Positions 1-64,000 of a stretch of 64,000 nt of DNA are shown here, piece by piece; position 1 is the first letter of the stretch; each line of letters opens with the position of its first letter. The notes beneath the pieces were generated by a model. It was given only the letters and a program-made list of their open reading frames with translations, searched no databases and was not told the DNA's origin. Origin of the DNA: Streptococcus parasanguinis (GTDB lineage: Bacteria; Bacillota; Bacilli; Lactobacillales; Streptococcaceae); contig JAGZZN010000001.1 of the NCBI GenBank assembly GCA_018377375.1, positions 3,676-67,675 on the forward strand, read 5' to 3'. Made by a program: the position numbers and the translations under genes.

Positions 1-262
1 TTTAGCCTGAGCCTAAAAATTGAAAAGCGAAGGGGTTCAAAACTAATTGAACACGGGCTGCGGACTGTGTCAAAAAGATAAGTTTTCCTAGAATCAAAAG
101 TTTCTGCGTCAAACTTCCTATTTTGACTTTATCCGCGAACGCCCTTTGTCTCTTGAATAAGTCATGGAACTTCCTGGATTGCTGAAATCATCCACTGGAT
201 AATTTCACCTGACGTCCGTACTCACTTAAGGAAAGTTTCTAAGATGAATTTATCTTCAATCT
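1..262. repeat. Composite streptococcal intergenic repeat; 159-262 is a partial copy of the element at 39567-39726 and 54620-54777
   Basis: gtcatggaactt...ctgacgtccgtactcacttaaggaaag shared with the other two copies; 45-150 is a separate hairpin-rich module. Confidence 0.7.
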
Positions 263-290
263 GAAAAGAGGCTCAGTGAGCCTCATTTTT
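263..290 (-). terminator. Intrinsic terminator of the hprK-lgt operon
   Basis: gaggctcagtgagcctc hairpin flanked by A/T runs directly after the stop at 290. Confidence 0.7.
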
Positions 291-748
291 TATACTTCTT
301 TTGTTTCTTCTTCAGCTGCTTCTTCAGAATCTTTTTCATCCAACTCTAACACGATGTCTTCAGATTCTGTTTGTTTGCGAATGGATTGAACCAAGTCATT
401 GCCACTTAGATTTTCTTTTTGAAGTTTATCCTTAAATGAGTGATAGACTTCTTGAGATTTTTCAACCACATCTTGCGTCTTTTCTTTGACAGATTCCAAA
501 ACAGTTCCTGTCGTAATTTCTCCAGAACCAACTTTTTCTTTGGTTTGTTGGATCACTTCTGCTGCTTGTTTTGAAACATCCTTAGCAGTTTGTTTCACCG
601 ATTCATGTACTTCTTGAGGATCTTCTTGATAATCTTTTACGAAGCGCACCACCTTTTTAGTGACTTTCTTTCCTTGCTCTGTTGATAAATAGTAGGCTGC
701 TGAAGCACCTGAAATCACACCAATTAATAAACTAGATAAACGTCCCAT
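290..748 (-). CDS. YtxH domain-containing general stress protein
   Basis: N-terminal hydrophobic segment then charged helical region; canonical position after lgt-DUF948. Confidence 0.8.
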   Translation of the reverse strand: MGRLSSLLIGVISGASAAYYLSTEQGKKVTKKVVRFVKDYQEDPQEVHESVKQTAKDVSKQAAEVIQQTKEKVGSGEITTGTVLESVKEKTQDVVEKSQEVYHSFKDKLQKENLSGNDLVQSIRKQTESEDIVLELDEKDSEEAAEEETKEV

Positions 749-762
749 ATTCTTCCTCGATT

Positions 763-1146
763 CTATTTAAATAATTTTGAAGCCATCTTAATCGCTTTTA
801 ATCCGATAGAGGCTTTCACTGTTTTTCCACCAGCTGACACTGCTTTGACACTCAATTGACGGGCTTGATCATTCAAATCTGAAACTGACTCTGAAAGATC
901 CGCCACGGCTGTAAAGAGTGGGTCAATCGTTGCAACTTTTTGATTCAAATCATCCGTTAAAACATTGACTTTTGCCAATAGATCATTGGTCTGATGCAAG
1001 GTGACATTGACATCTGATGTCAAAACTTGGATGGTTTTTTGCGTCTCATCTACTACTTTTCCAATCTTTGAGAGGAAAAAAATCATATAAATGACAAGCG
1101 CTACTAAGGCAAGGCCTAAGAGGCCGTAGGCAATTTCAATAAACAT
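763..1146 (-). CDS. DUF948 (YoxC/YtxG-like) membrane protein
   Basis: N-terminal TM plus coiled coil; conserved hprK-lgt-DUF948-YtxH order. Confidence 0.8.
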   Translation of the reverse strand: MFIEIAYGLLGLALVALVIYMIFFLSKIGKVVDETQKTIQVLTSDVNVTLHQTNDLLAKVNVLTDDLNQKVATIDPLFTAVADLSESVSDLNDQARQLSVKAVSAGGKTVKASIGLKAIKMASKLFK

Positions 1147-1149
1147 ATA

Positions 1150-1932
1150 TTACTCCTTTGCTTCTACATAATAAGGGGCTTTTTTGCAACGTTGGTAGAT
1201 GATGATGGCGAGTCCAACTAGAATCAGGATCATCGACAACCACTGGGAAACACGTAAGCCCGCAAACATCAGGCTATCTGTCCGCATTCCTTCGATGATC
1301 ATCCGACCAAAACCATACCAGATAAGGTAAAAGGCTGTGATCTCACCTTGCCGCAAAAATTGTGGCTTCCTCCGAAGAATCAAGATCAAGAGAAAACCTA
1401 GCAGATTCCAACTGGATTCATATAAGAAGGTTGGCTGACGGTAACTACCATCTATATACATTTGATCTCGAATAAAAGAGGGTAGGTAGTTGAGACTTTT
1501 AACAGCAGCTCCATAAGCTTCCTGGTTAAAGAAGTTTCCCCAGCGACCAATACTCTGTGCAATCATGACGCTTGGGGCCGCAATATCTAAGAAATCAATT
1601 GGCTCAATCAAGCGTCTACGAGAGAATATATAGAGGACAAGGGCACCTGTCAAGAGGCCACCATAAATCGCGATTCCTCCGTTCCAGATCGCAAAAATCT
1701 CACTAAGATGCTGGCTATAGTAACCCCATTCGAAAATAACGTAATAGAGTCTGGCCCCCACAATCGCAAGAGGAAAGGCAATCAAAATGAAATCAATGAT
1801 AGCATCTGGATCAATTTTTTTACGGGGCGCTTCTTTCATAGAAAGATAAACGGCTAGAATCAAGCCAGAGACAATACAAATCGCGTACCAACGAATACTG
1901 ATCGGACCTAATTGAAGGGCTACTGGATTCAT
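1150..1932 (-). CDS. lgt: Prolipoprotein diacylglyceryl transferase
   Basis: [22 protein letters not shown] and PTFLYES motifs. Confidence 0.97.
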
Positions 1933-2861
1933 TCCTTCACCTCATTTTGACTAATCAACTGGGACAAACGTTCTTCAAAAGTTTTGGTAGCATCATAGCC
2001 CATTTCTTTGGCACGAACATTCATAGCTGCGGCTTCGATCACGACCGAAATGTTCCGACCAGTCTTCACAGGGATGCGAATCCGAGGAATGGTCACGCCA
2101 CCGATTTCTAACTCTTCTGCATTATTACCCAGACGATCATAAACCTGATCTTTGGCATAATTTTCCAAGTAAACAGCGATTTGGACTTGTGAAGAATCCT
2201 TGACAGCACTGGCTCCGTAGAGACTCATGACATCGATAATCCCTACACCACGGATCTCTAGTAAGTGGCGTAGGATTTCAGCCGGCTCTCCCCAAAGGGT
2301 CATCTCATCTCTCGCATAGATATCGACTCGGTCATCTGCTACGAGGCGGTGCCCCCGCTTGACAAGTTCCAGACCTGTCTCGCTTTTTCCGATTCCGCTA
2401 TCTCCTTGGATCAAGACACCCATCCCATAAATATCCATCAAGACACCGTGTACACTCGTGCGTTCTGCTAGCCGACTATCCAAATAGCTAGAAAGCTCTC
2501 CAGATAAACGACTGGTTGCAACATTGCTCTTCAAAATGGCTAGTTGCTTTTCTTCCGCAGCTCGCAACATTTCTTCTGGAATTTCTAAATTCCGCGCGAC
2601 AATGATGACAGGTGTCTCTGGCTGGAACATCTTACGCAGGACCTGATGACGGTTGTGAGAGCTCATCTTCACCAGGTAGGACCATTCTTTCATTCCTACA
2701 AGCTGAATCCGCTCAGGTGTGTAATAGTCGAAATAGCCCGTCATTTCAAGACCTGGACGTGAAATGTCCGCAGTCGTAATTTCCTTGCTTAAGAGGTTAT
2801 CATCCCCATAAACAACCGATAGACGAAGCTTTTCCTGTAGATCGCGAACAGTAACTGCCAT
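1929..2861 (-). CDS. hprK: HPr kinase/phosphorylase
   Basis: [14 protein letters not shown]alker [18 protein letters not shown]; start MAVTV after RBS. Confidence 0.97.
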
Positions 2862-3033
2862 ATCATTCTCCCTTTTCAAATTCTCTCTCTATTATAGCAG
2901 ATTTTCTCTTCAGACGAGAGACTGAAGTGTCATTTGAAAGATCCATTTTCAACTCCTTTTTAAGGCAAGCAAAAAGAGGCCAAGACAAAGGTCTCCAACC
3001 TCTAGGAAATGATGGGAACATATGAAGAATGCT

Positions 3034-3408
3034 CTAGCCTTGGCCTTGCAAGAAATCTTTGATCATGGATTTGATTCCGGTAGAGACTGCATAGACCACC
3101 GCATTTGAAGGAAATGCGATCAAGCCTAGCATAAAGGTGGTAGGTCCTCCCCCCAGCAAGGACAAAACCAGATACAAAATCGGAAGAAATAAAATCGAAA
3201 ACCGATAAATTTGTGGTTTTCTAGCCATTTCTGTTGGCAGAAACAAGAGGTAGAAGAGGCTATTCCAAATGCCCAGTGGAAAAAGGAGCATTCCGATCAA
3301 AACTGTTCCAACTCCTTCACCAAAAATACGATCTAAAATGAAAAATTGTCCTATAAAACTGAAGAAGAGATATAGAATAAAAGCAAGGGAATAGAACTTC
3401 TGCTTCAC
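3034..3408 (-). CDS. Hypothetical membrane protein (about 4 TM)
   Basis: Hydrophobic ORF with aaggag RBS and GTG start, just downstream of pspC-like gene. Confidence 0.7.
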   Translation of the reverse strand: MKQKFYSLAFILYLFFSFIGQFFILDRIFGEGVGTVLIGMLLFPLGIWNSLFYLLFLPTEMARKPQIYRFSILFLPILYLVLSLLGGGPTTFMLGLIAFPSNAVVYAVSTGIKSMIKDFLQGQG

Positions 3409-3420
3409 TCGGATCTCCTT

Positions 3421-3702
3421 TTAGAAAAATGGACTATCATTCTGATCATGGATGGGTTCGGCCTCTTTTCTTCGACGAGGTCGAGGGCCATCGTCAAACA
3501 TTTCCTGCTCCTCCTCGTCCTTATAAGGTAAGGTCGTATCTAACAGTAAATAGATAATCACACCGATAAAGGCATGAGAAACCGTAAAAAGAATAAACAA
3601 GAAGCGTAGGAGAGTTACACTAAGACCAAATTTATCAGCTAAGCCAGCTAGCACACCTGAAACCAGGCGATGTCGTTTTAATTTGTAAAATGATGATGTC
3701 AT
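3421..3702 (-). CDS. PspC domain-containing protein
   Basis: RLVSGVLAGLADKFG PspC motif followed by a TM segment. Confidence 0.85.
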   Translation of the reverse strand: MTSSFYKLKRHRLVSGVLAGLADKFGLSVTLLRFLFILFTVSHAFIGVIIYLLLDTTLPYKDEEEQEMFDDGPRPRRRKEAEPIHDQNDSPFF

Positions 3703-3776
3703 TTGATTTTCCTCTTTCTAGTTAGACCTATTTTAGCAGAGTCTAACTGGAAAGAGATCCGCCTAAAGACCGATTC

Positions 3777-4232
3777 TTACTCTTGTCTCATTTCAAGGAA
3801 TTGCAGGCGACTATGACAGCGACCGCAGGCATATTTCTTCAGATCGATTTTTCGCTTTCGTCTATACTCTTGGCCACAACGGGGACATTGATAGAGATAG
3901 ATCCGCTTGACTCGCCCAGTTCTATCTGGTAGAGGAGGTGTGAAACGAAGACCGTCCACTTGCTGGAGGAGTTGCTTAAAGGCTAGATCTTTGTGGCGAT
4001 ACCCTTTACCTTGATCGTAAAGATGGTAATGGCAGAGCTCGTGGCGGACGATTTTTCGAAAGACCTCTAACCCGAAAGCTTGGTATATTTTAGGGTTGAA
4101 ATCAAGGTGTCGATCCTTGGGAAAGAAACGCCCTCCAGTGGTTTGAAGACGTGAATTCCACTCTGCTCGATGACGGAATTCTCTCCTAAAATCTTCTAGG
4201 GATACTTGGCGCACATACTCAGTCAGATTCAT
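3777..4232 (-). CDS. SprT-like family zinc metalloprotein
   Basis: [13 protein letters not shown], two CxxC pairs; coupled to tex. Confidence 0.9.
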
Positions 4233-6345
4233 TCGGAGCTACCAAACTAAGATTGACTTTTTCGCGTTCTACATCAATCTTCTTCACCCAGACGGTTACC
4301 AAATCACCTACTGATACGACCTGGCTTGGATGCTTGATAAACTGCTTGCTCATATGGGAGAAATGAATCAAGCCATCTTCGTGAATGCCAATATCGACAA
4401 AGGCTCCAAAGTCAACCACATTGCGCACAACCCCTTCTAATTTTTGGCCAATATGCAGGTCTTTAATATCCAAGACATCCTGACGGAGCACGGGTGCATC
4501 AAAGGAATCCCGCAAATCGCGACCTGGTTTTAGGAGATCGGCAATAATATCTTTCAGGGTTTCTGGTCCCAGATCCAGCTGAGTAGACATCTCCTTTATG
4601 TTCACAGCTTTTAATTTTTCCTGAGCGGATGCATCGAGGTCGGTAATTTCAAGAAGTTGAAAAAGTTTTTCAACTTCCTTGTAACTTTCAGGGTGAACGC
4701 CGGTATTGTCCAAGATATTTTTACTTTCAGGAATGCGTAAGAATCCAGCCGCTTGCTCGAAAGCCTTGGCGCCGAGACGAGGGACTTTTTTAATCTGTGC
4801 TCGTGAAAGAATCATTCCTTCTTCTTCCCGGTATTTCACAATATTTTCAGAGATGGTTTTATTGAGTCCTGCTACATGGGCTAAGAGAGAGGGACTAGCC
4901 GTATTGATATTGACCCCAACTTGGTTGACGACAGTATCTACCACGAAATCCAAGCTTTCTGTCAGTTTTTTCTGATTGACATCGTGTTGGTATTGACCGA
5001 CACCGATGGATTTGGCATCGATTTTCACCAATTCTGCTAGCGGATCTTGCAAGCGACGGGCAATGGAGATGGCCGAGCGTTTTTCAACGGTTAGCTCTGG
5101 GAACTCATGACGGGCCAACTCACTAGCTGAGTAGACAGAGGCTCCGCTTTCATTGACAATAACATAGCGAACTCCTGGATGGTCATGAAGCACCTCTGCG
5201 ACAAAGGCCTCACTTTCACGGCTGGCGGTTCCATTTCCAATCGCAATAATTTCTACTCCGAACTCCTTGATCAAGGAAGACAGTTCCTTTTTAGCCTGCT
5301 CGATCTGAGCTGGTTTTGCAGGAGCAACTGGATAGATGACCTGGGTGGCGAGCATCTTTCCTGTCTCATCGACAACGGCTAGTTTAGCACCGGTCCGAAA
5401 GGCTGGGTCAAATCCAAGGACCACGCGCCCTTTTAATGGAGGAATGAGCAATAGATTCCGTAGATTCTCAGAGAACAATTGAATGGCTCCGTCTTCTGCC
5501 ACCTCCGTCAACTCTGTCCGAATCCGACGTTCAATCGCAGGAACGATTTTTTTCTTAACCGCTTGTTGAATAACCTCATCGACATAGGCATTTTTCGTTT
5601 TAAAACGAGCCTCAAAAATACGAATGATCCGATCCAGTTGGTGCTCGAATCCGACTTTGAGAACGCCCAATTTTTCCCCACGATTGAGAGCTAGAGTCCG
5701 GTAACCTTGCATATTCTTGATCTTCTCAGAAAAATCATAATAGATTTCAAAGGTTCTCTTAGGATCTAAGCTTTCATCCTTCAAGGTTGACGTCATGAGG
5801 GAATGCCCATGAATTTCTTGATAAGTGAGGGCCCGTAATTGGGTATCCTCTGAAATAGCCTCTACCAGAATATCCACTGCACCAGCTAATGCTGCGGTTT
5901 CAGTTGGGAAGGCCTCGCAGGTAAATTTCCGAGCCTCTGCTTCCAAGTCTGGACTATTTTGCAAAATGAGACGTGCCAAGGGGAAAAGTCCTGCTTCTCG
6001 AGCAATCGTCGCCTTGGTCCGCCGTTTTTCCTTATAAGGGAGATAAAGCTCTTCGACATCCGCTAATTTTTCAGCAGCCTCAATAGCCTGCTTGAGCGCC
6101 TCTGTCAGTTTGCCTTGTTCCTCAATCTTAGCAAGGACGGTTTCCTTTCGTTCGGCTAGAGTCGTTAACGATTTGTCCCGGTCAATAATGGCCTTGATCG
6201 CTACTTCATCTAAATTTCCCGTCATATCTTTTCGATAGCGAGCAATGAAAGGAATAGTTGAGCCTTCTGCGGTCAGACTCAATACAGTATCGATTTGTTT
6301 TAAGCTAACACCCAATTCTTGGGCTATTTTTTCATATTTATCCAT
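4219..6345 (-). CDS. tex: Tex family RNA-binding transcriptional accessory protein
   Basis: [20 protein letters not shown]-terminal S1 domain. Confidence 0.95.
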
Positions 6346-6523
6346 AGCTTCTATTATAGCATATTTTGCTGCCACTAAGGGGGGAGATCGCCTGTTCTGG
6401 TCTCTGTTTCAGGGATTTTTCATAGAATAATTTTGACCCTATGGATCTTTCCTTTTATGCTCCATTTCCCCCTTGCTCTTTCCTTTTTGTTATAATGAAA
6501 GAAAATAAAAAGGAGGCCCAACA

Positions 6524-6673
6524 ATGGCTATTAAATTCTCAAAAACAGATGATCTTGATAAAATGTTTGAAAACTTTGCAAGTTTTCCAGATGTAGAAAA
6601 AACAGTCGAATTCCCCGAAGAAAAAAAGAAGGCAGAAACTGCTACAACTAAAGAAGCAAAGAAGGTTAAGTAA
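6524..6673 (+). CDS. Small conserved streptococcal protein (SPJ_0845-like), 49 aa MAIKFSKTDDLDKMFENFASFPD...
   Basis: Not in ORF track; aggagg RBS, TATAAT promoter at ~6492, stop overlaps next start (TAATG). Confidence 0.8.
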   Translation: MAIKFSKTDDLDKMFENFASFPDVEKTVEFPEEKKKAETATTKEAKKVK

Positions 6674-7578
6674 TGACATTCTTTCAACACCTTCCCTCTA
6701 GCGTCTTGCAGGCTGGGGCTATTTTTCTATCGATTATTATCGAGGCCCTACCTTTTGTCCTAATCGGAAGTATCATTTCAGGGATTATCGAGGTTTATAT
6801 CACCCCCGAGAGGGTCTACCGCTTTCTTCCTAAGAATAAATTTGGGCGGATCTTCTTTGGGACTTTTATCGGCTTTATCTTTCCTTCCTGTGAATGTGGG
6901 ATTGTTCCCATTATCAATCGCTTTCTAGAAAAGAAAGTCCCAAGTTATACTGCTGTTCCCTTTCTGGTGACAGCACCGGTCATCAATCCCATCGTTCTCT
7001 TTGCGACCTACTCAGCCTTTGGGAATTCTGTCAAGATGGCCCTCTACCGCGCCCTTGGCTCCCTACTGGTCGCAACGGTGCTAGGGATCTTTCTTGGTTT
7101 TATTCAGACAGATTCGATCCAAAAAGAACATCGTAAGGCTGTACATGAACATGATTTTAGTAACTTGAGCAAAGGTCAAAAGCTCTTTCAAGTCCTGGTG
7201 CAAGCCATTGATGAATTCTTTGATACGGGACGCTACTTGGTATTTGGTTGTCTCTTTGCCAGCCTCGTCCAAGTCTATGTCCCAACACGGATTCTCACTT
7301 CGATCAGTGCAACACCGGTTATTGCTATTCTCCTTCTCATGGTTTTGTCCTTTCTCCTCTCACTATGTAGCGAGGCGGACGCCTTTGTTGGATCCTCTCT
7401 TCTAACAAGTTTTGGAGTAGCGCCTGTTCTTGCCTTTTTGGTGATTGGGCCTATGCTTGATGTCAAAAATCTCCTCATGATGAAAAATTATCTCAAGACC
7501 CGTTTCATCTGGCAATTTATCGGGATTGTGAGTGGAGTTGTGCTCCTTTATGCTTGGTTTGTGGGGGTAGTGCTATGA
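6673..7578 (+). CDS. Permease (DUF318/ArsP-like, YcgR family)
   Basis: PSCECGIVP and LSLCSEADAF motifs, many TMs. Confidence 0.9.
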   Translation: MTFFQHLPSSVLQAGAIFLSIIIEALPFVLIGSIISGIIEVYITPERVYRFLPKNKFGRIFFGTFIGFIFPSCECGIVPIINRFLEKKVPSYTAVPFLVTAPVINPIVLFATYSAFGNSVKMALYRALGSLLVATVLGIFLGFIQTDSIQKEHRKAVHEHDFSNLSKGQKLFQVLVQAIDEFFDTGRYLVFGCLFASLVQVYVPTRILTSISATPVIAILLLMVLSFLLSLCSEADAFVGSSLLTSFGVAPVLAFLVIGPMLDVKNLLMMKNYLKTRFIWQFIGIVSGVVLLYAWFVGVVL

Positions 7579-8390
7579 TTCGTTTCTTGATATTAGCTGG
7601 CTATTTTGAGCTCACCATGTACCTGCAATTATCTGGTAAGCTCAATCAATACATCAACTTACACTATTCTTACTTGGCTTATATTTCCATGTTCTTGTCA
7701 TTTGTTTTAGCTCTTGTGCAGCTGATCATCTGGGTCAAGCAGATGAAGATCCACAGTCATCTCTCTGGCTTCTGGGCAAAAGTGGCGAGTATCTTCTTGC
7801 TCTGTATTCCTTTGTTTGTCGGGCTATTTTTCCCTACAGTGACACTGGATTCCCAAACAGTTTCTGCCAAAGGCTACCACTTCCCGGTTGCGGCCGGTTC
7901 TTCCAAGGAAATCCAGCAGGACGAAGGGACAACAACCCAGTATCTCAAACCAGATACTAGTAGCTATTTTACCAAGTCAGCCTATGAATCAGAAATGAAG
8001 CAGGCGGCAAAGAAATATGTTGATAAAAAAGTGATCCAGGTGACCACTGAGAATTACATGGAAGTCATGGAGGTTATTTATGATTATCCTGACCAATTTG
8101 CAGGAAAGACAATCGAGCTGACCGGCTTTGTATACAATGACCCCAATAACAAGGATAGCCAATTCCTCTTTCGCTTTGGGATCATCCACTGTATCGCAGA
8201 TTCCGGAGTCTACGGTCTCTTAACGACGGGTGCTCCGCAGCATTTCGAAAACAACACTTGGATCCATGCGAAAGGAACCTTGTCCATTGAATACCACAAG
8301 CAGCTCAAGCAAAGCTTGCCTGTCCTTCACATTAGCGATTGTAAGACCATTACGAAACCGGATAATCCATATGTCTACCGCGTATTCTGA
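7575..8390 (+). CDS. TIGR03943 family (YcgQ-like) membrane protein
   Basis: FRFGIIHCIADSGVYG motif; always paired with the preceding permease. Confidence 0.88.
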   Translation: MIRFLILAGYFELTMYLQLSGKLNQYINLHYSYLAYISMFLSFVLALVQLIIWVKQMKIHSHLSGFWAKVASIFLLCIPLFVGLFFPTVTLDSQTVSAKGYHFPVAAGSSKEIQQDEGTTTQYLKPDTSSYFTKSAYESEMKQAAKKYVDKKVIQVTTENYMEVMEVIYDYPDQFAGKTIELTGFVYNDPNNKDSQFLFRFGIIHCIADSGVYGLLTTGAPQHFENNTWIHAKGTLSIEYHKQLKQSLPVLHISDCKTITKPDNPYVYRVF

Positions 8391-8594
8391 TGGAGTCACC
8401 AAGTTTCTTCGGTGGTCGATCCAAACAGCTTATAACAGTTCAAGCTAGAATCCACATTGATTCTAGCTTTTTCTATGCTTTCCTCTCAAATCCTCTAATC
8501 CAAGCGGAAAATATTCGGAACAACGATTCCATCAAAGAAATCTTGTAGATTTTATGGTAAAATATGGTTAATAAAATAGGAAATAGGTACTTAA

Positions 8595-10061
8595 ATGTCT
8601 TCAAAAGTTATTGTAACCATTTTCGGGGCTAGTGGAGATTTAGCCAAGCGCAAACTCTACCCATCCCTTTTTAGACTCTATAAATCAGGAAATCTATCTG
8701 AACACTTTGCGGTTATCGGAACAGCTCGCAGACCATGGAGCAAGGAATACTTTGAATCAGTCGTGGTAGAATCTATCACAGATCTGGCAGATAGCCCACA
8801 ACAAGCTCAAGAATTCGCTAGCCATTTCTACTACCAAAGCCACGATGTCAATGATACCGAACATTACATTGCCCTGCGTGAATTGCAAAATAGCTTGGAT
8901 GAAAAATACCAAACAGAACACAACAAGGTCTTCTTCTTGTCCATGGCTCCTCAATTTTTTGGAACCATTGCCAAACACCTCAAATCCGAAGGAATTGTGG
9001 ATGGACAAGGCTTTGAGCGCTTGATCGTTGAAAAACCTTTCGGTACAGACCTAGAAACAGCTAGTCAGCTCAACAAGGAATTGGAAGAAACCTTTGATGA
9101 AGAACAAATCTTCCGGATCGACCATTACCTTGGAAAAGAAATGATCCAAAATATCTTTGCCATTCGTTTTGGAAATCTTATTTTTGATAATCTCTGGAAC
9201 CGAGATTTTATTGACAATATCCAAATTACTTTTGCTGAACGCTTGGGGGTTGAAGAACGCGGTGGCTACTACGATCACTCGGGGGCCCTTCGAGATATGG
9301 TGCAAAACCATACCCTTCAGCTTTTGTCATTGCTTGCCATGGATAAACCAGCTACCTTTACCAAGGATGCAATTCGGGCAGAAAAAGTTAAAGTTTTTGA
9401 GCAATTGCACAATCCAACAGATGACGAATTGAAGAAATTCTTTATCCGTGGTCAATACCATTCAGGTACGATCGAAGGGAAAAAAGATATCTCTTATCGC
9501 AGTGAGCCAAATGTCGACCCTGAATCTACTACGGAAACCTATGCTTCTGGTGCATTCTTTGTTGATAGCGATCGCTTCCGCGGAGTGCCTTTCTTCTTCC
9601 GTACCGGAAAACGCTTGACGCAAAAAGGAACCATGGTCAATGTGGTCTTCAAGCAAACCGACTCCATCTTTGGACATAGCTTGCAACCAAATGTCTTGAC
9701 CATTTATATCCAACCAAATGAAGGTTTCTCATTGAGCATCAACGGAAAAGAGGTCGGAGAAAAATTCAGTATCGCACCAATTTCCTTTGACTACGAAACA
9801 GATGCGACCGCAACTGGAGCTTCACCAGAGCCTTATGAAAAATTAATTTTCGACGTTTTGAACAATGACTCAACCAATTACAGCCACTGGCACGAAGTCC
9901 GTGCTTCATGGCAATTGATTGACCGGATCGAAAAATTATGGGCCGAAGATGGAGCACCGCTCTATGAGTACAAGTCAGGATCCATGGGACCAACTGCATC
10001 CGATGATCTCCTTGCAGAGTACGGAGCCGAATGGGTTTGGAAACCTGAACCTAAGAATTAA
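8595..10061 (+). CDS. zwf: Glucose-6-phosphate 1-dehydrogenase
   Basis: GASGDLAKRK, RIDHYLGKE, DMVQNH motifs. Confidence 0.98.
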   Translation: MSSKVIVTIFGASGDLAKRKLYPSLFRLYKSGNLSEHFAVIGTARRPWSKEYFESVVVESITDLADSPQQAQEFASHFYYQSHDVNDTEHYIALRELQNSLDEKYQTEHNKVFFLSMAPQFFGTIAKHLKSEGIVDGQGFERLIVEKPFGTDLETASQLNKELEETFDEEQIFRIDHYLGKEMIQNIFAIRFGNLIFDNLWNRDFIDNIQITFAERLGVEERGGYYDHSGALRDMVQNHTLQLLSLLAMDKPATFTKDAIRAEKVKVFEQLHNPTDDELKKFFIRGQYHSGTIEGKKDISYRSEPNVDPESTTETYASGAFFVDSDRFRGVPFFFRTGKRLTQKGTMVNVVFKQTDSIFGHSLQPNVLTIYIQPNEGFSLSINGKEVGEKFSIAPISFDYETDATATGASPEPYEKLIFDVLNNDSTNYSHWHEVRASWQLIDRIEKLWAEDGAPLYEYKSGSMGPTASDDLLAEYGAEWVWKPEPKN

Positions 10062-10062
10062 G

Positions 10063-10089
10063 GAAAGCCACCTTCGGGTGGTTTTTTTG
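10063..10089 (+). terminator. zwf terminator
   Basis: aaagccaccttcgggtggttttttt hairpin plus U-run. Confidence 0.85.
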
Positions 10090-10152
10090 ATAGCGCAAGG
10101 AAACAAAAAGACAAATTGTCCTTCCAACAATTTGTCTTTTTCTATTTGACTC

Positions 10153-11799
10153 TTAAATCAAGCCTTCCAAGAGGCCTCTCATGAAGTTTTCTGAGTGGAA
10201 TGGTCCGATGTCATCAATCTTTTCTCCGAATCCAATCAACTTCACTGGGATGTCCAACTCTTCACGGATCGCAAGGACGACCCCACCTCGAGCCGTTCCA
10301 TCGATCTTGGTCAATACAATCCCTGTCACAGGCGTAATTTTTGAAAATTCTTTCGCTTGCACCAAGGCATTTTGACCAGTTGATGCATCGAGGGCTAGCA
10401 AGGTTTCATGCGGTGCATCAGGTACCACACGCTTGATAATGCGCCCGATTTTTTCAAGCTCGGCCATGAGGTTGTCCTTGTTTTGCAGACGACCAGCTGT
10501 ATCAATCATCAGAACATCGATGTTTTCAGCGATCGCGCGTTCCATTCCATCAAATACGACGCTAGCAGGATCTGATTTTTCAGGACCTGTTACAACTGGA
10601 ACATCTACACGGCGTCCCCATTCTGCTAGTTGAGCCACTGCTCCTGCACGGAAGGTATCTGCTGCAACTAACATGACTTTCTTGCCTTCTTGTTTATAGC
10701 GATGGGCTAACTTCCCGATAGAGGTTGTTTTACCAACTCCATTGACCCCAACAAAGAGCATGACCGTGAGACCATCTTGAAAACGAATGGCTTCATTAAA
10801 TTGGCCATCCTTTTCATACAAGTCCACCAATTTTTCGATGATCACGCGCTTGAGAGCATCTGGTTTTTTGGCATTTTCCAAACGGGCTTCATAGCGCAAC
10901 TCTTCGGTTAAATTAGAGGCCACTTGAACCCCAACGTCACTCATGATCAAGAGTTCTTCCAATTCTTCAAAGAATTCTTCATCGACTGAACGGAAATTGG
11001 CAAAGAAGGCATTGAGACGTGCTCCAAATCCAGTTCGTGTCTTTTTCAAGCTACGATCGTATTTTTCCTGAATGGTTTCTTGCTCTGGCTCAACCTCGTC
11101 TGGAATTGGCTCTTCTGCCTCTTCAACAGTTCTTTCCTCAACGGCTGATGCAGCTTCTCCTTCAGGAAGTCTAGACTCGGCTTCTGCCACTTCTGAAGTT
11201 TCCTCCACTTGAGCGATCGCTTCTGATACTTCAGGTTCTAGGACCTCATCCTGAGCGTCTACTAGTTCTGGAGACTCTTCTTCTGTCGTGCTCCCTTCTA
11301 CTAGCTCAGCTTCAGATGATGGAGAAGCAATCGGTGACTCTTCTTCCAGTTCTGAACCGTTAGCCCCATCTGCTTCCTCACCATTTTCAGTTTCTTCCGC
11401 TTCTTCAAGAGGCTCAGTCTCCGTGTCATCAGCTAGTGGTGAAACTTCTTGAGGAATTGCTTCTGTTTGAGCAGGTTCAAAGGCAACTGGAGGCTCCTCT
11501 ACTGGTTCTTGATCTTCAGGAGTCTCTGAAGTCACGATTTCTTCAACAAGAGGTTCCTCTGCCGGCTCTTCTTGAGCAACGGTTGAAATAGGTTGATGAG
11601 TGGCTGCAATTCGCGCTTTGAGCTCTTGGTAATAAGCCTCCATATCAGCGATTTTTTGCTCTTCCTTGTCATTTAAGGTAGCCGCCGGCTCCTCTTTGAC
11701 AGTTTCTTCAACCTCAGTACTTTCCGTCACTTCTTCCGAAGACGGAAGCACTTTTTCAGTTTCTTCTTTTTTTCCAAATAAACGATCAAATAATCCCAT
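10153..11799 (-). CDS. ftsY: Signal recognition particle receptor with long acidic N-terminal region
   Basis: GVNGVGKTT, DTFRAGA, DTAGRL, TKIDGTARGG. Confidence 0.97.
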   Translation of the reverse strand: MGLFDRLFGKKEETEKVLPSSEEVTESTEVEETVKEEPAATLNDKEEQKIADMEAYYQELKARIAATHQPISTVAQEEPAEEPLVEEIVTSETPEDQEPVEEPPVAFEPAQTEAIPQEVSPLADDTETEPLEEAEETENGEEADGANGSELEEESPIASPSSEAELVEGSTTEEESPELVDAQDEVLEPEVSEAIAQVEETSEVAEAESRLPEGEAASAVEERTVEEAEEPIPDEVEPEQETIQEKYDRSLKKTRTGFGARLNAFFANFRSVDEEFFEELEELLIMSDVGVQVASNLTEELRYEARLENAKKPDALKRVIIEKLVDLYEKDGQFNEAIRFQDGLTVMLFVGVNGVGKTTSIGKLAHRYKQEGKKVMLVAADTFRAGAVAQLAEWGRRVDVPVVTGPEKSDPASVVFDGMERAIAENIDVLMIDTAGRLQNKDNLMAELEKIGRIIKRVVPDAPHETLLALDASTGQNALVQAKEFSKITPVTGIVLTKIDGTARGGVVLAIREELDIPVKLIGFGEKIDDIGPFHSENFMRGLLEGLI

Positions 11800-12621
11800 T
11801 TATTCACTCTCCTTTAGCACATAATTTTCAATCGCCCATGCGACAGCATCTTGGTCATTGGTCACAGGGGCCACAAGCGCTGCAACTTCCTTCACTGCTG
11901 GAATCGCATTGCCCATGGCAACCCCTAGTCCAGCCCACTGGATCATAGACAGGTCATTGGCTTCATCTCCACAGGCCATGACTTGATCTGCCTTAAGGCC
12001 CAAAATAGCTGCCAGTGCCTCTAAACCTGTCGCCTTGTGAACATTTTTAGGGCACCATTCCAGCAACATTTCCCGAGATTTAAAAATTTCATAGTCTTGA
12101 AATAAGTCCGGCTTGATCTGCTTGATCGCTGCATCTAAAAAGTCTTGATCGACTGCTGTCACACACTTGTTGTAGGAAATCGTGGATGGCAGGTCTTTAA
12201 AATCTGTTTCAATAAAGTTCAGGTAGGGATTGTAAAGGGAATAGAGAGACTTTCGATCTGCATGAATCTCATAAACCGTTCCCTCACTGATAGCATCCAG
12301 CGGAAGGCCTAGACGGGCTGTTTCATCATGAATGGTTGCGACATCTTCTGCTGCCAAGACAACTTTTGAGAGGATTTCTCCATTATTTCGCTGCACTAGA
12401 CCACCGTTGAAAGTAATCGTATACTCTTCTTTGAGGCCTGCTGTTCCCAATTCTTCTAAAAGAAAATCCATGGCTTTCAAGGGACGACCAGTGGTTAGAA
12501 CCACCTTGACACCTTGGGCCTGTGCAGCAGCGAGGGCTGCTCTATTGCGAGGGGAGATCTTTTTTTCTGAATTGAGAAGGGTCCCATCTAAATCCAGCGC
12601 AATCAAGGCAATCTGACTCAT
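11800..12621 (-). CDS. Cof-type HAD-IIB hydrolase
   Basis: DLDGTLL, GDEAND motifs. Confidence 0.93.
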   Translation of the reverse strand: MSQIALIALDLDGTLLNSEKKISPRNRAALAAAQAQGVKVVLTTGRPLKAMDFLLEELGTAGLKEEYTITFNGGLVQRNNGEILSKVVLAAEDVATIHDETARLGLPLDAISEGTVYEIHADRKSLYSLYNPYLNFIETDFKDLPSTISYNKCVTAVDQDFLDAAIKQIKPDLFQDYEIFKSREMLLEWCPKNVHKATGLEALAAILGLKADQVMACGDEANDLSMIQWAGLGVAMGNAIPAVKEVAALVAPVTNDQDAVAWAIENYVLKESE

Positions 12622-13424
12622 ACAATTTCCTCCATGTAGCGTAGGACAGAACCAGTCGCATGGTGGCCGATGACTGTTTCAGCAATCGCCAAGATTTCAG
12701 GTCGTGCATTTTCTGGCGCTACAGGATGGCCCACGACTTGCATCATATGGAGGTCATTTAGGTTATCTCCGAAAGCCATCACCTGATCCATCGAGATCCC
12801 TAGTTTATCCGCTAAGGCAGTAATCGCCACTCCCTTATCGACATAATCGAGGACAATATCAATTGATTCAAAGCCTGTCGTCATCGCTTTGACACCGGGG
12901 ATATTCTCAGTGACCCATTGTTCACCTTCTAAGACCAGAGCTGCATCAAAGTTGGTGGTCAATTTGAAAATTTCATCCTGAATATCCGCTAAGCTTTTCA
13001 CTTTTTGAATATTTTCATTGTAGTGTTGACTCAAGGCCAGATAGTCGGGATCTACTGTTTCTAAGACATAGCTTCCTTTTTTCCCAGTCAAAAGCAGTTT
13101 ATTCGGGTCTGCATAAGGGGAAGCTTTCAAAGCTTCAAAAACACCCAAATAAAAGTCTTTGGACATGGTCGCTTCGTAGAGATCTTCTCCATGAAATTCT
13201 ACCACACTACCATTTTCAGCAATGAAAATCATCTGGTCTTCAAAGCCTTTAAAGAGGGATTTGAGAGAAAGGAGGGCACGGCCACTCGCAGCAGCAAAAT
13301 AGATGCCTTTTTCTTTGCAGCTTGCTAACACCTTGCGTAAAAGGTCTTGATCGTACTGATGTTGGTCATTTAGAAAGGTCCCATCCATATCCGTAGCGAT
13401 CAATTTAATATCATTATTCTTCAT
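12618..13424 (-). CDS. Cof-type HAD-IIB hydrolase
   Basis: DMDGTFL, GDNLND motifs. Confidence 0.93.
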   Translation of the reverse strand: MKNNDIKLIATDMDGTFLNDQHQYDQDLLRKVLASCKEKGIYFAAASGRALLSLKSLFKGFEDQMIFIAENGSVVEFHGEDLYEATMSKDFYLGVFEALKASPYADPNKLLLTGKKGSYVLETVDPDYLALSQHYNENIQKVKSLADIQDEIFKLTTNFDAALVLEGEQWVTENIPGVKAMTTGFESIDIVLDYVDKGVAITALADKLGISMDQVMAFGDNLNDLHMMQVVGHPVAPENARPEILAIAETVIGHHATGSVLRYMEEIV

Positions 13425-16400
13425 TTTCTAAGTCTTTCAATTTTACTGAGACGATTTTAGAAACCCCAGATTCCTGCATGGTCACACCATAGATGGAATC
13501 TGCAGCTGACATGGTCCCCTTCCGGTGCGTCACGACAATAAACTGGCTTTCCTTATCAAAGCGGTTCAAATAATCCCCAAAACGCTTGACATTGGCCTCA
13601 TCTAGAGCAGCCTCTACCTCATCCAGAATGACAAAAGGAATGGTCTTGACACGAATAATCGAGAACAAGAGAGCTAAGGCAGACAAGGCTTTTTCTCCAC
13701 CACTCATGAGGTTTAAGGATTGGATCTTTTTACCAGGTGGCTGCACAGAAATCTCAACACCAGCTGTCAGAAGATCTGGCTCTGTCAGAATCAAATCAGC
13801 AGAACCCCCACCAAACATTTGACGGAAAGTGACTTTAAAGGATTCACGAATAGCTTCAAAAGTCGATTTAAAGCGTTCCTTGACTTCGTCATTCATGTCG
13901 TTGATGGTAGACAGAAGCATGTTTTTCGCAGCCAAGACATCCTCACGCTGACTTGATAGGAAATCAAAGCGCCCCTTCACCTCATTGTACTGCTCGATCG
14001 CATCCACATTGACTGGACCAAGTGCCTTAATATCTTTTTCGATGCTCTTGAGCTGGTTTTCAGCTGCTGCAAGATTTTCAACAGGTTTAGCCTGCTCTTT
14101 GGCTTGGTCAAAGCTTTGCATGAATTCATCGGTAATTTGCGTTAAGAGCTTGTTCAAACGATCCGCATGCTTTTCACGTGTCGCTTCAGCCTTGGCTTGT
14201 TGACGAATCCACTCTTCGTTTTTCTTGCGAGCTTGCTCCATCTGTTCTGCCACATCTTCGGCCTGGCCTTCCAAATCATCCAGCTCAAAGCGTTTCCGAA
14301 TGACTCCTTGTTCCAGTTCCGTTTTCTTGGCTTGGGCCTGCGTCAATTGGTTGGCTAGCTGCTCCACATCAACTATCTGAACTTGGGCCTCGCCTTGTTC
14401 AATCAATAATTGCAACTGATGCTCTTCTACTTCCAACTGAGAGATCGTTTCTTCTAAGCGACGAACATCTGTTTGCTCATAGCTTTGTTGGCTCAACCAT
14501 TCCGTCTGTTGAAGTCGCAATTCTGCCAATTGCTCTTGCAAGTTTTGTACTTTTTGTTGCAGGACATCTTTGTCCGACTTCATGGTTTCAATGTCGCGAT
14601 TCAGATTTTCTTTTTGAAGCTCAATTTTTGCTAATTGCTCAGTAAGGGATTCCAGCTCTTCTTGGAGAGACTGGGTCGCATCTGTTGCCAATTCTGACTT
14701 CAAAGCTTCTAAGAGTTCCTGAATTTCTTTCAGTTGCTCTTGGCTTTGTTGGTAGGCCAATTGGGCCCGCTGTTGCTCTAGACGCGCTTGCTCACCTTGG
14801 CTTTGAATAGAGGCCAGGTATTCTTGCGCCTGCTTGAGCAGATTGTCCTTGGTCTCGACCTCCTGCTCTGCTTCTCTCAAACGAGCATCCAGAGCTTGCA
14901 TTTCCTGCTTCAAACTATCCAATTCTGGTTTGACAAAAACCGTATTTTGGGAACGATTGGCACCACCGGCGTAAGATCCCCCCGTCCGCAATTCGGTCCC
15001 ATCTAGGGTCACGATCCGAACTTGATAGTTGACTGTACGAGCCGCCTCACGCGCATGCTCCGTCGTGTCAAAGATGGCCGTTACTCCAAGCAAGCTTTGG
15101 AAAATCTGTTCAAAACGATGCTCATAGGTCACCAAGTCACTCGCAATTCCTAAAAATCCTGCACTGGTTTGAATCAACTCCAGATTACGAGAAGAGAGTT
15201 GACGGGCTTTGATGGTCGTTAGTGGAAGGAAAGTTGCCCGTCCCAAGCGATTGCGTTTCAAGAAATCAATCGCTCGTGTTGCGGCCTTTTCATCCTCGAC
15301 AATGATCTGTTGGCTACTAGCTCCCAGAGCAATTTCAAGCGCTGTTTGGTAGTCTTTTGAAAAACTCAAATTCTCACTAACAGCCCCGCAGATGCCTCCT
15401 AGACGGTCTGCTTCTTGTAAGACGCTCTTGACGCCTGCATAGAAGTTACTATGGTTCTTCTGAATGGCTTCCAAGCTATTGATCCGCGCCCGTTTGTTCT
15501 TGCTCTCATCCATCAAGTCAAACATGGCCGTTTGAGCCTCTTGGTAGGCAGCTTTGGCCTGCTCCACTTTTACCAATTGATTTTGGTATTCTGCTAATAG
15601 GCCTTTGACCGTCGCTTGTGCCTGATCCAACTCTTCCAATTGGCGAACTTCTTTTTCCTTGGCAGCTTCAAAATTGGATTGCGCCTTGATCAAGTCCTCT
15701 TGACGATGGCTAGATTCTTGCAGGAGTGCTTGGATCCGGCTCTCAATAGCTGTCCGCTCATTAGATTTTTCAGCTTCTGTCTGTAAGAGCTCCACATACT
15801 GCTCACGTAGATGCTCAATGACTTGTTCCGGATCTTCTTCATAGTTGGCTAATTCTTTTTCCAGCTTTTCTTGTTGCTGCCGGTTCTCTGTCAGTCTTTG
15901 TTGAAGCACAGCTAGTGTCTCTTGTTTTTGAGCCAGCTCTTGTTTCGCTTCTTCCAGGCGGGCCAAAACAGCATCCAATCGCTCTAAATTTTCCTTGCGA
16001 CTATGGGCTGCTTGACTCGATTGCAGCTTAGCCACTTCGATTTGCTTTTCCAAATCACTGATCAAACGAGTAACCTCAAGTAAGCTGGCCTGGTCCTCAG
16101 CTAAGCTCTCATCCAACTGATGACGGGCTTTCTTGATGCGTACATTATCTTCTTCTAAGACCTGACGACGTTGGTAATAAGAAGCCAACTCTTCTTGAAT
16201 GGCCTTTTCTTCTTGATCAGCCTTTTCATAAAGGTCCTTTGTCAAATCAACTTGAGCAACTAAAACATCCAGCAAGAGAACCTGCCGTTCTTGGTCTAAT
16301 TCCAAGAAACGGCGAGCGACAGTCGCTTGCTTTTCAAGAGGTTGGATCTGTCCTTCTAATTCATAGAGGATGTCCTCCAGACGGTCCAAATTCTCCTGGG

Positions 16401-16950
16401 TTTGATTCAGCTTGGTCTCAGTTTCCTTGCGCCGAGTCTTAAATTTCAAGACACCAGCAGCTTCTTCAAAGATAGCCCGGCGTTCTTCCGGTTTGGAGTT
16501 GAAGATCTCCTCTACCCGTCCTTGGGAGATAATGGAGAAGGAATCACGTCCCAATCCCGTATCCATGAACAAATCATGCACATCTCTGAGACGTACTTTC
16601 TTACCATCGATCTTGTACTCGCTGTCTCCCGATCGATAAATATGGCGTTCGACACGAATTTCTTTACCTGCCTGCTGGATAAAACCATCCTGGTTATCTA
16701 AGACAACTGTGACACAGGCATAATTCAGCGGTTTACGCGATTCTGTCCCTGCAAAGATCACATCGGGCATCTTGCCCCCACGTAGACTCTTGACACTGGA
16801 TTCCCCTAAGGCCCAACGCAAGCTCTCCGTGATATTTGATTTTCCAGATCCATTAGGCCCTACAACAGCAGTAACCCCCTTGTCGAACACGACTTTTGTC
16901 TTATCTGCAAAGGATTTAAAGCCTTGGATTTCAATCTCTTTTAGATACAT
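13414..16950 (-). CDS. smc: Chromosome segregation protein SMC
   Basis: GPNGSGKSN Walker A, hinge [13 protein letters not shown] signature, LDEVEAALD. Confidence 0.98.
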
Positions 16951-17642
16951 GGCCCATCATTCCTCGTTTCAACTGCATTGCGGGCTGCTTCCTGCTCCGC
17001 TAACTTCTTGGAACGACCATGACCACGTCCCATCGTTTTACCGTTCACAAACACTTCCACTTCAAACTCTTTGGCATGAGCAGGACCGGACTCGCTGACC
17101 ACTTGGTACTGGATCTCCACATCCCCATGAACCTGCAACAGTTCTTGTAAACGAGTCTTATAGTCAATGACTTGAGAAAATTGACCCGTTTCAACCTTGG
17201 GAATCATGACCTGATTGATGAAGCGTTTGACCGCTTCCACACCTTGATCCAGTAAAAGAGCACCTAAAAAGGCTTCAAATAAGTCACCAAGAATCGTATC
17301 ACGGTCCCGGCCACCAGATTTTTCTTCGCCTTTGCCTAGTTTGATGAAATGGTCAAATTGGCAATCTCGAGAAAAACCAGCCAGACTTTCTTCACGGACA
17401 ATCATAGAACGGAATTTGGACAAATCTCCCTCCGGTCTGTTTGGGTGTTCCTTATACAAATATTCGGAAATAACTAATTGAAGAACAGCGTCTCCTAAAA
17501 ATTCCAAACGTTCGTTATGTGAAATTTTTAAGAGGCGGTGCTCATTGGCATAAGAGGTGTGCGTAAAAGCTGTATCTAATAAACTGCTATCTGAAAAAAC
17601 GATCTGAAACCGTTCCGATAACAGGGCTTGTAATTTCTCCAT
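16941..17642 (-). CDS. rnc: Ribonuclease III
   Basis: [12 protein letters not shown] signature, C-terminal dsRBD. Confidence 0.97.
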
Positions 17643-17943
17643 GGGAAGCCTACTTTCTAATAAATTCATACTCTTAAGTATACCAAAATTTTAATACGAT
17701 TACCATTAGATATCCATTAGATACGGTTAGTTGATTCACTATGTTTTAGGTGTGTTTGGATATCGCTCAAATAAGTTGAATACCACGTTTTGTAAATTTA
17801 CTCCATGAATTTTAACTTTCTTCAACTGGCGCATTTCTATATCTTACCAACTTAACTCCCATTCCTTATAGTAGGTTTTATTTCTTAACCTCCTTATTTT
17901 TTACCCCTTTCTGATATAATAGTCACAGAAAGGAGGGCTTTAT

Positions 17944-18468
17944 ATGCCTTTTACTGAACTTGAAGTCCAAACTTGGACATTGTATACAACTGTGGTTATT
18001 GCTCTAGTGGGGTTCTTTTTTAACATTGTATCCCTTCATCGTACAAAGCGAGCCGAGGAAGATATGGCTAGGCCATATGTAAATGTCTTTGTCGATTTAT
18101 TTGAAATAAAGGACCGACAAAGAGTTTATGTTATTAAAAATTTCGGAAAGACACCTGCCTACATTACCGACATAACTGTCCATGGGAATCTAGGTATCTA
18201 TAATCAGCATAATTTTAAATCTCTTGTAGGAAATATGATTGCTCCTGGTCAAAAATTCACTTCTAATATTGAAGATGATTTTAAAGGATCATCGAAAATC
18301 ACGATTTCATACAGAGATAACAATAGGAAAGTATACCAAGATACTTTTACACTGGATACAAATATAGGTTTGACTATGTCATACACTTTAAATGAATCTA
18401 ACAAAACAGATGAGATTCCAAGTACTATAAGACAATCTACAATGGCGCTGTTACGTGCGTTTCGCTAA
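17944..18468 (+). CDS. Phage-associated hypothetical protein, single N-terminal TM plus beta-rich domain
   Basis: Extended -10 TGaTATAAT at 17912-17920, aaggaggg RBS, intact 174 aa ORF. Confidence 0.8.
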   Translation: MPFTELEVQTWTLYTTVVIALVGFFFNIVSLHRTKRAEEDMARPYVNVFVDLFEIKDRQRVYVIKNFGKTPAYITDITVHGNLGIYNQHNFKSLVGNMIAPGQKFTSNIEDDFKGSSKITISYRDNNRKVYQDTFTLDTNIGLTMSYTLNESNKTDEIPSTIRQSTMALLRAFR

Positions 18469-18499
18469 TTTTAGTTCCATTGTCATAATGAACTACAGT

Positions 18500-18643
18500 T
18501 CAAACATCTCCACTTGTTTTAATATTGATATGTACTTTTTCATCGTCAAGCGTGTTGGCGATGATTTTATTTTTTGCGTCGATAGCATCATTAATATTAT
18601 TTGCATAAATTTCATATACAATATCAACATTTGCATTAGCCAT
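18500..18643 (-). CDS. Small phage hypothetical protein (47 aa, MANANVDIVYEIYANN...)
   Basis: aggaggtg RBS overlapping the HTH stop; manual translation. Confidence 0.55.
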   Translation of the reverse strand: MANANVDIVYEIYANNINDAIDAKNKIIANTLDDEKVHINIKTSGDV

Positions 18644-18657
18644 GTAATTTTCACCTC

Positions 18658-18843
18658 CTATCTAAATTCGTCCAAGCTGACCTCTAGTGCATCAGCTAAT
18701 TTGCACATATTCGTCCAAGACATCTCTTTCAATTTTCCAGCCTTTAAGTTAGAAAAATTCGATTGAGAAATACCTGACTTTTTAGCTAGTCGATACACCG
18801 ACCAGCCCCTTGATTTTAATTGTTGTTCAATCTTTTCCTACAT
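18658..18843 (-). pseudogene. XRE/Cro-like HTH regulator with nonsense codon at position 2
   Basis: Reads ATG TAG then EKIEQQLKSRGWSVYRLAKKSGISQSNFSNLKAGKLKEMSWTNMCKLADALEVSLDEFR. Confidence 0.8.
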
Positions 18844-18848
18844 TTTAA

Positions 18849-18906
18849 ACACTATATGTTGTGTATGCGCAACATATTTAATCCTTTTTATCACTATATA
18901 TTGAAA
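18849..18906. promoter_or_regulatory. Putative tandem NrdR boxes (18849-18864, 18891-18906), the second overlapping the -35 of a TTGAAA-17-TATAAT promoter
   Basis: acactatatgttgtgt and tcactatatattgaaa vs consensus acaCwAtATaTwGtgt; 42 bp apart. Confidence 0.6.
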
Positions 18907-18989
18907 AACAAAAGCTTTTACATTATAATGTATCTTGGCTAAGGCCTCTCACAGTTTTAGTCAAGATTTCAATGGAAAGGAGAAACACT

Positions 18990-19208
18990 ATGTCAAAATT
19001 ACGACCTAGACCTCAAAAGAATTATCCTAACTATAACTGGGATGATTTAGATCGCACCATTCAAACAATTCTAAGCGATCCATTATATAAGGTTTGTCAC
19101 ATAGATCCATCGCTTTATGCAATTCCTAAAGATGAAATTATTTCCGAGTGCATAAGTGCAGGTTATACAGTTGAAGAATGTGAAGATGGAATTCTGAATA
19201 TTTCGTGA
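18990..19208 (+). CDS. Small acidic phage-associated hypothetical protein (72 aa, MSKLRPRPQKNYPNY...)
   Basis: Consensus-like promoter 18901-18929, aaaggag RBS before ATG at 18990. Confidence 0.75.
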   Translation: MSKLRPRPQKNYPNYNWDDLDRTIQTILSDPLYKVCHIDPSLYAIPKDEIISECISAGYTVEECEDGILNIS

Positions 19209-19321
19209 CTTGCCAAATTGGCTGCTTTTACTTCAAGAGCGCTAATTCTTGTTAGTAAGTCTATCGACACCTCGATAGGCTTTTTTCTTTTTCCGCTATA
19301 CGGATATCGTTTAGGTTTCAT
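19163..19321 (-). CDS. Small phage protein (52 aa, MKPKRYPYSGKRKK...)
   Basis: N-terminus typical of streptococcal phage early-region micro-ORFs; aaggtgaaag RBS. Confidence 0.6.
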   Translation of the reverse strand: MKPKRYPYSGKRKKPIEVSIDLLTRISALEVKAANLASHEIFRIPSSHSSTV

Positions 19322-19396
19322 TCTTTCACCTTCTTATTATTTAATTCCCTATCGTTATTTGGTATAATAAACTAAAAACGATTGGGGTTAGTATTT

Positions 19397-20047
19397 ATGT
19401 CTGATAAAGTTTGTTTCATTATAAGCGCAATTGGGGAATCTGGTACTCCCACAAGAGAACGGGCTGACAAAGTATATAAATACCTTATTGCTCCAGTTTG
19501 CGAAGATTTAGGTTATAAACCGATTCGCGTTGACCATGTCAATGCAGTAGACAATATCAATGAAACGATTATAAACTACCTAAAAACTGCTCATATGGTT
19601 GTTGCGGATATGACAGAACACAATCCAAATGCATTTTACGAACTAGGTTTTAGACAAGCGCTAGAGCTTCCGCTTGTACCGATCATAGAATCTGGTGGAA
19701 AACTTCCTTTTGATGTCATCACGACCCGTACTACTTTTTATGATACAGATGTGTCAAGAATCGAAGAATCAAAAGTTGACCTCAAATCTAAAATGCAAAG
19801 TTTTGAAAACTTTAAAATGCCTATTAGCCGTCTTGACAAAGCTACAACTCTCGAATCTATTGATAAAAAGTTAAATCAAAAGTTAGATAAAATTTTATCA
19901 TTGCTAGAACGTTCAGATTACAATCTGATCACATCTAATACTTTACGTTTTCGAGATTCTGATTATAAAGAAAATGGTCTTATTTTATCGAGCATTAAGG
20001 GTCTTGATCTTTTGCATCAAGAACACCACGAAGATAAAAATAGCTAG
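19397..20047 (+). CDS. Nucleoside 2-deoxyribosyltransferase-like (NDT/TIR-like fold) domain protein
   Basis: CFIISAIG...VVADMTEHNPNAFYELGFRQAL...LPFDV motif; extended -10 TGgTATAAT at 19360-19368. Confidence 0.75.
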   Translation: MSDKVCFIISAIGESGTPTRERADKVYKYLIAPVCEDLGYKPIRVDHVNAVDNINETIINYLKTAHMVVADMTEHNPNAFYELGFRQALELPLVPIIESGGKLPFDVITTRTTFYDTDVSRIEESKVDLKSKMQSFENFKMPISRLDKATTLESIDKKLNQKLDKILSLLERSDYNLITSNTLRFRDSDYKENGLILSSIKGLDLLHQEHHEDKNS

Positions 20048-20152
20048 ATCTTGTTGACGTTGTAATTCAATGATTTCTTCAAACCTTTTATTAATTAGTG
20101 TAACAGTCCTCAACACTTCATTGATGGCTGTTTTTTCTACTTCATTTGCCAT
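19985..20152 (-). CDS. Small phage hypothetical protein (55 aa, MANEVEKTAINEVLRTVT...)
   Basis: agaggtg RBS; phage-type micro-ORF; the tail may be frameshifted. Confidence 0.5.
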   Translation of the reverse strand: MANEVEKTAINEVLRTVTLINKRFEEIIELQRQQDLAIFIFVVFLMQKIKTLNAR

Positions 20153-20157
20153 TTTTT

Positions 20158-20268
20158 CTACACCTCTTTTTCAATTTTTGATTCAAGCGCTCGCAGTTCA
20201 ATTTCGTGAGCAACGTTGGCCATTAATTTCATGCATTTGGCTTTTTCCTTCACTGTAAGTTTCAGATA
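20158..20268 (-). pseudogene. 3' fragment of a small phage gene (...KCMKLMANVAHEIELRALESKIEKEV)
   Basis: HEIELRALES motif recalled from streptococcal phage proteins; appears 5'-truncated at the remnant edge. Confidence 0.5.
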
Positions 20269-20327
20269 CCAAAAAAGAAGCACGAACGCACTTCTTTTCC
20301 TAGTTCTAGGGCCTGAATTCTCTATTT

Positions 20328-20714
20328 TTACTCAGGATGTTCTTCTGTTGGTTTTTCAGGCTTATTGGGAATCACTTTTAAGAGATAAAAGGTGATAAAA
20401 ATCGTCAAAGCTCCTAAAGCAAGCTTCACCCAAATAATCGGGGCCAGATAGATGGAAATGCCCATCAGAATGTAGATCTGAAGAAGGATCCATTTCTTCC
20501 GTTCTTTGGCAATCGATTTGGTCTCTCGGTAATCCGCTACATAGGTTTGATAAAGCTTGGTTTGGTAAAGCCAAGTTTCAAAGCGTTTGGAACTTTTAGC
20601 AAAGCAAGCCATGGACAGCAATAAAAAGGGGGTTGTCGGTAAAATTGGCAATGGAATCCCAATAATTCCTAGTCCCAATGATATAAAACCAATCGTAAGA
20701 TAAACAAGGCGCAT
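20328..20714 (-). CDS. YbaN family (DUF454) membrane protein
   Basis: GIIGIPLPILPTTPFLLL motif. Confidence 0.9.
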   Translation of the reverse strand: MRLVYLTIGFISLGLGIIGIPLPILPTTPFLLLSMACFAKSSKRFETWLYQTKLYQTYVADYRETKSIAKERKKWILLQIYILMGISIYLAPIIWVKLALGALTIFITFYLLKVIPNKPEKPTEEHPE

Positions 20715-20747
20715 TTACTTCTCCTTTGTATGTTTCTTGTTTCATAA

Positions 20748-21293
20748 TCACTCTACAGTGTTCACATCTGACATTAGAAGCTTCATCTTAGATGGATCTG
20801 ACATTCCATCCACAATATTCTGTTGTTCCTCATTTAATGGCAATAATATTATAGTTGCTGTATGAGAAGGTAATTCCCCACTATCCTTGATAAAATAGCT
20901 AACCTTTTGATTCTCAAAAATAGCCTTTCCATCATAAGACCAGGTAATTGAAAAGTTCAAATCTTTCTTGATATCTACATCTGTCTTATTGACCAGCATG
21001 AGTGCCGCCCTGCCATCTGAAACAGCCCCGGTAAAATAGATCGCCATATTCCCCTCGCTACCAACTTCAGGATGTTCTTTAACCAATTTCTTCCCTAACT
21101 CAATAAGATCAGACGTCTTTCCTTCATTTTGAGGGGCCACCACAAATTTCAATTCTTTTTCTTTTTTAGAAGACTCTGATACTTTTGTTTCCTTCGCCGT
21201 TTGAGTGGAGGTTGACTCTTTCGTATCTTGCTTAGACTGACTACAAGCTGTTAAAGCAACTAAACTTGCCAGTAATAACATCATCTTTTTCAT
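20748..21293 (-). CDS. Hypothetical lipoprotein
   Basis: MKK + hydrophobic stretch + LTAC lipobox, Ser/Thr/Lys linker. Confidence 0.8.
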   Translation of the reverse strand: MKKMMLLLASLVALTACSQSKQDTKESTSTQTAKETKVSESSKKEKELKFVVAPQNEGKTSDLIELGKKLVKEHPEVGSEGNMAIYFTGAVSDGRAALMLVNKTDVDIKKDLNFSITWSYDGKAIFENQKVSYFIKDSGELPSHTATIILLPLNEEQQNIVDGMSDPSKMKLLMSDVNTVE

Positions 21294-21451
21294 TTTTCAT
21301 TTCTCCTCTTCTTTGATTGTACAAAACGTGACTCTCATTCAGAATTCGCTCTTTCTTATCATACACAAATTTAGGGCAAAGAGCAAATTCATCACTAAAT
21401 GAAAGGATTTTAATCAGAAATCAAAAAACCACCCGTAGGTGGTTCTCTATC

Positions 21452-22261
21452 TTATATCTTCGTCAAAGGAGTCGCGGTGTCTGGTGAGGTATCCAGCACC
21501 TCAAAATCATGACCGACTGCTAGATCTGCTCTGGCCAGTTGGTTCTCCATGGTCATATGGGCTAATTCTTTGATATTGTTCTCTTTTGACAAATGCCCCA
21601 GATAAATCTTCTTGGTGCGATTTCCCAAGGTCCGGATCATGGCATCTGCCCCATCTTCATTAGAAAGGTGCCCCAGGTCAGACAAGATCCGTTGCTTCAA
21701 ACGCCAAGCATACGAACCTGCTCGAAGAATCTCTACATCATGGTTGGACTCAATCAGATAGCCATCCGCATCCGCGACGATTCCTGCTAAGCGATCACTC
21801 ACATAGCCCGTATCCGTCAGCATGACAAAGCTCTTCCCATCCTTCATCAAGCGATAAAATTGAGGGGCTGCAGCATCGTGACTAACGCCAAAGCTCTCAA
21901 TATCAATATCTCCGAAAGTCATGGTCTTGCCCATTTCAAAGATATGCTTTTGAGCATCATCGACCTTTCCTAGATACTTGGTCCCTTCCATAGCCTTCCA
22001 AGTGGCTTCATTAGCATATAGATCCATACCATATTTCCTCGCTAAAACACCCACACCATGGATATGGTCTGAGTGTTCGTGCGTAATCAGAATGGCATCT
22101 AAATCTTCTGGTTTGCGATCAATTTCAGCCAATAGTCCCGTAATCTTTTTCCCTGAGAGACCTGCATCAATGAGCAGTTTTTTCTTTGGTGTCTCAAGGT
22201 AGAAAGAATTTCCACTAGAACCTGAAGCTAAAATACTGTACTTAAATCCCTCTTCTGTCAT
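21452..22261 (-). CDS. vicX: MBL-fold metallo-hydrolase VicX
   Basis: LASGSSGN, THEHSDH, third gene of the vic operon. Confidence 0.95.
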   Translation of the reverse strand: MTEEGFKYSILASGSSGNSFYLETPKKKLLIDAGLSGKKITGLLAEIDRKPEDLDAILITHEHSDHIHGVGVLARKYGMDLYANEATWKAMEGTKYLGKVDDAQKHIFEMGKTMTFGDIDIESFGVSHDAAAPQFYRLMKDGKSFVMLTDTGYVSDRLAGIVADADGYLIESNHDVEILRAGSYAWRLKQRILSDLGHLSNEDGADAMIRTLGNRTKKIYLGHLSKENNIKELAHMTMENQLARADLAVGHDFEVLDTSPDTATPLTKI

Positions 22262-22268
22262 TGACTCC

Positions 22269-23621
22269 TTATTCTTCCTCTTCTGTATCCCAGTCGTCTT
22301 TAATCGCATCTTTGTCGTACGGCAAGACAATGGTAAAGGTAGATCCCTTACCATATTCACTCTTGGCCCAAATAAAGCCTTTGTGTTGCTTAATGATCTC
22401 CTTAGCAATGGCTAAGCCCAGACCAGTCCCACCTTGGGCCCGGCTACGCGCCTTATCCACTCGGTAAAAGCGATCAAAAATGCGTGGCAAGTCTTTCTTG
22501 GGAATTCCCAAGCCCTCATCTGAGATAGAGATAATCAACTGGGCATCTGTTGTTTTCATCCCTACCTTGATTTTCCCACCATCGGGTGAGTATTTGATGG
22601 CATTGTTCAAGATATTGTCGATTACCTGGGTCATTTTATCCGTATCTATTTCAACCCAAATCGGGGTGATTGGATATTCACGGATCAGTTCATACTTCTT
22701 GGTATCTTCTTGCGATTGACTCTTGATCTTATCAAACCGGTTTAAAATAAAGGTAATAAAGGCTGTAAAGTTGGTCAACTCGATGTCCAACTGACTAGTT
22801 TCATTATCGATTCGTGACAAGCTCAAAAGATCTGTGACCATACGCATCATGCGGTTGGTTTCATTCAGTGAAACCTTGACAAAATCTGGTGCCACCGGCT
22901 CTGACAAAGCGCCATCATCTAGGGCTTCCAGATAGGATTTCACACTGGTCAAAGGTGTTCGCAGTTCATGACTCACATTGGAGACAAAGAGGCGACGTTC
23001 CCGTTCTTCCTTGTCCTGCTCTGTCGTATCGTGCAAGACAGCTACCAGACCAGAGATAAAACCTGACTCGCGACGAATCAAGGCAAAGCGCACACGAAGG
23101 CTTAAGTACTCCCCATTTTCATCCTGGGAATCGATGGTTAACTCTGGTACTTCAGTAATCAAGCTTCGCAGATCATAGTCGTCTCCAAGCGAAAGCAAAT
23201 CAAGAATACTGGTATTGAGAACCTCATCTGGATTAACATTCAATTGCTTGGCTGCCATTTCATTGACCATGATGATCTGACCGCGTCTGTTGGTCGCAAG
23301 CACCCCATCTGTCATATAAGAAAGGATACTGGTCAAACGCTTGGTTTCTTGTTCCAAGTTTTCATGCGTCAGGCGAATAACCTCCGACAGATCATTGATA
23401 CTATTGGTCATATCCGTCAGTTCTGGACTTCCTTGCATGTCGACCACTTCGGAATAGTCCCCTGCAATCAGATCCTTAATTTTGGCGTTTAATTGTCTGA
23501 GCTTGATATTGTCCCTACGGTTTTCTAGCAAAAGCAAGGCTACCACAATGATAAACCCAACCGTAATCAGAACAAAGACAAAGTTCGACGACATGACAAA
23601 TTGTTTTATTAGATCAATCAT
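22269..23621 (-). CDS. vicK: Sensor histidine kinase VicK/WalK
   Basis: Single [23 protein letters not shown]. Confidence 0.97.
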
Positions 23622-24315
23622 TGTTTCTCATATAATATCCGACACCACGGCGGGTCAAGATATATTCTGGACGTCCCGGTGTGTCCTCGATTTTTTCACG
23701 CAAACGACGAACTGTCACGTCCACTGTCCGAACATCACCAAAGTAATCATAGCCCCACACCGTCTCAAGAAGGTGTTCACGGGTCATCACTTGACCGACA
23801 TGGGTCGCAAGGTGATAGAGCAATTCAAATTCGCGATGGGTCAAGTCCAATTCTTTGTTGCCTTTTTGAACCAAGAAAGCATCTGGAAGAATGTGAAGAT
23901 CACCAATGACAATTTCCGTATCGGCCTCATTTTCAAGTTGAGGATCAGCCGCAAACTCCGAACGACGCAACAAGGCTTTCACACGCGCTTGCAATTCCCG
24001 ATTCGAGAAGGGTTTGGTTACATAGTCATCCGCCCCGATTTCAAGCCCAATGACCTTATCAAATTCCGTATCCTTAGCAGATAGGACAATGATCGGCACA
24101 TTGCTAGTCTTACGAATCGTCCGCGCCACTTCCAAGCCATCAATCTCTGGCAACATCAAATCTAGAATAATAATATCCGGATTTTCAGCCGCAAAGACCT
24201 CTAAAGCTTCCCGACCATCAAAGGCTGTCAATACCTCATAGCCTTCTTTTGCCATGTTAAATTTGATAATATCTGAAATTGGTTTTTCATCATCAACTAC
24301 TAATATTTTTTTCAT
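23614..24315 (-). CDS. vicR: Response regulator VicR/WalR
   Basis: OmpR family, [26 protein letters not shown]. Confidence 0.97.
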
Positions 24316-24471
24316 CTTACATACCTGTTTCTAATGCTACTTTTCCTTATCAATCTCTATCTTCTTATTATATCAAACTTATGAAGAAATGTGGAGTCTC
24401 AATTGCTGGACTTTCCAATAAGACAAAGCAAAAAGACTGAGATCATTACATCTCAATCTTTTCTTTTTGTA

Positions 24472-24531
24472 TTATTTTGAAACGCGGGATTTGTTGGAGA
24501 TATCAGCTAGGATTGCTGCTACATACTCATC
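24472..24531 (-). pseudogene. Displaced second copy of the thrS 3' end (DEYVAAILADISNKSRVSK*)
   Basis: Aligns with ThrS C-terminus [19 protein letters not shown]; followed by its own terminator at ~24429-24462. Confidence 0.8.
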
Positions 24532-24815
24532 ATGTTTAAACATTAAAACGGTATCTACTTTCAGAGGAGATATCGTTTTTCTTCTTCGGATAAGGATACA
24601 AAAATTTCTGCCTTCACTATCTTTTAAATCAATTGATTTCTTCAGAGAAAGACCGTAAAATTTTTGGTATAATGTCAAGGATGGACTGATGGATATTTAA
24701 AAGATAATGTTCAAAAAAATAACAGGTGAGAATTAAAAATATGTCAGTTTGGACAGAAGTCTCTCTACCATCATCCATGCAGAAACAAGATTATATGAAA
24801 TAAAAGGAGTAACCA

Positions 24816-25865
24816 ATGTCCGGAAACTATTCAACACGTGAATTTCGCGAGAAACTATATGATGATCTTCATGTTCGATTAAGAGATACCGTGATTTTGA
24901 TGTGTGCGATTTTTATTGCCTCTATAGGTCTAAACATGAATTCAACAGCTGTTATTATTGGAGCCATGCTGATTTCCCCTCTTATGACACCGATTGTGGG
25001 ACTAGGATTCGGTTTAGCTATTTTTGATACGCGTTTAATCAAGCAATCTCTAGAGGTTTTATTTACTCAAGTATTGGTCAGTTTGCTTGTCTCGACTCTG
25101 TATTTCTGGATTTCTCCCTTATCTTATGCAAGTAGCGAGTTGATTGCACGAACCTCTCCAACCATTTGGGATGTTCTCATTGCTATTGCTGGTGGGATAG
25201 CAGGTGTCATTGGTTCAAGGAAAAAAGAAGCAAACAATATCGTGCCTGGCGTAGCCATTGCAACAGCTCTGATGCCACCTATCTGTACTGCAGGCTATGG
25301 TTTAGCTAATGGAAATGTGCGATTTTTATTCGGGGCTCTCTATCTTTTCTTGATTAACTGTGTCTTTATCATGCTAACCAATATTGTTGGAACAAGAATT
25401 TTAATGAGAAAATCTCCTTTAAGTTCATTTAAAGAGCTAAACATTAAAATGAGAATTGGGCTGATATCTTTGATTGTATTATTGGTTCTTCCAGCCAGCT
25501 ATTCAGCAGTCACTCTGACGATGGATCAAGCACGAAAAGAAGGGATTAAACAGTTTGTAGGCAAAGAGTTCTCTAATCATACGATCATTAATCAAGTCTA
25601 CAAGTCAAGTAGCAATGAATTGGTCTTGACAGTTGTTGGAGATCCGATTTCAGAAGAAGAATTAGAAACCATTCGCCAAAAACAAGACTCTTACGGTATT
25701 CAATCTGTTCAATTGAAAGTCAATCAAGTCCATAATTCGACAAAATTAGATAGTGAGACGACCAAGGAATTTTACGAAAACATTGACAAGTATATCGATC
25801 AAAAACTCTCTGAAAAAGATTCACAAAACGATCTCGTAAAAGAAAATGAAGCAGACAAGGATTGA
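24816..25865 (+). CDS. DUF389 (TIGR00341-like) membrane protein
   Basis: NSTAVIIGAMLISPLM and PGVAIATALMPP motifs. Confidence 0.9.
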   Translation: MSGNYSTREFREKLYDDLHVRLRDTVILMCAIFIASIGLNMNSTAVIIGAMLISPLMTPIVGLGFGLAIFDTRLIKQSLEVLFTQVLVSLLVSTLYFWISPLSYASSELIARTSPTIWDVLIAIAGGIAGVIGSRKKEANNIVPGVAIATALMPPICTAGYGLANGNVRFLFGALYLFLINCVFIMLTNIVGTRILMRKSPLSSFKELNIKMRIGLISLIVLLVLPASYSAVTLTMDQARKEGIKQFVGKEFSNHTIINQVYKSSSNELVLTVVGDPISEEELETIRQKQDSYGIQSVQLKVNQVHNSTKLDSETTKEFYENIDKYIDQKLSEKDSQNDLVKENEADKD

Positions 25866-26076
25866 GGATAGTCAACTTATCTAACTCATGGAAGCAAATC
25901 TTGGGAGGATATCCTATATCCAAAAGTTCATGGATAGAAAGGATTGTTGATGAGGATACTATTTGTGGCGATTTGACCGATCACTACTAGCTCAGGTTAA
26001 ACAAAATAGAAAAAGCAACAACTGAAATAGTTGTTGCTTTTTCTTACTAAAAAATATTTATCAGACTGTGATCGTT

Positions 26077-28020
26077 TTATTTCTCAACACGAGATTTATT
26101 TGCAATATCTGCAAGAATCAATTCTACAAATGCATCCACTGACATGTTTTCTGTTTCTTTTTGACCATAACGACGTACGTTTACAGCCTTGTCTTCCATT
26201 TCCTTGTCACCAACAATCAATTGGTAAGGAATTTTTTGAGTTTGTGAAGCACGGATCTTGAACTGCATTTTTTCATTGCGTTCATCCACATCTGCACGAA
26301 CACCACGGTCACGAAGTTTCTTAGCCACTTCCCAAGCATAGTCCACGTGTTTTTCGTTCGATACTGGGATAAGGGTTACTTGGTGAGGAGCAAGCCAGGT
26401 TGGGAAAGCTCCCTTGTAGTTTTCAATCAAGATCGCAGTAAAGCGTTCCATCGTTGAGATAACCCCACGGTGGATCATAACTGGACGGTGTTCTTCTCCA
26501 TCTGCTCCAATGTAATGAAGATCAAAGCGTTCTGGAAGCAAGAAGTCCAATTGGATGGTAGAAAGGGTTTCTTCTTTACCAAGAGCTGTTTTCACTTGGA
26601 TATCCAATTTTGGTCCGTAGAAGGCTGCTTCCCCTTCTGCTTCATAGTACTCAACACCCATATCATCAACGGCTGCTTTCAACATGCGTTGAGCATTTTC
26701 CCACATTTCATCGTTGTCAAAGTATTTGTGTTTGTCTTCAGGATCACGGTAAGACAAACGGAAACGGTAATCTGTCAAGTTAAAGTCTTCATACACATCG
26801 ATGATCAATTGAAGGATCTTCTTGAATTCTTCCTCGATTTGTTCTGGAGCCACAAAAGTATGACCATCATTCAGAGACATTTCACGCACACGTTGAAGAC
26901 CAGTCAAAGCACCAGATTTTTCATAACGGTGCATCATACCGATTTCAGCGATACGGATTGGCAATTCACGGTAAGAGTGCACATGATGTTTGTAGACTTC
27001 AATGTGGTGAGGACAGTTCATTGGACGAAGAACAAACTCTTCTCCATCCCCCATATCCATTGGTGGGAACATGTCTTCACGGTAGTGATCCCAGTGACCT
27101 GAAGTTTTATACAGTTCTACAGAAGCAATTGGTGGAGTGTAGACGTGTTGGTAGCCTGCTGCTACTTCTTTATCAACGATATAGCGTTCCAACTCACGAC
27201 GGATGGTCGCACCATTTGGCAACCAGAATGGAAGACCTTGACCAACTTCTTGAGAAATCATGAAGAGGTCAAGCTCTTTACCAAGTTTACGGTGGTCACG
27301 TTCCTTAGCTTCTTCACGCATTTGAAGGTAGTTCTTCAAGTCTTTCTTGTCAAACCATGCTGTACCGTAGATACGTTGCATCATCGCATTGTCGCTATTC
27401 CCACGCCAGTAAGCACCAGCAACGTTCAGAAGGTGGAAGATTTGGATGCGACCAGTTGATGGGACGTGTGGTCCACGGCAAAGGTCAACGTATTCACCTT
27501 GACGGTAGATGGTCAACCCACCTTCGTCTTCTGAGTGTTCTTCGATCAATTCTAATTTGTATGGATCATTTTTGAAGATTTCACGCGCTTCATCTTTAGT
27601 CACTTCTTCACGAATAGATGGGAAGTTTTCTTTGACGATTTTTTTCATTTCTTCTTCGATACGAGGAAGGTCTTCGTTAGAGATTTGACCCGCTTGGTTG
27701 TCTGTATCGTAGTAGAAACCATCTTCGATCGCTGGACCGACACCCAAGTGAATATCTGGGAAGAGGCGACGAGCTGCTTGGGCAAACAAGTGTGCCGCTG
27801 AGTGACGCAAGATTGGAAGTGCATCTTCGTGATCAGGTGTCACGATTTCAATGCTTCCATCTTCGGTGATGGCACGAGTTGTGTCAATCAATTTGCCGTT
27901 GAATTTACCAGCAAGAGCTTTTTTAGCCAAAGAATTGCTGATAGATTGGGCAATTTCAAAAGTAGTAACGCCAGATTCGAATTCACGAACAGCGCCATCT
28001 GGGAAAGTAATCTTAATCAT
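26077..28020 (-). CDS. thrS: Threonine--tRNA ligase
   Basis: TGS domain, [22 protein letters not shown]. Confidence 0.98.
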
Positions 28021-28116
28021 GATTTTCTCCTTATAAAGTTTTTAGTAGCTAAATGGGTGGGAGATGTCTTTGAACATTGGAATCGTCACTCCTTTTGATG
28101 TCTTCATGAAGAAATC

Positions 28117-28322
28117 AAAAAAGCGACCTCCTCGAAAGGACGTCGCAACGTGGTTCCACCTTCATTTATGTTCCTCAAAAAAGAGGGACACCTCTGATTG
28201 GCTCTAACGTAGCCACCGTTTTATGTTTGCATAAAAGAATCACGAGTAGTCCCAAACCTATCCTCTACGCGATTTCCAGCCCCACGCGCTCTCTATCAGA
28301 TTTCCTAGATTTGATATGTCTC
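28117..28322 (-). promoter_or_regulatory. T-box riboswitch (thrS leader)
   Basis: Minus strand AAGGTGGAACCACG T-box followed by gcgacgtcct...aggaggtcgctttt terminator; upstream AGAGA/GCTG stem I features. Confidence 0.88.
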
Positions 28323-28373
28323 TGTCAGTTATTATAGCACGATTGAAAAATTTTGCAAGAAAAAGTTTCATTT

Positions 28374-29696
28374 TCAATCAAAGAAATGCGTGATTTTACG
28401 GATTTTCTTCACTTGTTTGACCGAAGCCTTCATCATCTTCACAGATCCATTGACCGGAAGAGCAATCACCTTGGTCGGGATTTTCACAATGGTCTTAGAC
28501 ATCCGCTTAACCCGACTTTGCTCAGGATTCAAATCATTTGAAAAGTCTTTAGAGATGATTTTATCCAAGTAAAATTCGTAGACCCGACGGCCAAAGGTTG
28601 CTGCAGAAATATCATCAATCTTTTCTGCCCACTTGGTCTCATCGATTGGTGGCATCTCCTCAATCGCTTCAAGAATCGCTTGTGCCAGATCACTCTCTTC
28701 ATAAAAGAGCTTTCCAAACATAGGGTCATCAATCACATGATCGAGATAAGGATTGCCATGAGCGATGATCGGGGTACCACTCGCAATACTCTCTAAATAA
28801 GTCAACCCTTGCGTCTCACTCGTTGAAGCTGAAATAAAGAAGTCAGCCGCCTTATAGTAAAGAGCTGTCTCATTTGGTGGGATCATCCCTGTAAAGACAA
28901 CCGCATCTGAAATCCCCAGTTTCGCCGCTTGTTTTTTCAAATCATCCAAATAAGGACCATCTCCAGCCACGATCAACTTAACTTTTGGATTGACCTTGAG
29001 GACATCAGGAAGGGCCGCAATAACAGCCTGAATATTCTTTTCATAAGAAACCCGCGACAGACTCAATAAAAGCGTTTCATCTTCTGCGACTTCATATTTT
29101 TCACGAAGAGCTGCTGTCTCTGTCGGAGTGATTTCCGGTCGGTCAAACTTGGCCAAATCAATCCCTGTCGGAATAATGCGTTTTTCTGCCTTGACCTTGT
29201 ACTTTTGGAGCAAGTCATAAACGATCTCACTAGGACAGATCACTCCATCTAGATCATTCATATAACTTCTCACAATGTATTTGACCATACTTGGGCGAAT
29301 GACCATACCTCTTGCAATATAGCGGACATAGTCCTCATACTGAGTATGGTAGGTATGAATAACAGGAATCCTCAACTCGCGTCCAATCCACACTCCCAAA
29401 AGGCCCAGTGAAAACTCAGTCTGGGTATGGATAATATCCAGCTGGTATTGCTTGGCAATGGCAAGCGCCTTTGAGAATCCACGATAAGCAACGCGGCGGT
29501 CCTTAAAGGCGAAGAAAGGCACACTTGGAATCCGAATGATCTGCCAATCTTCATAGCGGTTGACATCTTTATCCGTTGTCGTAAAGATAAAGACCGTGTG
29601 ACCCAATTTTTCTAATTCTGTTTTGAGCGTCCGAATACTGGTCGCCACTCCCGAAACTTGCGGGAAATAGGTATCTGTAAATAACCCTACACGCAT
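28374..29696 (-). CDS. GT4 glycosyltransferase, 1,2-diacylglycerol 3-glucosyltransferase (MGlcDAG synthase)-like
   Basis: MRVGLFTDTYFPQVSGVATS N-terminus, SETQGLTYLE. Confidence 0.88.
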   Translation of the reverse strand: MRVGLFTDTYFPQVSGVATSIRTLKTELEKLGHTVFIFTTTDKDVNRYEDWQIIRIPSVPFFAFKDRRVAYRGFSKALAIAKQYQLDIIHTQTEFSLGLLGVWIGRELRIPVIHTYHTQYEDYVRYIARGMVIRPSMVKYIVRSYMNDLDGVICPSEIVYDLLQKYKVKAEKRIIPTGIDLAKFDRPEITPTETAALREKYEVAEDETLLLSLSRVSYEKNIQAVIAALPDVLKVNPKVKLIVAGDGPYLDDLKKQAAKLGISDAVVFTGMIPPNETALYYKAADFFISASTSETQGLTYLESIASGTPIIAHGNPYLDHVIDDPMFGKLFYEESDLAQAILEAIEEMPPIDETKWAEKIDDISAATFGRRVYEFYLDKIISKDFSNDLNPEQSRVKRMSKTIVKIPTKVIALPVNGSVKMMKASVKQVKKIRKITHFFD

Positions 29697-29697
29697 C

Positions 29698-30696
29698 TTA
29701 CATCTCCAAAACTGTTTGATAGGCTTCGACCAATTGATAAGCCACTAAGTCAATCGAACGACTTTCAGCGACCTTGTAGCCTGCCTCCCGCTTGTCTACT
29801 TGTCCGTTCAAGACCTTGTTCAAGGAATCCACAAATTCGTCTACATTATGGCACAATTCAGATGACGTCTCGTCAATCCAGCCATTATATACGGGAATAT
29901 CCCGCAAGACCGTGTGCTGATGACTGGCCAAGGCTTCCAAAACAACGATTCCTTCTGTTTCTTCATAAGATGGGAAGAAGAAAGCATCTGAACCCGTCAT
30001 GGCCCCTTGGAAGACTGCTCCCTTGAAGTAGCCAGGGAATTCCACATTACTAGGATGATCCTTTTCCACGATACGACGAATCTTACGCGGAATGATCCAT
30101 TTGTTGATAGAACCTAGCCAAATAAAGCGAACATCCGGCATGCGACGGGCCACTTCTACGAAATCTTCAATCCCTTTGCGTTTAAAATAAAGCCCTGCAC
30201 AGATGACAACCTTTTGGCCTTCTTGGATATTAAAATGCTTGCGAAAGACTTCTTCTTTTTTCGGATCCTTCTTGTATTTTTCCAAATCAATCCCATTGGA
30301 AACCGCGATAATCGGTGTGGTCACCCCATAAGACTGAATCAGGTGTTTGGAATACTCAGATGGCGTGATCACATAGTCTGCCTTTTGGTACATGTGAGCC
30401 AAATACTTACCAAACAAGGGCGCAAAAAAGTTAGACCCGATAAAGGAATTTTCAAAATCCTCACGGGTTGAATGGCCATGCATGATGACTTTCTTTCCAC
30501 GACGCTTTGCTGCATGGAGCAAAAGGAAACTCCGTGGGCCATAGGTATTGATATGCACCACATCATAATCTCCTAAAATATCTGTCGTATACGGAATCCC
30601 AGCCAAATCAAGCGCATGCATTTGATGCTGCAAGGCTCGACCAATTCCTGATTTTTGTAATACGGATTTTCCTTCTAAATACAGTAAAACTTTCAT
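29698..30696 (-). CDS. GT4 glycosyltransferase, diglucosyl-diacylglycerol synthase-like
   Basis: KSGIGRA, HGHSTREDF, EETEGIVVLEA; paired with the preceding GT. Confidence 0.85.
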   Translation of the reverse strand: MKVLLYLEGKSVLQKSGIGRALQHQMHALDLAGIPYTTDILGDYDVVHINTYGPRSFLLLHAAKRRGKKVIMHGHSTREDFENSFIGSNFFAPLFGKYLAHMYQKADYVITPSEYSKHLIQSYGVTTPIIAVSNGIDLEKYKKDPKKEEVFRKHFNIQEGQKVVICAGLYFKRKGIEDFVEVARRMPDVRFIWLGSINKWIIPRKIRRIVEKDHPSNVEFPGYFKGAVFQGAMTGSDAFFFPSYEETEGIVVLEALASHQHTVLRDIPVYNGWIDETSSELCHNVDEFVDSLNKVLNGQVDKREAGYKVAESRSIDLVAYQLVEAYQTVLEM

Positions 30697-30798
30697 ACTT
30701 TCTATTATACCGAAATAAAGAGTGCCCAGCAAGTCTCTGCCTGTTTGCAGTATAAAAAAGAGGCTAGAACAGTTCTGTTCGAAATTTAAAATTCTATT

Positions 30799-31386
30799 TT
30801 ATTTATATACGATATACAAAATCCAATTGCGATTCTGTTTTTCCTCAATTTTTGAAAAACCAATACTTGTTAGTAACTGACTAAATTCATGACTTGTACG
30901 ATAATCTGTCATATGATAATGTATTTTTTCTTTTTCAGAAGCAATTATCAAAGTAGAATTGCTGGACATGACTCTATAAACTTCTTGAAAACTCTTTTTT
31001 ATATCCTTCCAAAAAATATGGGTCTGAATAGCAAATATTCTATCAAAATAGTTATTTTGATAAGGCATATTCTCCACATTTCCAATCTTAAGTTGGACAC
31101 TACCTTTTCTTATGGAATCTGAATGAACACGTTGGGCAGTTCTATATGATTCCTTAGAAATATCAATACCATGAATCTCAAGATTTTTATTTAAAGCAAG
31201 AAGGTTCTTGATAGTACTCCCGCCACCGTAACCAATTTCTAAAATTCTATAATTATCTGAAATAGTAGTCTGTTTAATCGCCCAAAGACTAAGTTTTTTA
31301 AAATAGAATGACCATATTTTTGTGATGACTCTACCAATAAGACCACTAGGTTTTTGAGACTGCTTAATAAGAAATTCAGTTAACAT
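30799..31386 (-). CDS. Class I SAM-dependent methyltransferase
   Basis: ILEIGYGGG motif I, GIDIS, N-terminal KPSGLIGR. Confidence 0.88.
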   Translation of the reverse strand: MLTEFLIKQSQKPSGLIGRVITKIWSFYFKKLSLWAIKQTTISDNYRILEIGYGGGSTIKNLLALNKNLEIHGIDISKESYRTAQRVHSDSIRKGSVQLKIGNVENMPYQNNYFDRIFAIQTHIFWKDIKKSFQEVYRVMSSNSTLIIASEKEKIHYHMTDYRTSHEFSQLLTSIGFSKIEEKQNRNWILYIVYK

Positions 31387-31410
31387 TAAATATCTTCCCT
31401 CAATTATTAT

Positions 31411-31444
31411 AAGTTTGAAATATCATTAATTATATTTCAAACTT
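31411..31444. promoter_or_regulatory. Putative TetR operator palindrome
   Basis: aagtttgaaatat-N8-atatttcaaactt between the divergent genes; degenerate second copy ~31481-31507. Confidence 0.6.
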
Positions 31445-31542
31445 AATTGTATTGTAAATATCAGATATCGTCAAGAATTAATGAAATAATCTGAGATAAA
31501 TTTCAAAGTTGTGCTATAATTGATATCAAATGGAGTGTTCAA

Positions 31543-32133
31543 ATGAATCAATATCAAAAAACAACAGAAAAAAAGAAGCAAGCTATTATTCAGTCTGCTC
31601 TTTCTTTATTTAAAGAAAAAGGGTTTAAAGAAACAAGTATACAATCAATTGCAAAAGTCGCAGAAGTTTCTCCTGTGTCAATCTACAATTACTTTGATAA
31701 GAAAGATAATTTAGTAGCTTTATGTATTAATGAATTGTTTAAAGACATCATACAAGAAGCTGAAAACATTCTACTCAGTAATATAGATTATAAATCAAAA
31801 TTAAATCAAGCCTTAGCTTTATGTCAGAAAAAAATAAGCCAACAGATTTCTAACTACTTTCAAGAAAAAACGTTAGAGGATCCTACTTTTACGAAACTTA
31901 TGACAAAAGCGATAGATGAGAAAAAGCGTGAAATATATCGTGCATATATTGAGCTAGGTAAAAATGAAAATATAATTGCTAAAGATTTGTCAACAGAGGT
32001 TATATTAAACGTCATGAGTGCTCTCAATAGCACAGGAAATCATCTATCTCCAAATAAAAACATAGAAGACGAAACAAAACAAATTCATCATATTTTGTTG
32101 TATGGTATTTTAACAAACTCTAGAACGATTTAA
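31543..32133 (+). CDS. TetR/AcrR family regulator
   Basis: N-terminal HTH LFKEKGFKETSIQSIAKVAEVSPVSIYNYF. Confidence 0.92.
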   Translation: MNQYQKTTEKKKQAIIQSALSLFKEKGFKETSIQSIAKVAEVSPVSIYNYFDKKDNLVALCINELFKDIIQEAENILLSNIDYKSKLNQALALCQKKISQQISNYFQEKTLEDPTFTKLMTKAIDEKKREIYRAYIELGKNENIIAKDLSTEVILNVMSALNSTGNHLSPNKNIEDETKQIHHILLYGILTNSRTI

Positions 32134-32211
32134 TTGTAACTTACACATCAATATTTGAACCAACACTCATTCAATTTCACTTCATCATTACTTATGATTA
32201 ATGACACATAT

Positions 32212-32245
32212 AAAAAGAGGCTAGAACAGTTCTGTTCTAGCCTCT
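32212..32245 (-). terminator. ccpA terminator
   Basis: agaggctagaacag/ctgttctagcctct hairpin with A-run on the + strand. Confidence 0.75.
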
Positions 32246-32294
32246 CAGACTAGTAGACACGTCTTCCCATGTCGAGACTCTAGTCTACCAATCC

Positions 32295-33299
32295 TTATTT
32301 TTTCGTCGTTCCACGTTGGTTGATCGTATGAGACAACAGTACTTCGCGTTCTTCCAACTCTTCTTTGTGCATGATCTTAGTCAACATGCGCATACTGATC
32401 GCACCAAGGTCATACAAGGGTTGTCCAATTGTTGATAGATTTGGACGCGTATATCGGGTTACTTGTGAATCATCACTGGTAATAATTTCGAAATCTTCTG
32501 GTACTTTGATACCGTGATCAGACAAACCATTCAAGAGACCTGCAGCCAATTCATCACCTGTCACAAAAGCAGCTGTTGCTTTTGACGCAATGATTCGTTC
32601 TGCCAAGTTGTAACCTTCATCGTAACGGTACTTGGATTCAAACACAAGCCCTTCGCTATAGCTCAATTTTTTTGCTTTCAAAGCTTCCTTATAGCCTGAC
32701 AAACGAATTTTTCCATTGATATCATCCACCAATGGGCCACTTACAAAAGCAATTTTCTTGTTGTGTTTTGCCAACTGTGTAACAGCATCAACAGTTGCTT
32801 GCTTGTAGTCGATATTGACACTTGGCAATTGGTGTTCAACATCCACGGTCCCAGCAAGGACAACTGGCGTCCGAGAGCGTGAAAATTCTGAGCGAATTTT
32901 TTCAGTCAAGTGATAACCCATGAAAATGATCCCATCCACTTGTTTTGAAAAGAGGTTGTTTACCACTGAAACTTCTTTGTCATCGTCTTCATCACTATTT
33001 GCAAGAACAATGTTGTACTTGTACATTTCTGCAATATCATCAATCCCTTTAGCCAATGTAGAGAAATAGCTATTCGTGATGTTTGGAATCACAACACCGA
33101 CTGTTGTTGTTTTCTTGCTAGCAAGACCACGCGCAACAGCATTTGGACGATAATCCAAGCGTTCGATCACTTCTAAAACTTTTTTACGTGTATTTTCTTT
33201 AACGTTTTTATTCCCATTTACTACACGACTAACGGTTGCCATTGAAACCCCTGCTTCACGGGCGACATCATAAATTGTTACTGTATCGTCTGTATTCAT
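32295..33299 (-). CDS. ccpA: Catabolite control protein A
   Basis: TIYDVAREAGVSMATVSRV; divergent from pepQ. Confidence 0.98.
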   Translation of the reverse strand: MNTDDTVTIYDVAREAGVSMATVSRVVNGNKNVKENTRKKVLEVIERLDYRPNAVARGLASKKTTTVGVVIPNITNSYFSTLAKGIDDIAEMYKYNIVLANSDEDDDKEVSVVNNLFSKQVDGIIFMGYHLTEKIRSEFSRSRTPVVLAGTVDVEHQLPSVNIDYKQATVDAVTQLAKHNKKIAFVSGPLVDDINGKIRLSGYKEALKAKKLSYSEGLVFESKYRYDEGYNLAERIIASKATAAFVTGDELAAGLLNGLSDHGIKVPEDFEIITSDDSQVTRYTRPNLSTIGQPLYDLGAISMRMLTKIMHKEELEEREVLLSHTINQRGTTKK

Positions 33300-33364
33300 A
33301 AGATTTCCTTTCATTGTTGAAAATTTCGTTTTCACTCTCTAATTAATCCTATTTTATCACTTAT

Positions 33365-33378
33365 TGTAAACACTTTCA
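33365..33378. promoter_or_regulatory. Putative cre site in the ccpA/pepQ intergenic region
   Basis: tgtaaacactttca resembles TGWAARCGYTWNCA. Confidence 0.6.
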
Positions 33379-33459
33379 AGCATTTTGGTAAAATTTTGTA
33401 AACTCTTGCTTTTTTGGGGAAAATTTGACAAAATAGATCCATAGAAAGAAGGTAGCATT

Positions 33460-34542
33460 ATGTCTAAATTAGATCAAATCGTCGATTTTCTTGAAACTGA
33501 AAAAACAGATGTCGCTGTTGTATCCGATCCTGTCACCATCAATTACCTGACTGGATTTTACAGTGATCCCCACGAACGTCAACTCTTCTTGTTCGTTTAC
33601 ACAGACCACGAACCACTTCTCTTCGTTCCTGCACTTGAAGTGGAACGGGCGACTGCAGTTGTTGATTTCCAAGTGGTTGGCTATGTGGATTCTGAAAACC
33701 CATGGGAAAAGATTAAAGGGGCTATCGCAAAACCCGATGCCAAAACCGTTGCACTTGAATATGATAACTTGATCCTTACCAAATACAATGGCTTACGTAC
33801 TGTCTTTGAAAAAGCGGAATTTACTAACTTAACACCACGAATTAACCGGATGCGCTTGATCAAATCTGCTGATGAGATCCAAAAAATGTTGGTGGCTGGT
33901 CAATATGCAGATAAGGCTGTCAATATGGGATTCGACGCCATCTCACTGGATAAAACAGAAACTGATATCGTAGCAGAAATCGACTTTGGTATCAAACGCT
34001 TGGGTTATGAAATGAGCTTTGAAACCATGGTCTTGACTGGAAATAATGCAGCTAACCCACACGGAATTCCTGGAAGCAACAAAGTCGAAAACGATGCTCT
34101 CTTGCTCTTTGACCTTGGCTGTATGGTGAATGGTTATGCGTCAGATATGACTCGTACTGTTGCTGTTGGAAAACCTGATGATTTCAAAAAAGAAATCTAC
34201 CACTTGACGTTAGAAGCTCAACAAGCAGCCATTGACATGATCAAACCAGGTGTAACAGCACACGACGTCGACCGTGCTGCACGGAGCGTCATCGAAAAAG
34301 CTGGCTATGGTGAGTACTTCAACCACCGCCTCGGACACGGGATCGGAATGGACGTGCATGAATTCCCTTCTATTATGGAAGGAAATGACATGGTACTTGA
34401 AGAAGGCATGTGCTTCTCAGTCGAACCAGGAATCTATATTCCAGGTAAAGTCGGAGTCCGTATCGAAGATTGTGGTTACGTCACAAAAGACGGATTTGGA
34501 CTCTTCACAGAAACCAGCAAAGACTTACTTTACTTTGACTAA
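33460..34542 (+). CDS. pepQ: Xaa-Pro dipeptidase
   Basis: M24 motifs HRLGHGIG, VEPGIY, GVRIED. Confidence 0.95.
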   Translation: MSKLDQIVDFLETEKTDVAVVSDPVTINYLTGFYSDPHERQLFLFVYTDHEPLLFVPALEVERATAVVDFQVVGYVDSENPWEKIKGAIAKPDAKTVALEYDNLILTKYNGLRTVFEKAEFTNLTPRINRMRLIKSADEIQKMLVAGQYADKAVNMGFDAISLDKTETDIVAEIDFGIKRLGYEMSFETMVLTGNNAANPHGIPGSNKVENDALLLFDLGCMVNGYASDMTRTVAVGKPDDFKKEIYHLTLEAQQAAIDMIKPGVTAHDVDRAARSVIEKAGYGEYFNHRLGHGIGMDVHEFPSIMEGNDMVLEEGMCFSVEPGIYIPGKVGVRIEDCGYVTKDGFGLFTETSKDLLYFD

Positions 34543-34594
34543 TCCTTTAGTCGTTTCAATATATAACAAACATCTTGTTTCGTTAATAACTATA

Positions 34595-34777
34595 AAAAAT
34601 GAGGCTGGGACAAAAGTCCTAGCCTCTTAATTATCTTTGGATTGTCGAGCAAGGCGCAGTAGTTGAGTGGGCCCTACTACGCTGATTTCATCAGCTTTTA
34701 CAGCCCTACTCAACTGTGCGGAGGTGGGACGACGAAATCGAATTCTAACGAATGACCTATTTCTGTCCCACTCTCTA
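34595..34777. repeat. Streptococcal terminator-like intergenic repeat (SPRITE-like; family name uncertain)
   Basis: gaggctgggacaaaagtcctagcctc hairpin, gcagtagttgagt/actcaactgtgc stem, gtgggacgacgaaatcg...atttctgtcccac stem; between convergent genes. Confidence 0.65.
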
Positions 34778-34782
34778 TTTTT

Positions 34783-35232
34783 TTAAGATACTGATACCTG
34801 GTCTATTTTTTTCTGGGTCGTGATGACAACTTCTTTAAGGCTGGTCCGAGCCATTTCTTTTTCCATGGCGATTTGAATAGCTGCGAGCTTGCCGTCTAAG
34901 ATGTCGTGGATGTTGTGACCAATCGGACAGTCTGGATTGGGATGGTCATGAAAGCCGAATAACTGACCTGTCGTTCCTAAACATTCTACAGCCCGATAGA
35001 TATCCAATAAGCTAATCTCGTCGACTGTTTTTGATAGAGTTGCTCCACCTGTCCCACGCGCTACATGAATCAAGCCTGCCTTCTTTAGCTGAGACAAGGT
35101 TTTCCGAATAATTACAGGGTTCACCCCAACGCTTTCTGCTAAAAAATCGCTGGTTACTTTGGTTTTATCCCCTCGAAGGGCAATCATGATCATGACATGG
35201 GTCCCGATGGTAAACCGACTCGAAATTTGCAT
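34783..35232 (-). CDS. Rrf2 family transcriptional regulator
   Basis: SSRFTIGTH, SVGVNPVIIRK, ISLLDIYRAVE, PNPDCPIG. Confidence 0.92.
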   Translation of the reverse strand: MQISSRFTIGTHVMIMIALRGDKTKVTSDFLAESVGVNPVIIRKTLSQLKKAGLIHVARGTGGATLSKTVDEISLLDIYRAVECLGTTGQLFGFHDHPNPDCPIGHNIHDILDGKLAAIQIAMEKEMARTSLKEVVITTQKKIDQVSVS

Positions 35233-35314
35233 CCTTCATTCCTCTCAATCTAGTCAGCAAAGCATTTTCTTTCTCTTCATTATACTCTTTTTAGATGTAA
35301 TGTCAATAGTTACA

Positions 35315-36157
35315 CTATGAAAAGAAGGTCTGTAACCAAGCATCGATTTCGAGATCATGACCTTCTCTGTGTTCAATCTCATGAAGAAGCTCATGGTTGT
35401 GCGTATGGTGAATGCCATTGACCAAACTCTCATAATAAACTTGGTAGTATGGCAGATGCAAGTCTTTGGCGAGTTGGAGTTCCCTAGCGACGTCATAATC
35501 CACCCGTCTAAAATCAACATCCTTAAGCCCTACTTCATCCAATTCAAGAATAGCGTACATGGCCCGAAGATCCTTGCGCAAGTTCTTTTCTAAGAAGAAA
35601 GGTTGGCCAATCGAGCCAGGATTGAGGATGAGTTCTCCACCTGAACCATAGCGGAAAAACTGCTGGTGAATGTGGCCATAGACTGCGATATCACAGGCAG
35701 GATTGGTCACCAAACGGTCGAAATCTTTTTGCTCTCCAATATGGATCAGTTCACGCCCCCAATTCTTATCCGGCAAGTGGTGGGTAATCCCGATTTTCAA
35801 GCCACTCATTTCTCGGTGGACCTGCATAGGCATCTCCTGCATGGCTTCGATTTCTTGGGGGGTGATTTCTTCGAGAATATATTGGCACTGGCGCATGAGG
35901 TAGCGATGGCTCGATCTCTTAGGGTCTAGCATTCCCTTCATGGCTCGCCACATACTATCTTCCCAGTTACCGAGGACTTTAACCGTAATCGGTAGTTCCT
36001 CCAACAAGTCCAAGAGCGCACGTCTACCTGTACCAGGCATTAAGGTATCTCCTAAAAGCCAGTATTCGTCCACCTTGGCTCTTTGGCTATCCGCAAGGAC
36101 CGCCTCCAAAGCGCTCATATTTCCATGGATATCCGAAAGTAAAGCAATTTTCGTCAT
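35315..36157 (-). CDS. Calcineurin-like metallophosphoesterase
   Basis: SDIHGN, LGD, GNWE, GHIH, NPGSIG. Confidence 0.9.
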   Translation of the reverse strand: MTKIALLSDIHGNMSALEAVLADSQRAKVDEYWLLGDTLMPGTGRRALLDLLEELPITVKVLGNWEDSMWRAMKGMLDPKRSSHRYLMRQCQYILEEITPQEIEAMQEMPMQVHREMSGLKIGITHHLPDKNWGRELIHIGEQKDFDRLVTNPACDIAVYGHIHQQFFRYGSGGELILNPGSIGQPFFLEKNLRKDLRAMYAILELDEVGLKDVDFRRVDYDVARELQLAKDLHLPYYQVYYESLVNGIHHTHNHELLHEIEHREGHDLEIDAWLQTFFS

Positions 36158-36368
36158 GATCTACTCCTTTCTTCCATTATAACAGAGCCTCAAAAATCTT
36201 TCAGCCTGAAGCAACGATTTATAGGAAGTTCTTTTCTTTCTATTTCTTTGAGTTTCAAAGGATTTTTCACTAAAAAGGGCAAGAAAACCTCTAATTCTAA
36301 TGGACAATTATAAATTTTATGCTATAATTAAAGTGAAATTGAATTATTTCTTAGAAAGAAGGCTCATT

Positions 36369-37715
36369 ATGAGTTTACAACATATTGAAAGGAAATCTCT
36401 TCAAGAAATCAATCAGTCCATCAAGGTGCCAAAAGGAATCTCTTTTTGGAAAAACCTTCTTCTCTTTTCAGGACCAGGTGGTCTGGTGGCCGTTGGCTAT
36501 ATGGACCCTGGTAACTGGATTACCAGTGTGGTCGGCGGTGCCCAATATCGCTACCTTCTCTTATCGATCGTTCTCCTCTCTTCTTTGATTGCCATGCAAT
36601 TGCAACAAATGGCTGGAAAATTAGGGATTGTTCATCGTAAGGATCTAGCTCAAACAACCGCTCATCACCTCTCTAAATGGCTTCGCTATACCTTATGGGT
36701 CGTTATTGAATTAGCCCTTATGGCTACAGACTTAGCCGAAGTTATCGGATCTGGGATCGCTCTCCACCTCCTTTTTGGATGGCCCTTGCTCTTTTCCATT
36801 CTGATCACCATTTTTGACGTCTTCCTCTTATTGGGATTGATGCACCTTGGTTTTCGGAAAATTGAAGCCATCGTTTTGACTCTGATCTTAACGATTCTAG
36901 TCATCTTTGCCTATCTGGTCTTTCTATCGAAACCAGATATCGGTGGGATCTTTTCCGGCTATCTACCTCAAAAAGAAGTACTAGGGATCGGGCTTCCAAA
37001 AGGAAATGAAGCCTTGACCTTGGCTCTTGGGATTATCGGAGCTACTGTCATGCCCCACAATCTCTACCTTCACTCATCCATCTCTCAAACCCGTCGAGTG
37101 GACTACAAGGACCAAGCTGATATCAAGCGTGCCGTACGCTTTATGACCTGGGACTCCAATATTGAGTTGGGCTTGGCCTTTGTCGTCAATTCTCTACTCC
37201 TCATCCTTGGGGCTGCTCTCTTCTTTGGACATGGTGATAAGATCGATGCCTTCTCCAGCATGTACAATGCTCTCAAGGACAACCAAATCGCAGGGGCAAT
37301 TGCCAGTCCATTCTTGTCGACCCTCTTTGCCATAGCCTTGTTGGCTAGTGGTCAAAACTCGACCATTACGGGAACGTTGACCGGTCAAATCGTTATGGAA
37401 GGCTTCTTGAAATTCCGTCTACCGCAGTGGATGAGACGGCTTATAACCCGGATTTTCGCTCTTATTCCTGTGATTACTGTAGCTATTTTATTTGGAGATC
37501 AAGAGCATGTCTTGGATGACCTCTTGGTCTATTCCCAAGTCTTCCTATCGCTTGCCCTACCGTTCTCCATCTTTCCTCTGGTATACTTTACCTCTAATAA
37601 AGAAATCATGGGAGAACATGTCAACGCCAAATGGAATACCTTATTAGGCTATCTGGTCGCCATCGTCTTAACGGTCTTAAATTTCAATTTGATCTACACC
37701 ACCTTTATCAAATAA
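36369..37715 (+). CDS. mntH: Nramp family Mn2+/divalent metal transporter
   Basis: GYMDPGNW and VMPHNLYLHS motifs. Confidence 0.95.
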   Translation: MSLQHIERKSLQEINQSIKVPKGISFWKNLLLFSGPGGLVAVGYMDPGNWITSVVGGAQYRYLLLSIVLLSSLIAMQLQQMAGKLGIVHRKDLAQTTAHHLSKWLRYTLWVVIELALMATDLAEVIGSGIALHLLFGWPLLFSILITIFDVFLLLGLMHLGFRKIEAIVLTLILTILVIFAYLVFLSKPDIGGIFSGYLPQKEVLGIGLPKGNEALTLALGIIGATVMPHNLYLHSSISQTRRVDYKDQADIKRAVRFMTWDSNIELGLAFVVNSLLLILGAALFFGHGDKIDAFSSMYNALKDNQIAGAIASPFLSTLFAIALLASGQNSTITGTLTGQIVMEGFLKFRLPQWMRRLITRIFALIPVITVAILFGDQEHVLDDLLVYSQVFLSLALPFSIFPLVYFTSNKEIMGEHVNAKWNTLLGYLVAIVLTVLNFNLIYTTFIK

Positions 37716-38473
37716 AATCATGACCACCCGTCAAACGGGTGGTTTGTAGCAGGGCTATAAGCCCAGATAACTAGCCAGCGCCTAAAGACGCTGGCTTTCA
37801 CTTTGTTCAAGCCTTATTGCATTTGACTCGTCACAAGCCTCTCAAAGAGGCATATGTACTACTTGCCACTATCCCTAAAGGGATCTTCATATTCTTTTAC
37901 ACTCAACTTATCTAAAGCAATATCTTTTCGCTCTTGTTCCTGAATGTATTTCTTTATTGTGGCTTCATTGAGGCCAACTGTACTTACATAATATCCCTCT
38001 GCCCAAAAATGTCGATTCCCAAACTTATATTTCAGATTGGCGTGTTTATCGAACATCATTAGAACACTTTTACCTTTTAAATATCCCATGAAACTTGCAA
38101 CACTAATTCTAGGTGGAATGCTTACCAACATATGAACATGATCTGGCATTAAATGACCTTCGATAATCTCAACACCTTTATAACTACATAATCTATGGAA
38201 TATTTCTCCCAAACTACTTCGATATTGATTATAGAGCACTTTTCGTCTATACTTAGGGGTGAACACAATGTGATATTTACACATCCATTTTGTGTGTGAT
38301 AAACTATGTGCTTTTTGAGCCATATTTTTCTCCTTTCGCTTTACAATTGGCTTGAACACCTTAATTGTATCGCGTTTGTAGCTTTTTTGGTATAACCTTC
38401 GATGCGCACCCGCATAGCGGGTGGTTTTTTTGTCTCGCACCTAACGGAGCGAGACGGACTGAAAGTCACATAA
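37716..38473 (-). mobile_element. IS200/IS605-family insertion sequence (tnpA only)
   Basis: Subterminal hairpins accacccgtcaaacgggtggt (~37723) and cacccgcatagcgggtg (~38407) around tnpA; ends approximate. Confidence 0.85.
37859..38323 (-). CDS. tnpA: IS200/IS605 Y1 (HUH) transposase
   Basis: YHIVFTPKYRR, DHVHML HUH motif, FWAEGYY, KYIQEQ. Confidence 0.95.
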   Translation of the reverse strand: MAQKAHSLSHTKWMCKYHIVFTPKYRRKVLYNQYRSSLGEIFHRLCSYKGVEIIEGHLMPDHVHMLVSIPPRISVASFMGYLKGKSVLMMFDKHANLKYKFGNRHFWAEGYYVSTVGLNEATIKKYIQEQERKDIALDKLSVKEYEDPFRDSGK

Positions 38474-38797
38474 TAAAGAAACCAGCACTTTTATTCGTGC
38501 TGGTTTCTTTTTGTTTGACACTTTTCCTAAAAATTTCCTGACCATTTTTTTAGGAGGGAATTATTTTAAATCACTAATTATTGTGAGATTTTCACAAAAT
38601 CTTGTCAGAGCCCGTCATTCATAAATTTGTAAAATTTTTGCACACTTTCCGTTATCTGTACAAAAATGAGAATTATTGTCTAATTTATATTTTTGGAGTA
38701 TAATGCTATTTGTTAGTGTCGTGAAATTATTTAACCTATAAATTATTTCAATATCAAATAAATAGAAACAGATTTATACAACTATAGAAAGGAACAT

Positions 38798-39340
38798 ATG
38801 GTACGCCAAAGACAAACAACAACCAAGTCAGACTTACGGAATGCACTCTCGAAACTGCTCTTACAACAACCTTTTGACAGCATCACTATTCGACAATTAA
38901 CCGAAACCGCTGGAATTAACCGCGGGACCTTCTATCTGCATTATGTTGATAAATACGACATGTTTGAGCAAATGAAAATGGACATGATGCAAGAATTGGA
39001 TAGCCTCTTCGTTGAAGGAAGTCCTGTCAAGGTAAACTTTCTCAATGTGTTGACCGCTATTAAAGAGAATTATGATTTTATATATGCATTGTCACAATCC
39101 TGTTGCTCGGACTTTAGTAAATTGGTAAGAAGTTTTACCCTTCATGCATTGGACGATACTCCCCACGCTAAAGAACACATCATTTCAGACTTTCAAGTTC
39201 CATACAAGTATGGTCTAGAAATTTTCATCGCTACGATCGAATCTGTAATTGTTACCTGGTTAGAATCGGGTGCGAAAGAGGACCCCATTGAAATTGGAAC
39301 GATCATTCTCAGTGTCTGCGACTTTGCTAGCTGGAACTAA
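38798..39340 (+). CDS. TetR/AcrR family regulator
   Basis: ITIRQLTETAGINRGTFYLHYVDKYD. Confidence 0.92.
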   Translation: MVRQRQTTTKSDLRNALSKLLLQQPFDSITIRQLTETAGINRGTFYLHYVDKYDMFEQMKMDMMQELDSLFVEGSPVKVNFLNVLTAIKENYDFIYALSQSCCSDFSKLVRSFTLHALDDTPHAKEHIISDFQVPYKYGLEIFIATIESVIVTWLESGAKEDPIEIGTIILSVCDFASWN

Positions 39341-39566
39341 ATCCCCCAACCTTTTCCTACCCTTCTGGAGAAGGTTTTTCTTTTGGCAAATGAAAAAAGA
39401 TCTGATCACCTTGTTCAACTTGTTTGTAAGAAAGCAAAAAGGCAGGATCCTAACATCCTGTTTTTAAAATGTAGACAGACTACTTTAAAGTAAAATAAGT
39501 TAAGCGATTTTGCAAAAAAAAAATAAAAATGAGTTCCAATTTTTAAATCGATTCAAGAAAATACCG

Positions 39567-39726
39567 AAACTTTCCGCTGTGAGAAAAGTGCCTGAAACAA
39601 TAACGTTTCAGGCACTCGGGAGTTTTGAGACCCTAGGCTCAAAACTAAGTCTTGGAACTTCGAAGAAGTTCGCTGACGTCCGTACTCACCTAAGGAAAGT
39701 TTTTTATATGACTTTGTCTTCAATCT
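39567..39726. repeat. Structured intergenic repeat, copy A
   Basis: Terminal pairing ctttcc..gtgag/ctcac..ggaaag enclosing three hairpins; homologous to 54620-54777. Confidence 0.85.
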
Positions 39727-39757
39727 GAAGGCAGGATCTTAACATCCTGCTTTTTCT

Positions 39758-40618
39758 TTATTTTTTCTTTGCCAACATGGTTGCAAATCGAAGTTGAATC
39801 CTATGGCCATTCTCATCTCGACGATGGAGATGGCCTGGATTTTCATTGTACTTGACCAATTCCCAATCCTTGTAATACTCTGCCAATTCTCCTTCTTTAA
39901 AGGTGAACGAGAAGGGCATATGGCAAGGATAATCTTCCGTATCCATGGCACAGACAATGAGATTGTAGCCCCCTGGATTGGTATGCTCTTGCATATTGCG
40001 GATAATCGCTGGAATCCGATCAGCCTCTAAAAACATGAAGACAACAGTTGATACGATGAAGTCATAGTTTTGAGTAAGAGCTGCAGCATTAATATCATAG
40101 AGTCCCACTGGCATCTCTAGATCTTCCTCAGCGACAATACTTTGTAAGATCTCAAGTGCCAGCTCATTTTGATCCACTGCTGTCACGTCAAAGCCATGTT
40201 GGGCCAAAAAGAGGGCGTTGCGTCCTTGCCCGCATCCTAGATCCAATGCCTTTCCAGCTGGGACAATTCCCACTGCTTCTAGCACTTCTGAATGGACAGG
40301 ATTGGTGTTGTATTTTTTGGGGAAATAGTCTTTTGGCTCACAGTAAAATTCTAGGTACCACTCCACATCGTCCGTCGCTGCTTCCACACGGTGCCAGGCC
40401 TGGGGCTCAGCCATGGGGTTTTCTGCTCCTGCTTCAAAGAGGTGGCTCGCGATTTCTTCCCCCTCTTCGGTCAATTCAATAAATCGTAACTGACCTTTTA
40501 AAACTGTAATCTTCCCCCAGGTTCCTACCTTGGTATTGTGCTTTCTTTGAAGAGCTTCTGGCATGGTATCCTTGGTCCAGATAGGCATGCGCTTGTATGC
40601 GATCAAATTTTGTGTCAT
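39758..40618 (-). CDS. tehB: SAM-dependent methyltransferase TehB
   Basis: N-terminal DUF1971 (HNTKVGTW) plus LDLGCGQGRN. Confidence 0.93.
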   Translation of the reverse strand: MTQNLIAYKRMPIWTKDTMPEALQRKHNTKVGTWGKITVLKGQLRFIELTEEGEEIASHLFEAGAENPMAEPQAWHRVEAATDDVEWYLEFYCEPKDYFPKKYNTNPVHSEVLEAVGIVPAGKALDLGCGQGRNALFLAQHGFDVTAVDQNELALEILQSIVAEEDLEMPVGLYDINAAALTQNYDFIVSTVVFMFLEADRIPAIIRNMQEHTNPGGYNLIVCAMDTEDYPCHMPFSFTFKEGELAEYYKDWELVKYNENPGHLHRRDENGHRIQLRFATMLAKKK

Positions 40619-40748
40619 GCTGCTTCTCCTTTTTCTTTCACTACCCTTATCATACAGAAAAAAGCCCCTTTTTACAAGTTGGAAAAAGGAGAGCCCATCT
40701 CTAAGAAAAAAGACAGATCTGAAACGAGTTTCAAAACTGCCTTATTCT

Positions 40749-41216
40749 TTAACGTGTATTGTATTGTTTCATGACCCGCGCGATGTCGCGGTTTTGTTCC
40801 CGACGCTTGATGGATTCACGCTTGTCATAATCATGTTTCCCTTTAGCGAGCCCCAAAAGCAATTTGGCAAAGCCATCCTTGAGATAGACCTTCAAAGGCA
40901 CCAAGGTCATTCCGGTCCCTTTGGTGTCTTGGTCCAGCTTTTGGATTTGCTTTTTATGAAGCAGGAGCTTGCGACGACGGTCTGGATCTTGGTTCCAGAT
41001 ATTCCCTTCTTCGTAAGGAGCAATGTGGACATTGCTAAGCCAAACTTCTCCATTTTTTACTTGTGCAAAGCCATCTTTCAAGTTAATGCGTGCTGCACGG
41101 ACACTTTTGATCTCTGTCCCCGTCAGCACCATTCCTGCTTCAATCGTATCCACGATGGTGTAGTCATGTCTCGCCTTTTTATTTTGAGCGACTACCTTTC
41201 CTTCGCCCTTTGCCAT
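40749..41216 (-). CDS. smpB: SsrA-binding protein
   Basis: [25 protein letters not shown]. Confidence 0.98.
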
Positions 41217-43539
41217 GTTTAGCTCCTTTCTTTGCTACTTCCTTGTAAAATGGTTTCTTCCCTTTTTTCTTTTTGGTTTTAGAGGAAGAATCTTTCCGCT
41301 TGTCATCTTTTCTAGTGGTTGATCCCTTAGAAACTTTTTTGTCCTTGCGTCTGCGATCCCGGCGGTTGCCATCTCGGTCACGTCCTTTAGACTTGAGGCC
41401 TTTTTCAACGACATCCCATTCACTTGGAATATAAGAGAAATCAATCTCTCCTGTCATCTTGTCGGCTCTTTCTACCTTGATCCGGATTTGCTGACCGACA
41501 CGGAAGGTCACTCCCGATTTTTCTCCGCGAAGGGTTAGATCCCGTTCGTTAAAATGGTAGAATTCAGGAAGATTGGTAATATGGATCAAGCCTTCAACCG
41601 TATTTGGCAACTCCACAAAGAGGCCAAATTTTACCACACTGGAAACCACGGCATCGTACTCTTCCCCAACATAGTCTTCCATGTATTCTGCCTTCTTCAT
41701 AGCCTCTACTTCGCGCTCCGCATCAATAGCCCGGCGTTCCCGACTAGAGGATTGGCTGGCAATGTCTGGAAGGACTTGTTCAAAGTGTTCAGCCACATCT
41801 TGAGATTTTCCGTACTCGCGCACCATTCGGTGAACCATCAGGTCCGGATACCGACGGATGGGACTGGTAAAGTGGGTATAATACTCAGCAGCAAGCCCAT
41901 AGTGGCCATGGTTATGCTCTGAGTAGCGAGCCTGTTGCATCGAGCGCAACAACATCATCGAAAGGACATCTGCATAGGGTTCCCCTTCGACCTTGCGCAT
42001 AATTTCTTGCAGGGCTTCTTGGCTCATCTCACTAGCCGTTCCGTAGATTTGGATCCCAAAGCTGGAAGCATAATCGATAAACTTCTGTACTTTTTCTGCC
42101 TTTGGATCTTCGTGGATCCGGTAGATGAACGGCAGTTTCAGTCGTGTAAAGTGCTCCGCCACTGTTTCATTGGCAATCAGCATAAAGGACTCGATCATCC
42201 GCTCGGCAATTCCTCTTTGGCGAAGGACAATGTCGACCGGTTTTCCTTCTTTATTGACCAGGATTTTAGCCTCATTGGTATCAAAATTAAGGGCTCCACG
42301 GCGAATCCGCATGCTTTCTAGAATGCCATGCAAGGTGGCCATTTGATGAATACTTGGAACAATTTTCTTAAAGGTTTGAGCCTTTTCTTCGTCGCCTGCT
42401 AAGATATCATTGACGTCGCTATAGGTCATTCGGAAGGTTGTATTGATCACTGTTTGGGTAATGGTATGCTTGACGACCTTGCCATGTGGATCAATCTCCA
42501 TGATGGCAGACTGGGTCAGGCGGTCCACATTCGGATTCAAAGAACAGATCCCATTGGAGAGACGCTCTGGTAACATGGGTACTACTCGGTCGGTCACATA
42601 GACAGAGGTAGCACGATTTAGAGCTTCCTTGTCGAGTGCTGAACCTTCCTGAACGTAATAAGAGACATCTGCGATGTGAACACCCAGCTCAAAGTTGCCG
42701 TTCTTGAGTAGCTTGATATGGACCGCATCGTCCAAGTCTTTGGCATCTGCTCCGTCGATGGTAAAGGTGATCTCCTCTCGCAGATCCAAGCGTCCTTCTA
42801 AATCCTTTGCAGACGGTGCATCTGGAACCTGCTCAGCCTCTTTCAGCACTTCTTCTGGAAATTCTGAGACAATGTCCATGGATTCTAAGACTTCCAAGAC
42901 ATCGATTCCTGGATCTGTTACATGACCGACCACATCCCGCACAGTCGCCACAAAATAATTGTGTTTGCGGCTCGGGTATTGATCAATTTCGACCTTGAGG
43001 ATTTCGGTACCTTCCAATTGGATGGCTGGCTTCTTCACATAGATCAGCTGGCTGATTTTTTGATTTTTCGAACGAATGTAGCCGGCATATTTGGGCTTTT
43101 CCTCATCCAGAACAATTTGTCCAACAACCGTTTTGACGCTATGATCCAAGACATCAATAATCTTCGCTTCTGCTGCCGTTCCTTTGTTTCGGTCTGCTAC
43201 CTTGGTAATGACGATCTCAACAGTATCCCCATCGATGGCGTGGTTGACATCATTTCGACCAACAAAGAGGTCCTCTTCTTCGCCTTCTAAACTGACAAAG
43301 CCAAAGCCATTTTTATGGGCATGAAAGATCCCCTTGAGGGTAATGGCTGGGGCCTTCTTTTGAGCCAAACGAAGAGAGCCATCATCCTCGAATTTCAACT
43401 CATGACGGCGTTCCATCAGAGAGATGGTTTTGACCAAGTCACGAAAATCCTTAGATCCTTCTTTTCCTAGAGCTGCTGCCAGATCATTGATCTGGGCTTT
43501 GTCATGCTCTTGTAAATATTCTTTAATACTTGTTTTCAT
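41179..43539 (-). CDS. rnr: Ribonuclease R
   Basis: [25 protein letters not shown]1 domain, basic tail. Confidence 0.97.
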
Positions 43540-43635
43540 GAATGTATTTGCTGGTTATCCAGCCTCCTTTTTTCTATCTAAATGTGTCTTTGTTTTGCAA
43601 AATAAAAATAGGCAAAGACATTGTCTGAGCCTATC

Positions 43636-43869
43636 TTATCTACTAGAAAGTACCATTAAGATCATCGCGATCAATAACCAAAAGAAGATCATAATAGCTG
43701 TTAAACGCTGCATCACGGCTTCAAACCCGCGCGCTTTTGAACGTTCAAACAAGTCATTTGAGCTTGCGTCAAAGACGTTGCTCGATTGGTTTTTTGTTGG
43801 TTGCATAAAAATTGCGATAATAATCAATACTGATAATACTAGTAAAATAGTTGTTAATGCTCCGCTCAT
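43636..43869 (-). CDS. secG: Preprotein translocase subunit SecG
   Basis: Two TMs, LFERSKARGFE; precedes rnr. Confidence 0.93.
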   Translation of the reverse strand: MSGALTTILLVLSVLIIIAIFMQPTKNQSSNVFDASSNDLFERSKARGFEAVMQRLTAIMIFFWLLIAMILMVLSSR

Positions 43870-43910
43870 ATTCAAAACTCCTTAAAATCCTCACTATTAT
43901 ACCATGAAAA

Positions 43911-44060
43911 TCATTTTGATTCAATATGTAAGGTTACTTTTCTTTCCTTGGGACAATACTTCAAAACCTCGATCTTTTCGGGATGGGTTTTGGTATTTTT
44001 ACTGGTCAAATAATTCTGACTCCCACAGCTTGTGCAGGTCAATTGAACTTTAATTCGCAC
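43911..44060 (-). CDS. rpmG: 50S ribosomal protein L33
   Basis: Not in ORF track; GTG start, [48 protein letters not shown]. Confidence 0.93.
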
Positions 44061-45261
44061 GTACGTCTCTCACTTTCAAATACTTTCTAAATAAGAATAA
44101 GAGGAAAATCAAATCGGTAAAGGCCAAGAGGGCTGTGCCGTAAAAAACCCAATGATAGCCAAAATGCATGAAAATACTCGATCCCATCATTGGCCCTAAC
44201 ACGCCACCTAAGTAGTAAAAGAGCTGGTTGTAGCTAAAGATCCGAGAGATCCCTTCAGGAGGGGTTAAGCGATTTAACAAAGCAGAAACTCCTGGTAAAA
44301 GGGCACCAGTCCCAATCCCAAAAAGGAAGCGTAAGATTCCTAATTGCAGAGGCGTTTGCGCTTGGGCACAGAGAATATAAAGGCAACCACTATAGAGAAG
44401 GGCGATTAATAAAAGCCGGTGATTCCCGATTCGGTCTCCGAGTTTTCCCATCCAACCTGAAAAGAGCATACTAGAGACTCCCATAGCCGAAACAATCATC
44501 CCCGATACAAAAATCAAGTTATCTCTTTGTCCTAAAGCTCGCACATAAAGAGGCAGTATTGGAGAAATAGATTGGGCGATCATTTGAATGGTCATACTGG
44601 TCAAAAAGAGGCCTAAGAGAATATCCTTTTGCTGAATGGACATAAGCAACTGCCAACTGGATTTTTGTTCTTCTTTTGGAATGGGCTCATAGTCTTCCTC
44701 GATGCCCCAAAAGGTTAAAAGGGACACTAGAAATAAGAAAAAGCCAACCAAAAGAAAGACATTGCGCATTCCCAGATTTTCAGCAATGAGTCCCCCAATC
44801 AAAGGCCCCATCAAGGTTCCAGCTACGACACCGGTCGACAAAGTCCCCAGGGCATAGCCTGATTGGTCCTTTGATACTTGACTGGCAATCAAGGCTGTAC
44901 TATTAGGGACAAAGCCTGAAAAGACACCGTTGAGAAAGCGCAAAACCAAGAGCCAAAAGACAGATGGCACAAAGGCGATCCCTCCCATGGTCAGGGTCAT
45001 AGCAATAGAAGCCCTGAGCATCATGGGTTTTCGACCATAGCGGTCGGCCAGGCTCCCCCAGATAGGAGACATGATCGCAGAGGTTACAGAAGAACTTGCG
45101 ACGGCAATGCCAGCATAAAAGGGAACAGCCTTGCCCGTAACACCCAACTCTTCCACAAAGAGGGCCATAAAAGGGACGACTAAAGAAAGGCTGGCTCCGA
45201 TGAAAAAGCACCCGATCCAGGCAATATATAGATTTTTACGCCAATTGATTTCTCTTGTGAT
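44050..45261 (-). CDS. pmrA: MFS multidrug efflux transporter PmrA (MdtG-like); true start uncertain
   Basis: [13 protein letters not shown] motif A; in-frame [12 protein letters not shown] upstream of the first ATG at 45168. Confidence 0.85.
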
Positions 45262-45265
45262 AAAA

Positions 45266-45862
45266 TCATCTTCTTTCTAATTGTTGTAGGGCTGCATCTA
45301 ATTGGGCATAGAGGGCAGCAAGATCGCCATTATTGTCTAAGACCAGATCTGCATGGGCTCTTTTTTCATCTAGCGGCATTTGAGACGCGATGCGTTCTTG
45401 GGCCTGCAGTTCCGATAAGTGGTTTCGTTCCATCAGGCGCTTGAGCTGGGTTTCTTTTGATACAGCTACCAACCAGACAGATTCAAACCACTCTTCATAG
45501 TGCTGCTCGATTAAGAGAGGAATATCCATAAAAAAGAGATCGGATTGTGCAGCTTGTATATCTCTTACCTCAGCTAGAGCCTCACGAATAAGCCTGCCTT
45601 GGACGCGATTGGACCAGTCTCGTTCACCAGGATTTGAAAAGATCCGCTGACCCAAAGCGACGCGGTCCAGCTCACCTTCTTTGGTAAGGATCTCTCTCCC
45701 AAAATGATCCACTAAGACACGGTAAAGGGCTCCTCCTGGTGCTTGCAAATCATGAACCACTTGATCAGCATCAATGACAGGATACCCTTTTTCTCTCAAA
45801 TAGGAGGTGACAGTGGACTTTCCTGAAGCAATCCCTCCTGTTAATCCGATGATTCTCGCCAT
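45266..45862 (-). CDS. coaE: Dephospho-CoA kinase
   Basis: IGLTGGIASGKST, DIPLL. Confidence 0.96.
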   Translation of the reverse strand: MARIIGLTGGIASGKSTVTSYLREKGYPVIDADQVVHDLQAPGGALYRVLVDHFGREILTKEGELDRVALGQRIFSNPGERDWSNRVQGRLIREALAEVRDIQAAQSDLFFMDIPLLIEQHYEEWFESVWLVAVSKETQLKRLMERNHLSELQAQERIASQMPLDEKRAHADLVLDNNGDLAALYAQLDAALQQLERR

Positions 45863-46687
45863 CTAGTTCTCCTTTTGACAGTGCGGGCAAAAATGGGTTC
45901 CGCGTCCCCCCAGCTGGACTTTCTCAATCGGTGTCCCGCAGCGCAAACAAGGCTGGCCTGTTTTCCCATAGACCTGGTGTTCTTCCTGCATGGTGCCATC
46001 CTCGCCAAAAGCATTGCTGTAGGAGCGAATAGTGGAGCCACCCTTTTCAACAGCCTGAGCCAGCACAGCAATCGTTTCTTTGCGGATTGCTTTAGCTTCT
46101 TTAGCAGTCAAGCTTTGACCCAAACGGGCTGGATGAACCTTGGCTCGATAAAGGACCTCATCCACATAGATATTGCCCAGACCAGCCACTAATTTTTGGT
46201 CTAAAAGAGCTGATTTAATGGGTTTCTTTGATTTTTTAAGAGCTGCTTGGAAGGCGGGTCCTTTAAAATCTGCTTCTGTCGGCTCTGGACCAATTTTTTT
46301 CGCCAAAAAATAGCTGTCGACAAGCTCAGGTATGAGGACTTCCATGGTCCCAAACTTGCGGACATCTTCATAGACCAGAGTGCTACCATCTGTAAAATGA
46401 AAGAAGACATGGGCATGCTTGCGAAGAGGAACCTCGTCTGGATAAAAGAAATACTTGCCTTCCATCCGCAAATGCGAGATGAGGACCAGATCCGTCAGAT
46501 AAAATAAAAGGTATTTCCCACGGCGCCCCAGGGCCCGAATTTCTTGGCCTGGGAGATCTTGACGAAAAGTATCCAGATCCGTCTGAATCATCTTTGGATA
46601 CTTTACTTCCACGGACTGGATGGTTTTCCCAAGAATTAATTTCTCAAGACCGCGTCGAACCGTCTCTACTTCTGGTAATTCAGGCAT
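45863..46687 (-). CDS. mutM: Formamidopyrimidine-DNA glycosylase
   Basis: MPELPEVE start, HLRMEG, GLGNIY, C-terminal zinc finger. Confidence 0.97.
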
Positions 46688-46733
46688 AGAACTCCTTTCA
46701 AAAACAAGAAGCAGGCCTTCTGCCCACCTCTTC

Positions 46734-47633
46734 TTAATATTCTTTTTCGTTGTATCCGAAATCGGCAAGATCCAATTTCTTATCCCGCCAATTTTTCTTG
46801 ACCTTAACCCATGTTTCTAAGAAGACCTTGTCCCCTAGCATGAGTTCGATATCCTTCCGCGCAAGGGTTCCGATCTTCTTAAGCATAGCCCCGCCTTTTC
46901 CGATGACAATGCCTTTTTGGCTATCGCGCTCGACCATGATGGTTGCGCGGATATGGACCTTATCGGTTTCTTCATCCCGCTTCATAGAATCCACGACTAC
47001 TGCAACAGAGTGGGGAATTTCTTCCCGCGTTAAATGCAAGACCTTTTCACGGATCATTTCAGAGACCAAGAAGCGCTCTGGGTGGTCAGTGATTTGGTCA
47101 GCAGGGAAATATTGGAACCCTTCTTCTAAGTTTTCACTTAAAATATCAATCAAACGCGAAACATTGTTTCCTTGAAGGGCTGAAATCGGCACGATTTCCT
47201 TGAAATCCATCTGACTACGGAAGTCATCGATTTGCGCCAAGAGTTGGTCAGGGTGCACCTTGTCGATCTTATTGACCACCAGAATAACCGGCACCTTAGC
47301 AGCCTTGAGGCGTTCGATAATCATGTCATCGCCCTTCCCACGCGGCTCATCTGCTGGCACCATAAAGAGTACGGTATCGACTTCCCGAAGGGTACTATAG
47401 GCTGACTCCACCATGAAGTCTCCAAGGGCTGTCTTGGGTTTGTGAATCCCTGGGGTATCGATAAAGACGATCTGTTCCTTATCCGTCGTATAAATCCCCA
47501 TAATCTTATTGCGCGTTGTCTGCGCCTTGTCACTCATGATGGCAATTTTTTGCCCCATGACGTGGTTCAAAAAAGTTGACTTCCCAACATTGGGACGTCC
47601 TAAAATGGCTACAAAGCCTGATTTAAATGTCAT
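46734..47633 (-). CDS. era: GTPase Era
   Basis: [19 protein letters not shown] domain. Confidence 0.98.
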
Positions 47634-47662
47634 ATTATCCTTTCACGAGGGCATACTCCCTC

Positions 47663-48061
47663 TTATCCAAATACCAAGGCCCAGAATTTGGGCACAAAAA
47701 TCACCAGTCCTGTCAGTAGGGCAAAGCCTGATACGACCAGGACTGCTCCAGCTGCCATGTCTTTGGCATTCTTTGCCAACATGGAGAAATGGTAGTTACT
47801 CGCTAAATCCACCACATTTTCAATGGCTGAATTCATAATTTCAAAAGCAATCACCAAGGTGATGCTGAGCAACAAAAAGAGCCATTCTGTCGCAGAAATC
47901 CTAAATACCAAACCAGCAAGAATTGCTACGAGGGCTGATAAGGCATGCTTGCGCATATTGCGCTCTTCTTTGATCGCCGTGAAAATTCCTGTTATCGCAA
48001 ACTCCAGGCTTGAAGTGAAGTCCCGATTTTTCCATTTTCGCTTATTGTCTTGTGAGTCCAT
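47663..48061 (-). CDS. dgkA: Diacylglycerol/undecaprenol kinase
   Basis: [21 protein letters not shown]. Confidence 0.93.
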
Positions 48062-48539
48062 AGGCTGTCAAAATCTCTTCCTGTAAGCCAAACATTTCCT
48101 TTTCTTCTTCCGGCGTATAGTGATCATAGCCATTGATGTGAAGAAAACCATGCACTGCTAAAAATCCCATTTCGCGCTCAAAGCTGTGGCCATATTCTTC
48201 AGCTTGCTCACGCGCCTTATCAATTGAAATAAAGAGCTCACCAATATAGGTATCGAATTCAGCCATCATCTCTGCCAATTCTGGATTTTCTGCAAGGTCT
48301 TCCTCCTCAAAAGAAATCTCCATCTCTGGCTTGTATTCTAAACTGATGACATCCGTCGGACGATCCGTATCACGGTATTCAAGATTTAGTTCATGACTGC
48401 GTTCATTGGTCACAAAAGTCACAGCCATTTCCTTGTCTTCTTTCCCAATTTTTTGAGCAGCAAATTCTAAAATTTCTTGCGTTTGTTTTAAGATTTCGTC
48501 AGAGACTTGACCAGTCTCATCTACCATTTCAATATACAT
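48042..48539 (-). CDS. ybeY: rRNA maturation endoribonuclease YbeY
   Basis: [17 protein letters not shown]. Confidence 0.96.
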
Positions 48540-48635
48540 CTGGATCACCTCACTATTATCACTTCATTATAGCATAAAACCAGCCTATATACTAGATACA
48601 GGCTGGTTTTCAATCTTTTTCTTTGCAGGACAATC

Positions 48636-50372
48636 TTACACCACTGTTTGCTGGATGGCATTCATCTGAGCATAGATCCCGCCTTGTGTGACTAGTTCCT
48701 CGTGTCTACCACGCTCCACAATGCGTCCTTCGGATAAGACTAAGATCTGATCCGCATCTTGGATAGTGGACAAGCGATGGGCAATGATAAAGGTGGTCCG
48801 GCCCTTTTGCAAGACTGCCATAGCCTGTTGGATGATTTCTTCTGTTTCCGTATCGATGTGAGAAGTTGCCTCATCCAAAATCAGAATTTGCGGATTCATA
48901 TAGAGCGTCCGCGCAAAGGAAATCAATTGGCGCTCACCACTTGAAAAGGCGGATCCTTTTTCTACGACTGGATGGTCGATTCCCTTTTCAAGGCGCTCTA
49001 CAAAGGGCCAAGCCCCGACTTTTTTCAAGGCATCTTGGACCGCATCCCGATCAATGTGATCCTGATTCATGGCCACATTACTAGCAATGGTCCCCGTAAA
49101 TAGATAAGGATCCTGCAGAACAATCCCCATGTGGCTTCGCAGGCTCTCACGAGAAACTTGGCGAATATCTTGACCATCGATCAAAATCGCCCCTTCTTGA
49201 GGATCATAAAAACGATAGAGCAGGTTCATAATCGAAGACTTACCCGATCCAGTATGGCCCACCAGAGCGATGGTTTGACCTGGACTAGCCTGAAAGGCAA
49301 TATCCCGCAGAACTGGCTTGCCTTCTTCATAAGCAAATTGAACGTCGTCAAACACGACTTGAGCCTTTTCTATCTTCAGTTCCGATGCACCATCGGCCTC
49401 TAAGGGTTGGTCTAAGAAGGCAAGGACGCGGCTCCCCGTTTCTAAGGATCGCCGAATATTTGGGAATTGACGACTGAGATTGGCCATGAGATCAAATAGA
49501 TTAATGACATAGTTAATATTGATAAATAAGAAACCAGCCGTCACACCGATATTACCCTCTAGGAAAGAAATCCCAGCGATGGTCAAAATGCCTGCAATCA
49601 CTAAAAACTTGAGCAATTCCGTCAAGGTCCAAGAAGCAATGGAATCGGCTAAGAGGATTCGATCATTGGCTCCTAACATCTTCTGGGTAGTGGCTTCAAA
49701 CTCCTCCACCACACCAGGCTCTTGATGATAGAGCTGGATCATACTAGCACCATGCAAAAGTTCATTGACCTGGGTATTGACCTCGCTTCTCGCATCAAAG
49801 AAATCCTTCATAGGCTGGTCCGTCATGACCTTGTAGAGATACTGAATCCCATAGAAAATCGGAAAGACCAAACACAAGAGAAGGCCCATCATAGGACTCA
49901 GGTAAAAGAGAATCCCTAGGATAAAGAGGAAACGCACCAAGTAGATGACTAAAATCATACAAGAGTTATAAAACTGGGTCCGCAAGGTCTCCGTATCATT
50001 GACAATTCTTGTCGCGATCTTCCCAGCCGGCTTATCATCAAAATAAGAAATAGGCAGTCCTTGCATGACTTGAAAGGCTTGGTCTCTCAGACTAGCGGTT
50101 ACTTGATTACTTCCATGCAGTAAGATCCGATTCCCCATGTAGCTAATCAGCTGCCCCAGGCTCAAGACCAAGAGATAGAATCCTCCCATCTGAAGCAAGT
50201 CCCCTTGCCCGCCACCGTGGGTCAATGCAGTCAAAGGCCCATCGATCATCTTTTGGAGAAGAAAGGGTGACAATTCAGAAAAAATGGTGGCTAGTAAGAG
50301 GCAAATAAAGCCAGCAAGAAAGACAGTTGGATAAAGCGTGATCCGAGATAATAATCGTTTCAATACTTTCAT
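48636..50372 (-). CDS. ABC exporter half-transporter (BmrD/YheH-like)
   Basis: TMD plus NBD, GHTGSGKS, FSSGERQ, LDEATS. Confidence 0.9.
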   Translation of the reverse strand: MKVLKRLLSRITLYPTVFLAGFICLLLATIFSELSPFLLQKMIDGPLTALTHGGGQGDLLQMGGFYLLVLSLGQLISYMGNRILLHGSNQVTASLRDQAFQVMQGLPISYFDDKPAGKIATRIVNDTETLRTQFYNSCMILVIYLVRFLFILGILFYLSPMMGLLLCLVFPIFYGIQYLYKVMTDQPMKDFFDARSEVNTQVNELLHGASMIQLYHQEPGVVEEFEATTQKMLGANDRILLADSIASWTLTELLKFLVIAGILTIAGISFLEGNIGVTAGFLFININYVINLFDLMANLSRQFPNIRRSLETGSRVLAFLDQPLEADGASELKIEKAQVVFDDVQFAYEEGKPVLRDIAFQASPGQTIALVGHTGSGKSSIMNLLYRFYDPQEGAILIDGQDIRQVSRESLRSHMGIVLQDPYLFTGTIASNVAMNQDHIDRDAVQDALKKVGAWPFVERLEKGIDHPVVEKGSAFSSGERQLISFARTLYMNPQILILDEATSHIDTETEEIIQQAMAVLQKGRTTFIIAHRLSTIQDADQILVLSEGRIVERGRHEELVTQGGIYAQMNAIQQTVV

Positions 50373-50373
50373 C

Positions 50374-52098
50374 TTATTCTCCTTCCTGTTTTTGTTGCCG
50401 TTGGTATTGTTCATAATACCAGCCCTCTTGAGCCAGTAAATCACTAGCTCTACCTTCTTCCACAATCTGTCCTTGATCCAAGACAATGATCCAATCCGCC
50501 TGATGAACCGCAGACAAGCGATGGGAAACAATGAGGGTCGTCTTGCCTTTTCGCTCTGTTTGAATGGTGTCAATAATGGCCTGTTCGGTCTTCGCATCTA
50601 CTGCCGAAAGAGAATCATCTAACAGCAAGAGATCCGCATCCCTTAAAAAAGCACGTGCCAACGAGATCCGCTGTTTTTGACCACCTGATACAGAGACCCC
50701 TTTCTCACCAATCATGGTGTCCATTCCCTGAGACATCCGCTCAAGATCATCTGCAAAAGCAGCTTGGGCTACAGCTTCCACTAAATCCTCTTCACTGGCA
50801 CCATTTTTACCCAGAGCAATATTGTCGCGAATGGATTTTGAGAATAAAATATGTTCTTGGGAAACGTAGCCGATTTTAGCTTCAATAGAGTGTCGGTTGT
50901 AGTCCACGATCGGTTGCTGGTTGACCAAGAATTCTCCCTCACCAACTGGGTACTGCCGCAAGAATTGTCGAACCAGACTAGTCTTCCCTGCTCCGGTACG
51001 ACCAACAATTCCAACTGTCTGTCCTTTCTGAATGGTCCAATTAATGCCTGATAGACTCTTTCGCTCAGCACCAGGATAGCTGAAAGAATAGTCCTTAAAC
51101 TGCACCAAATCAATCTGCTCTAGGTAGTGAGGACCATCTGGCTCCAGATCATCCGTTTCATCAATCACTTCTTTTAATTTTTTATAGGACATTTGCCCTG
51201 TCTGGTAGACCAAGATCAAGTCCGCCATCATCCACATAGGCTCAATTAAAAAGACCAAATACAGCTGTAAGGCCAATAACTTGCCAAGGCTCAACTGCCC
51301 GCTTGCTAGGGACTGTCCTCCAAATAGCAGGAGCAAGACCGTCGAGAATCCAATAAACAACAGGGCTAAAGGTCCAAAAGAATACTGGATAGAGGCAATT
51401 TTATCCCCCGTTTTGGATAGACTGGCCGTTTTTTTCTGAAACTGTTTGACCTGCTGGTCCCGTCTACTATAGGCCCGCATGACCCGAATTCCTTCGATGG
51501 ACTCCAAGACTTCATCATTCAACTGAGCGACCGCTTCCCGGTTTTGCTCAACATACTCCTCCTGCTTTCTACTCAAAAAATAGGTAGAGACGACGAGGAA
51601 GATCATGGGAATAAAGGAAATCAAGGTTAATTGCCAAGAAATGAAAAACATGGTCGGAATAATAAAGGCAAACAAGCCACCGCCAAACAGGAGCACCATC
51701 ATCCCGTAACCAGCCATATCGGCCATCCCATCCACATCTGTCGTAAAGCGCGTCAAGAGATCTCCTGAACGGAATTTCTCAAAAAAGGGACGCCGCATAG
51801 CTACTAACTTACGAAACGCTTGTCCCTGAAGGGTCGCCTTGAAATGGACTGACGACTGAAAAAGTCGCAACTGCCAATAAAAAGCCGTCAGGTAATTGAG
51901 GATGGCTGATCCTACCAAGAGGACCATATCCCATACAAAGTTGGATTGCGTCAGCGTCTGCTGACTCAGATGATCCACTAGACGCTGAATAACTTGCGTC
52001 GGGATCAATAAGGTATAATCATAAAGAATCAGGACAACAGCAATACTGATATATCGCCACTTGCGCTCCCTGATATACTCCCAAATAGCTCTGATCAT
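50374..52098 (-). CDS. ABC exporter half-transporter (BmrC/YheI-like)
   Basis: TMD plus NBD, GRTGAGKT, VSGGQKQR, degenerate LDDSLSAVD. Confidence 0.9.
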   Translation of the reverse strand: MIRAIWEYIRERKWRYISIAVVLILYDYTLLIPTQVIQRLVDHLSQQTLTQSNFVWDMVLLVGSAILNYLTAFYWQLRLFQSSVHFKATLQGQAFRKLVAMRRPFFEKFRSGDLLTRFTTDVDGMADMAGYGMMVLLFGGGLFAFIIPTMFFISWQLTLISFIPMIFLVVSTYFLSRKQEEYVEQNREAVAQLNDEVLESIEGIRVMRAYSRRDQQVKQFQKKTASLSKTGDKIASIQYSFGPLALLFIGFSTVLLLLFGGQSLASGQLSLGKLLALQLYLVFLIEPMWMMADLILVYQTGQMSYKKLKEVIDETDDLEPDGPHYLEQIDLVQFKDYSFSYPGAERKSLSGINWTIQKGQTVGIVGRTGAGKTSLVRQFLRQYPVGEGEFLVNQQPIVDYNRHSIEAKIGYVSQEHILFSKSIRDNIALGKNGASEEDLVEAVAQAAFADDLERMSQGMDTMIGEKGVSVSGGQKQRISLARAFLRDADLLLLDDSLSAVDAKTEQAIIDTIQTERKGKTTLIVSHRLSAVHQADWIIVLDQGQIVEEGRASDLLAQEGWYYEQYQRQQKQEGE

Positions 52099-52119
52099 AT
52101 ATTCTCCTTTTCAAAATGG

Positions 52120-52396
52120 CACAGAAAAACCCAAGCAAGGAGCTGAGAGCAGTCTCAGTCCACACTTGGGCCTTCTGATGCCTATCACCAATTCAGTTAA
52201 GGCAGGTAAAAATGCATACAAAAAACCCAAGACAGACTCCTCCATCTTGGGTTCCATTTATAGTTTACATCGAACTCAACTGAGATTGGAGAAGCTGTGT
52301 ATTCAATTGTGTCATCAAAACATCTACTTTGTTCATGATGGTTTTCTCCTTTCTCTTTGTTGTTCTAACTTTACCACGTATTTCCTTGCTTGTCAA
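52120..52396 (-). promoter_or_regulatory. Promoter plus leader-peptide transcription attenuator with two terminators
   Basis: TTGACA-17-TAAAGT promoter; uORF; hairpins cccaag...cttggg + U-runs at ~52220-52252 and ~52124-52170. Confidence 0.7.
52265..52336 (-). CDS. Putative leader peptide (23 aa MNKVDVLMTQLNTQLLQSQLSSM)
   Basis: Strong gaaaggag RBS right after the promoter. Confidence 0.65.
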   Translation of the reverse strand: MNKVDVLMTQLNTQLLQSQLSSM

Positions 52397-52490
52397 CGTT
52401 TTTTTGAAAATTGTTGAAAAAACCGGACTTTTGAAGATGGACTCGCAAAAAAAGAAGCCTAGATCTTCTCTAAGCTTCTCTCTTCTGATA

Positions 52491-52563
52491 TGCTAGTTGC
52501 CGGGATTGAACCGGCGACCTCATCCTTACCATGGATGCGCTCTACCGACTGAGCTAAACCAGC
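52491..52563 (-). tRNA. tRNA-Thr(GGT)
   Basis: Cloverleaf gctggtttagctcagtcggtagagcg catcc-atGGTaa-ggatg ...ggttcaatcc; CCA not encoded. Confidence 0.95.
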
Positions 52564-52613
52564 AGTACCTATCTACTATATCATGGAGATAGGCCTTTTG
52601 TCAATATCCTGAC

Positions 52614-53183
52614 TCATTTTTCTGACAAATATTCTTCCTTAGTGAGGACATAATGAACTCTCGTCACCATTCTCCCTTCTTCATGCAGGTCTAGCATCGC
52701 GTAGGGCTCCTCGTGAGAATATTTCATCCCTGATTTGGCCATCACCCGTCCAGAAGCTGGGTTGTCCTGATCATGAACAGCAATTAGCTTGTTCATCCCT
52801 AACTGTTCAAAAGCCAAGGCAATGACTGCCTTGGTAGCCTCTGTCGCTAGTCCCTGGTTCCAATAATTTTTATTCAGAACATAGCCGATACTCCCCTTTT
52901 TCAGACAAAGATCTAAATTTAGTAAATCAATCGTCCCGATAAATTTTCTATTCTCTTTCAGCTCGATCCCCCATCTTCCAAGTGGGCTCGCTAGGTAAAA
53001 GAGGGCAATGTTATTACGCGTTTCTTCCAGACTTTGATTGGTTGGAAACGTATAGCGCGTAACGGTTTCATCAGAAGCGTACTCAAACATAGCCGGTGCA
53101 TCTTCAAGAGTGACCGGACGCAAGCGCAAACGCTCCGTCTCTGTTTCACGATAAGCTGCTAACTTCACATATAGATTTTCCAT
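52614..53183 (-). CDS. GNAT acetyltransferase, RimJ/RimL family
   Basis: ETERLRLR, IGY..WNQGLATEA, NPASGRVMAKSG. Confidence 0.9.
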   Translation of the reverse strand: MENLYVKLAAYRETETERLRLRPVTLEDAPAMFEYASDETVTRYTFPTNQSLEETRNNIALFYLASPLGRWGIELKENRKFIGTIDLLNLDLCLKKGSIGYVLNKNYWNQGLATEATKAVIALAFEQLGMNKLIAVHDQDNPASGRVMAKSGMKYSHEEPYAMLDLHEEGRMVTRVHYVLTKEEYLSEK

Positions 53184-53385
53184 TTGACTCTCCTTCTTTA
53201 GGGTTTAGTTTAGCAGAAAACAGAAAAGAAGGCAAGCTCAAATTTTTCTTGCATTTTTACCCACTTTTCTATACAATAAAATCAATTAAAACAATCGGAT
53301 AAGGAGTAAAAAGGTCATTGAGTCAAGAGAGCCATCTCACACCAATGGCCTTTTTACACCTAAATCCAAGCAAGGAGAAATAATC

Positions 53386-54498
53386 ATGTTAATTGGTATT
53401 CCAAAAGAAATTAAAAACAACGAAAATCGGGTCGGTTTGACACCTGCAGGCGTACAAAGCTTGGTGAAGAAAGGACATCAAGTGTTGGTGGAAACAAATG
53501 CAGGACTAGGTTCTGGTTTTGCGGATGAAGATTACACGAAGCAAGGGGCAACCATCGTTGCGACTGCTGCAGAAGCTTGGGCCGCTGAGATGGTGGTCAA
53601 AGTCAAAGAACCTCTCGCTGAAGAATATGGCTTCCTTCGCGAAGACCTCTTGCTCTTCACTTACTTGCATATGGCTGCTGCACCAGAATTAGCGGACGCT
53701 ATGGTCTCAGCTAAAACAACTGGGGTGGCCTACGAAACGGTGCGTGACCTTGATGGACAATTGCCTCTCTTGGTGCCAATGAGTGAGGTTGCTGGACGGA
53801 TGGCCGTGCAAATCGGTGCTCACTTCCTGACCAAACAAGAAGGTGGATCAGGCGTCCTCCTAGGTGGGGTGCCAGGTGTTCCCAAAGGGAAAGTTACCAT
53901 CATCGGAGGTGGGGTCGTTGGAACCCACGCAGCTCGTATCGCTCTTGGACTTGGTGCCCAAGTGACCATCTTAGATATCAGCGCCAAACGTTTGGCTGTT
54001 CTGGAAGATGTCTTTGGTCACCAAATCCAAACCCTTATGTCCAACCCCTTTAATATTGAGGCCAGCGTCCGTGATGCCGATGTTGTCATCGGAGCTGTCT
54101 TGATACCTGGTGCGAAAGCTCCTAAATTAGTGACGGATGATATGGTTAAACAAATGCGTCCCGGTTCTGTCATCGTCGATGTGGCCGTTGACCAAGGTGG
54201 GGTAATTGAAACAGCAGATCGTGTGACAACACATACGGAGCCAGTTTACGAAAAACATGGTGTACTCCACTATGCCGTTGCCAATATTCCAGGGGCTGTC
54301 GCTCGCACTTCTACCATCGCCCTTACAAATGTGACCCTTCCTTATGTCGAATCCCTAGCTGACAATGGCTTCCACAAGGCAATTGCACTCGATGAAGGCT
54401 TGCGAGAAGGTGTTACCACTTACCAAGGTCATATCACCAGCCAACCCGTTGCTACTGGTTTAGAGCGCGACTTCACACCAATTGATGAATTGGTTTAA
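53386..54498 (+). CDS. ald: Alanine dehydrogenase
   Basis: [38 protein letters not shown]. Confidence 0.97.
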
Positions 54499-54619
54499 AC
54501 AATCATGTATTTAAAGAATTATCATCGAAAAAAATAAGCAACTTATTTTTTCATCTGAACTAATTAAAAAAGTTTTGGAAAAAACAAGTTGTTTTGAGTT
54601 TTTTTAATCATTTTCAGAG

Positions 54620-54777
54620 ACTTTCCGCCGTGAGAAAAGTGCCTGAAACATTTGAGTTTCAAGCACTCGGAATAATTGAGACCTTAGGCTCAATTATTAG
54701 TCATGGAACTTCGAAGAAGTTCGCTGACGTCCGTTCTCACCTAAGGAAAGGCTAGAAGATGATTTTATCGTCAATTT
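54620..54777. repeat. Structured intergenic repeat, copy B
   Basis: Collinear with 39567-39726. Confidence 0.85.
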
Positions 54778-54808
54778 AAAGGCAAAGATCCTCTGATCTT
54801 TGCCTTTT

Positions 54809-55807
54809 TTATTCTGCTTCTTCTTCCACATCCGGTTTTTCTTTGAGCACTGGATTTGGGACGGGCTCGTAGGCCCGGATAATCTCTGCTACTACTGGAT
54901 GTCGAACGACATCCTTAGCAGAGAAATGCACAAAGTCAATTTGAGAAATGTTCTTCAATTTCTCCTGAGCATCAATCAATCCAGATTTCACATTACGTGG
55001 AAGGTCGATCTGGCTGGTATCCCCATTGACAATCATCTTGGAATTAAAACCAAGACGGGTCAAAAACATCTTCATCTGCATGATGGTGGTATTCTGCGCT
55101 TCATCGAGAATGACAAAGGCATCGTCCAAGGTCCGCCCCCGCATATAAGCCAAAGGCGCAATCTCGATAATCTCCCGCTCCATCATCCGAGTGGTTTGGT
55201 CTTTCCCTAAAATCTGGTAAAGAGCATCATAGACCGGACGTAGATAAGGGTCTACTTTTTCTTTAAGATCCCCTGGTAGGAAACCAAGGCTCTCTCCAGC
55301 TTCTACAGCAGGACGCGTCAAAATGATCCGCTTGACCTGACCACGCTTGAGGGCGGTCACGGCCAAGGTCACTGCTAGGAAGGTTTTCCCAGTCCCCGCT
55401 GGTCCAATCCCAAAAGTGACATCATGGTTCTTGACACTATCGACATAGATCTTTTGACCAAGCGTTTTAACTCGAATGGGCTTGCCGTAACTATCCTTGA
55501 TAATCTCTTCTTCATAGAGAGCGATGAACTTATCCAATTCCCCATTTCTCACCATGGTAATGGCGGTCACCACATCCGGCGTTCCAATGGTCATGCCACG
55601 GTTAACGAGGACCAAAAGAGCCTGGATGACTTGACGAACCTGCTCGCAGCTTTCTTCTTCCCCAATGATTTGGACGATTTCTGTTCGGGCATGAATAGTC
55701 ACCCCAAATTCTTGCTCCATCAAACGGAGATGGCGTTCGTTAGATCCAAACAAATGAAAGAGATCGTCTGGATGCGTTAATGTAATTTCAACTGAATGTT
55801 CTTGCAA
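54809..55807 (-). CDS. PhoH family ATPase
   Basis: GPAGTGKT, RPAVEAGE, YMRGRT, DEAQN. Confidence 0.95.
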   Translation of the reverse strand: MQEHSVEITLTHPDDLFHLFGSNERHLRLMEQEFGVTIHARTEIVQIIGEEESCEQVRQVIQALLVLVNRGMTIGTPDVVTAITMVRNGELDKFIALYEEEIIKDSYGKPIRVKTLGQKIYVDSVKNHDVTFGIGPAGTGKTFLAVTLAVTALKRGQVKRIILTRPAVEAGESLGFLPGDLKEKVDPYLRPVYDALYQILGKDQTTRMMEREIIEIAPLAYMRGRTLDDAFVILDEAQNTTIMQMKMFLTRLGFNSKMIVNGDTSQIDLPRNVKSGLIDAQEKLKNISQIDFVHFSAKDVVRHPVVAEIIRAYEPVPNPVLKEKPDVEEEAE

Positions 55808-55886
55808 ATAAAGAACCTCTCTACCTGTGTTTTTCTATTATTATAACAAAGAGGCCGAGAAAAAACCATCCTCGACCTATCCTTCT

Positions 55887-56102
55887 CTAGTGGGCTTGGT
55901 ATTCTTCCCAAATCGCATCAAAATCGCCAAGATTAAAGGAAAAGCTCGCATGCTCTTCTAGATAGCGACTGACCTTGTCGAAGTCATCTGTATGCTTGGG
56001 AAAAGCAGACTCGTGAAATGCAAGATCTGCTAGAATGGCTTTAGGAGCATTGCTTTTAGGATTGCGCTCCGTCATCAACCAAGTATAAAATGATTTTCGC
56101 AT
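55887..56102 (-). CDS. YozE family protein
   Basis: SFYTWLMT...FPKH motif. Confidence 0.88.
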
Positions 56103-56112
56103 AAGCCTCCTC

Positions 56113-56967
56113 TTAGATCAACTCTGTTCCAAACTGGTCTTGCTTGATTTTTTTGGCCTTCATCAAACCACCCAAGGCCTTTTTGAACTGGCCTTTTGAA
56201 ATCCCAAAAGTCGCCTTGACCTCTTCTGGAGAGGACTTATCATTCAAGGTCATAAAGCCTCCATTGGCTTCCAAATAGGTCAAAATCATTTGTGCATCGT
56301 TTTCCAACATCTCAAAGGAGCGTGGCTTCAAAGATAAGTTCAAGGTCCGATCCACTTCACGAAAACCAATAACGCGAGCATTTACGACCTCTCCCAAACG
56401 AGGTTCTGCATAGCGCTCACTTGGGTGGATAAAGCCCAGCATATTGTTCTCTGGAAGGTAAACAAAGGTTCCAGACAATTTCAAGCGGTAGACAATGGCT
56501 GGCCAGTTTTGGTTTTGCATATTGTTGTAAGCAGGACGAGCCAAACGCTGGAAATCTTCCTGGTAGGCTAAGATCCCCCAAATCCGATCTTTCTTATCGA
56601 CTTCTAAACGAATATACAGACGATCGCCCTTTTTAGGCCATAGATCTTTGATCTCCGGTAGGATATCTAGTGAGACAACAATCTGCTTATCTGGAAGCCC
56701 TGTATCCACGAAGACTCCCAAATCCTTGCGCACTTCCGTGACCGTTCCCCAGCCAAAGCTTTCTTGAGTTGCAGTGACTTCAAGTGTCGTGAGTCGTAGT
56801 TTTTGCTTCATATCTGTATAGGCAAAGCCCTTGACACTTTCTCCGACTTGGTGTGGGCCTTCTGCTTTATCAAGCGCGTATGTCTGGCCATCTTTTTGAA
56901 CAAAATAGAAGTGATCATTTTCATCAATGACCATTCCCATGATGTAGCTTGCTAGATTCGTATTCAT
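56113..56967 (-). CDS. cvfB: S1 RNA-binding protein CvfB
   Basis: S1 repeats and C-terminal w[18 protein letters not shown]. Confidence 0.88.
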
Positions 56968-57066
56968 GTTTCCTTCTTTCCTCTTGCCTCTTCACAAGAA
57001 TAATGGAAATAAAACCCAGCCAGCAGTGCCAACTGAGTCTTTCTTTCCTGTAATGGTTGGGATAGA

Positions 57067-57624
57067 TTAAACTTCCATCAATTCTTTTTCTTTGTGAGCT
57101 GTCATTTCATCTACATGCTTAACAGCGTCATCCGTAACTTTTTGAATCTCTTTTTCAAGACCTTTCAATTCATCTTCTGTGATTTCTTTTGCTTTTTCTT
57201 GTTTCTTCGCTTCATCCATAGCATCACGACGGATGTTACGGATCGCTACTTTAGCATTTTCACCCACTTTTTTCACTTCTTTTGCCAAGTCACGACGAGT
57301 TTCTTCTGTCAAAGCTGGGATAACCAAGCGGATAACAGATCCATCGTTGGCTGGAGTGATACCAAGGTCAGAAGCATTGATGCTGTGCTCGATGTCTTTC
57401 AAAGATGATTTATCAAATGGTGTGATCAACAAGACACGCGCTTCTGGAATAGTGATAGATGCCAATTGGTTCAATGGTGTCTCTACTCCGTAGTATTCTA
57501 CGAAAATACGATCCAAAAGACTTGCATTTGCACGTCCAGCACGGATGCTACCAAATTCACGTCCCAAACTTTGGTGAGACTGGGTCATTCTTTCTTTTGC
57601 TTTTTCTACGATTGGGTTTGCCAT
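57067..57624 (-). CDS. frr: Ribosome recycling factor
   Basis: IRAGRAN, LTEETRR, IRNIRRD. Confidence 0.98.
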
Positions 57625-57643
57625 AATCTTCCTCTATTTTCTA

Positions 57644-58375
57644 TTATTTTTCTACGTTATTCGATACGGTTGTACCAATATTTTCACCAAAGACAACGCG
57701 TTTGATATTGCCTGGTTCATTCATATTAAAGACAACCAAGTCAATGTCGTTGTCCATGGAGAGAGTAGAGGCTGTTGAGTCCATGATGCGAAGACCTTTA
57801 TTGATCACATCGCGGTGAGTCAATTCCTCAAATTTCACAGCTGAAGCATCTTTTTTCGGATCAGCATTGTAAACACCATCCACCCCATTTTTGGCCATGA
57901 GGATGGCATCTGCTTCAATCTCAGCTGCACGAAGGGCTGCAGTCGTATCTGTTGAGAAGTATGGAGAACCGATCCCTGCACCAAAGATCACGATCCGATC
58001 TTTTTCAAGGTGACGAAGGGCACGACCACGGATATAAGGTTCTGCAACTTGTTGCATGGCAATCGCTGTTTGAACACGGGTATCCACGCCAACTTGTTGA
58101 AGCGAATCAGCCATCACAAGGGCGTTCATGACAGTACCGAGCATGCCTGTGTAGTCTGCTTGGACACGATCCATCCCCGCTTCAGCAGCAGGTTCTCCAC
58201 GCCAAAGGTTTCCACCACCGATAACCAAGGCAATTTCAATTCCAAGTTCGTGAACTTCCTTGATTTCTTGGGCCATTTTTTGGACAGTTTTGATATCGAT
58301 TCCGACACCACGTTCGCCAGCAAGGGCTTCACCAGATAGCTTGATTAAGATACGTTTATACTTAGGTTCTACCAT
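57644..58375 (-). CDS. pyrH: UMP kinase
   Basis: [22 protein letters not shown]. Confidence 0.98.
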
Positions 58376-58538
58376 TTTCTATCTCCTTTTTTGATCTGTA
58401 TTATTTTACCATAAATTACGTTTTTTATATAGTCATATCCATCAAAATTTTCTTTTTTCCATCCGATTGGTTTTACCAACTGTAGCAAATAAAAATGGCG
58501 TACAAAAAAAGCTACCCAAAGGCAGCTTTTCATTTCAA

Positions 58539-59228
58539 TTAAAGTGAGTTAACGTCCACTTTGATACCAGGACCTTGAGTTGTAGTCAAAGTCAAGCTAG
58601 TTACGTAAGTACCTTTAGCTGTAGCTGGTTTTGCTTTTTGGATTGTGTCGTTGAAAGCTTTAAAGTTTTCAACCAATTTAGTATCATCGAATGAAACTTT
58701 ACCGATGATCGCTTGAACGATACCTGCTTTATCAGCACGGTAAGTGATTTTACCACCTTTAGACTCTTCAACTGCTTTCGCAACATCCATTGTTACTGTA
58801 CCAGTTTTAGGGTTTGGCATCAAGTTACGAGGTCCAAGGACACGTCCAAGACGTCCAACAAGAGCCATCATGTCAGGTGTAGCGATAACTACGTCGAAGT
58901 CCAACCAACCATCGTTGATTTTCGCAACAAGGTCATCTTCACCTACGAAGTCTGCACCAGCAGCTTTTGCTTCTTCAGCTTTTGCACCACGTGCAAATAC
59001 AAGAACGCGAGCTGTTTTACCAGTTCCGTTTGGCAATACCATTGCACCACGGATTTGTTGGTCAGCTTTTTTCACGTCGATGTTCAAGTTGTAAGCAACT
59101 TCTACAGTTGCGTCAAATTTTGCAAAGTTAGTTTCTTTTGCAAGAGCTACAGCTTCTTCTACGCTGTAGACTTTTGTGCTGTCGATTTTTTCAAGAGCAG
59201 CACGAAGTTGTTTGCTTTTTTTAGCCAT
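58539..59228 (-). CDS. rplA: 50S ribosomal protein L1
   Basis: [22 protein letters not shown]. Confidence 0.99.
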
Positions 59229-59325
59229 TTTATCTTTCTCCTTGTAATGTGGTCATATCGATTTTCATCTCCCACGTCACTCGTCATTTGATCAAGTGTA
59301 TTGCGGGCAAATAGGATTGTTACAA

Positions 59326-59751
59326 TTAGTCAGTAACAGTGAATCCCATAGAACGAGCAGTACCTTCGATCATACGCATTGCAGACTCAATGTTTGCAGC
59401 GTTCAAATCTGGCATCTTAGTTTCAGCGATTTGTTGTACTTGTGCACGAGTTACAGTTGCAACTTTCGTTTTGTTCGGTGTACCTGAACCTTTTTCAACA
59501 CCTGCAGCTTTTTTCAAAAGAACAGCAGCTGGTGGTGTTTTTGTAACGAAATCGAATGATTTGTCTTCATAAACAGTGATTACAACTGGGATGATCATAC
59601 CAGCTTGATCAGCTGTACGAGCGTTAAACTCTTTAGTGAATCCCATGATGTTGATACCTGCTTGACCAAGCGCTGGACCAACCGGTGGAGCTGGAGTAGC
59701 TTTACCAGCAGGGATTTGCAATTTTACAAGTTTTTCGACTTTTTTAGCCAT
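59326..59751 (-). CDS. rplK: 50S ribosomal protein L11
   Basis: [20 protein letters not shown]. Confidence 0.99.
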
Positions 59752-59911
59752 TTCTTAAATCCTCCTTTGTGGTTTTGGCGGTAATTACAGATTTTTACCT
59801 CCCACAAGTATGCTTTGTGCATACCTCTCTATTATACACGATTTCTCTTTTTTTGCAAGAAAAAATTAAAATATAGTAAACTTTTTTTTCGTTTTATGAT
59901 AGAATGAAGCT

Positions 59912-60256
59912 ATGTTAATCAAAGTTGCTTCTGTATTATTTATTTTTTTAACGCTGATTCTGAGTGGCATCATTGTTCACCTCTTTAAGCTTCAAAAAAG
60001 AGGATGGCGATCGACCGATATTGCCTTTCCTTTATTTGCCCTAGAGTACTACCTGATCTCAGACAGCGTCTTTTATCACAGCCTCTTACCGCTGCTAGCT
60101 TTAAGCCTTTCGCTTTTAGCTTTGGGGCTAACGATTTATTTCTTAAAAAAGAAAAAGTGTTTTTATTACCCTAGATTTATCAAATACTTCTGGCGTGCTG
60201 GATTTCTAGTCACCTTCTTACTCTATCTGATCTTAACAGCTAGTTTGTTTATTTAA
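59912..60256 (+). CDS. DUF3397-like small membrane protein
   Basis: Hydrophobic, D..FP and KYFWR motifs; usual position upstream of rplK in streptococci. Confidence 0.7.
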   Translation: MLIKVASVLFIFLTLILSGIIVHLFKLQKRGWRSTDIAFPLFALEYYLISDSVFYHSLLPLLALSLSLLALGLTIYFLKKKKCFYYPRFIKYFWRAGFLVTFLLYLILTASLFI

Positions 60257-60350
60257 TACTGAAAAAGATACCATCTTGCTTCATTTCGAGGTGGTATCTT
60301 TTTTTGACCAACTACGACGATTTGAATGAACTAGGAAGTCTTTACCATTG

Positions 60351-61937
60351 TTAATGATTCATTTTTACAATTTTATGATCGACAATCTGATAAATAGAAT
60401 CGTAATCTTCTTTCTGGTATTTATGAGCTATTTCTATCAAGGTACACTTTTGTTGAGACAATATTTTTCGAATCTCTCTTGCATTTGTTTCATCCAATGC
60501 TGCTGTCACCTCATCGGCTAATAAAATGGGTTTTGGTCGGAGAATACACCGTGCAATTTCTAATTTCATCATTTGTCCTCCAGATAAATTCTGTGGATCT
60601 ATTTGATACTCTAAATCACCAGCTAATTCGTCCCAAAGATGAACAGATTCTAAAGCTTTTTGAAGTTGGTCGTCTGAAAACTCCTGAAATAGAGTCAAAT
60701 TTTCTTTTACAGTCCCTTTAAATAGATAAGGTTTTTGATGAATGAGATTGACCCTGTCGTAAGAAGGATAACAAGATTTTCCTTTTCTATCTATCAATTC
60801 AATACTTCCACTATATTTCTTATCTTCTCCACATAATAAGTGAAACAGGGAAGTTTTACCACTGCCACTGGCACCCGTGAGAAGTACTTTCTGACAAGCA
60901 GCAATTGTTAGGTTTGTATTTCTAAAGATCAAATGATCTCCAAATGTCTTCGTTAAATCATCGATCTGAATACTGAGCTTTTCTGTCAAAGGTTCTAAAA
61001 TGGTTGTCGTCTCATTCACTTCAGGCATTTTCAAAATCGACACAACTTTCTTTTTGACAACCGTTGATCCTTGCAAATTAGATGTCATTTCTAATAATTG
61101 TTGCAAAGGGGAGATTAAATTCATAGAAGCCGTCATCATGGCGATGAGTGTTGTCAGAGACAGGGCCGTAGAAGGAAGAAGCAATAAACCCGTTAACAAG
61201 GGGGCAATCAGTCCTATTCCTTTTAAGGGACCTGTCCAAAACATGACTAAATTGTGAGTCGTATAGTAGGTATATTGTTGATGCTCCGTTTCACTAATTT
61301 CTTTCAGAACATGTTGAGAAAATTCAGTTCCCGCTTGATTGCTTTGGATGGTTTGAATTCCTTTGCTGAAATCGGTGATACTTGATAAACTTTTCTTTCT
61401 TGCCTTACTTAGCTCTTCCCCACGATTTTGTAGGAGTTTGTTAAATACAAACTGAGGAATGATCATCAAGAAACCACCTATTGTAAAGAGACAACCAATA
61501 AAAAAGTTCTGCATGATGAGATAGACTATAGATGCTAGAATGGATAAGCCAAATACTGGATAAATGAGCATAGGAGTCAAAAATTCTTGCCAAAACATCG
61601 GAATATCCTGTGTTAAAAATGAGTTTAACTCTGCCTCTGTATACTCTAATTTTTTTTGATGAAAGTAGGTTAACGTTCTCTCCGAGATCAATATATTAAA
61701 TTCTTTGATGATCGATCGAACTAGAAGATTATCGATATACATACATGCATAGATCAATACAAATAGAGCAATTCCTCCTATACCAAAGACGAGTAAAGCT
61801 CCTTTATCTCGTGGGTTGATCTCGCCTGCAAACTGAATAATAAGCGATAACAAAAGCCCTTGAAGTGAGTACAAAACAGCAAATAGAACATACAACATCA
61901 ATTTCCATTTAGATAAACTTTTTAGAATGACTTGCAT
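60351..61937 (-). CDS. ABC transporter ATP-binding/permease (peptide-exporter type)
   Basis: TMD plus GASGSGKT, LSGGQ, ADEVTAALD. Confidence 0.88.
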   Translation of the reverse strand: MQVILKSLSKWKLMLYVLFAVLYSLQGLLLSLIIQFAGEINPRDKGALLVFGIGGIALFVLIYACMYIDNLLVRSIIKEFNILISERTLTYFHQKKLEYTEAELNSFLTQDIPMFWQEFLTPMLIYPVFGLSILASIVYLIMQNFFIGCLFTIGGFLMIIPQFVFNKLLQNRGEELSKARKKSLSSITDFSKGIQTIQSNQAGTEFSQHVLKEISETEHQQYTYYTTHNLVMFWTGPLKGIGLIAPLLTGLLLLPSTALSLTTLIAMMTASMNLISPLQQLLEMTSNLQGSTVVKKKVVSILKMPEVNETTTILEPLTEKLSIQIDDLTKTFGDHLIFRNTNLTIAACQKVLLTGASGSGKTSLFHLLCGEDKKYSGSIELIDRKGKSCYPSYDRVNLIHQKPYLFKGTVKENLTLFQEFSDDQLQKALESVHLWDELAGDLEYQIDPQNLSGGQMMKLEIARCILRPKPILLADEVTAALDETNAREIRKILSQQKCTLIEIAHKYQKEDYDSIYQIVDHKIVKMNH

Positions 61938-62020
61938 CTTATTTTTCTCCTTTCCCTTTTTATAGATATAGTATATAATATAAAAAAATAGTATATGAAA
62001 AATTACGGAAATCCGAACAA

Positions 62021-62869
62021 ATGGACATTAGAGAAAAATTTAAATTAATTCGAAAACAAAGAAAAATCTCCTTAAGAGAACTTGGGAATATCGCTGGTTC
62101 TGCTTCGAGTATTTCTGATTTTGAAAATGGGAAAACCAATCTATCCAATGATATATTGCTTCAATTATTGGGGTACATGATTGTGGAGATTAATGAGATC
62201 TTTGATTGGAGTGATTTCCATAGTGCTGAGTTTTTAACCTTGAAAAAACGAATGGATGAGGCAATGGAAAACTCGGATTGGCCATCACTTCTTCAAATAA
62301 AAAATGATTTGCAAGAATTAGCGATCTCAAAGCATCAATACATTTACCACATCCTCTCCCTCGTTTTAGAGATTATCATTGCAGAAAAACAGCACAAAAC
62401 CGTTTCACAGCAGGCAATAAATGAACTGACGGATTACTTTTTTTCATTAGATTATTGGACCAATCTTGATATTGGGTTAATGGGAAGTGTGGTCTCCTAT
62501 TTCACAACTGAGGCTATTGTTCTCTTTACGGATACAATTTTGGAAAATACACCGGACAAACTTAAGAACAATCTAGATCGAATCAAAATCGATACGATTT
62601 TAAATTTAGTATCTGTCTTAATCAGTAGAAAAGAAAAAAGTGCTAGCAAACAACTGCTAACACTTCTATTCGAAAAACATTTCCCTAACTATTTTGCATT
62701 TCAAAAATTATACTTACTAGAATTAAAGGCCATCTATCAAAGTATTTGGGAAGATCCAAAGCAAGGGAGATCTCTCCATAATGATGTGATCCATTCGGTT
62801 TCATTGTTACTTTCAAAAGCTGAAGCACAAGAGTGGGATGCCTATTTTCTAGAACTAACTGAACCGTAA
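62021..62869 (+). CDS. Rgg/GadR/MutR family transcriptional regulator
   Basis: XRE HTH (SISDFENG) plus LTDYFFSLDYWT C-terminal motif, 282 aa. Confidence 0.88.
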   Translation: MDIREKFKLIRKQRKISLRELGNIAGSASSISDFENGKTNLSNDILLQLLGYMIVEINEIFDWSDFHSAEFLTLKKRMDEAMENSDWPSLLQIKNDLQELAISKHQYIYHILSLVLEIIIAEKQHKTVSQQAINELTDYFFSLDYWTNLDIGLMGSVVSYFTTEAIVLFTDTILENTPDKLKNNLDRIKIDTILNLVSVLISRKEKSASKQLLTLLFEKHFPNYFAFQKLYLLELKAIYQSIWEDPKQGRSLHNDVIHSVSLLLSKAEAQEWDAYFLELTEP

Positions 62870-62918
62870 AAATATCGTCTTCCAATCGAAACTATTTTAT
62901 CTGTTTTGCTATTTTCTT

Positions 62919-64000
62919 TTATTTCTTCCGATGAAAGAACCAGCCTACCAACTTCTTGAAAACTTGAATCAAGACGAGAGCTAGAACTGCCATGATGGCG
63001 CAGATCAGCAGCGTTTGAAGCCTCAAGGGGCTCATGTTAAAGAATTTTCCTAGGATACTACTTGATACCATAAAAGCCAGGATATTTCCTAGAAGAACCA
63101 GTCTCTTGTAGTGATTGAGAGGCTGGGATTCTTGATAGATGATGGCAAAACCGACGAAAGCCATCAAGCAGATGGCTGCACTCGAGAGCTCTTCTGATTT
63201 CATACCAAATGCTGAAGAGAATAAAACCAGACTAAAGATCAGTATAAAATCCGTCAAGGCTGCAGGCAAGGCATGTTTAAAGACCGTTTCGATAAAGCGT
63301 CCCTTGATACGCTCACTGTTAGGCTCAAGCGCCAAGAAGAATCCTGGAATCCCAATCGTAAAGCCACTGATCAAGGACATCTGCGACGGCATGATGGGAT
63401 AGGTAAAGGCTAAGAGCGTCACTGAGATGGCCAACAAAATGGAGAAGATATTCTTGATCAAAAAGAGACTAGCTGATCGCTGAATGTTATTGACCACCCG
63501 GCGACCTTCTGCCACGATAGACGGCATCTTTCCAAAGTCAGAATCCAGTAAGACCACTTGCGCCATCTTTTTGGTCGCATCATTTCCAGATTCCATCGCA
63601 ATACTACAATCCGCTGTTTTTAAGGCTAAAATATCGTTGACACCATCTCCGGTCATAGCGACCTTGTGTCCTTTTGCCTGCAAGCCTTCTACAAGGCTTT
63701 TCTTTTGCTCTGGTGTCACCCGACCAAAGACCGTATACTGGCTCGCCGCTTGGTGCAAGTCTTCTTCCGTCCGCAAGGTTCTGGCATCGATCAGATCTTC
63801 TGCTCCTTCAATGCCTGCTTTTTGTGCAATAGCTGAGACGGTAGCAGGGTTGTCCCCTGAAATGACCTTAATGGTCACTCCTTGTTCTTTGAAGTAGGCA
63901 AAGGTTTCTTTGGCATTTTTTCTCAAAGGATTGGAGAGAATGATCCAGGCCACCAAATCTACAGGAGCCTCTAACGTCTCTCTAAGGTCTTCTCCCCTAT
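62919..64000 (-). CDS. Cation-translocating P-type ATPase, C-terminal part (5' end outside window)
   Basis: ISGDN, FGRVTPEQK, MTGDGVND motifs. Confidence 0.9.
   Translation of the reverse strand, partial: RGEDLRETLEAPVDLVAWIILSNPLRKNAKETFAYFKEQGVTIKVISGDNPATVSAIAQKAGIEGAEDLIDARTLRTEEDLHQAASQYTVFGRVTPEQKKSLVEGLQAKGHKVAMTGDGVNDILALKTADCSIAMESGNDATKKMAQVVLLDSDFGKMPSIVAEGRRVVNNIQRSASLFLIKNIFSILLAISVTLLAFTYPIMPSQMSLISGFTIGIPGFFLALEPNSERIKGRFIETVFKHALPAALTDFILIFSLVLFSSAFGMKSEELSSAAICLMAFVGFAIIYQESQPLNHYKRLVLLGNILAFMVSSSILGKFFNMSPLRLQTLLICAIMAVLALVLIQVFKKLVGWFFHRKK

What the first reader, a model, noticed from the sequence alone, without database searches (positions are those of the whole stretch)
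18849..18929. Tandem NrdR-box-like sites controlling a phage-derived switch: a dNTP-sensing prophage cassette?
Seen: between the divergent Cro-like HTH gene (minus) and the 72-aa gene (plus) lie acactatatgttgtgt (18849-18864) and tcactatatattgaaa (18891-18906). They match the NrdR consensus acaCwAtATaTwGtgt at 15/16 and 12/16 and start 42 bp apart. Box 2 covers the -35 (TTGAAA) of a TTGAAA-17-TATAAT promoter; box 1 ends 5 bp from the HTH start codon. Established: NrdR is the dATP/ATP-sensing repressor of ribonucleotide reductase genes and binds tandem boxes spaced by whole helical turns. No nrd gene is nearby. Inference: a phage module wired to the host dNTP sensor, so dNTP depletion (replication stress or infection by another phage) would derepress the small protein and possibly, by read-through, the downstream deoxyribosyltransferase-like gene.
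Basis: partly seen in the sequence, partly recalled or inferred. Interest (0 to 1): 0.8.

Follow-up and report, generated by a model that had tools for sequence, protein, structure and literature searches.

The report
NrdR-gated cargo slot in streptococcal prophages
A remnant of a streptococcal prophage keeps a promoter built like the host's own DNA-precursor promoter, with two binding sites for the sensor protein NrdR, and related prophages put many different small genes, some resembling anti-phage genes, behind the same promoter, so these genes probably switch on when the cell's DNA building blocks run low, as happens during phage attack.

Summary
The two boxes are real and are very probably a true NrdR operator. 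With a matrix from host nrd promoters, the pair ranks 2nd in the genome, between nrdH and nrdD. It has the 26-bp spacer of streptococcal operators, and box 2 covers the -35 as at nrdD.

The layout recurs in a widespread prophage module: an NrdR pair (31-32 or 41-42 bp apart), a small XRE gene, and a divergent sigmaA promoter feeding a swappable cargo gene. About 18 cargo families occur, including Abi-alpha and DUF2188/PDC-S16. The sites stay the same while the XRE recognition helix changes, so they are not simply the XRE's operator.

Corrections: this copy is no working switch. It is a 2.6-kb remnant without integrase or cI, and its XRE gene has a stop at codon 2. A terminator and a separate promoter argue against read-through into the deoxyribosyltransferase-fold gene.

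The same cargo genes occur equally often without NrdR boxes. No binding or expression data exist, and the 72-aa protein's function is open. I found no paper on this; the scan has noted NrdR boxes at phage non-nrd genes on other DNA.

The parts
17680..17688 (.). Left 9-bp direct repeat (att core) bounding the element
   Evidence: Single copy at the empty site in G019; the same core bounds longer remnants L465 and L466
17944..18468 (+). 174-aa prophage accessory gene (phrog_9607) with its own promoter-like site at 17844-17872
18540..18564 (+). Intrinsic-terminator-like hairpin after the 174-aa gene
18658..18843 (-). XRE/Cro HTH gene (HTH_26, 61 codons), pseudogene with TAG at codon 2; member of the NrdR-linked HTH family
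   Evidence: no second family member in G000
18849..18864 (.). NrdR box 1 (21.0 bits; best single site in the genome)
18854..18877 (.). Overlapping inverted repeat (8-bp arms): candidate HTH operator or RNA hairpin over the uORF start
18852..18888 (-). Conserved Shine-Dalgarno sequence in the box spacer plus a 7-codon uORF (18875-18852) ahead of the HTH gene
18891..18906 (.). NrdR box 2 (10.9 bits); positions 11-16 are the -35 hexamer
18901..18929 (+). sigmaA promoter TTGAAA-17-TATAAT of the cargo gene
   Evidence: best of 10 sites, 11/12; same register in 46 of 53 distinct pair haplotypes
18935..18965 (+). 5' leader hairpin shared by many streptococcal prophage cargo cassettes; probable recombination junction for cargo swapping
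   Evidence: (11-bp stem but z = -0.7); contig X3 swaps cargo between 18982 and 19296
18990..19208 (+). 72-aa cargo gene (phrog_7409); small alpha/beta fold, function not shown
19257..19282 (+). Intrinsic terminator ending the cargo transcript
   Evidence: (z = -4.32; 0 of 200 shuffles fold as well)
19360..19368 (+). Extended -10 (TG-N-TATAAT) in front of the NDT-like gene
   Evidence: sequence; the same motif in 5 of 5 relatives checked
19397..20047 (+). 216-aa gene with an N-terminal NDT/DNPH1-type fold (invariant D71, E82) and a helical tail; second cargo slot, without NrdR boxes
20266..20274 (.). Right 9-bp direct repeat; the int-cI part present in relatives is missing on its inner side

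Best explanation
The two boxes are an operator for the host repressor NrdR, co-opted by a temperate-phage module. In intact prophages the module lies in the early (cro/antirepressor) region. A small XRE gene runs with the lytic operon, and a sigmaA promoter fires the other way into an exchangeable cargo slot. dATP/ATP-loaded NrdR would bind both boxes and cover the -35, as at host nrdD. When dATP falls (a replicating phage, or replication stress), NrdR leaves and the cargo is transcribed up to its own terminator. The most likely purpose (about 0.45) is an infection sensor for defence-like cargo. The XRE may modulate the promoter during the prophage's own lytic cycle (inferred). In this genome only a 2.6-kb remnant survives: the XRE is dead, and the NrdR-gated promoter and 72-aa gene are intact. 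Shown: sequence, rank, geometry, conservation, cargo swapping, decay. Inferred: binding, repression, induction, purpose.
For: Rank 2 in the genome, beside nrdH and nrdD. Host nrdH/nrdD pairs lie 31-32 or 41-42 bp apart in 58 of 60 loci by best-pair search, one of them (L197) mis-picked; nrdD box 2 covers the -35 (PMC12051234 passages). 62 of 65 close viral homologues keep 42 bp. In 36 unique haplotypes the six NrdR-conserved positions are invariant in both boxes, while positions 7, 12, 15 and 16 vary. 65 of 77 family loci have an upstream pair, against 3 pairs in the other 359,525 bp and 0 of 55 weaker HTH hits. Spacing jumps between 31-32 and 41-42 among subfamilies with different recognition helices. 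The -35 register with 17-bp spacer and perfect TATAAT holds in 46 of 53 haplotypes. Cargo: 124 calls in 20 clusters (about 18 families); Abi_alpha-type 15, DUF2188/PDC-S16 13, YjzC 11, KTSC 2. Abi-alpha is a proven prophage Abi in E. faecalis (PMC6356687 passages). Lytic SpSL1 infection strongly induces the pneumococcal NrdR regulon from 10 min (PMC6755750 section 9), although SpSL1 has no strong pair itself. The island is near-identical (1 mismatch in the segments spanning 18469-20265) in L083, whose flanks differ by 4-13%, which suggests recent spread.
Against: No binding or expression data; the RNA runs were contigs only. Pneumococcal NrdR binds 25-26-bp-spacer sites weakly in vitro (KD 11-15 uM native; 2.9 uM synthetic vs 41 nM at 16 bp), so repression may be partial. 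Box 2 here is weaker than all 47 training boxes, and the -35 is TTGAAA where 46 of 65 homologues have TTGACA. The same cargoes occur as often without boxes: pair+HTH 50, neither 50, HTH only 8, pair only 0, of 108 loci. NrdR control is therefore not needed for cargo function, and the boxes travel with the HTH, not with the cargo. E. faecalis abi-alpha is expressed constitutively. Only about a quarter of cargoes match defence or defence-candidate models; the 72-aa protein matches none. Loci include near-copies and are not independent.
Confidence: 0.72

Rival explanations
1. NrdR binds, but the main target is the phage's own lytic programme: the operator gates the XRE gene and downstream early genes (as a roadblock or through an internal promoter), or times cargo expression to the phage's own DNA replication. 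The XRE may be an NrdR modulator.
For: Pairs go with the HTH family, never without it; 10 of 80 viral loci found by DNA pattern alone carry this family. The family's C-terminal helices are far more conserved than its recognition helix. A conserved SD and start codon lie between the boxes.
Against: No conserved sigmaA promoter was found in the HTH direction (best -10 positions scatter), whereas the cargo-side -35 register is fixed. In remnants the HTH start is broken in three ways (ATG TAG, CTG TAG, ATT) while boxes stay. C-terminal conservation is partly due to the search seed.
Confidence: 0.14
2. The pair is mainly a decoy: multiplying phage DNA titrates NrdR and so derepresses host ribonucleotide reductase.
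For: Tandem boxes are common in viral contigs far from nrd genes: 61 of 80 shown loci at 31/32/41/42 bp, and 1 of 80 with an nrd gene detectable with the host NrdH/E/D queries. Some loci carry arrays (L270, L275).
Against: The precise overlap with a strong promoter's -35 is not needed for a decoy. SpSL1 induces the regulon without a strong pair. Long-spacer sites are weak binders. A single-copy remnant cannot titrate.
Confidence: 0.07
3. The boxes are operators of the phage HTH (Aca-like autoregulation), and the NrdR likeness is incidental.
For: An inverted repeat overlaps box 1. Its register tracks one recognition-helix residue in 65 of 65 rows: Q with one register (16), P/A/T/S with the other (49).
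Against: That co-variation needs only 2 changes on the tree, one on a long branch, and concerns the overlapping repeat, not the boxes. The boxes keep NrdR's degeneracy and its 3- or 4-turn spacing across unrelated recognition helices. The Aca11 operator is a different sequence (PMC12658196 section 12). The HTH may still bind the overlapping repeat in addition to NrdR.
Confidence: 0.05
4. At this locus the site is a non-functional relic of a decaying prophage.
For: Integrase, cI and lytic genes are gone, the HTH is dead and the -35 is weakened.
Against: All three plus-strand cargo ORFs, both boxes and the promoter are intact, and the island is near-identical across genomes with diverged flanks. 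Near-identity may only reflect recent transfer, so it does not prove selection.
Confidence: 0.12

Closest known systems
NrdR operator of streptococcal nrdDG and nrdHEF promoters (PMC12051234; PMC13584703)
   Same: Two 16-bp boxes with C4/A6/A8/T9/T11/G13, a 26-bp spacer (the long streptococcal type), box 2 containing the -35, and an intact nrdR in the same genome.
   Different: Lies in prophage DNA in front of a non-nrd, exchangeable gene and back to back with an XRE gene; the spacer holds an SD, a uORF start and an overlapping inverted repeat.
Prophage and satellite hotspots of antiviral genes (PMC9122126, search listing and abstract start only) and prophage Abi-alpha (PMC6356687, passages)
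   Same: A fixed position in the prophage holds variable small genes, including Abi_alpha (PF14337, E = 1e-47) and the PADLOC candidates PDC-S47 and PDC-S16.
   Different: Here the slot's promoter carries a host dNTP-sensor operator. E. faecalis abi-alpha was reported as constitutive. Most cargoes, including the 72-aa protein, match no defence model.
Host-regulator-controlled prophage genes, such as LexA-box-controlled antirepressors (recalled, no call)
   Same: The phage reads a host stress signal through a host repressor site.
   Different: The signal is the dATP/ATP state via NrdR rather than ssDNA/RecA; streptococci are not listed with a LexA regulon in Table 2 of PMC3616900 (passage).
Aca proteins, e.g. 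Aca11 of Streptococcus prophages (PMC12658196, outline and section 12)
   Same: Small HTH beside small accessory genes, with inverted repeats near promoters.
   Different: Different repeat sequence; the HTH is divergent from the cargo rather than co-transcribed; no Aca-named structure among 28 PDB hits; no acr gene identified.
SPD_1594-1595 of S. pneumoniae, an NrdR-site-preceded regulator operon induced by phage infection (PMC6755750)
   Same: Non-nrd genes with a regulator, reported behind an NrdR site and induced on infection.
   Different: The operon I take for it by position next to trpA (position recalled; seen in 1 of 4 genomes, L582) encodes a longer XRE protein of more than 180 aa, not this 61-aa family, with at best one 8.1-bit box. 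The identification is uncertain.

Membership tests
NrdR operator | Two 16-bp boxes with C4, A6, A8, T9, T11, G13 | tested here: met
   definition from PMC13584703
NrdR operator | Spacer of 15-16 or 25-26 bp (whole helical turns) | tested here: met
   26 bp here; family pairs at 31-32 (28) or 41-42 (102) of 134; PMC12051234
NrdR operator | Score within the range of host nrd operators | tested here: met
   Pair 31.8 bits vs nrdH 36.6 and nrdD 30.1; box 2 alone (10.9) is just below the training minimum of 11.5
NrdR operator | Overlap with or closeness to a promoter | tested here: met
   Box 2 positions 11-16 = -35, as at host nrdD
NrdR operator | Host encodes NrdR | tested here: met
   TIGR00244, 193 bits, no stops
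NrdR operator | dATP/ATP-dependent NrdR binding and repression | not testable with these tools
   Needs EMSA/MST and reporter assays
NrdR regulon (classical) | Regulated genes encode ribonucleotide reductase or dNTP-supply functions | tested here: not met
   The regulated gene is a 72-aa phage protein; the NDT-fold gene lies behind a terminator and its own promoter
Lysis-lysogeny switch (cI/cro) | Intact repressor and Cro pair around a divergent promoter, with integrase | tested here: not met
   HTH pseudogene; cI and integrase absent from the element; in intact phages cI lies elsewhere
Aca-regulated anti-CRISPR operon | HTH co-transcribed with an acr gene and binding a promoter inverted repeat | tested here: inconclusive
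   The HTH is divergent; no Acr library was searched; an overlapping repeat exists
Anti-phage defence gene (72-aa cargo) | Match to a known defence family or shown protection | tested here: inconclusive
   No PADLOC, Pfam or NCBIfam hit; fold only weakly like Smr/R3H/Alba (best Z 6.0, rmsd 2.4, 65 aligned)
NDT/DNPH1 N-glycosidase superfamily (216-aa gene) | Flavodoxin-like NDT fold with the catalytic Glu motif | tested here: met
   Top Foldseek hits are NDTs and DNPH1 (E = 6e-5 to 1e-3); D71 and E82 invariant in 11 rows and aligned to Rcl; activity not tested

The most novel reading that the evidence does not exclude
Temperate phages of streptococci and other Bacilli carry a general 'dNTP-alarm' cassette. 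Host NrdR keeps a swappable anti-phage gene quiet in the lysogen and releases it when an invading phage drains dATP. A dedicated XRE family, made only in the prophage's own lytic cycle, overrides the alarm (by binding the repeat over box 1 or by contacting NrdR), giving self/non-self discrimination. Hosts then domesticate the cassette by losing the XRE, as in this genome, and spread it horizontally.
Probability: 0.3. Interest if true: 0.85.

Novelty: new variant of a known kind. Interest (0 to 1): 0.68.

Why it matters
NrdR is treated in the papers read here as a repressor of ribonucleotide reductase genes. A conserved phage module that puts accessory genes under NrdR would make the cell's dNTP state a signal that prophages read, and would give a simple way to sense infection by unrelated phages without recognising a phage protein. 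The slot also points to about 18 small gene families as candidates for defence or counter-defence screens. The experiment is easy, because streptococcal NrdR has been purified and the NrdR regulon is known to be induced by phage infection.

Tried and rejected
RNA evidence: 10 runs found, none holding half the words; 4 were laid, all contigs, so nothing can be said on start, strand or level.

Function of the 72-aa protein: no Pfam, PADLOC or NCBIfam hit; 22 close homologues only; Atlas hits under 0.9 and unnamed; fold searches gave no clear match (best Z 6.0; no BFVD match with E <= 0.001).

SPD_1594 as a family member: not supported.

Titration as the cause of NrdR-regulon induction by SpSL1: only a weak 6.4 + 6.4-bit pair in its genome.

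A promoter in the HTH direction: none conserved.

Leader hairpin as a specially stable RNA: z = -0.7.

A frameshift in the HTH, which I first suspected by eye: none; only the codon-2 stop.

Literature: searches showed no title or abstract on NrdR operators at phage non-nrd genes. Most hits were seen as listings only. Subscription papers (including Rodionov and Gelfand 2005, recalled) and RegPrecise are not covered, and no supplements were opened; those of PMC3616900 and PMC6755750 may list such sites.

Rows dropped: 3 of 111 loci (short or truncated upstream); 80 of 120 stretches were shown; 30 loci were fetched; training boxes excluded non-canonical spacings and L197, so the matrix is not a test of spacing in hosts.

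Full report
OBSERVATION. The sequence is as described: box 1 at 18849-18864 (15/16) and box 2 at 18891-18906 (12/16), 42 bp apart. Box 2 ends in the -35 of TTGAAA-17-TATAAT, the best promoter-like site of 10 in 17.0-21.5 kb. Genome-wide only two sites reach 15/16. The host's own nrdH and nrdD pairs are 41 bp apart, and nrdR is intact. I built a matrix from 47 unique boxes of 60 streptococcal nrdH/nrdD loci. The three best tandem pairs in the genome are nrdH (36.6 bits), this site (31.8) and nrdD (30.1); the fourth scores 19.3. No equal pair arose in 20 Mb of simulated DNA. PMC12051234 (abstract and passages) reports 25-26-bp spacers as typical of streptococci, and box 2 of nrdDG containing the -35. 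The site copies that layout.

THE LOCUS. The element runs from about 17689 to 20265 between rnc and a DUF454 gene. It is bounded by a 9-bp direct repeat that is single at the empty site in G019. Longer remnants at the same site in relatives keep cI, and in one case the integrase, with Abi-alpha in place of the 72-aa gene. This copy has lost them. It holds three intact plus-strand genes (174, 72 and 216 aa), each with a promoter-like site, and fragments of minus-strand early genes. The HTH gene has TAG at codon 2. All 65 close viral homologues read ATG TGG. Among 21 close genomic loci, the 6 at this site are broken in three ways and the other 15 are intact; L088, at another site, also has the stop. 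G000 has no second copy. The genomes with the same island are named S. parasanguinis-group records. In L083 the segments spanning 18469-20265 differ by 1 base while flanking genes differ by 4-13%. A terminator at 19257-19282 (z = -4.3) and an extended -10 at 19360-19368 separate the 72-aa gene from the 216-aa gene. Five relatives of the latter have the same extended -10 and no NrdR pair. Its N-terminal domain has the NDT/DNPH1 fold and matches a PADLOC effector model at E = 7e-16.

CONSERVATION. Among 65 close viral homologues the spacing is 42 in 62, 41 in 2 and 43 in 1. In 36 unique haplotypes the six positions that PMC13584703 names as conserved (passages) are invariant in both boxes, and variation falls on NrdR's tolerant positions. 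The spacer is not free: it keeps an SD and a start codon. Among 77 wider family loci, 65 have an upstream pair, against 3 pairs in the remaining 359,525 bp and 0 of 55 weaker HTH hits. Four streptococcal subfamilies with different recognition helices use 41-42 bp (two) or 31-32 bp (two). Members in Carnobacterium, Trichococcus, Lysinibacillus, Psychrobacillus and Amphibacillus have pairs; others have one strong box or none (12 of 77 without a pair). Phages LF1 (32 bp) and phiFL3A (30 bp) have pairs too. In 46 of 53 distinct haplotypes box positions 11-16 are the -35 with a perfect TATAAT 17 bp on; most exceptions are non-streptococcal. Searches by DNA pattern alone recover the same family. In viral contigs 61 of 80 shown pairs lie at 31/32/41/42 of 18 allowed spacings; 10 loci carry this HTH and only 1 a detectable nrd gene. 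In 251 streptococcal genomes 92 match a stricter pattern and the reversed control matches none; the 30 loci fetched are nrd promoters, these modules and a few others. These loci include near-copies.

CARGO. The gene behind the promoter is exchangeable. Of 146 loci, 134 have a pair, and 124 cargo calls fall in 20 clusters (about 18 families). They include Abi_alpha/PDC-S47 (15), DUF2188/PDC-S16 (13), YjzC (11), KTSC (2) and the 72-aa family (12). One contig swaps cargo exactly between 18982 and 19296. Searching from the cargo side gave the main result against a simple story. Of 108 loci of the 72-aa and Abi-alpha genes, 50 have pair and HTH, 50 neither (mostly an extended -10 promoter with the same leader), 8 the HTH only, and 0 a pair only. 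NrdR control is therefore one of two promoter modules, and it is tied to the HTH. The 72-aa protein folds as a small alpha/beta domain (pLDDT 80) with only weak likeness to Smr/R3H/Alba domains; nucleic-acid binding is a guess.

MECHANISM. [quoted passage not shown] Lytic infection by SpSL1 strongly induces the pneumococcal NrdR regulon from 10 min (PMC6755750, section 9 and passages), and SpSL1 has no strong pair that could titrate NrdR, so nucleotide drain is the likelier cause (inference). Any NrdR-gated promoter would then report phage replication. Inferred: in a lysogen NrdR damps the cargo promoter and releases it on infection or replication stress. With Abi-alpha, a proven prophage Abi (PMC6356687, passages), and defence candidates among the cargoes, defence is the likeliest purpose (about 0.45). 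Repression may be partial, because long-spacer sites bind weakly in vitro. The HTH's role is open. An inverted repeat overlaps box 1, and its register follows one recognition-helix residue in 65 of 65 rows, but with only 2 changes on the tree. It could be an HTH operator about 70 bp upstream of the predicted cargo start, or an RNA hairpin over the uORF start. Repeated loss of the HTH in defective prophages fits a role confined to the lytic cycle.

COMPARISON AND NOVELTY. The site meets every testable feature of an NrdR operator except the regulated gene. It is not a cI/cro switch, and nothing ties it to Aca11 (PMC12658196, outline and section 12). Eight literature searches showed no report of NrdR operators on phage accessory genes; the library is incomplete and supplements were not opened. 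Earlier notes of this scan describe NrdR boxes at phage and island genes on other DNA; none matched this sequence. They are unchecked and I count them as leads only.

VERDICT. A real NrdR-type operator and a new use of a known regulator, seen here in a domesticated remnant. The wider module is more interesting than this copy. Interest 0.68.

Noticed in passing
G000:C48:16953-16968 (outside the window): The genome's only other 15/16 NrdR box (19.8 bits) lies 7 bp after a TATAAT and ahead of a two-gene operon that looks like hicAB (name from recall of the sequence pattern). No partner box was found within 20-50 bp.
   Followed up: partly
L218, L227, L241, L242, L243, L289, L295: Mu-like GemA genes in viral contigs are preceded by tandem NrdR-type boxes 41-42 bp apart.
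   Followed up: no
L261, L284; L279: Tandem NrdR-type boxes directly upstream of Abi_2 (Abi-like) genes, and near an AntA/KilAC antirepressor.
   Followed up: no
window 18852-18888 (-) and homologues L001-L065: A conserved SD and start codon in the box spacer open a uORF through box 1. A variable T/A tract after box 1 puts it in frame with the HTH, stops it just before, or runs it out of frame: possible translational coupling or phase variation.
   Followed up: partly
window 19397-20047: Prophage-borne NDT/DNPH1-fold protein with a helical tail and a PADLOC effector match; a candidate nucleotide-cleaving defence effector, which if active could itself lower dNTPs and release NrdR (speculation).
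   Followed up: partly
window 18935-18982 and 19296-19321: The shared leader and the conserved start of the small antisense ORF on the other side flank the cargo and seem to act as recombination handles for cassette exchange.
   Followed up: partly
G031:C16:13030-13142; L270, L275: Arrays of four or more NrdR-type boxes in a streptococcal genome and in viral contigs.
   Followed up: no
L465:4113-5911: The longer remnant carries a three-gene block (309, 114 and 174 aa) between cI and integrase that looks like an ATPase/STAS-like/PIN-domain set (names from recall); possibly another defence system.
   Followed up: no
L426, L437, L439, L440: NrdI-like operons (names from recall of the sequences) with 31-bp NrdR pairs; three lie divergent from a Crp/Fnr-like regulator.
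   Followed up: no
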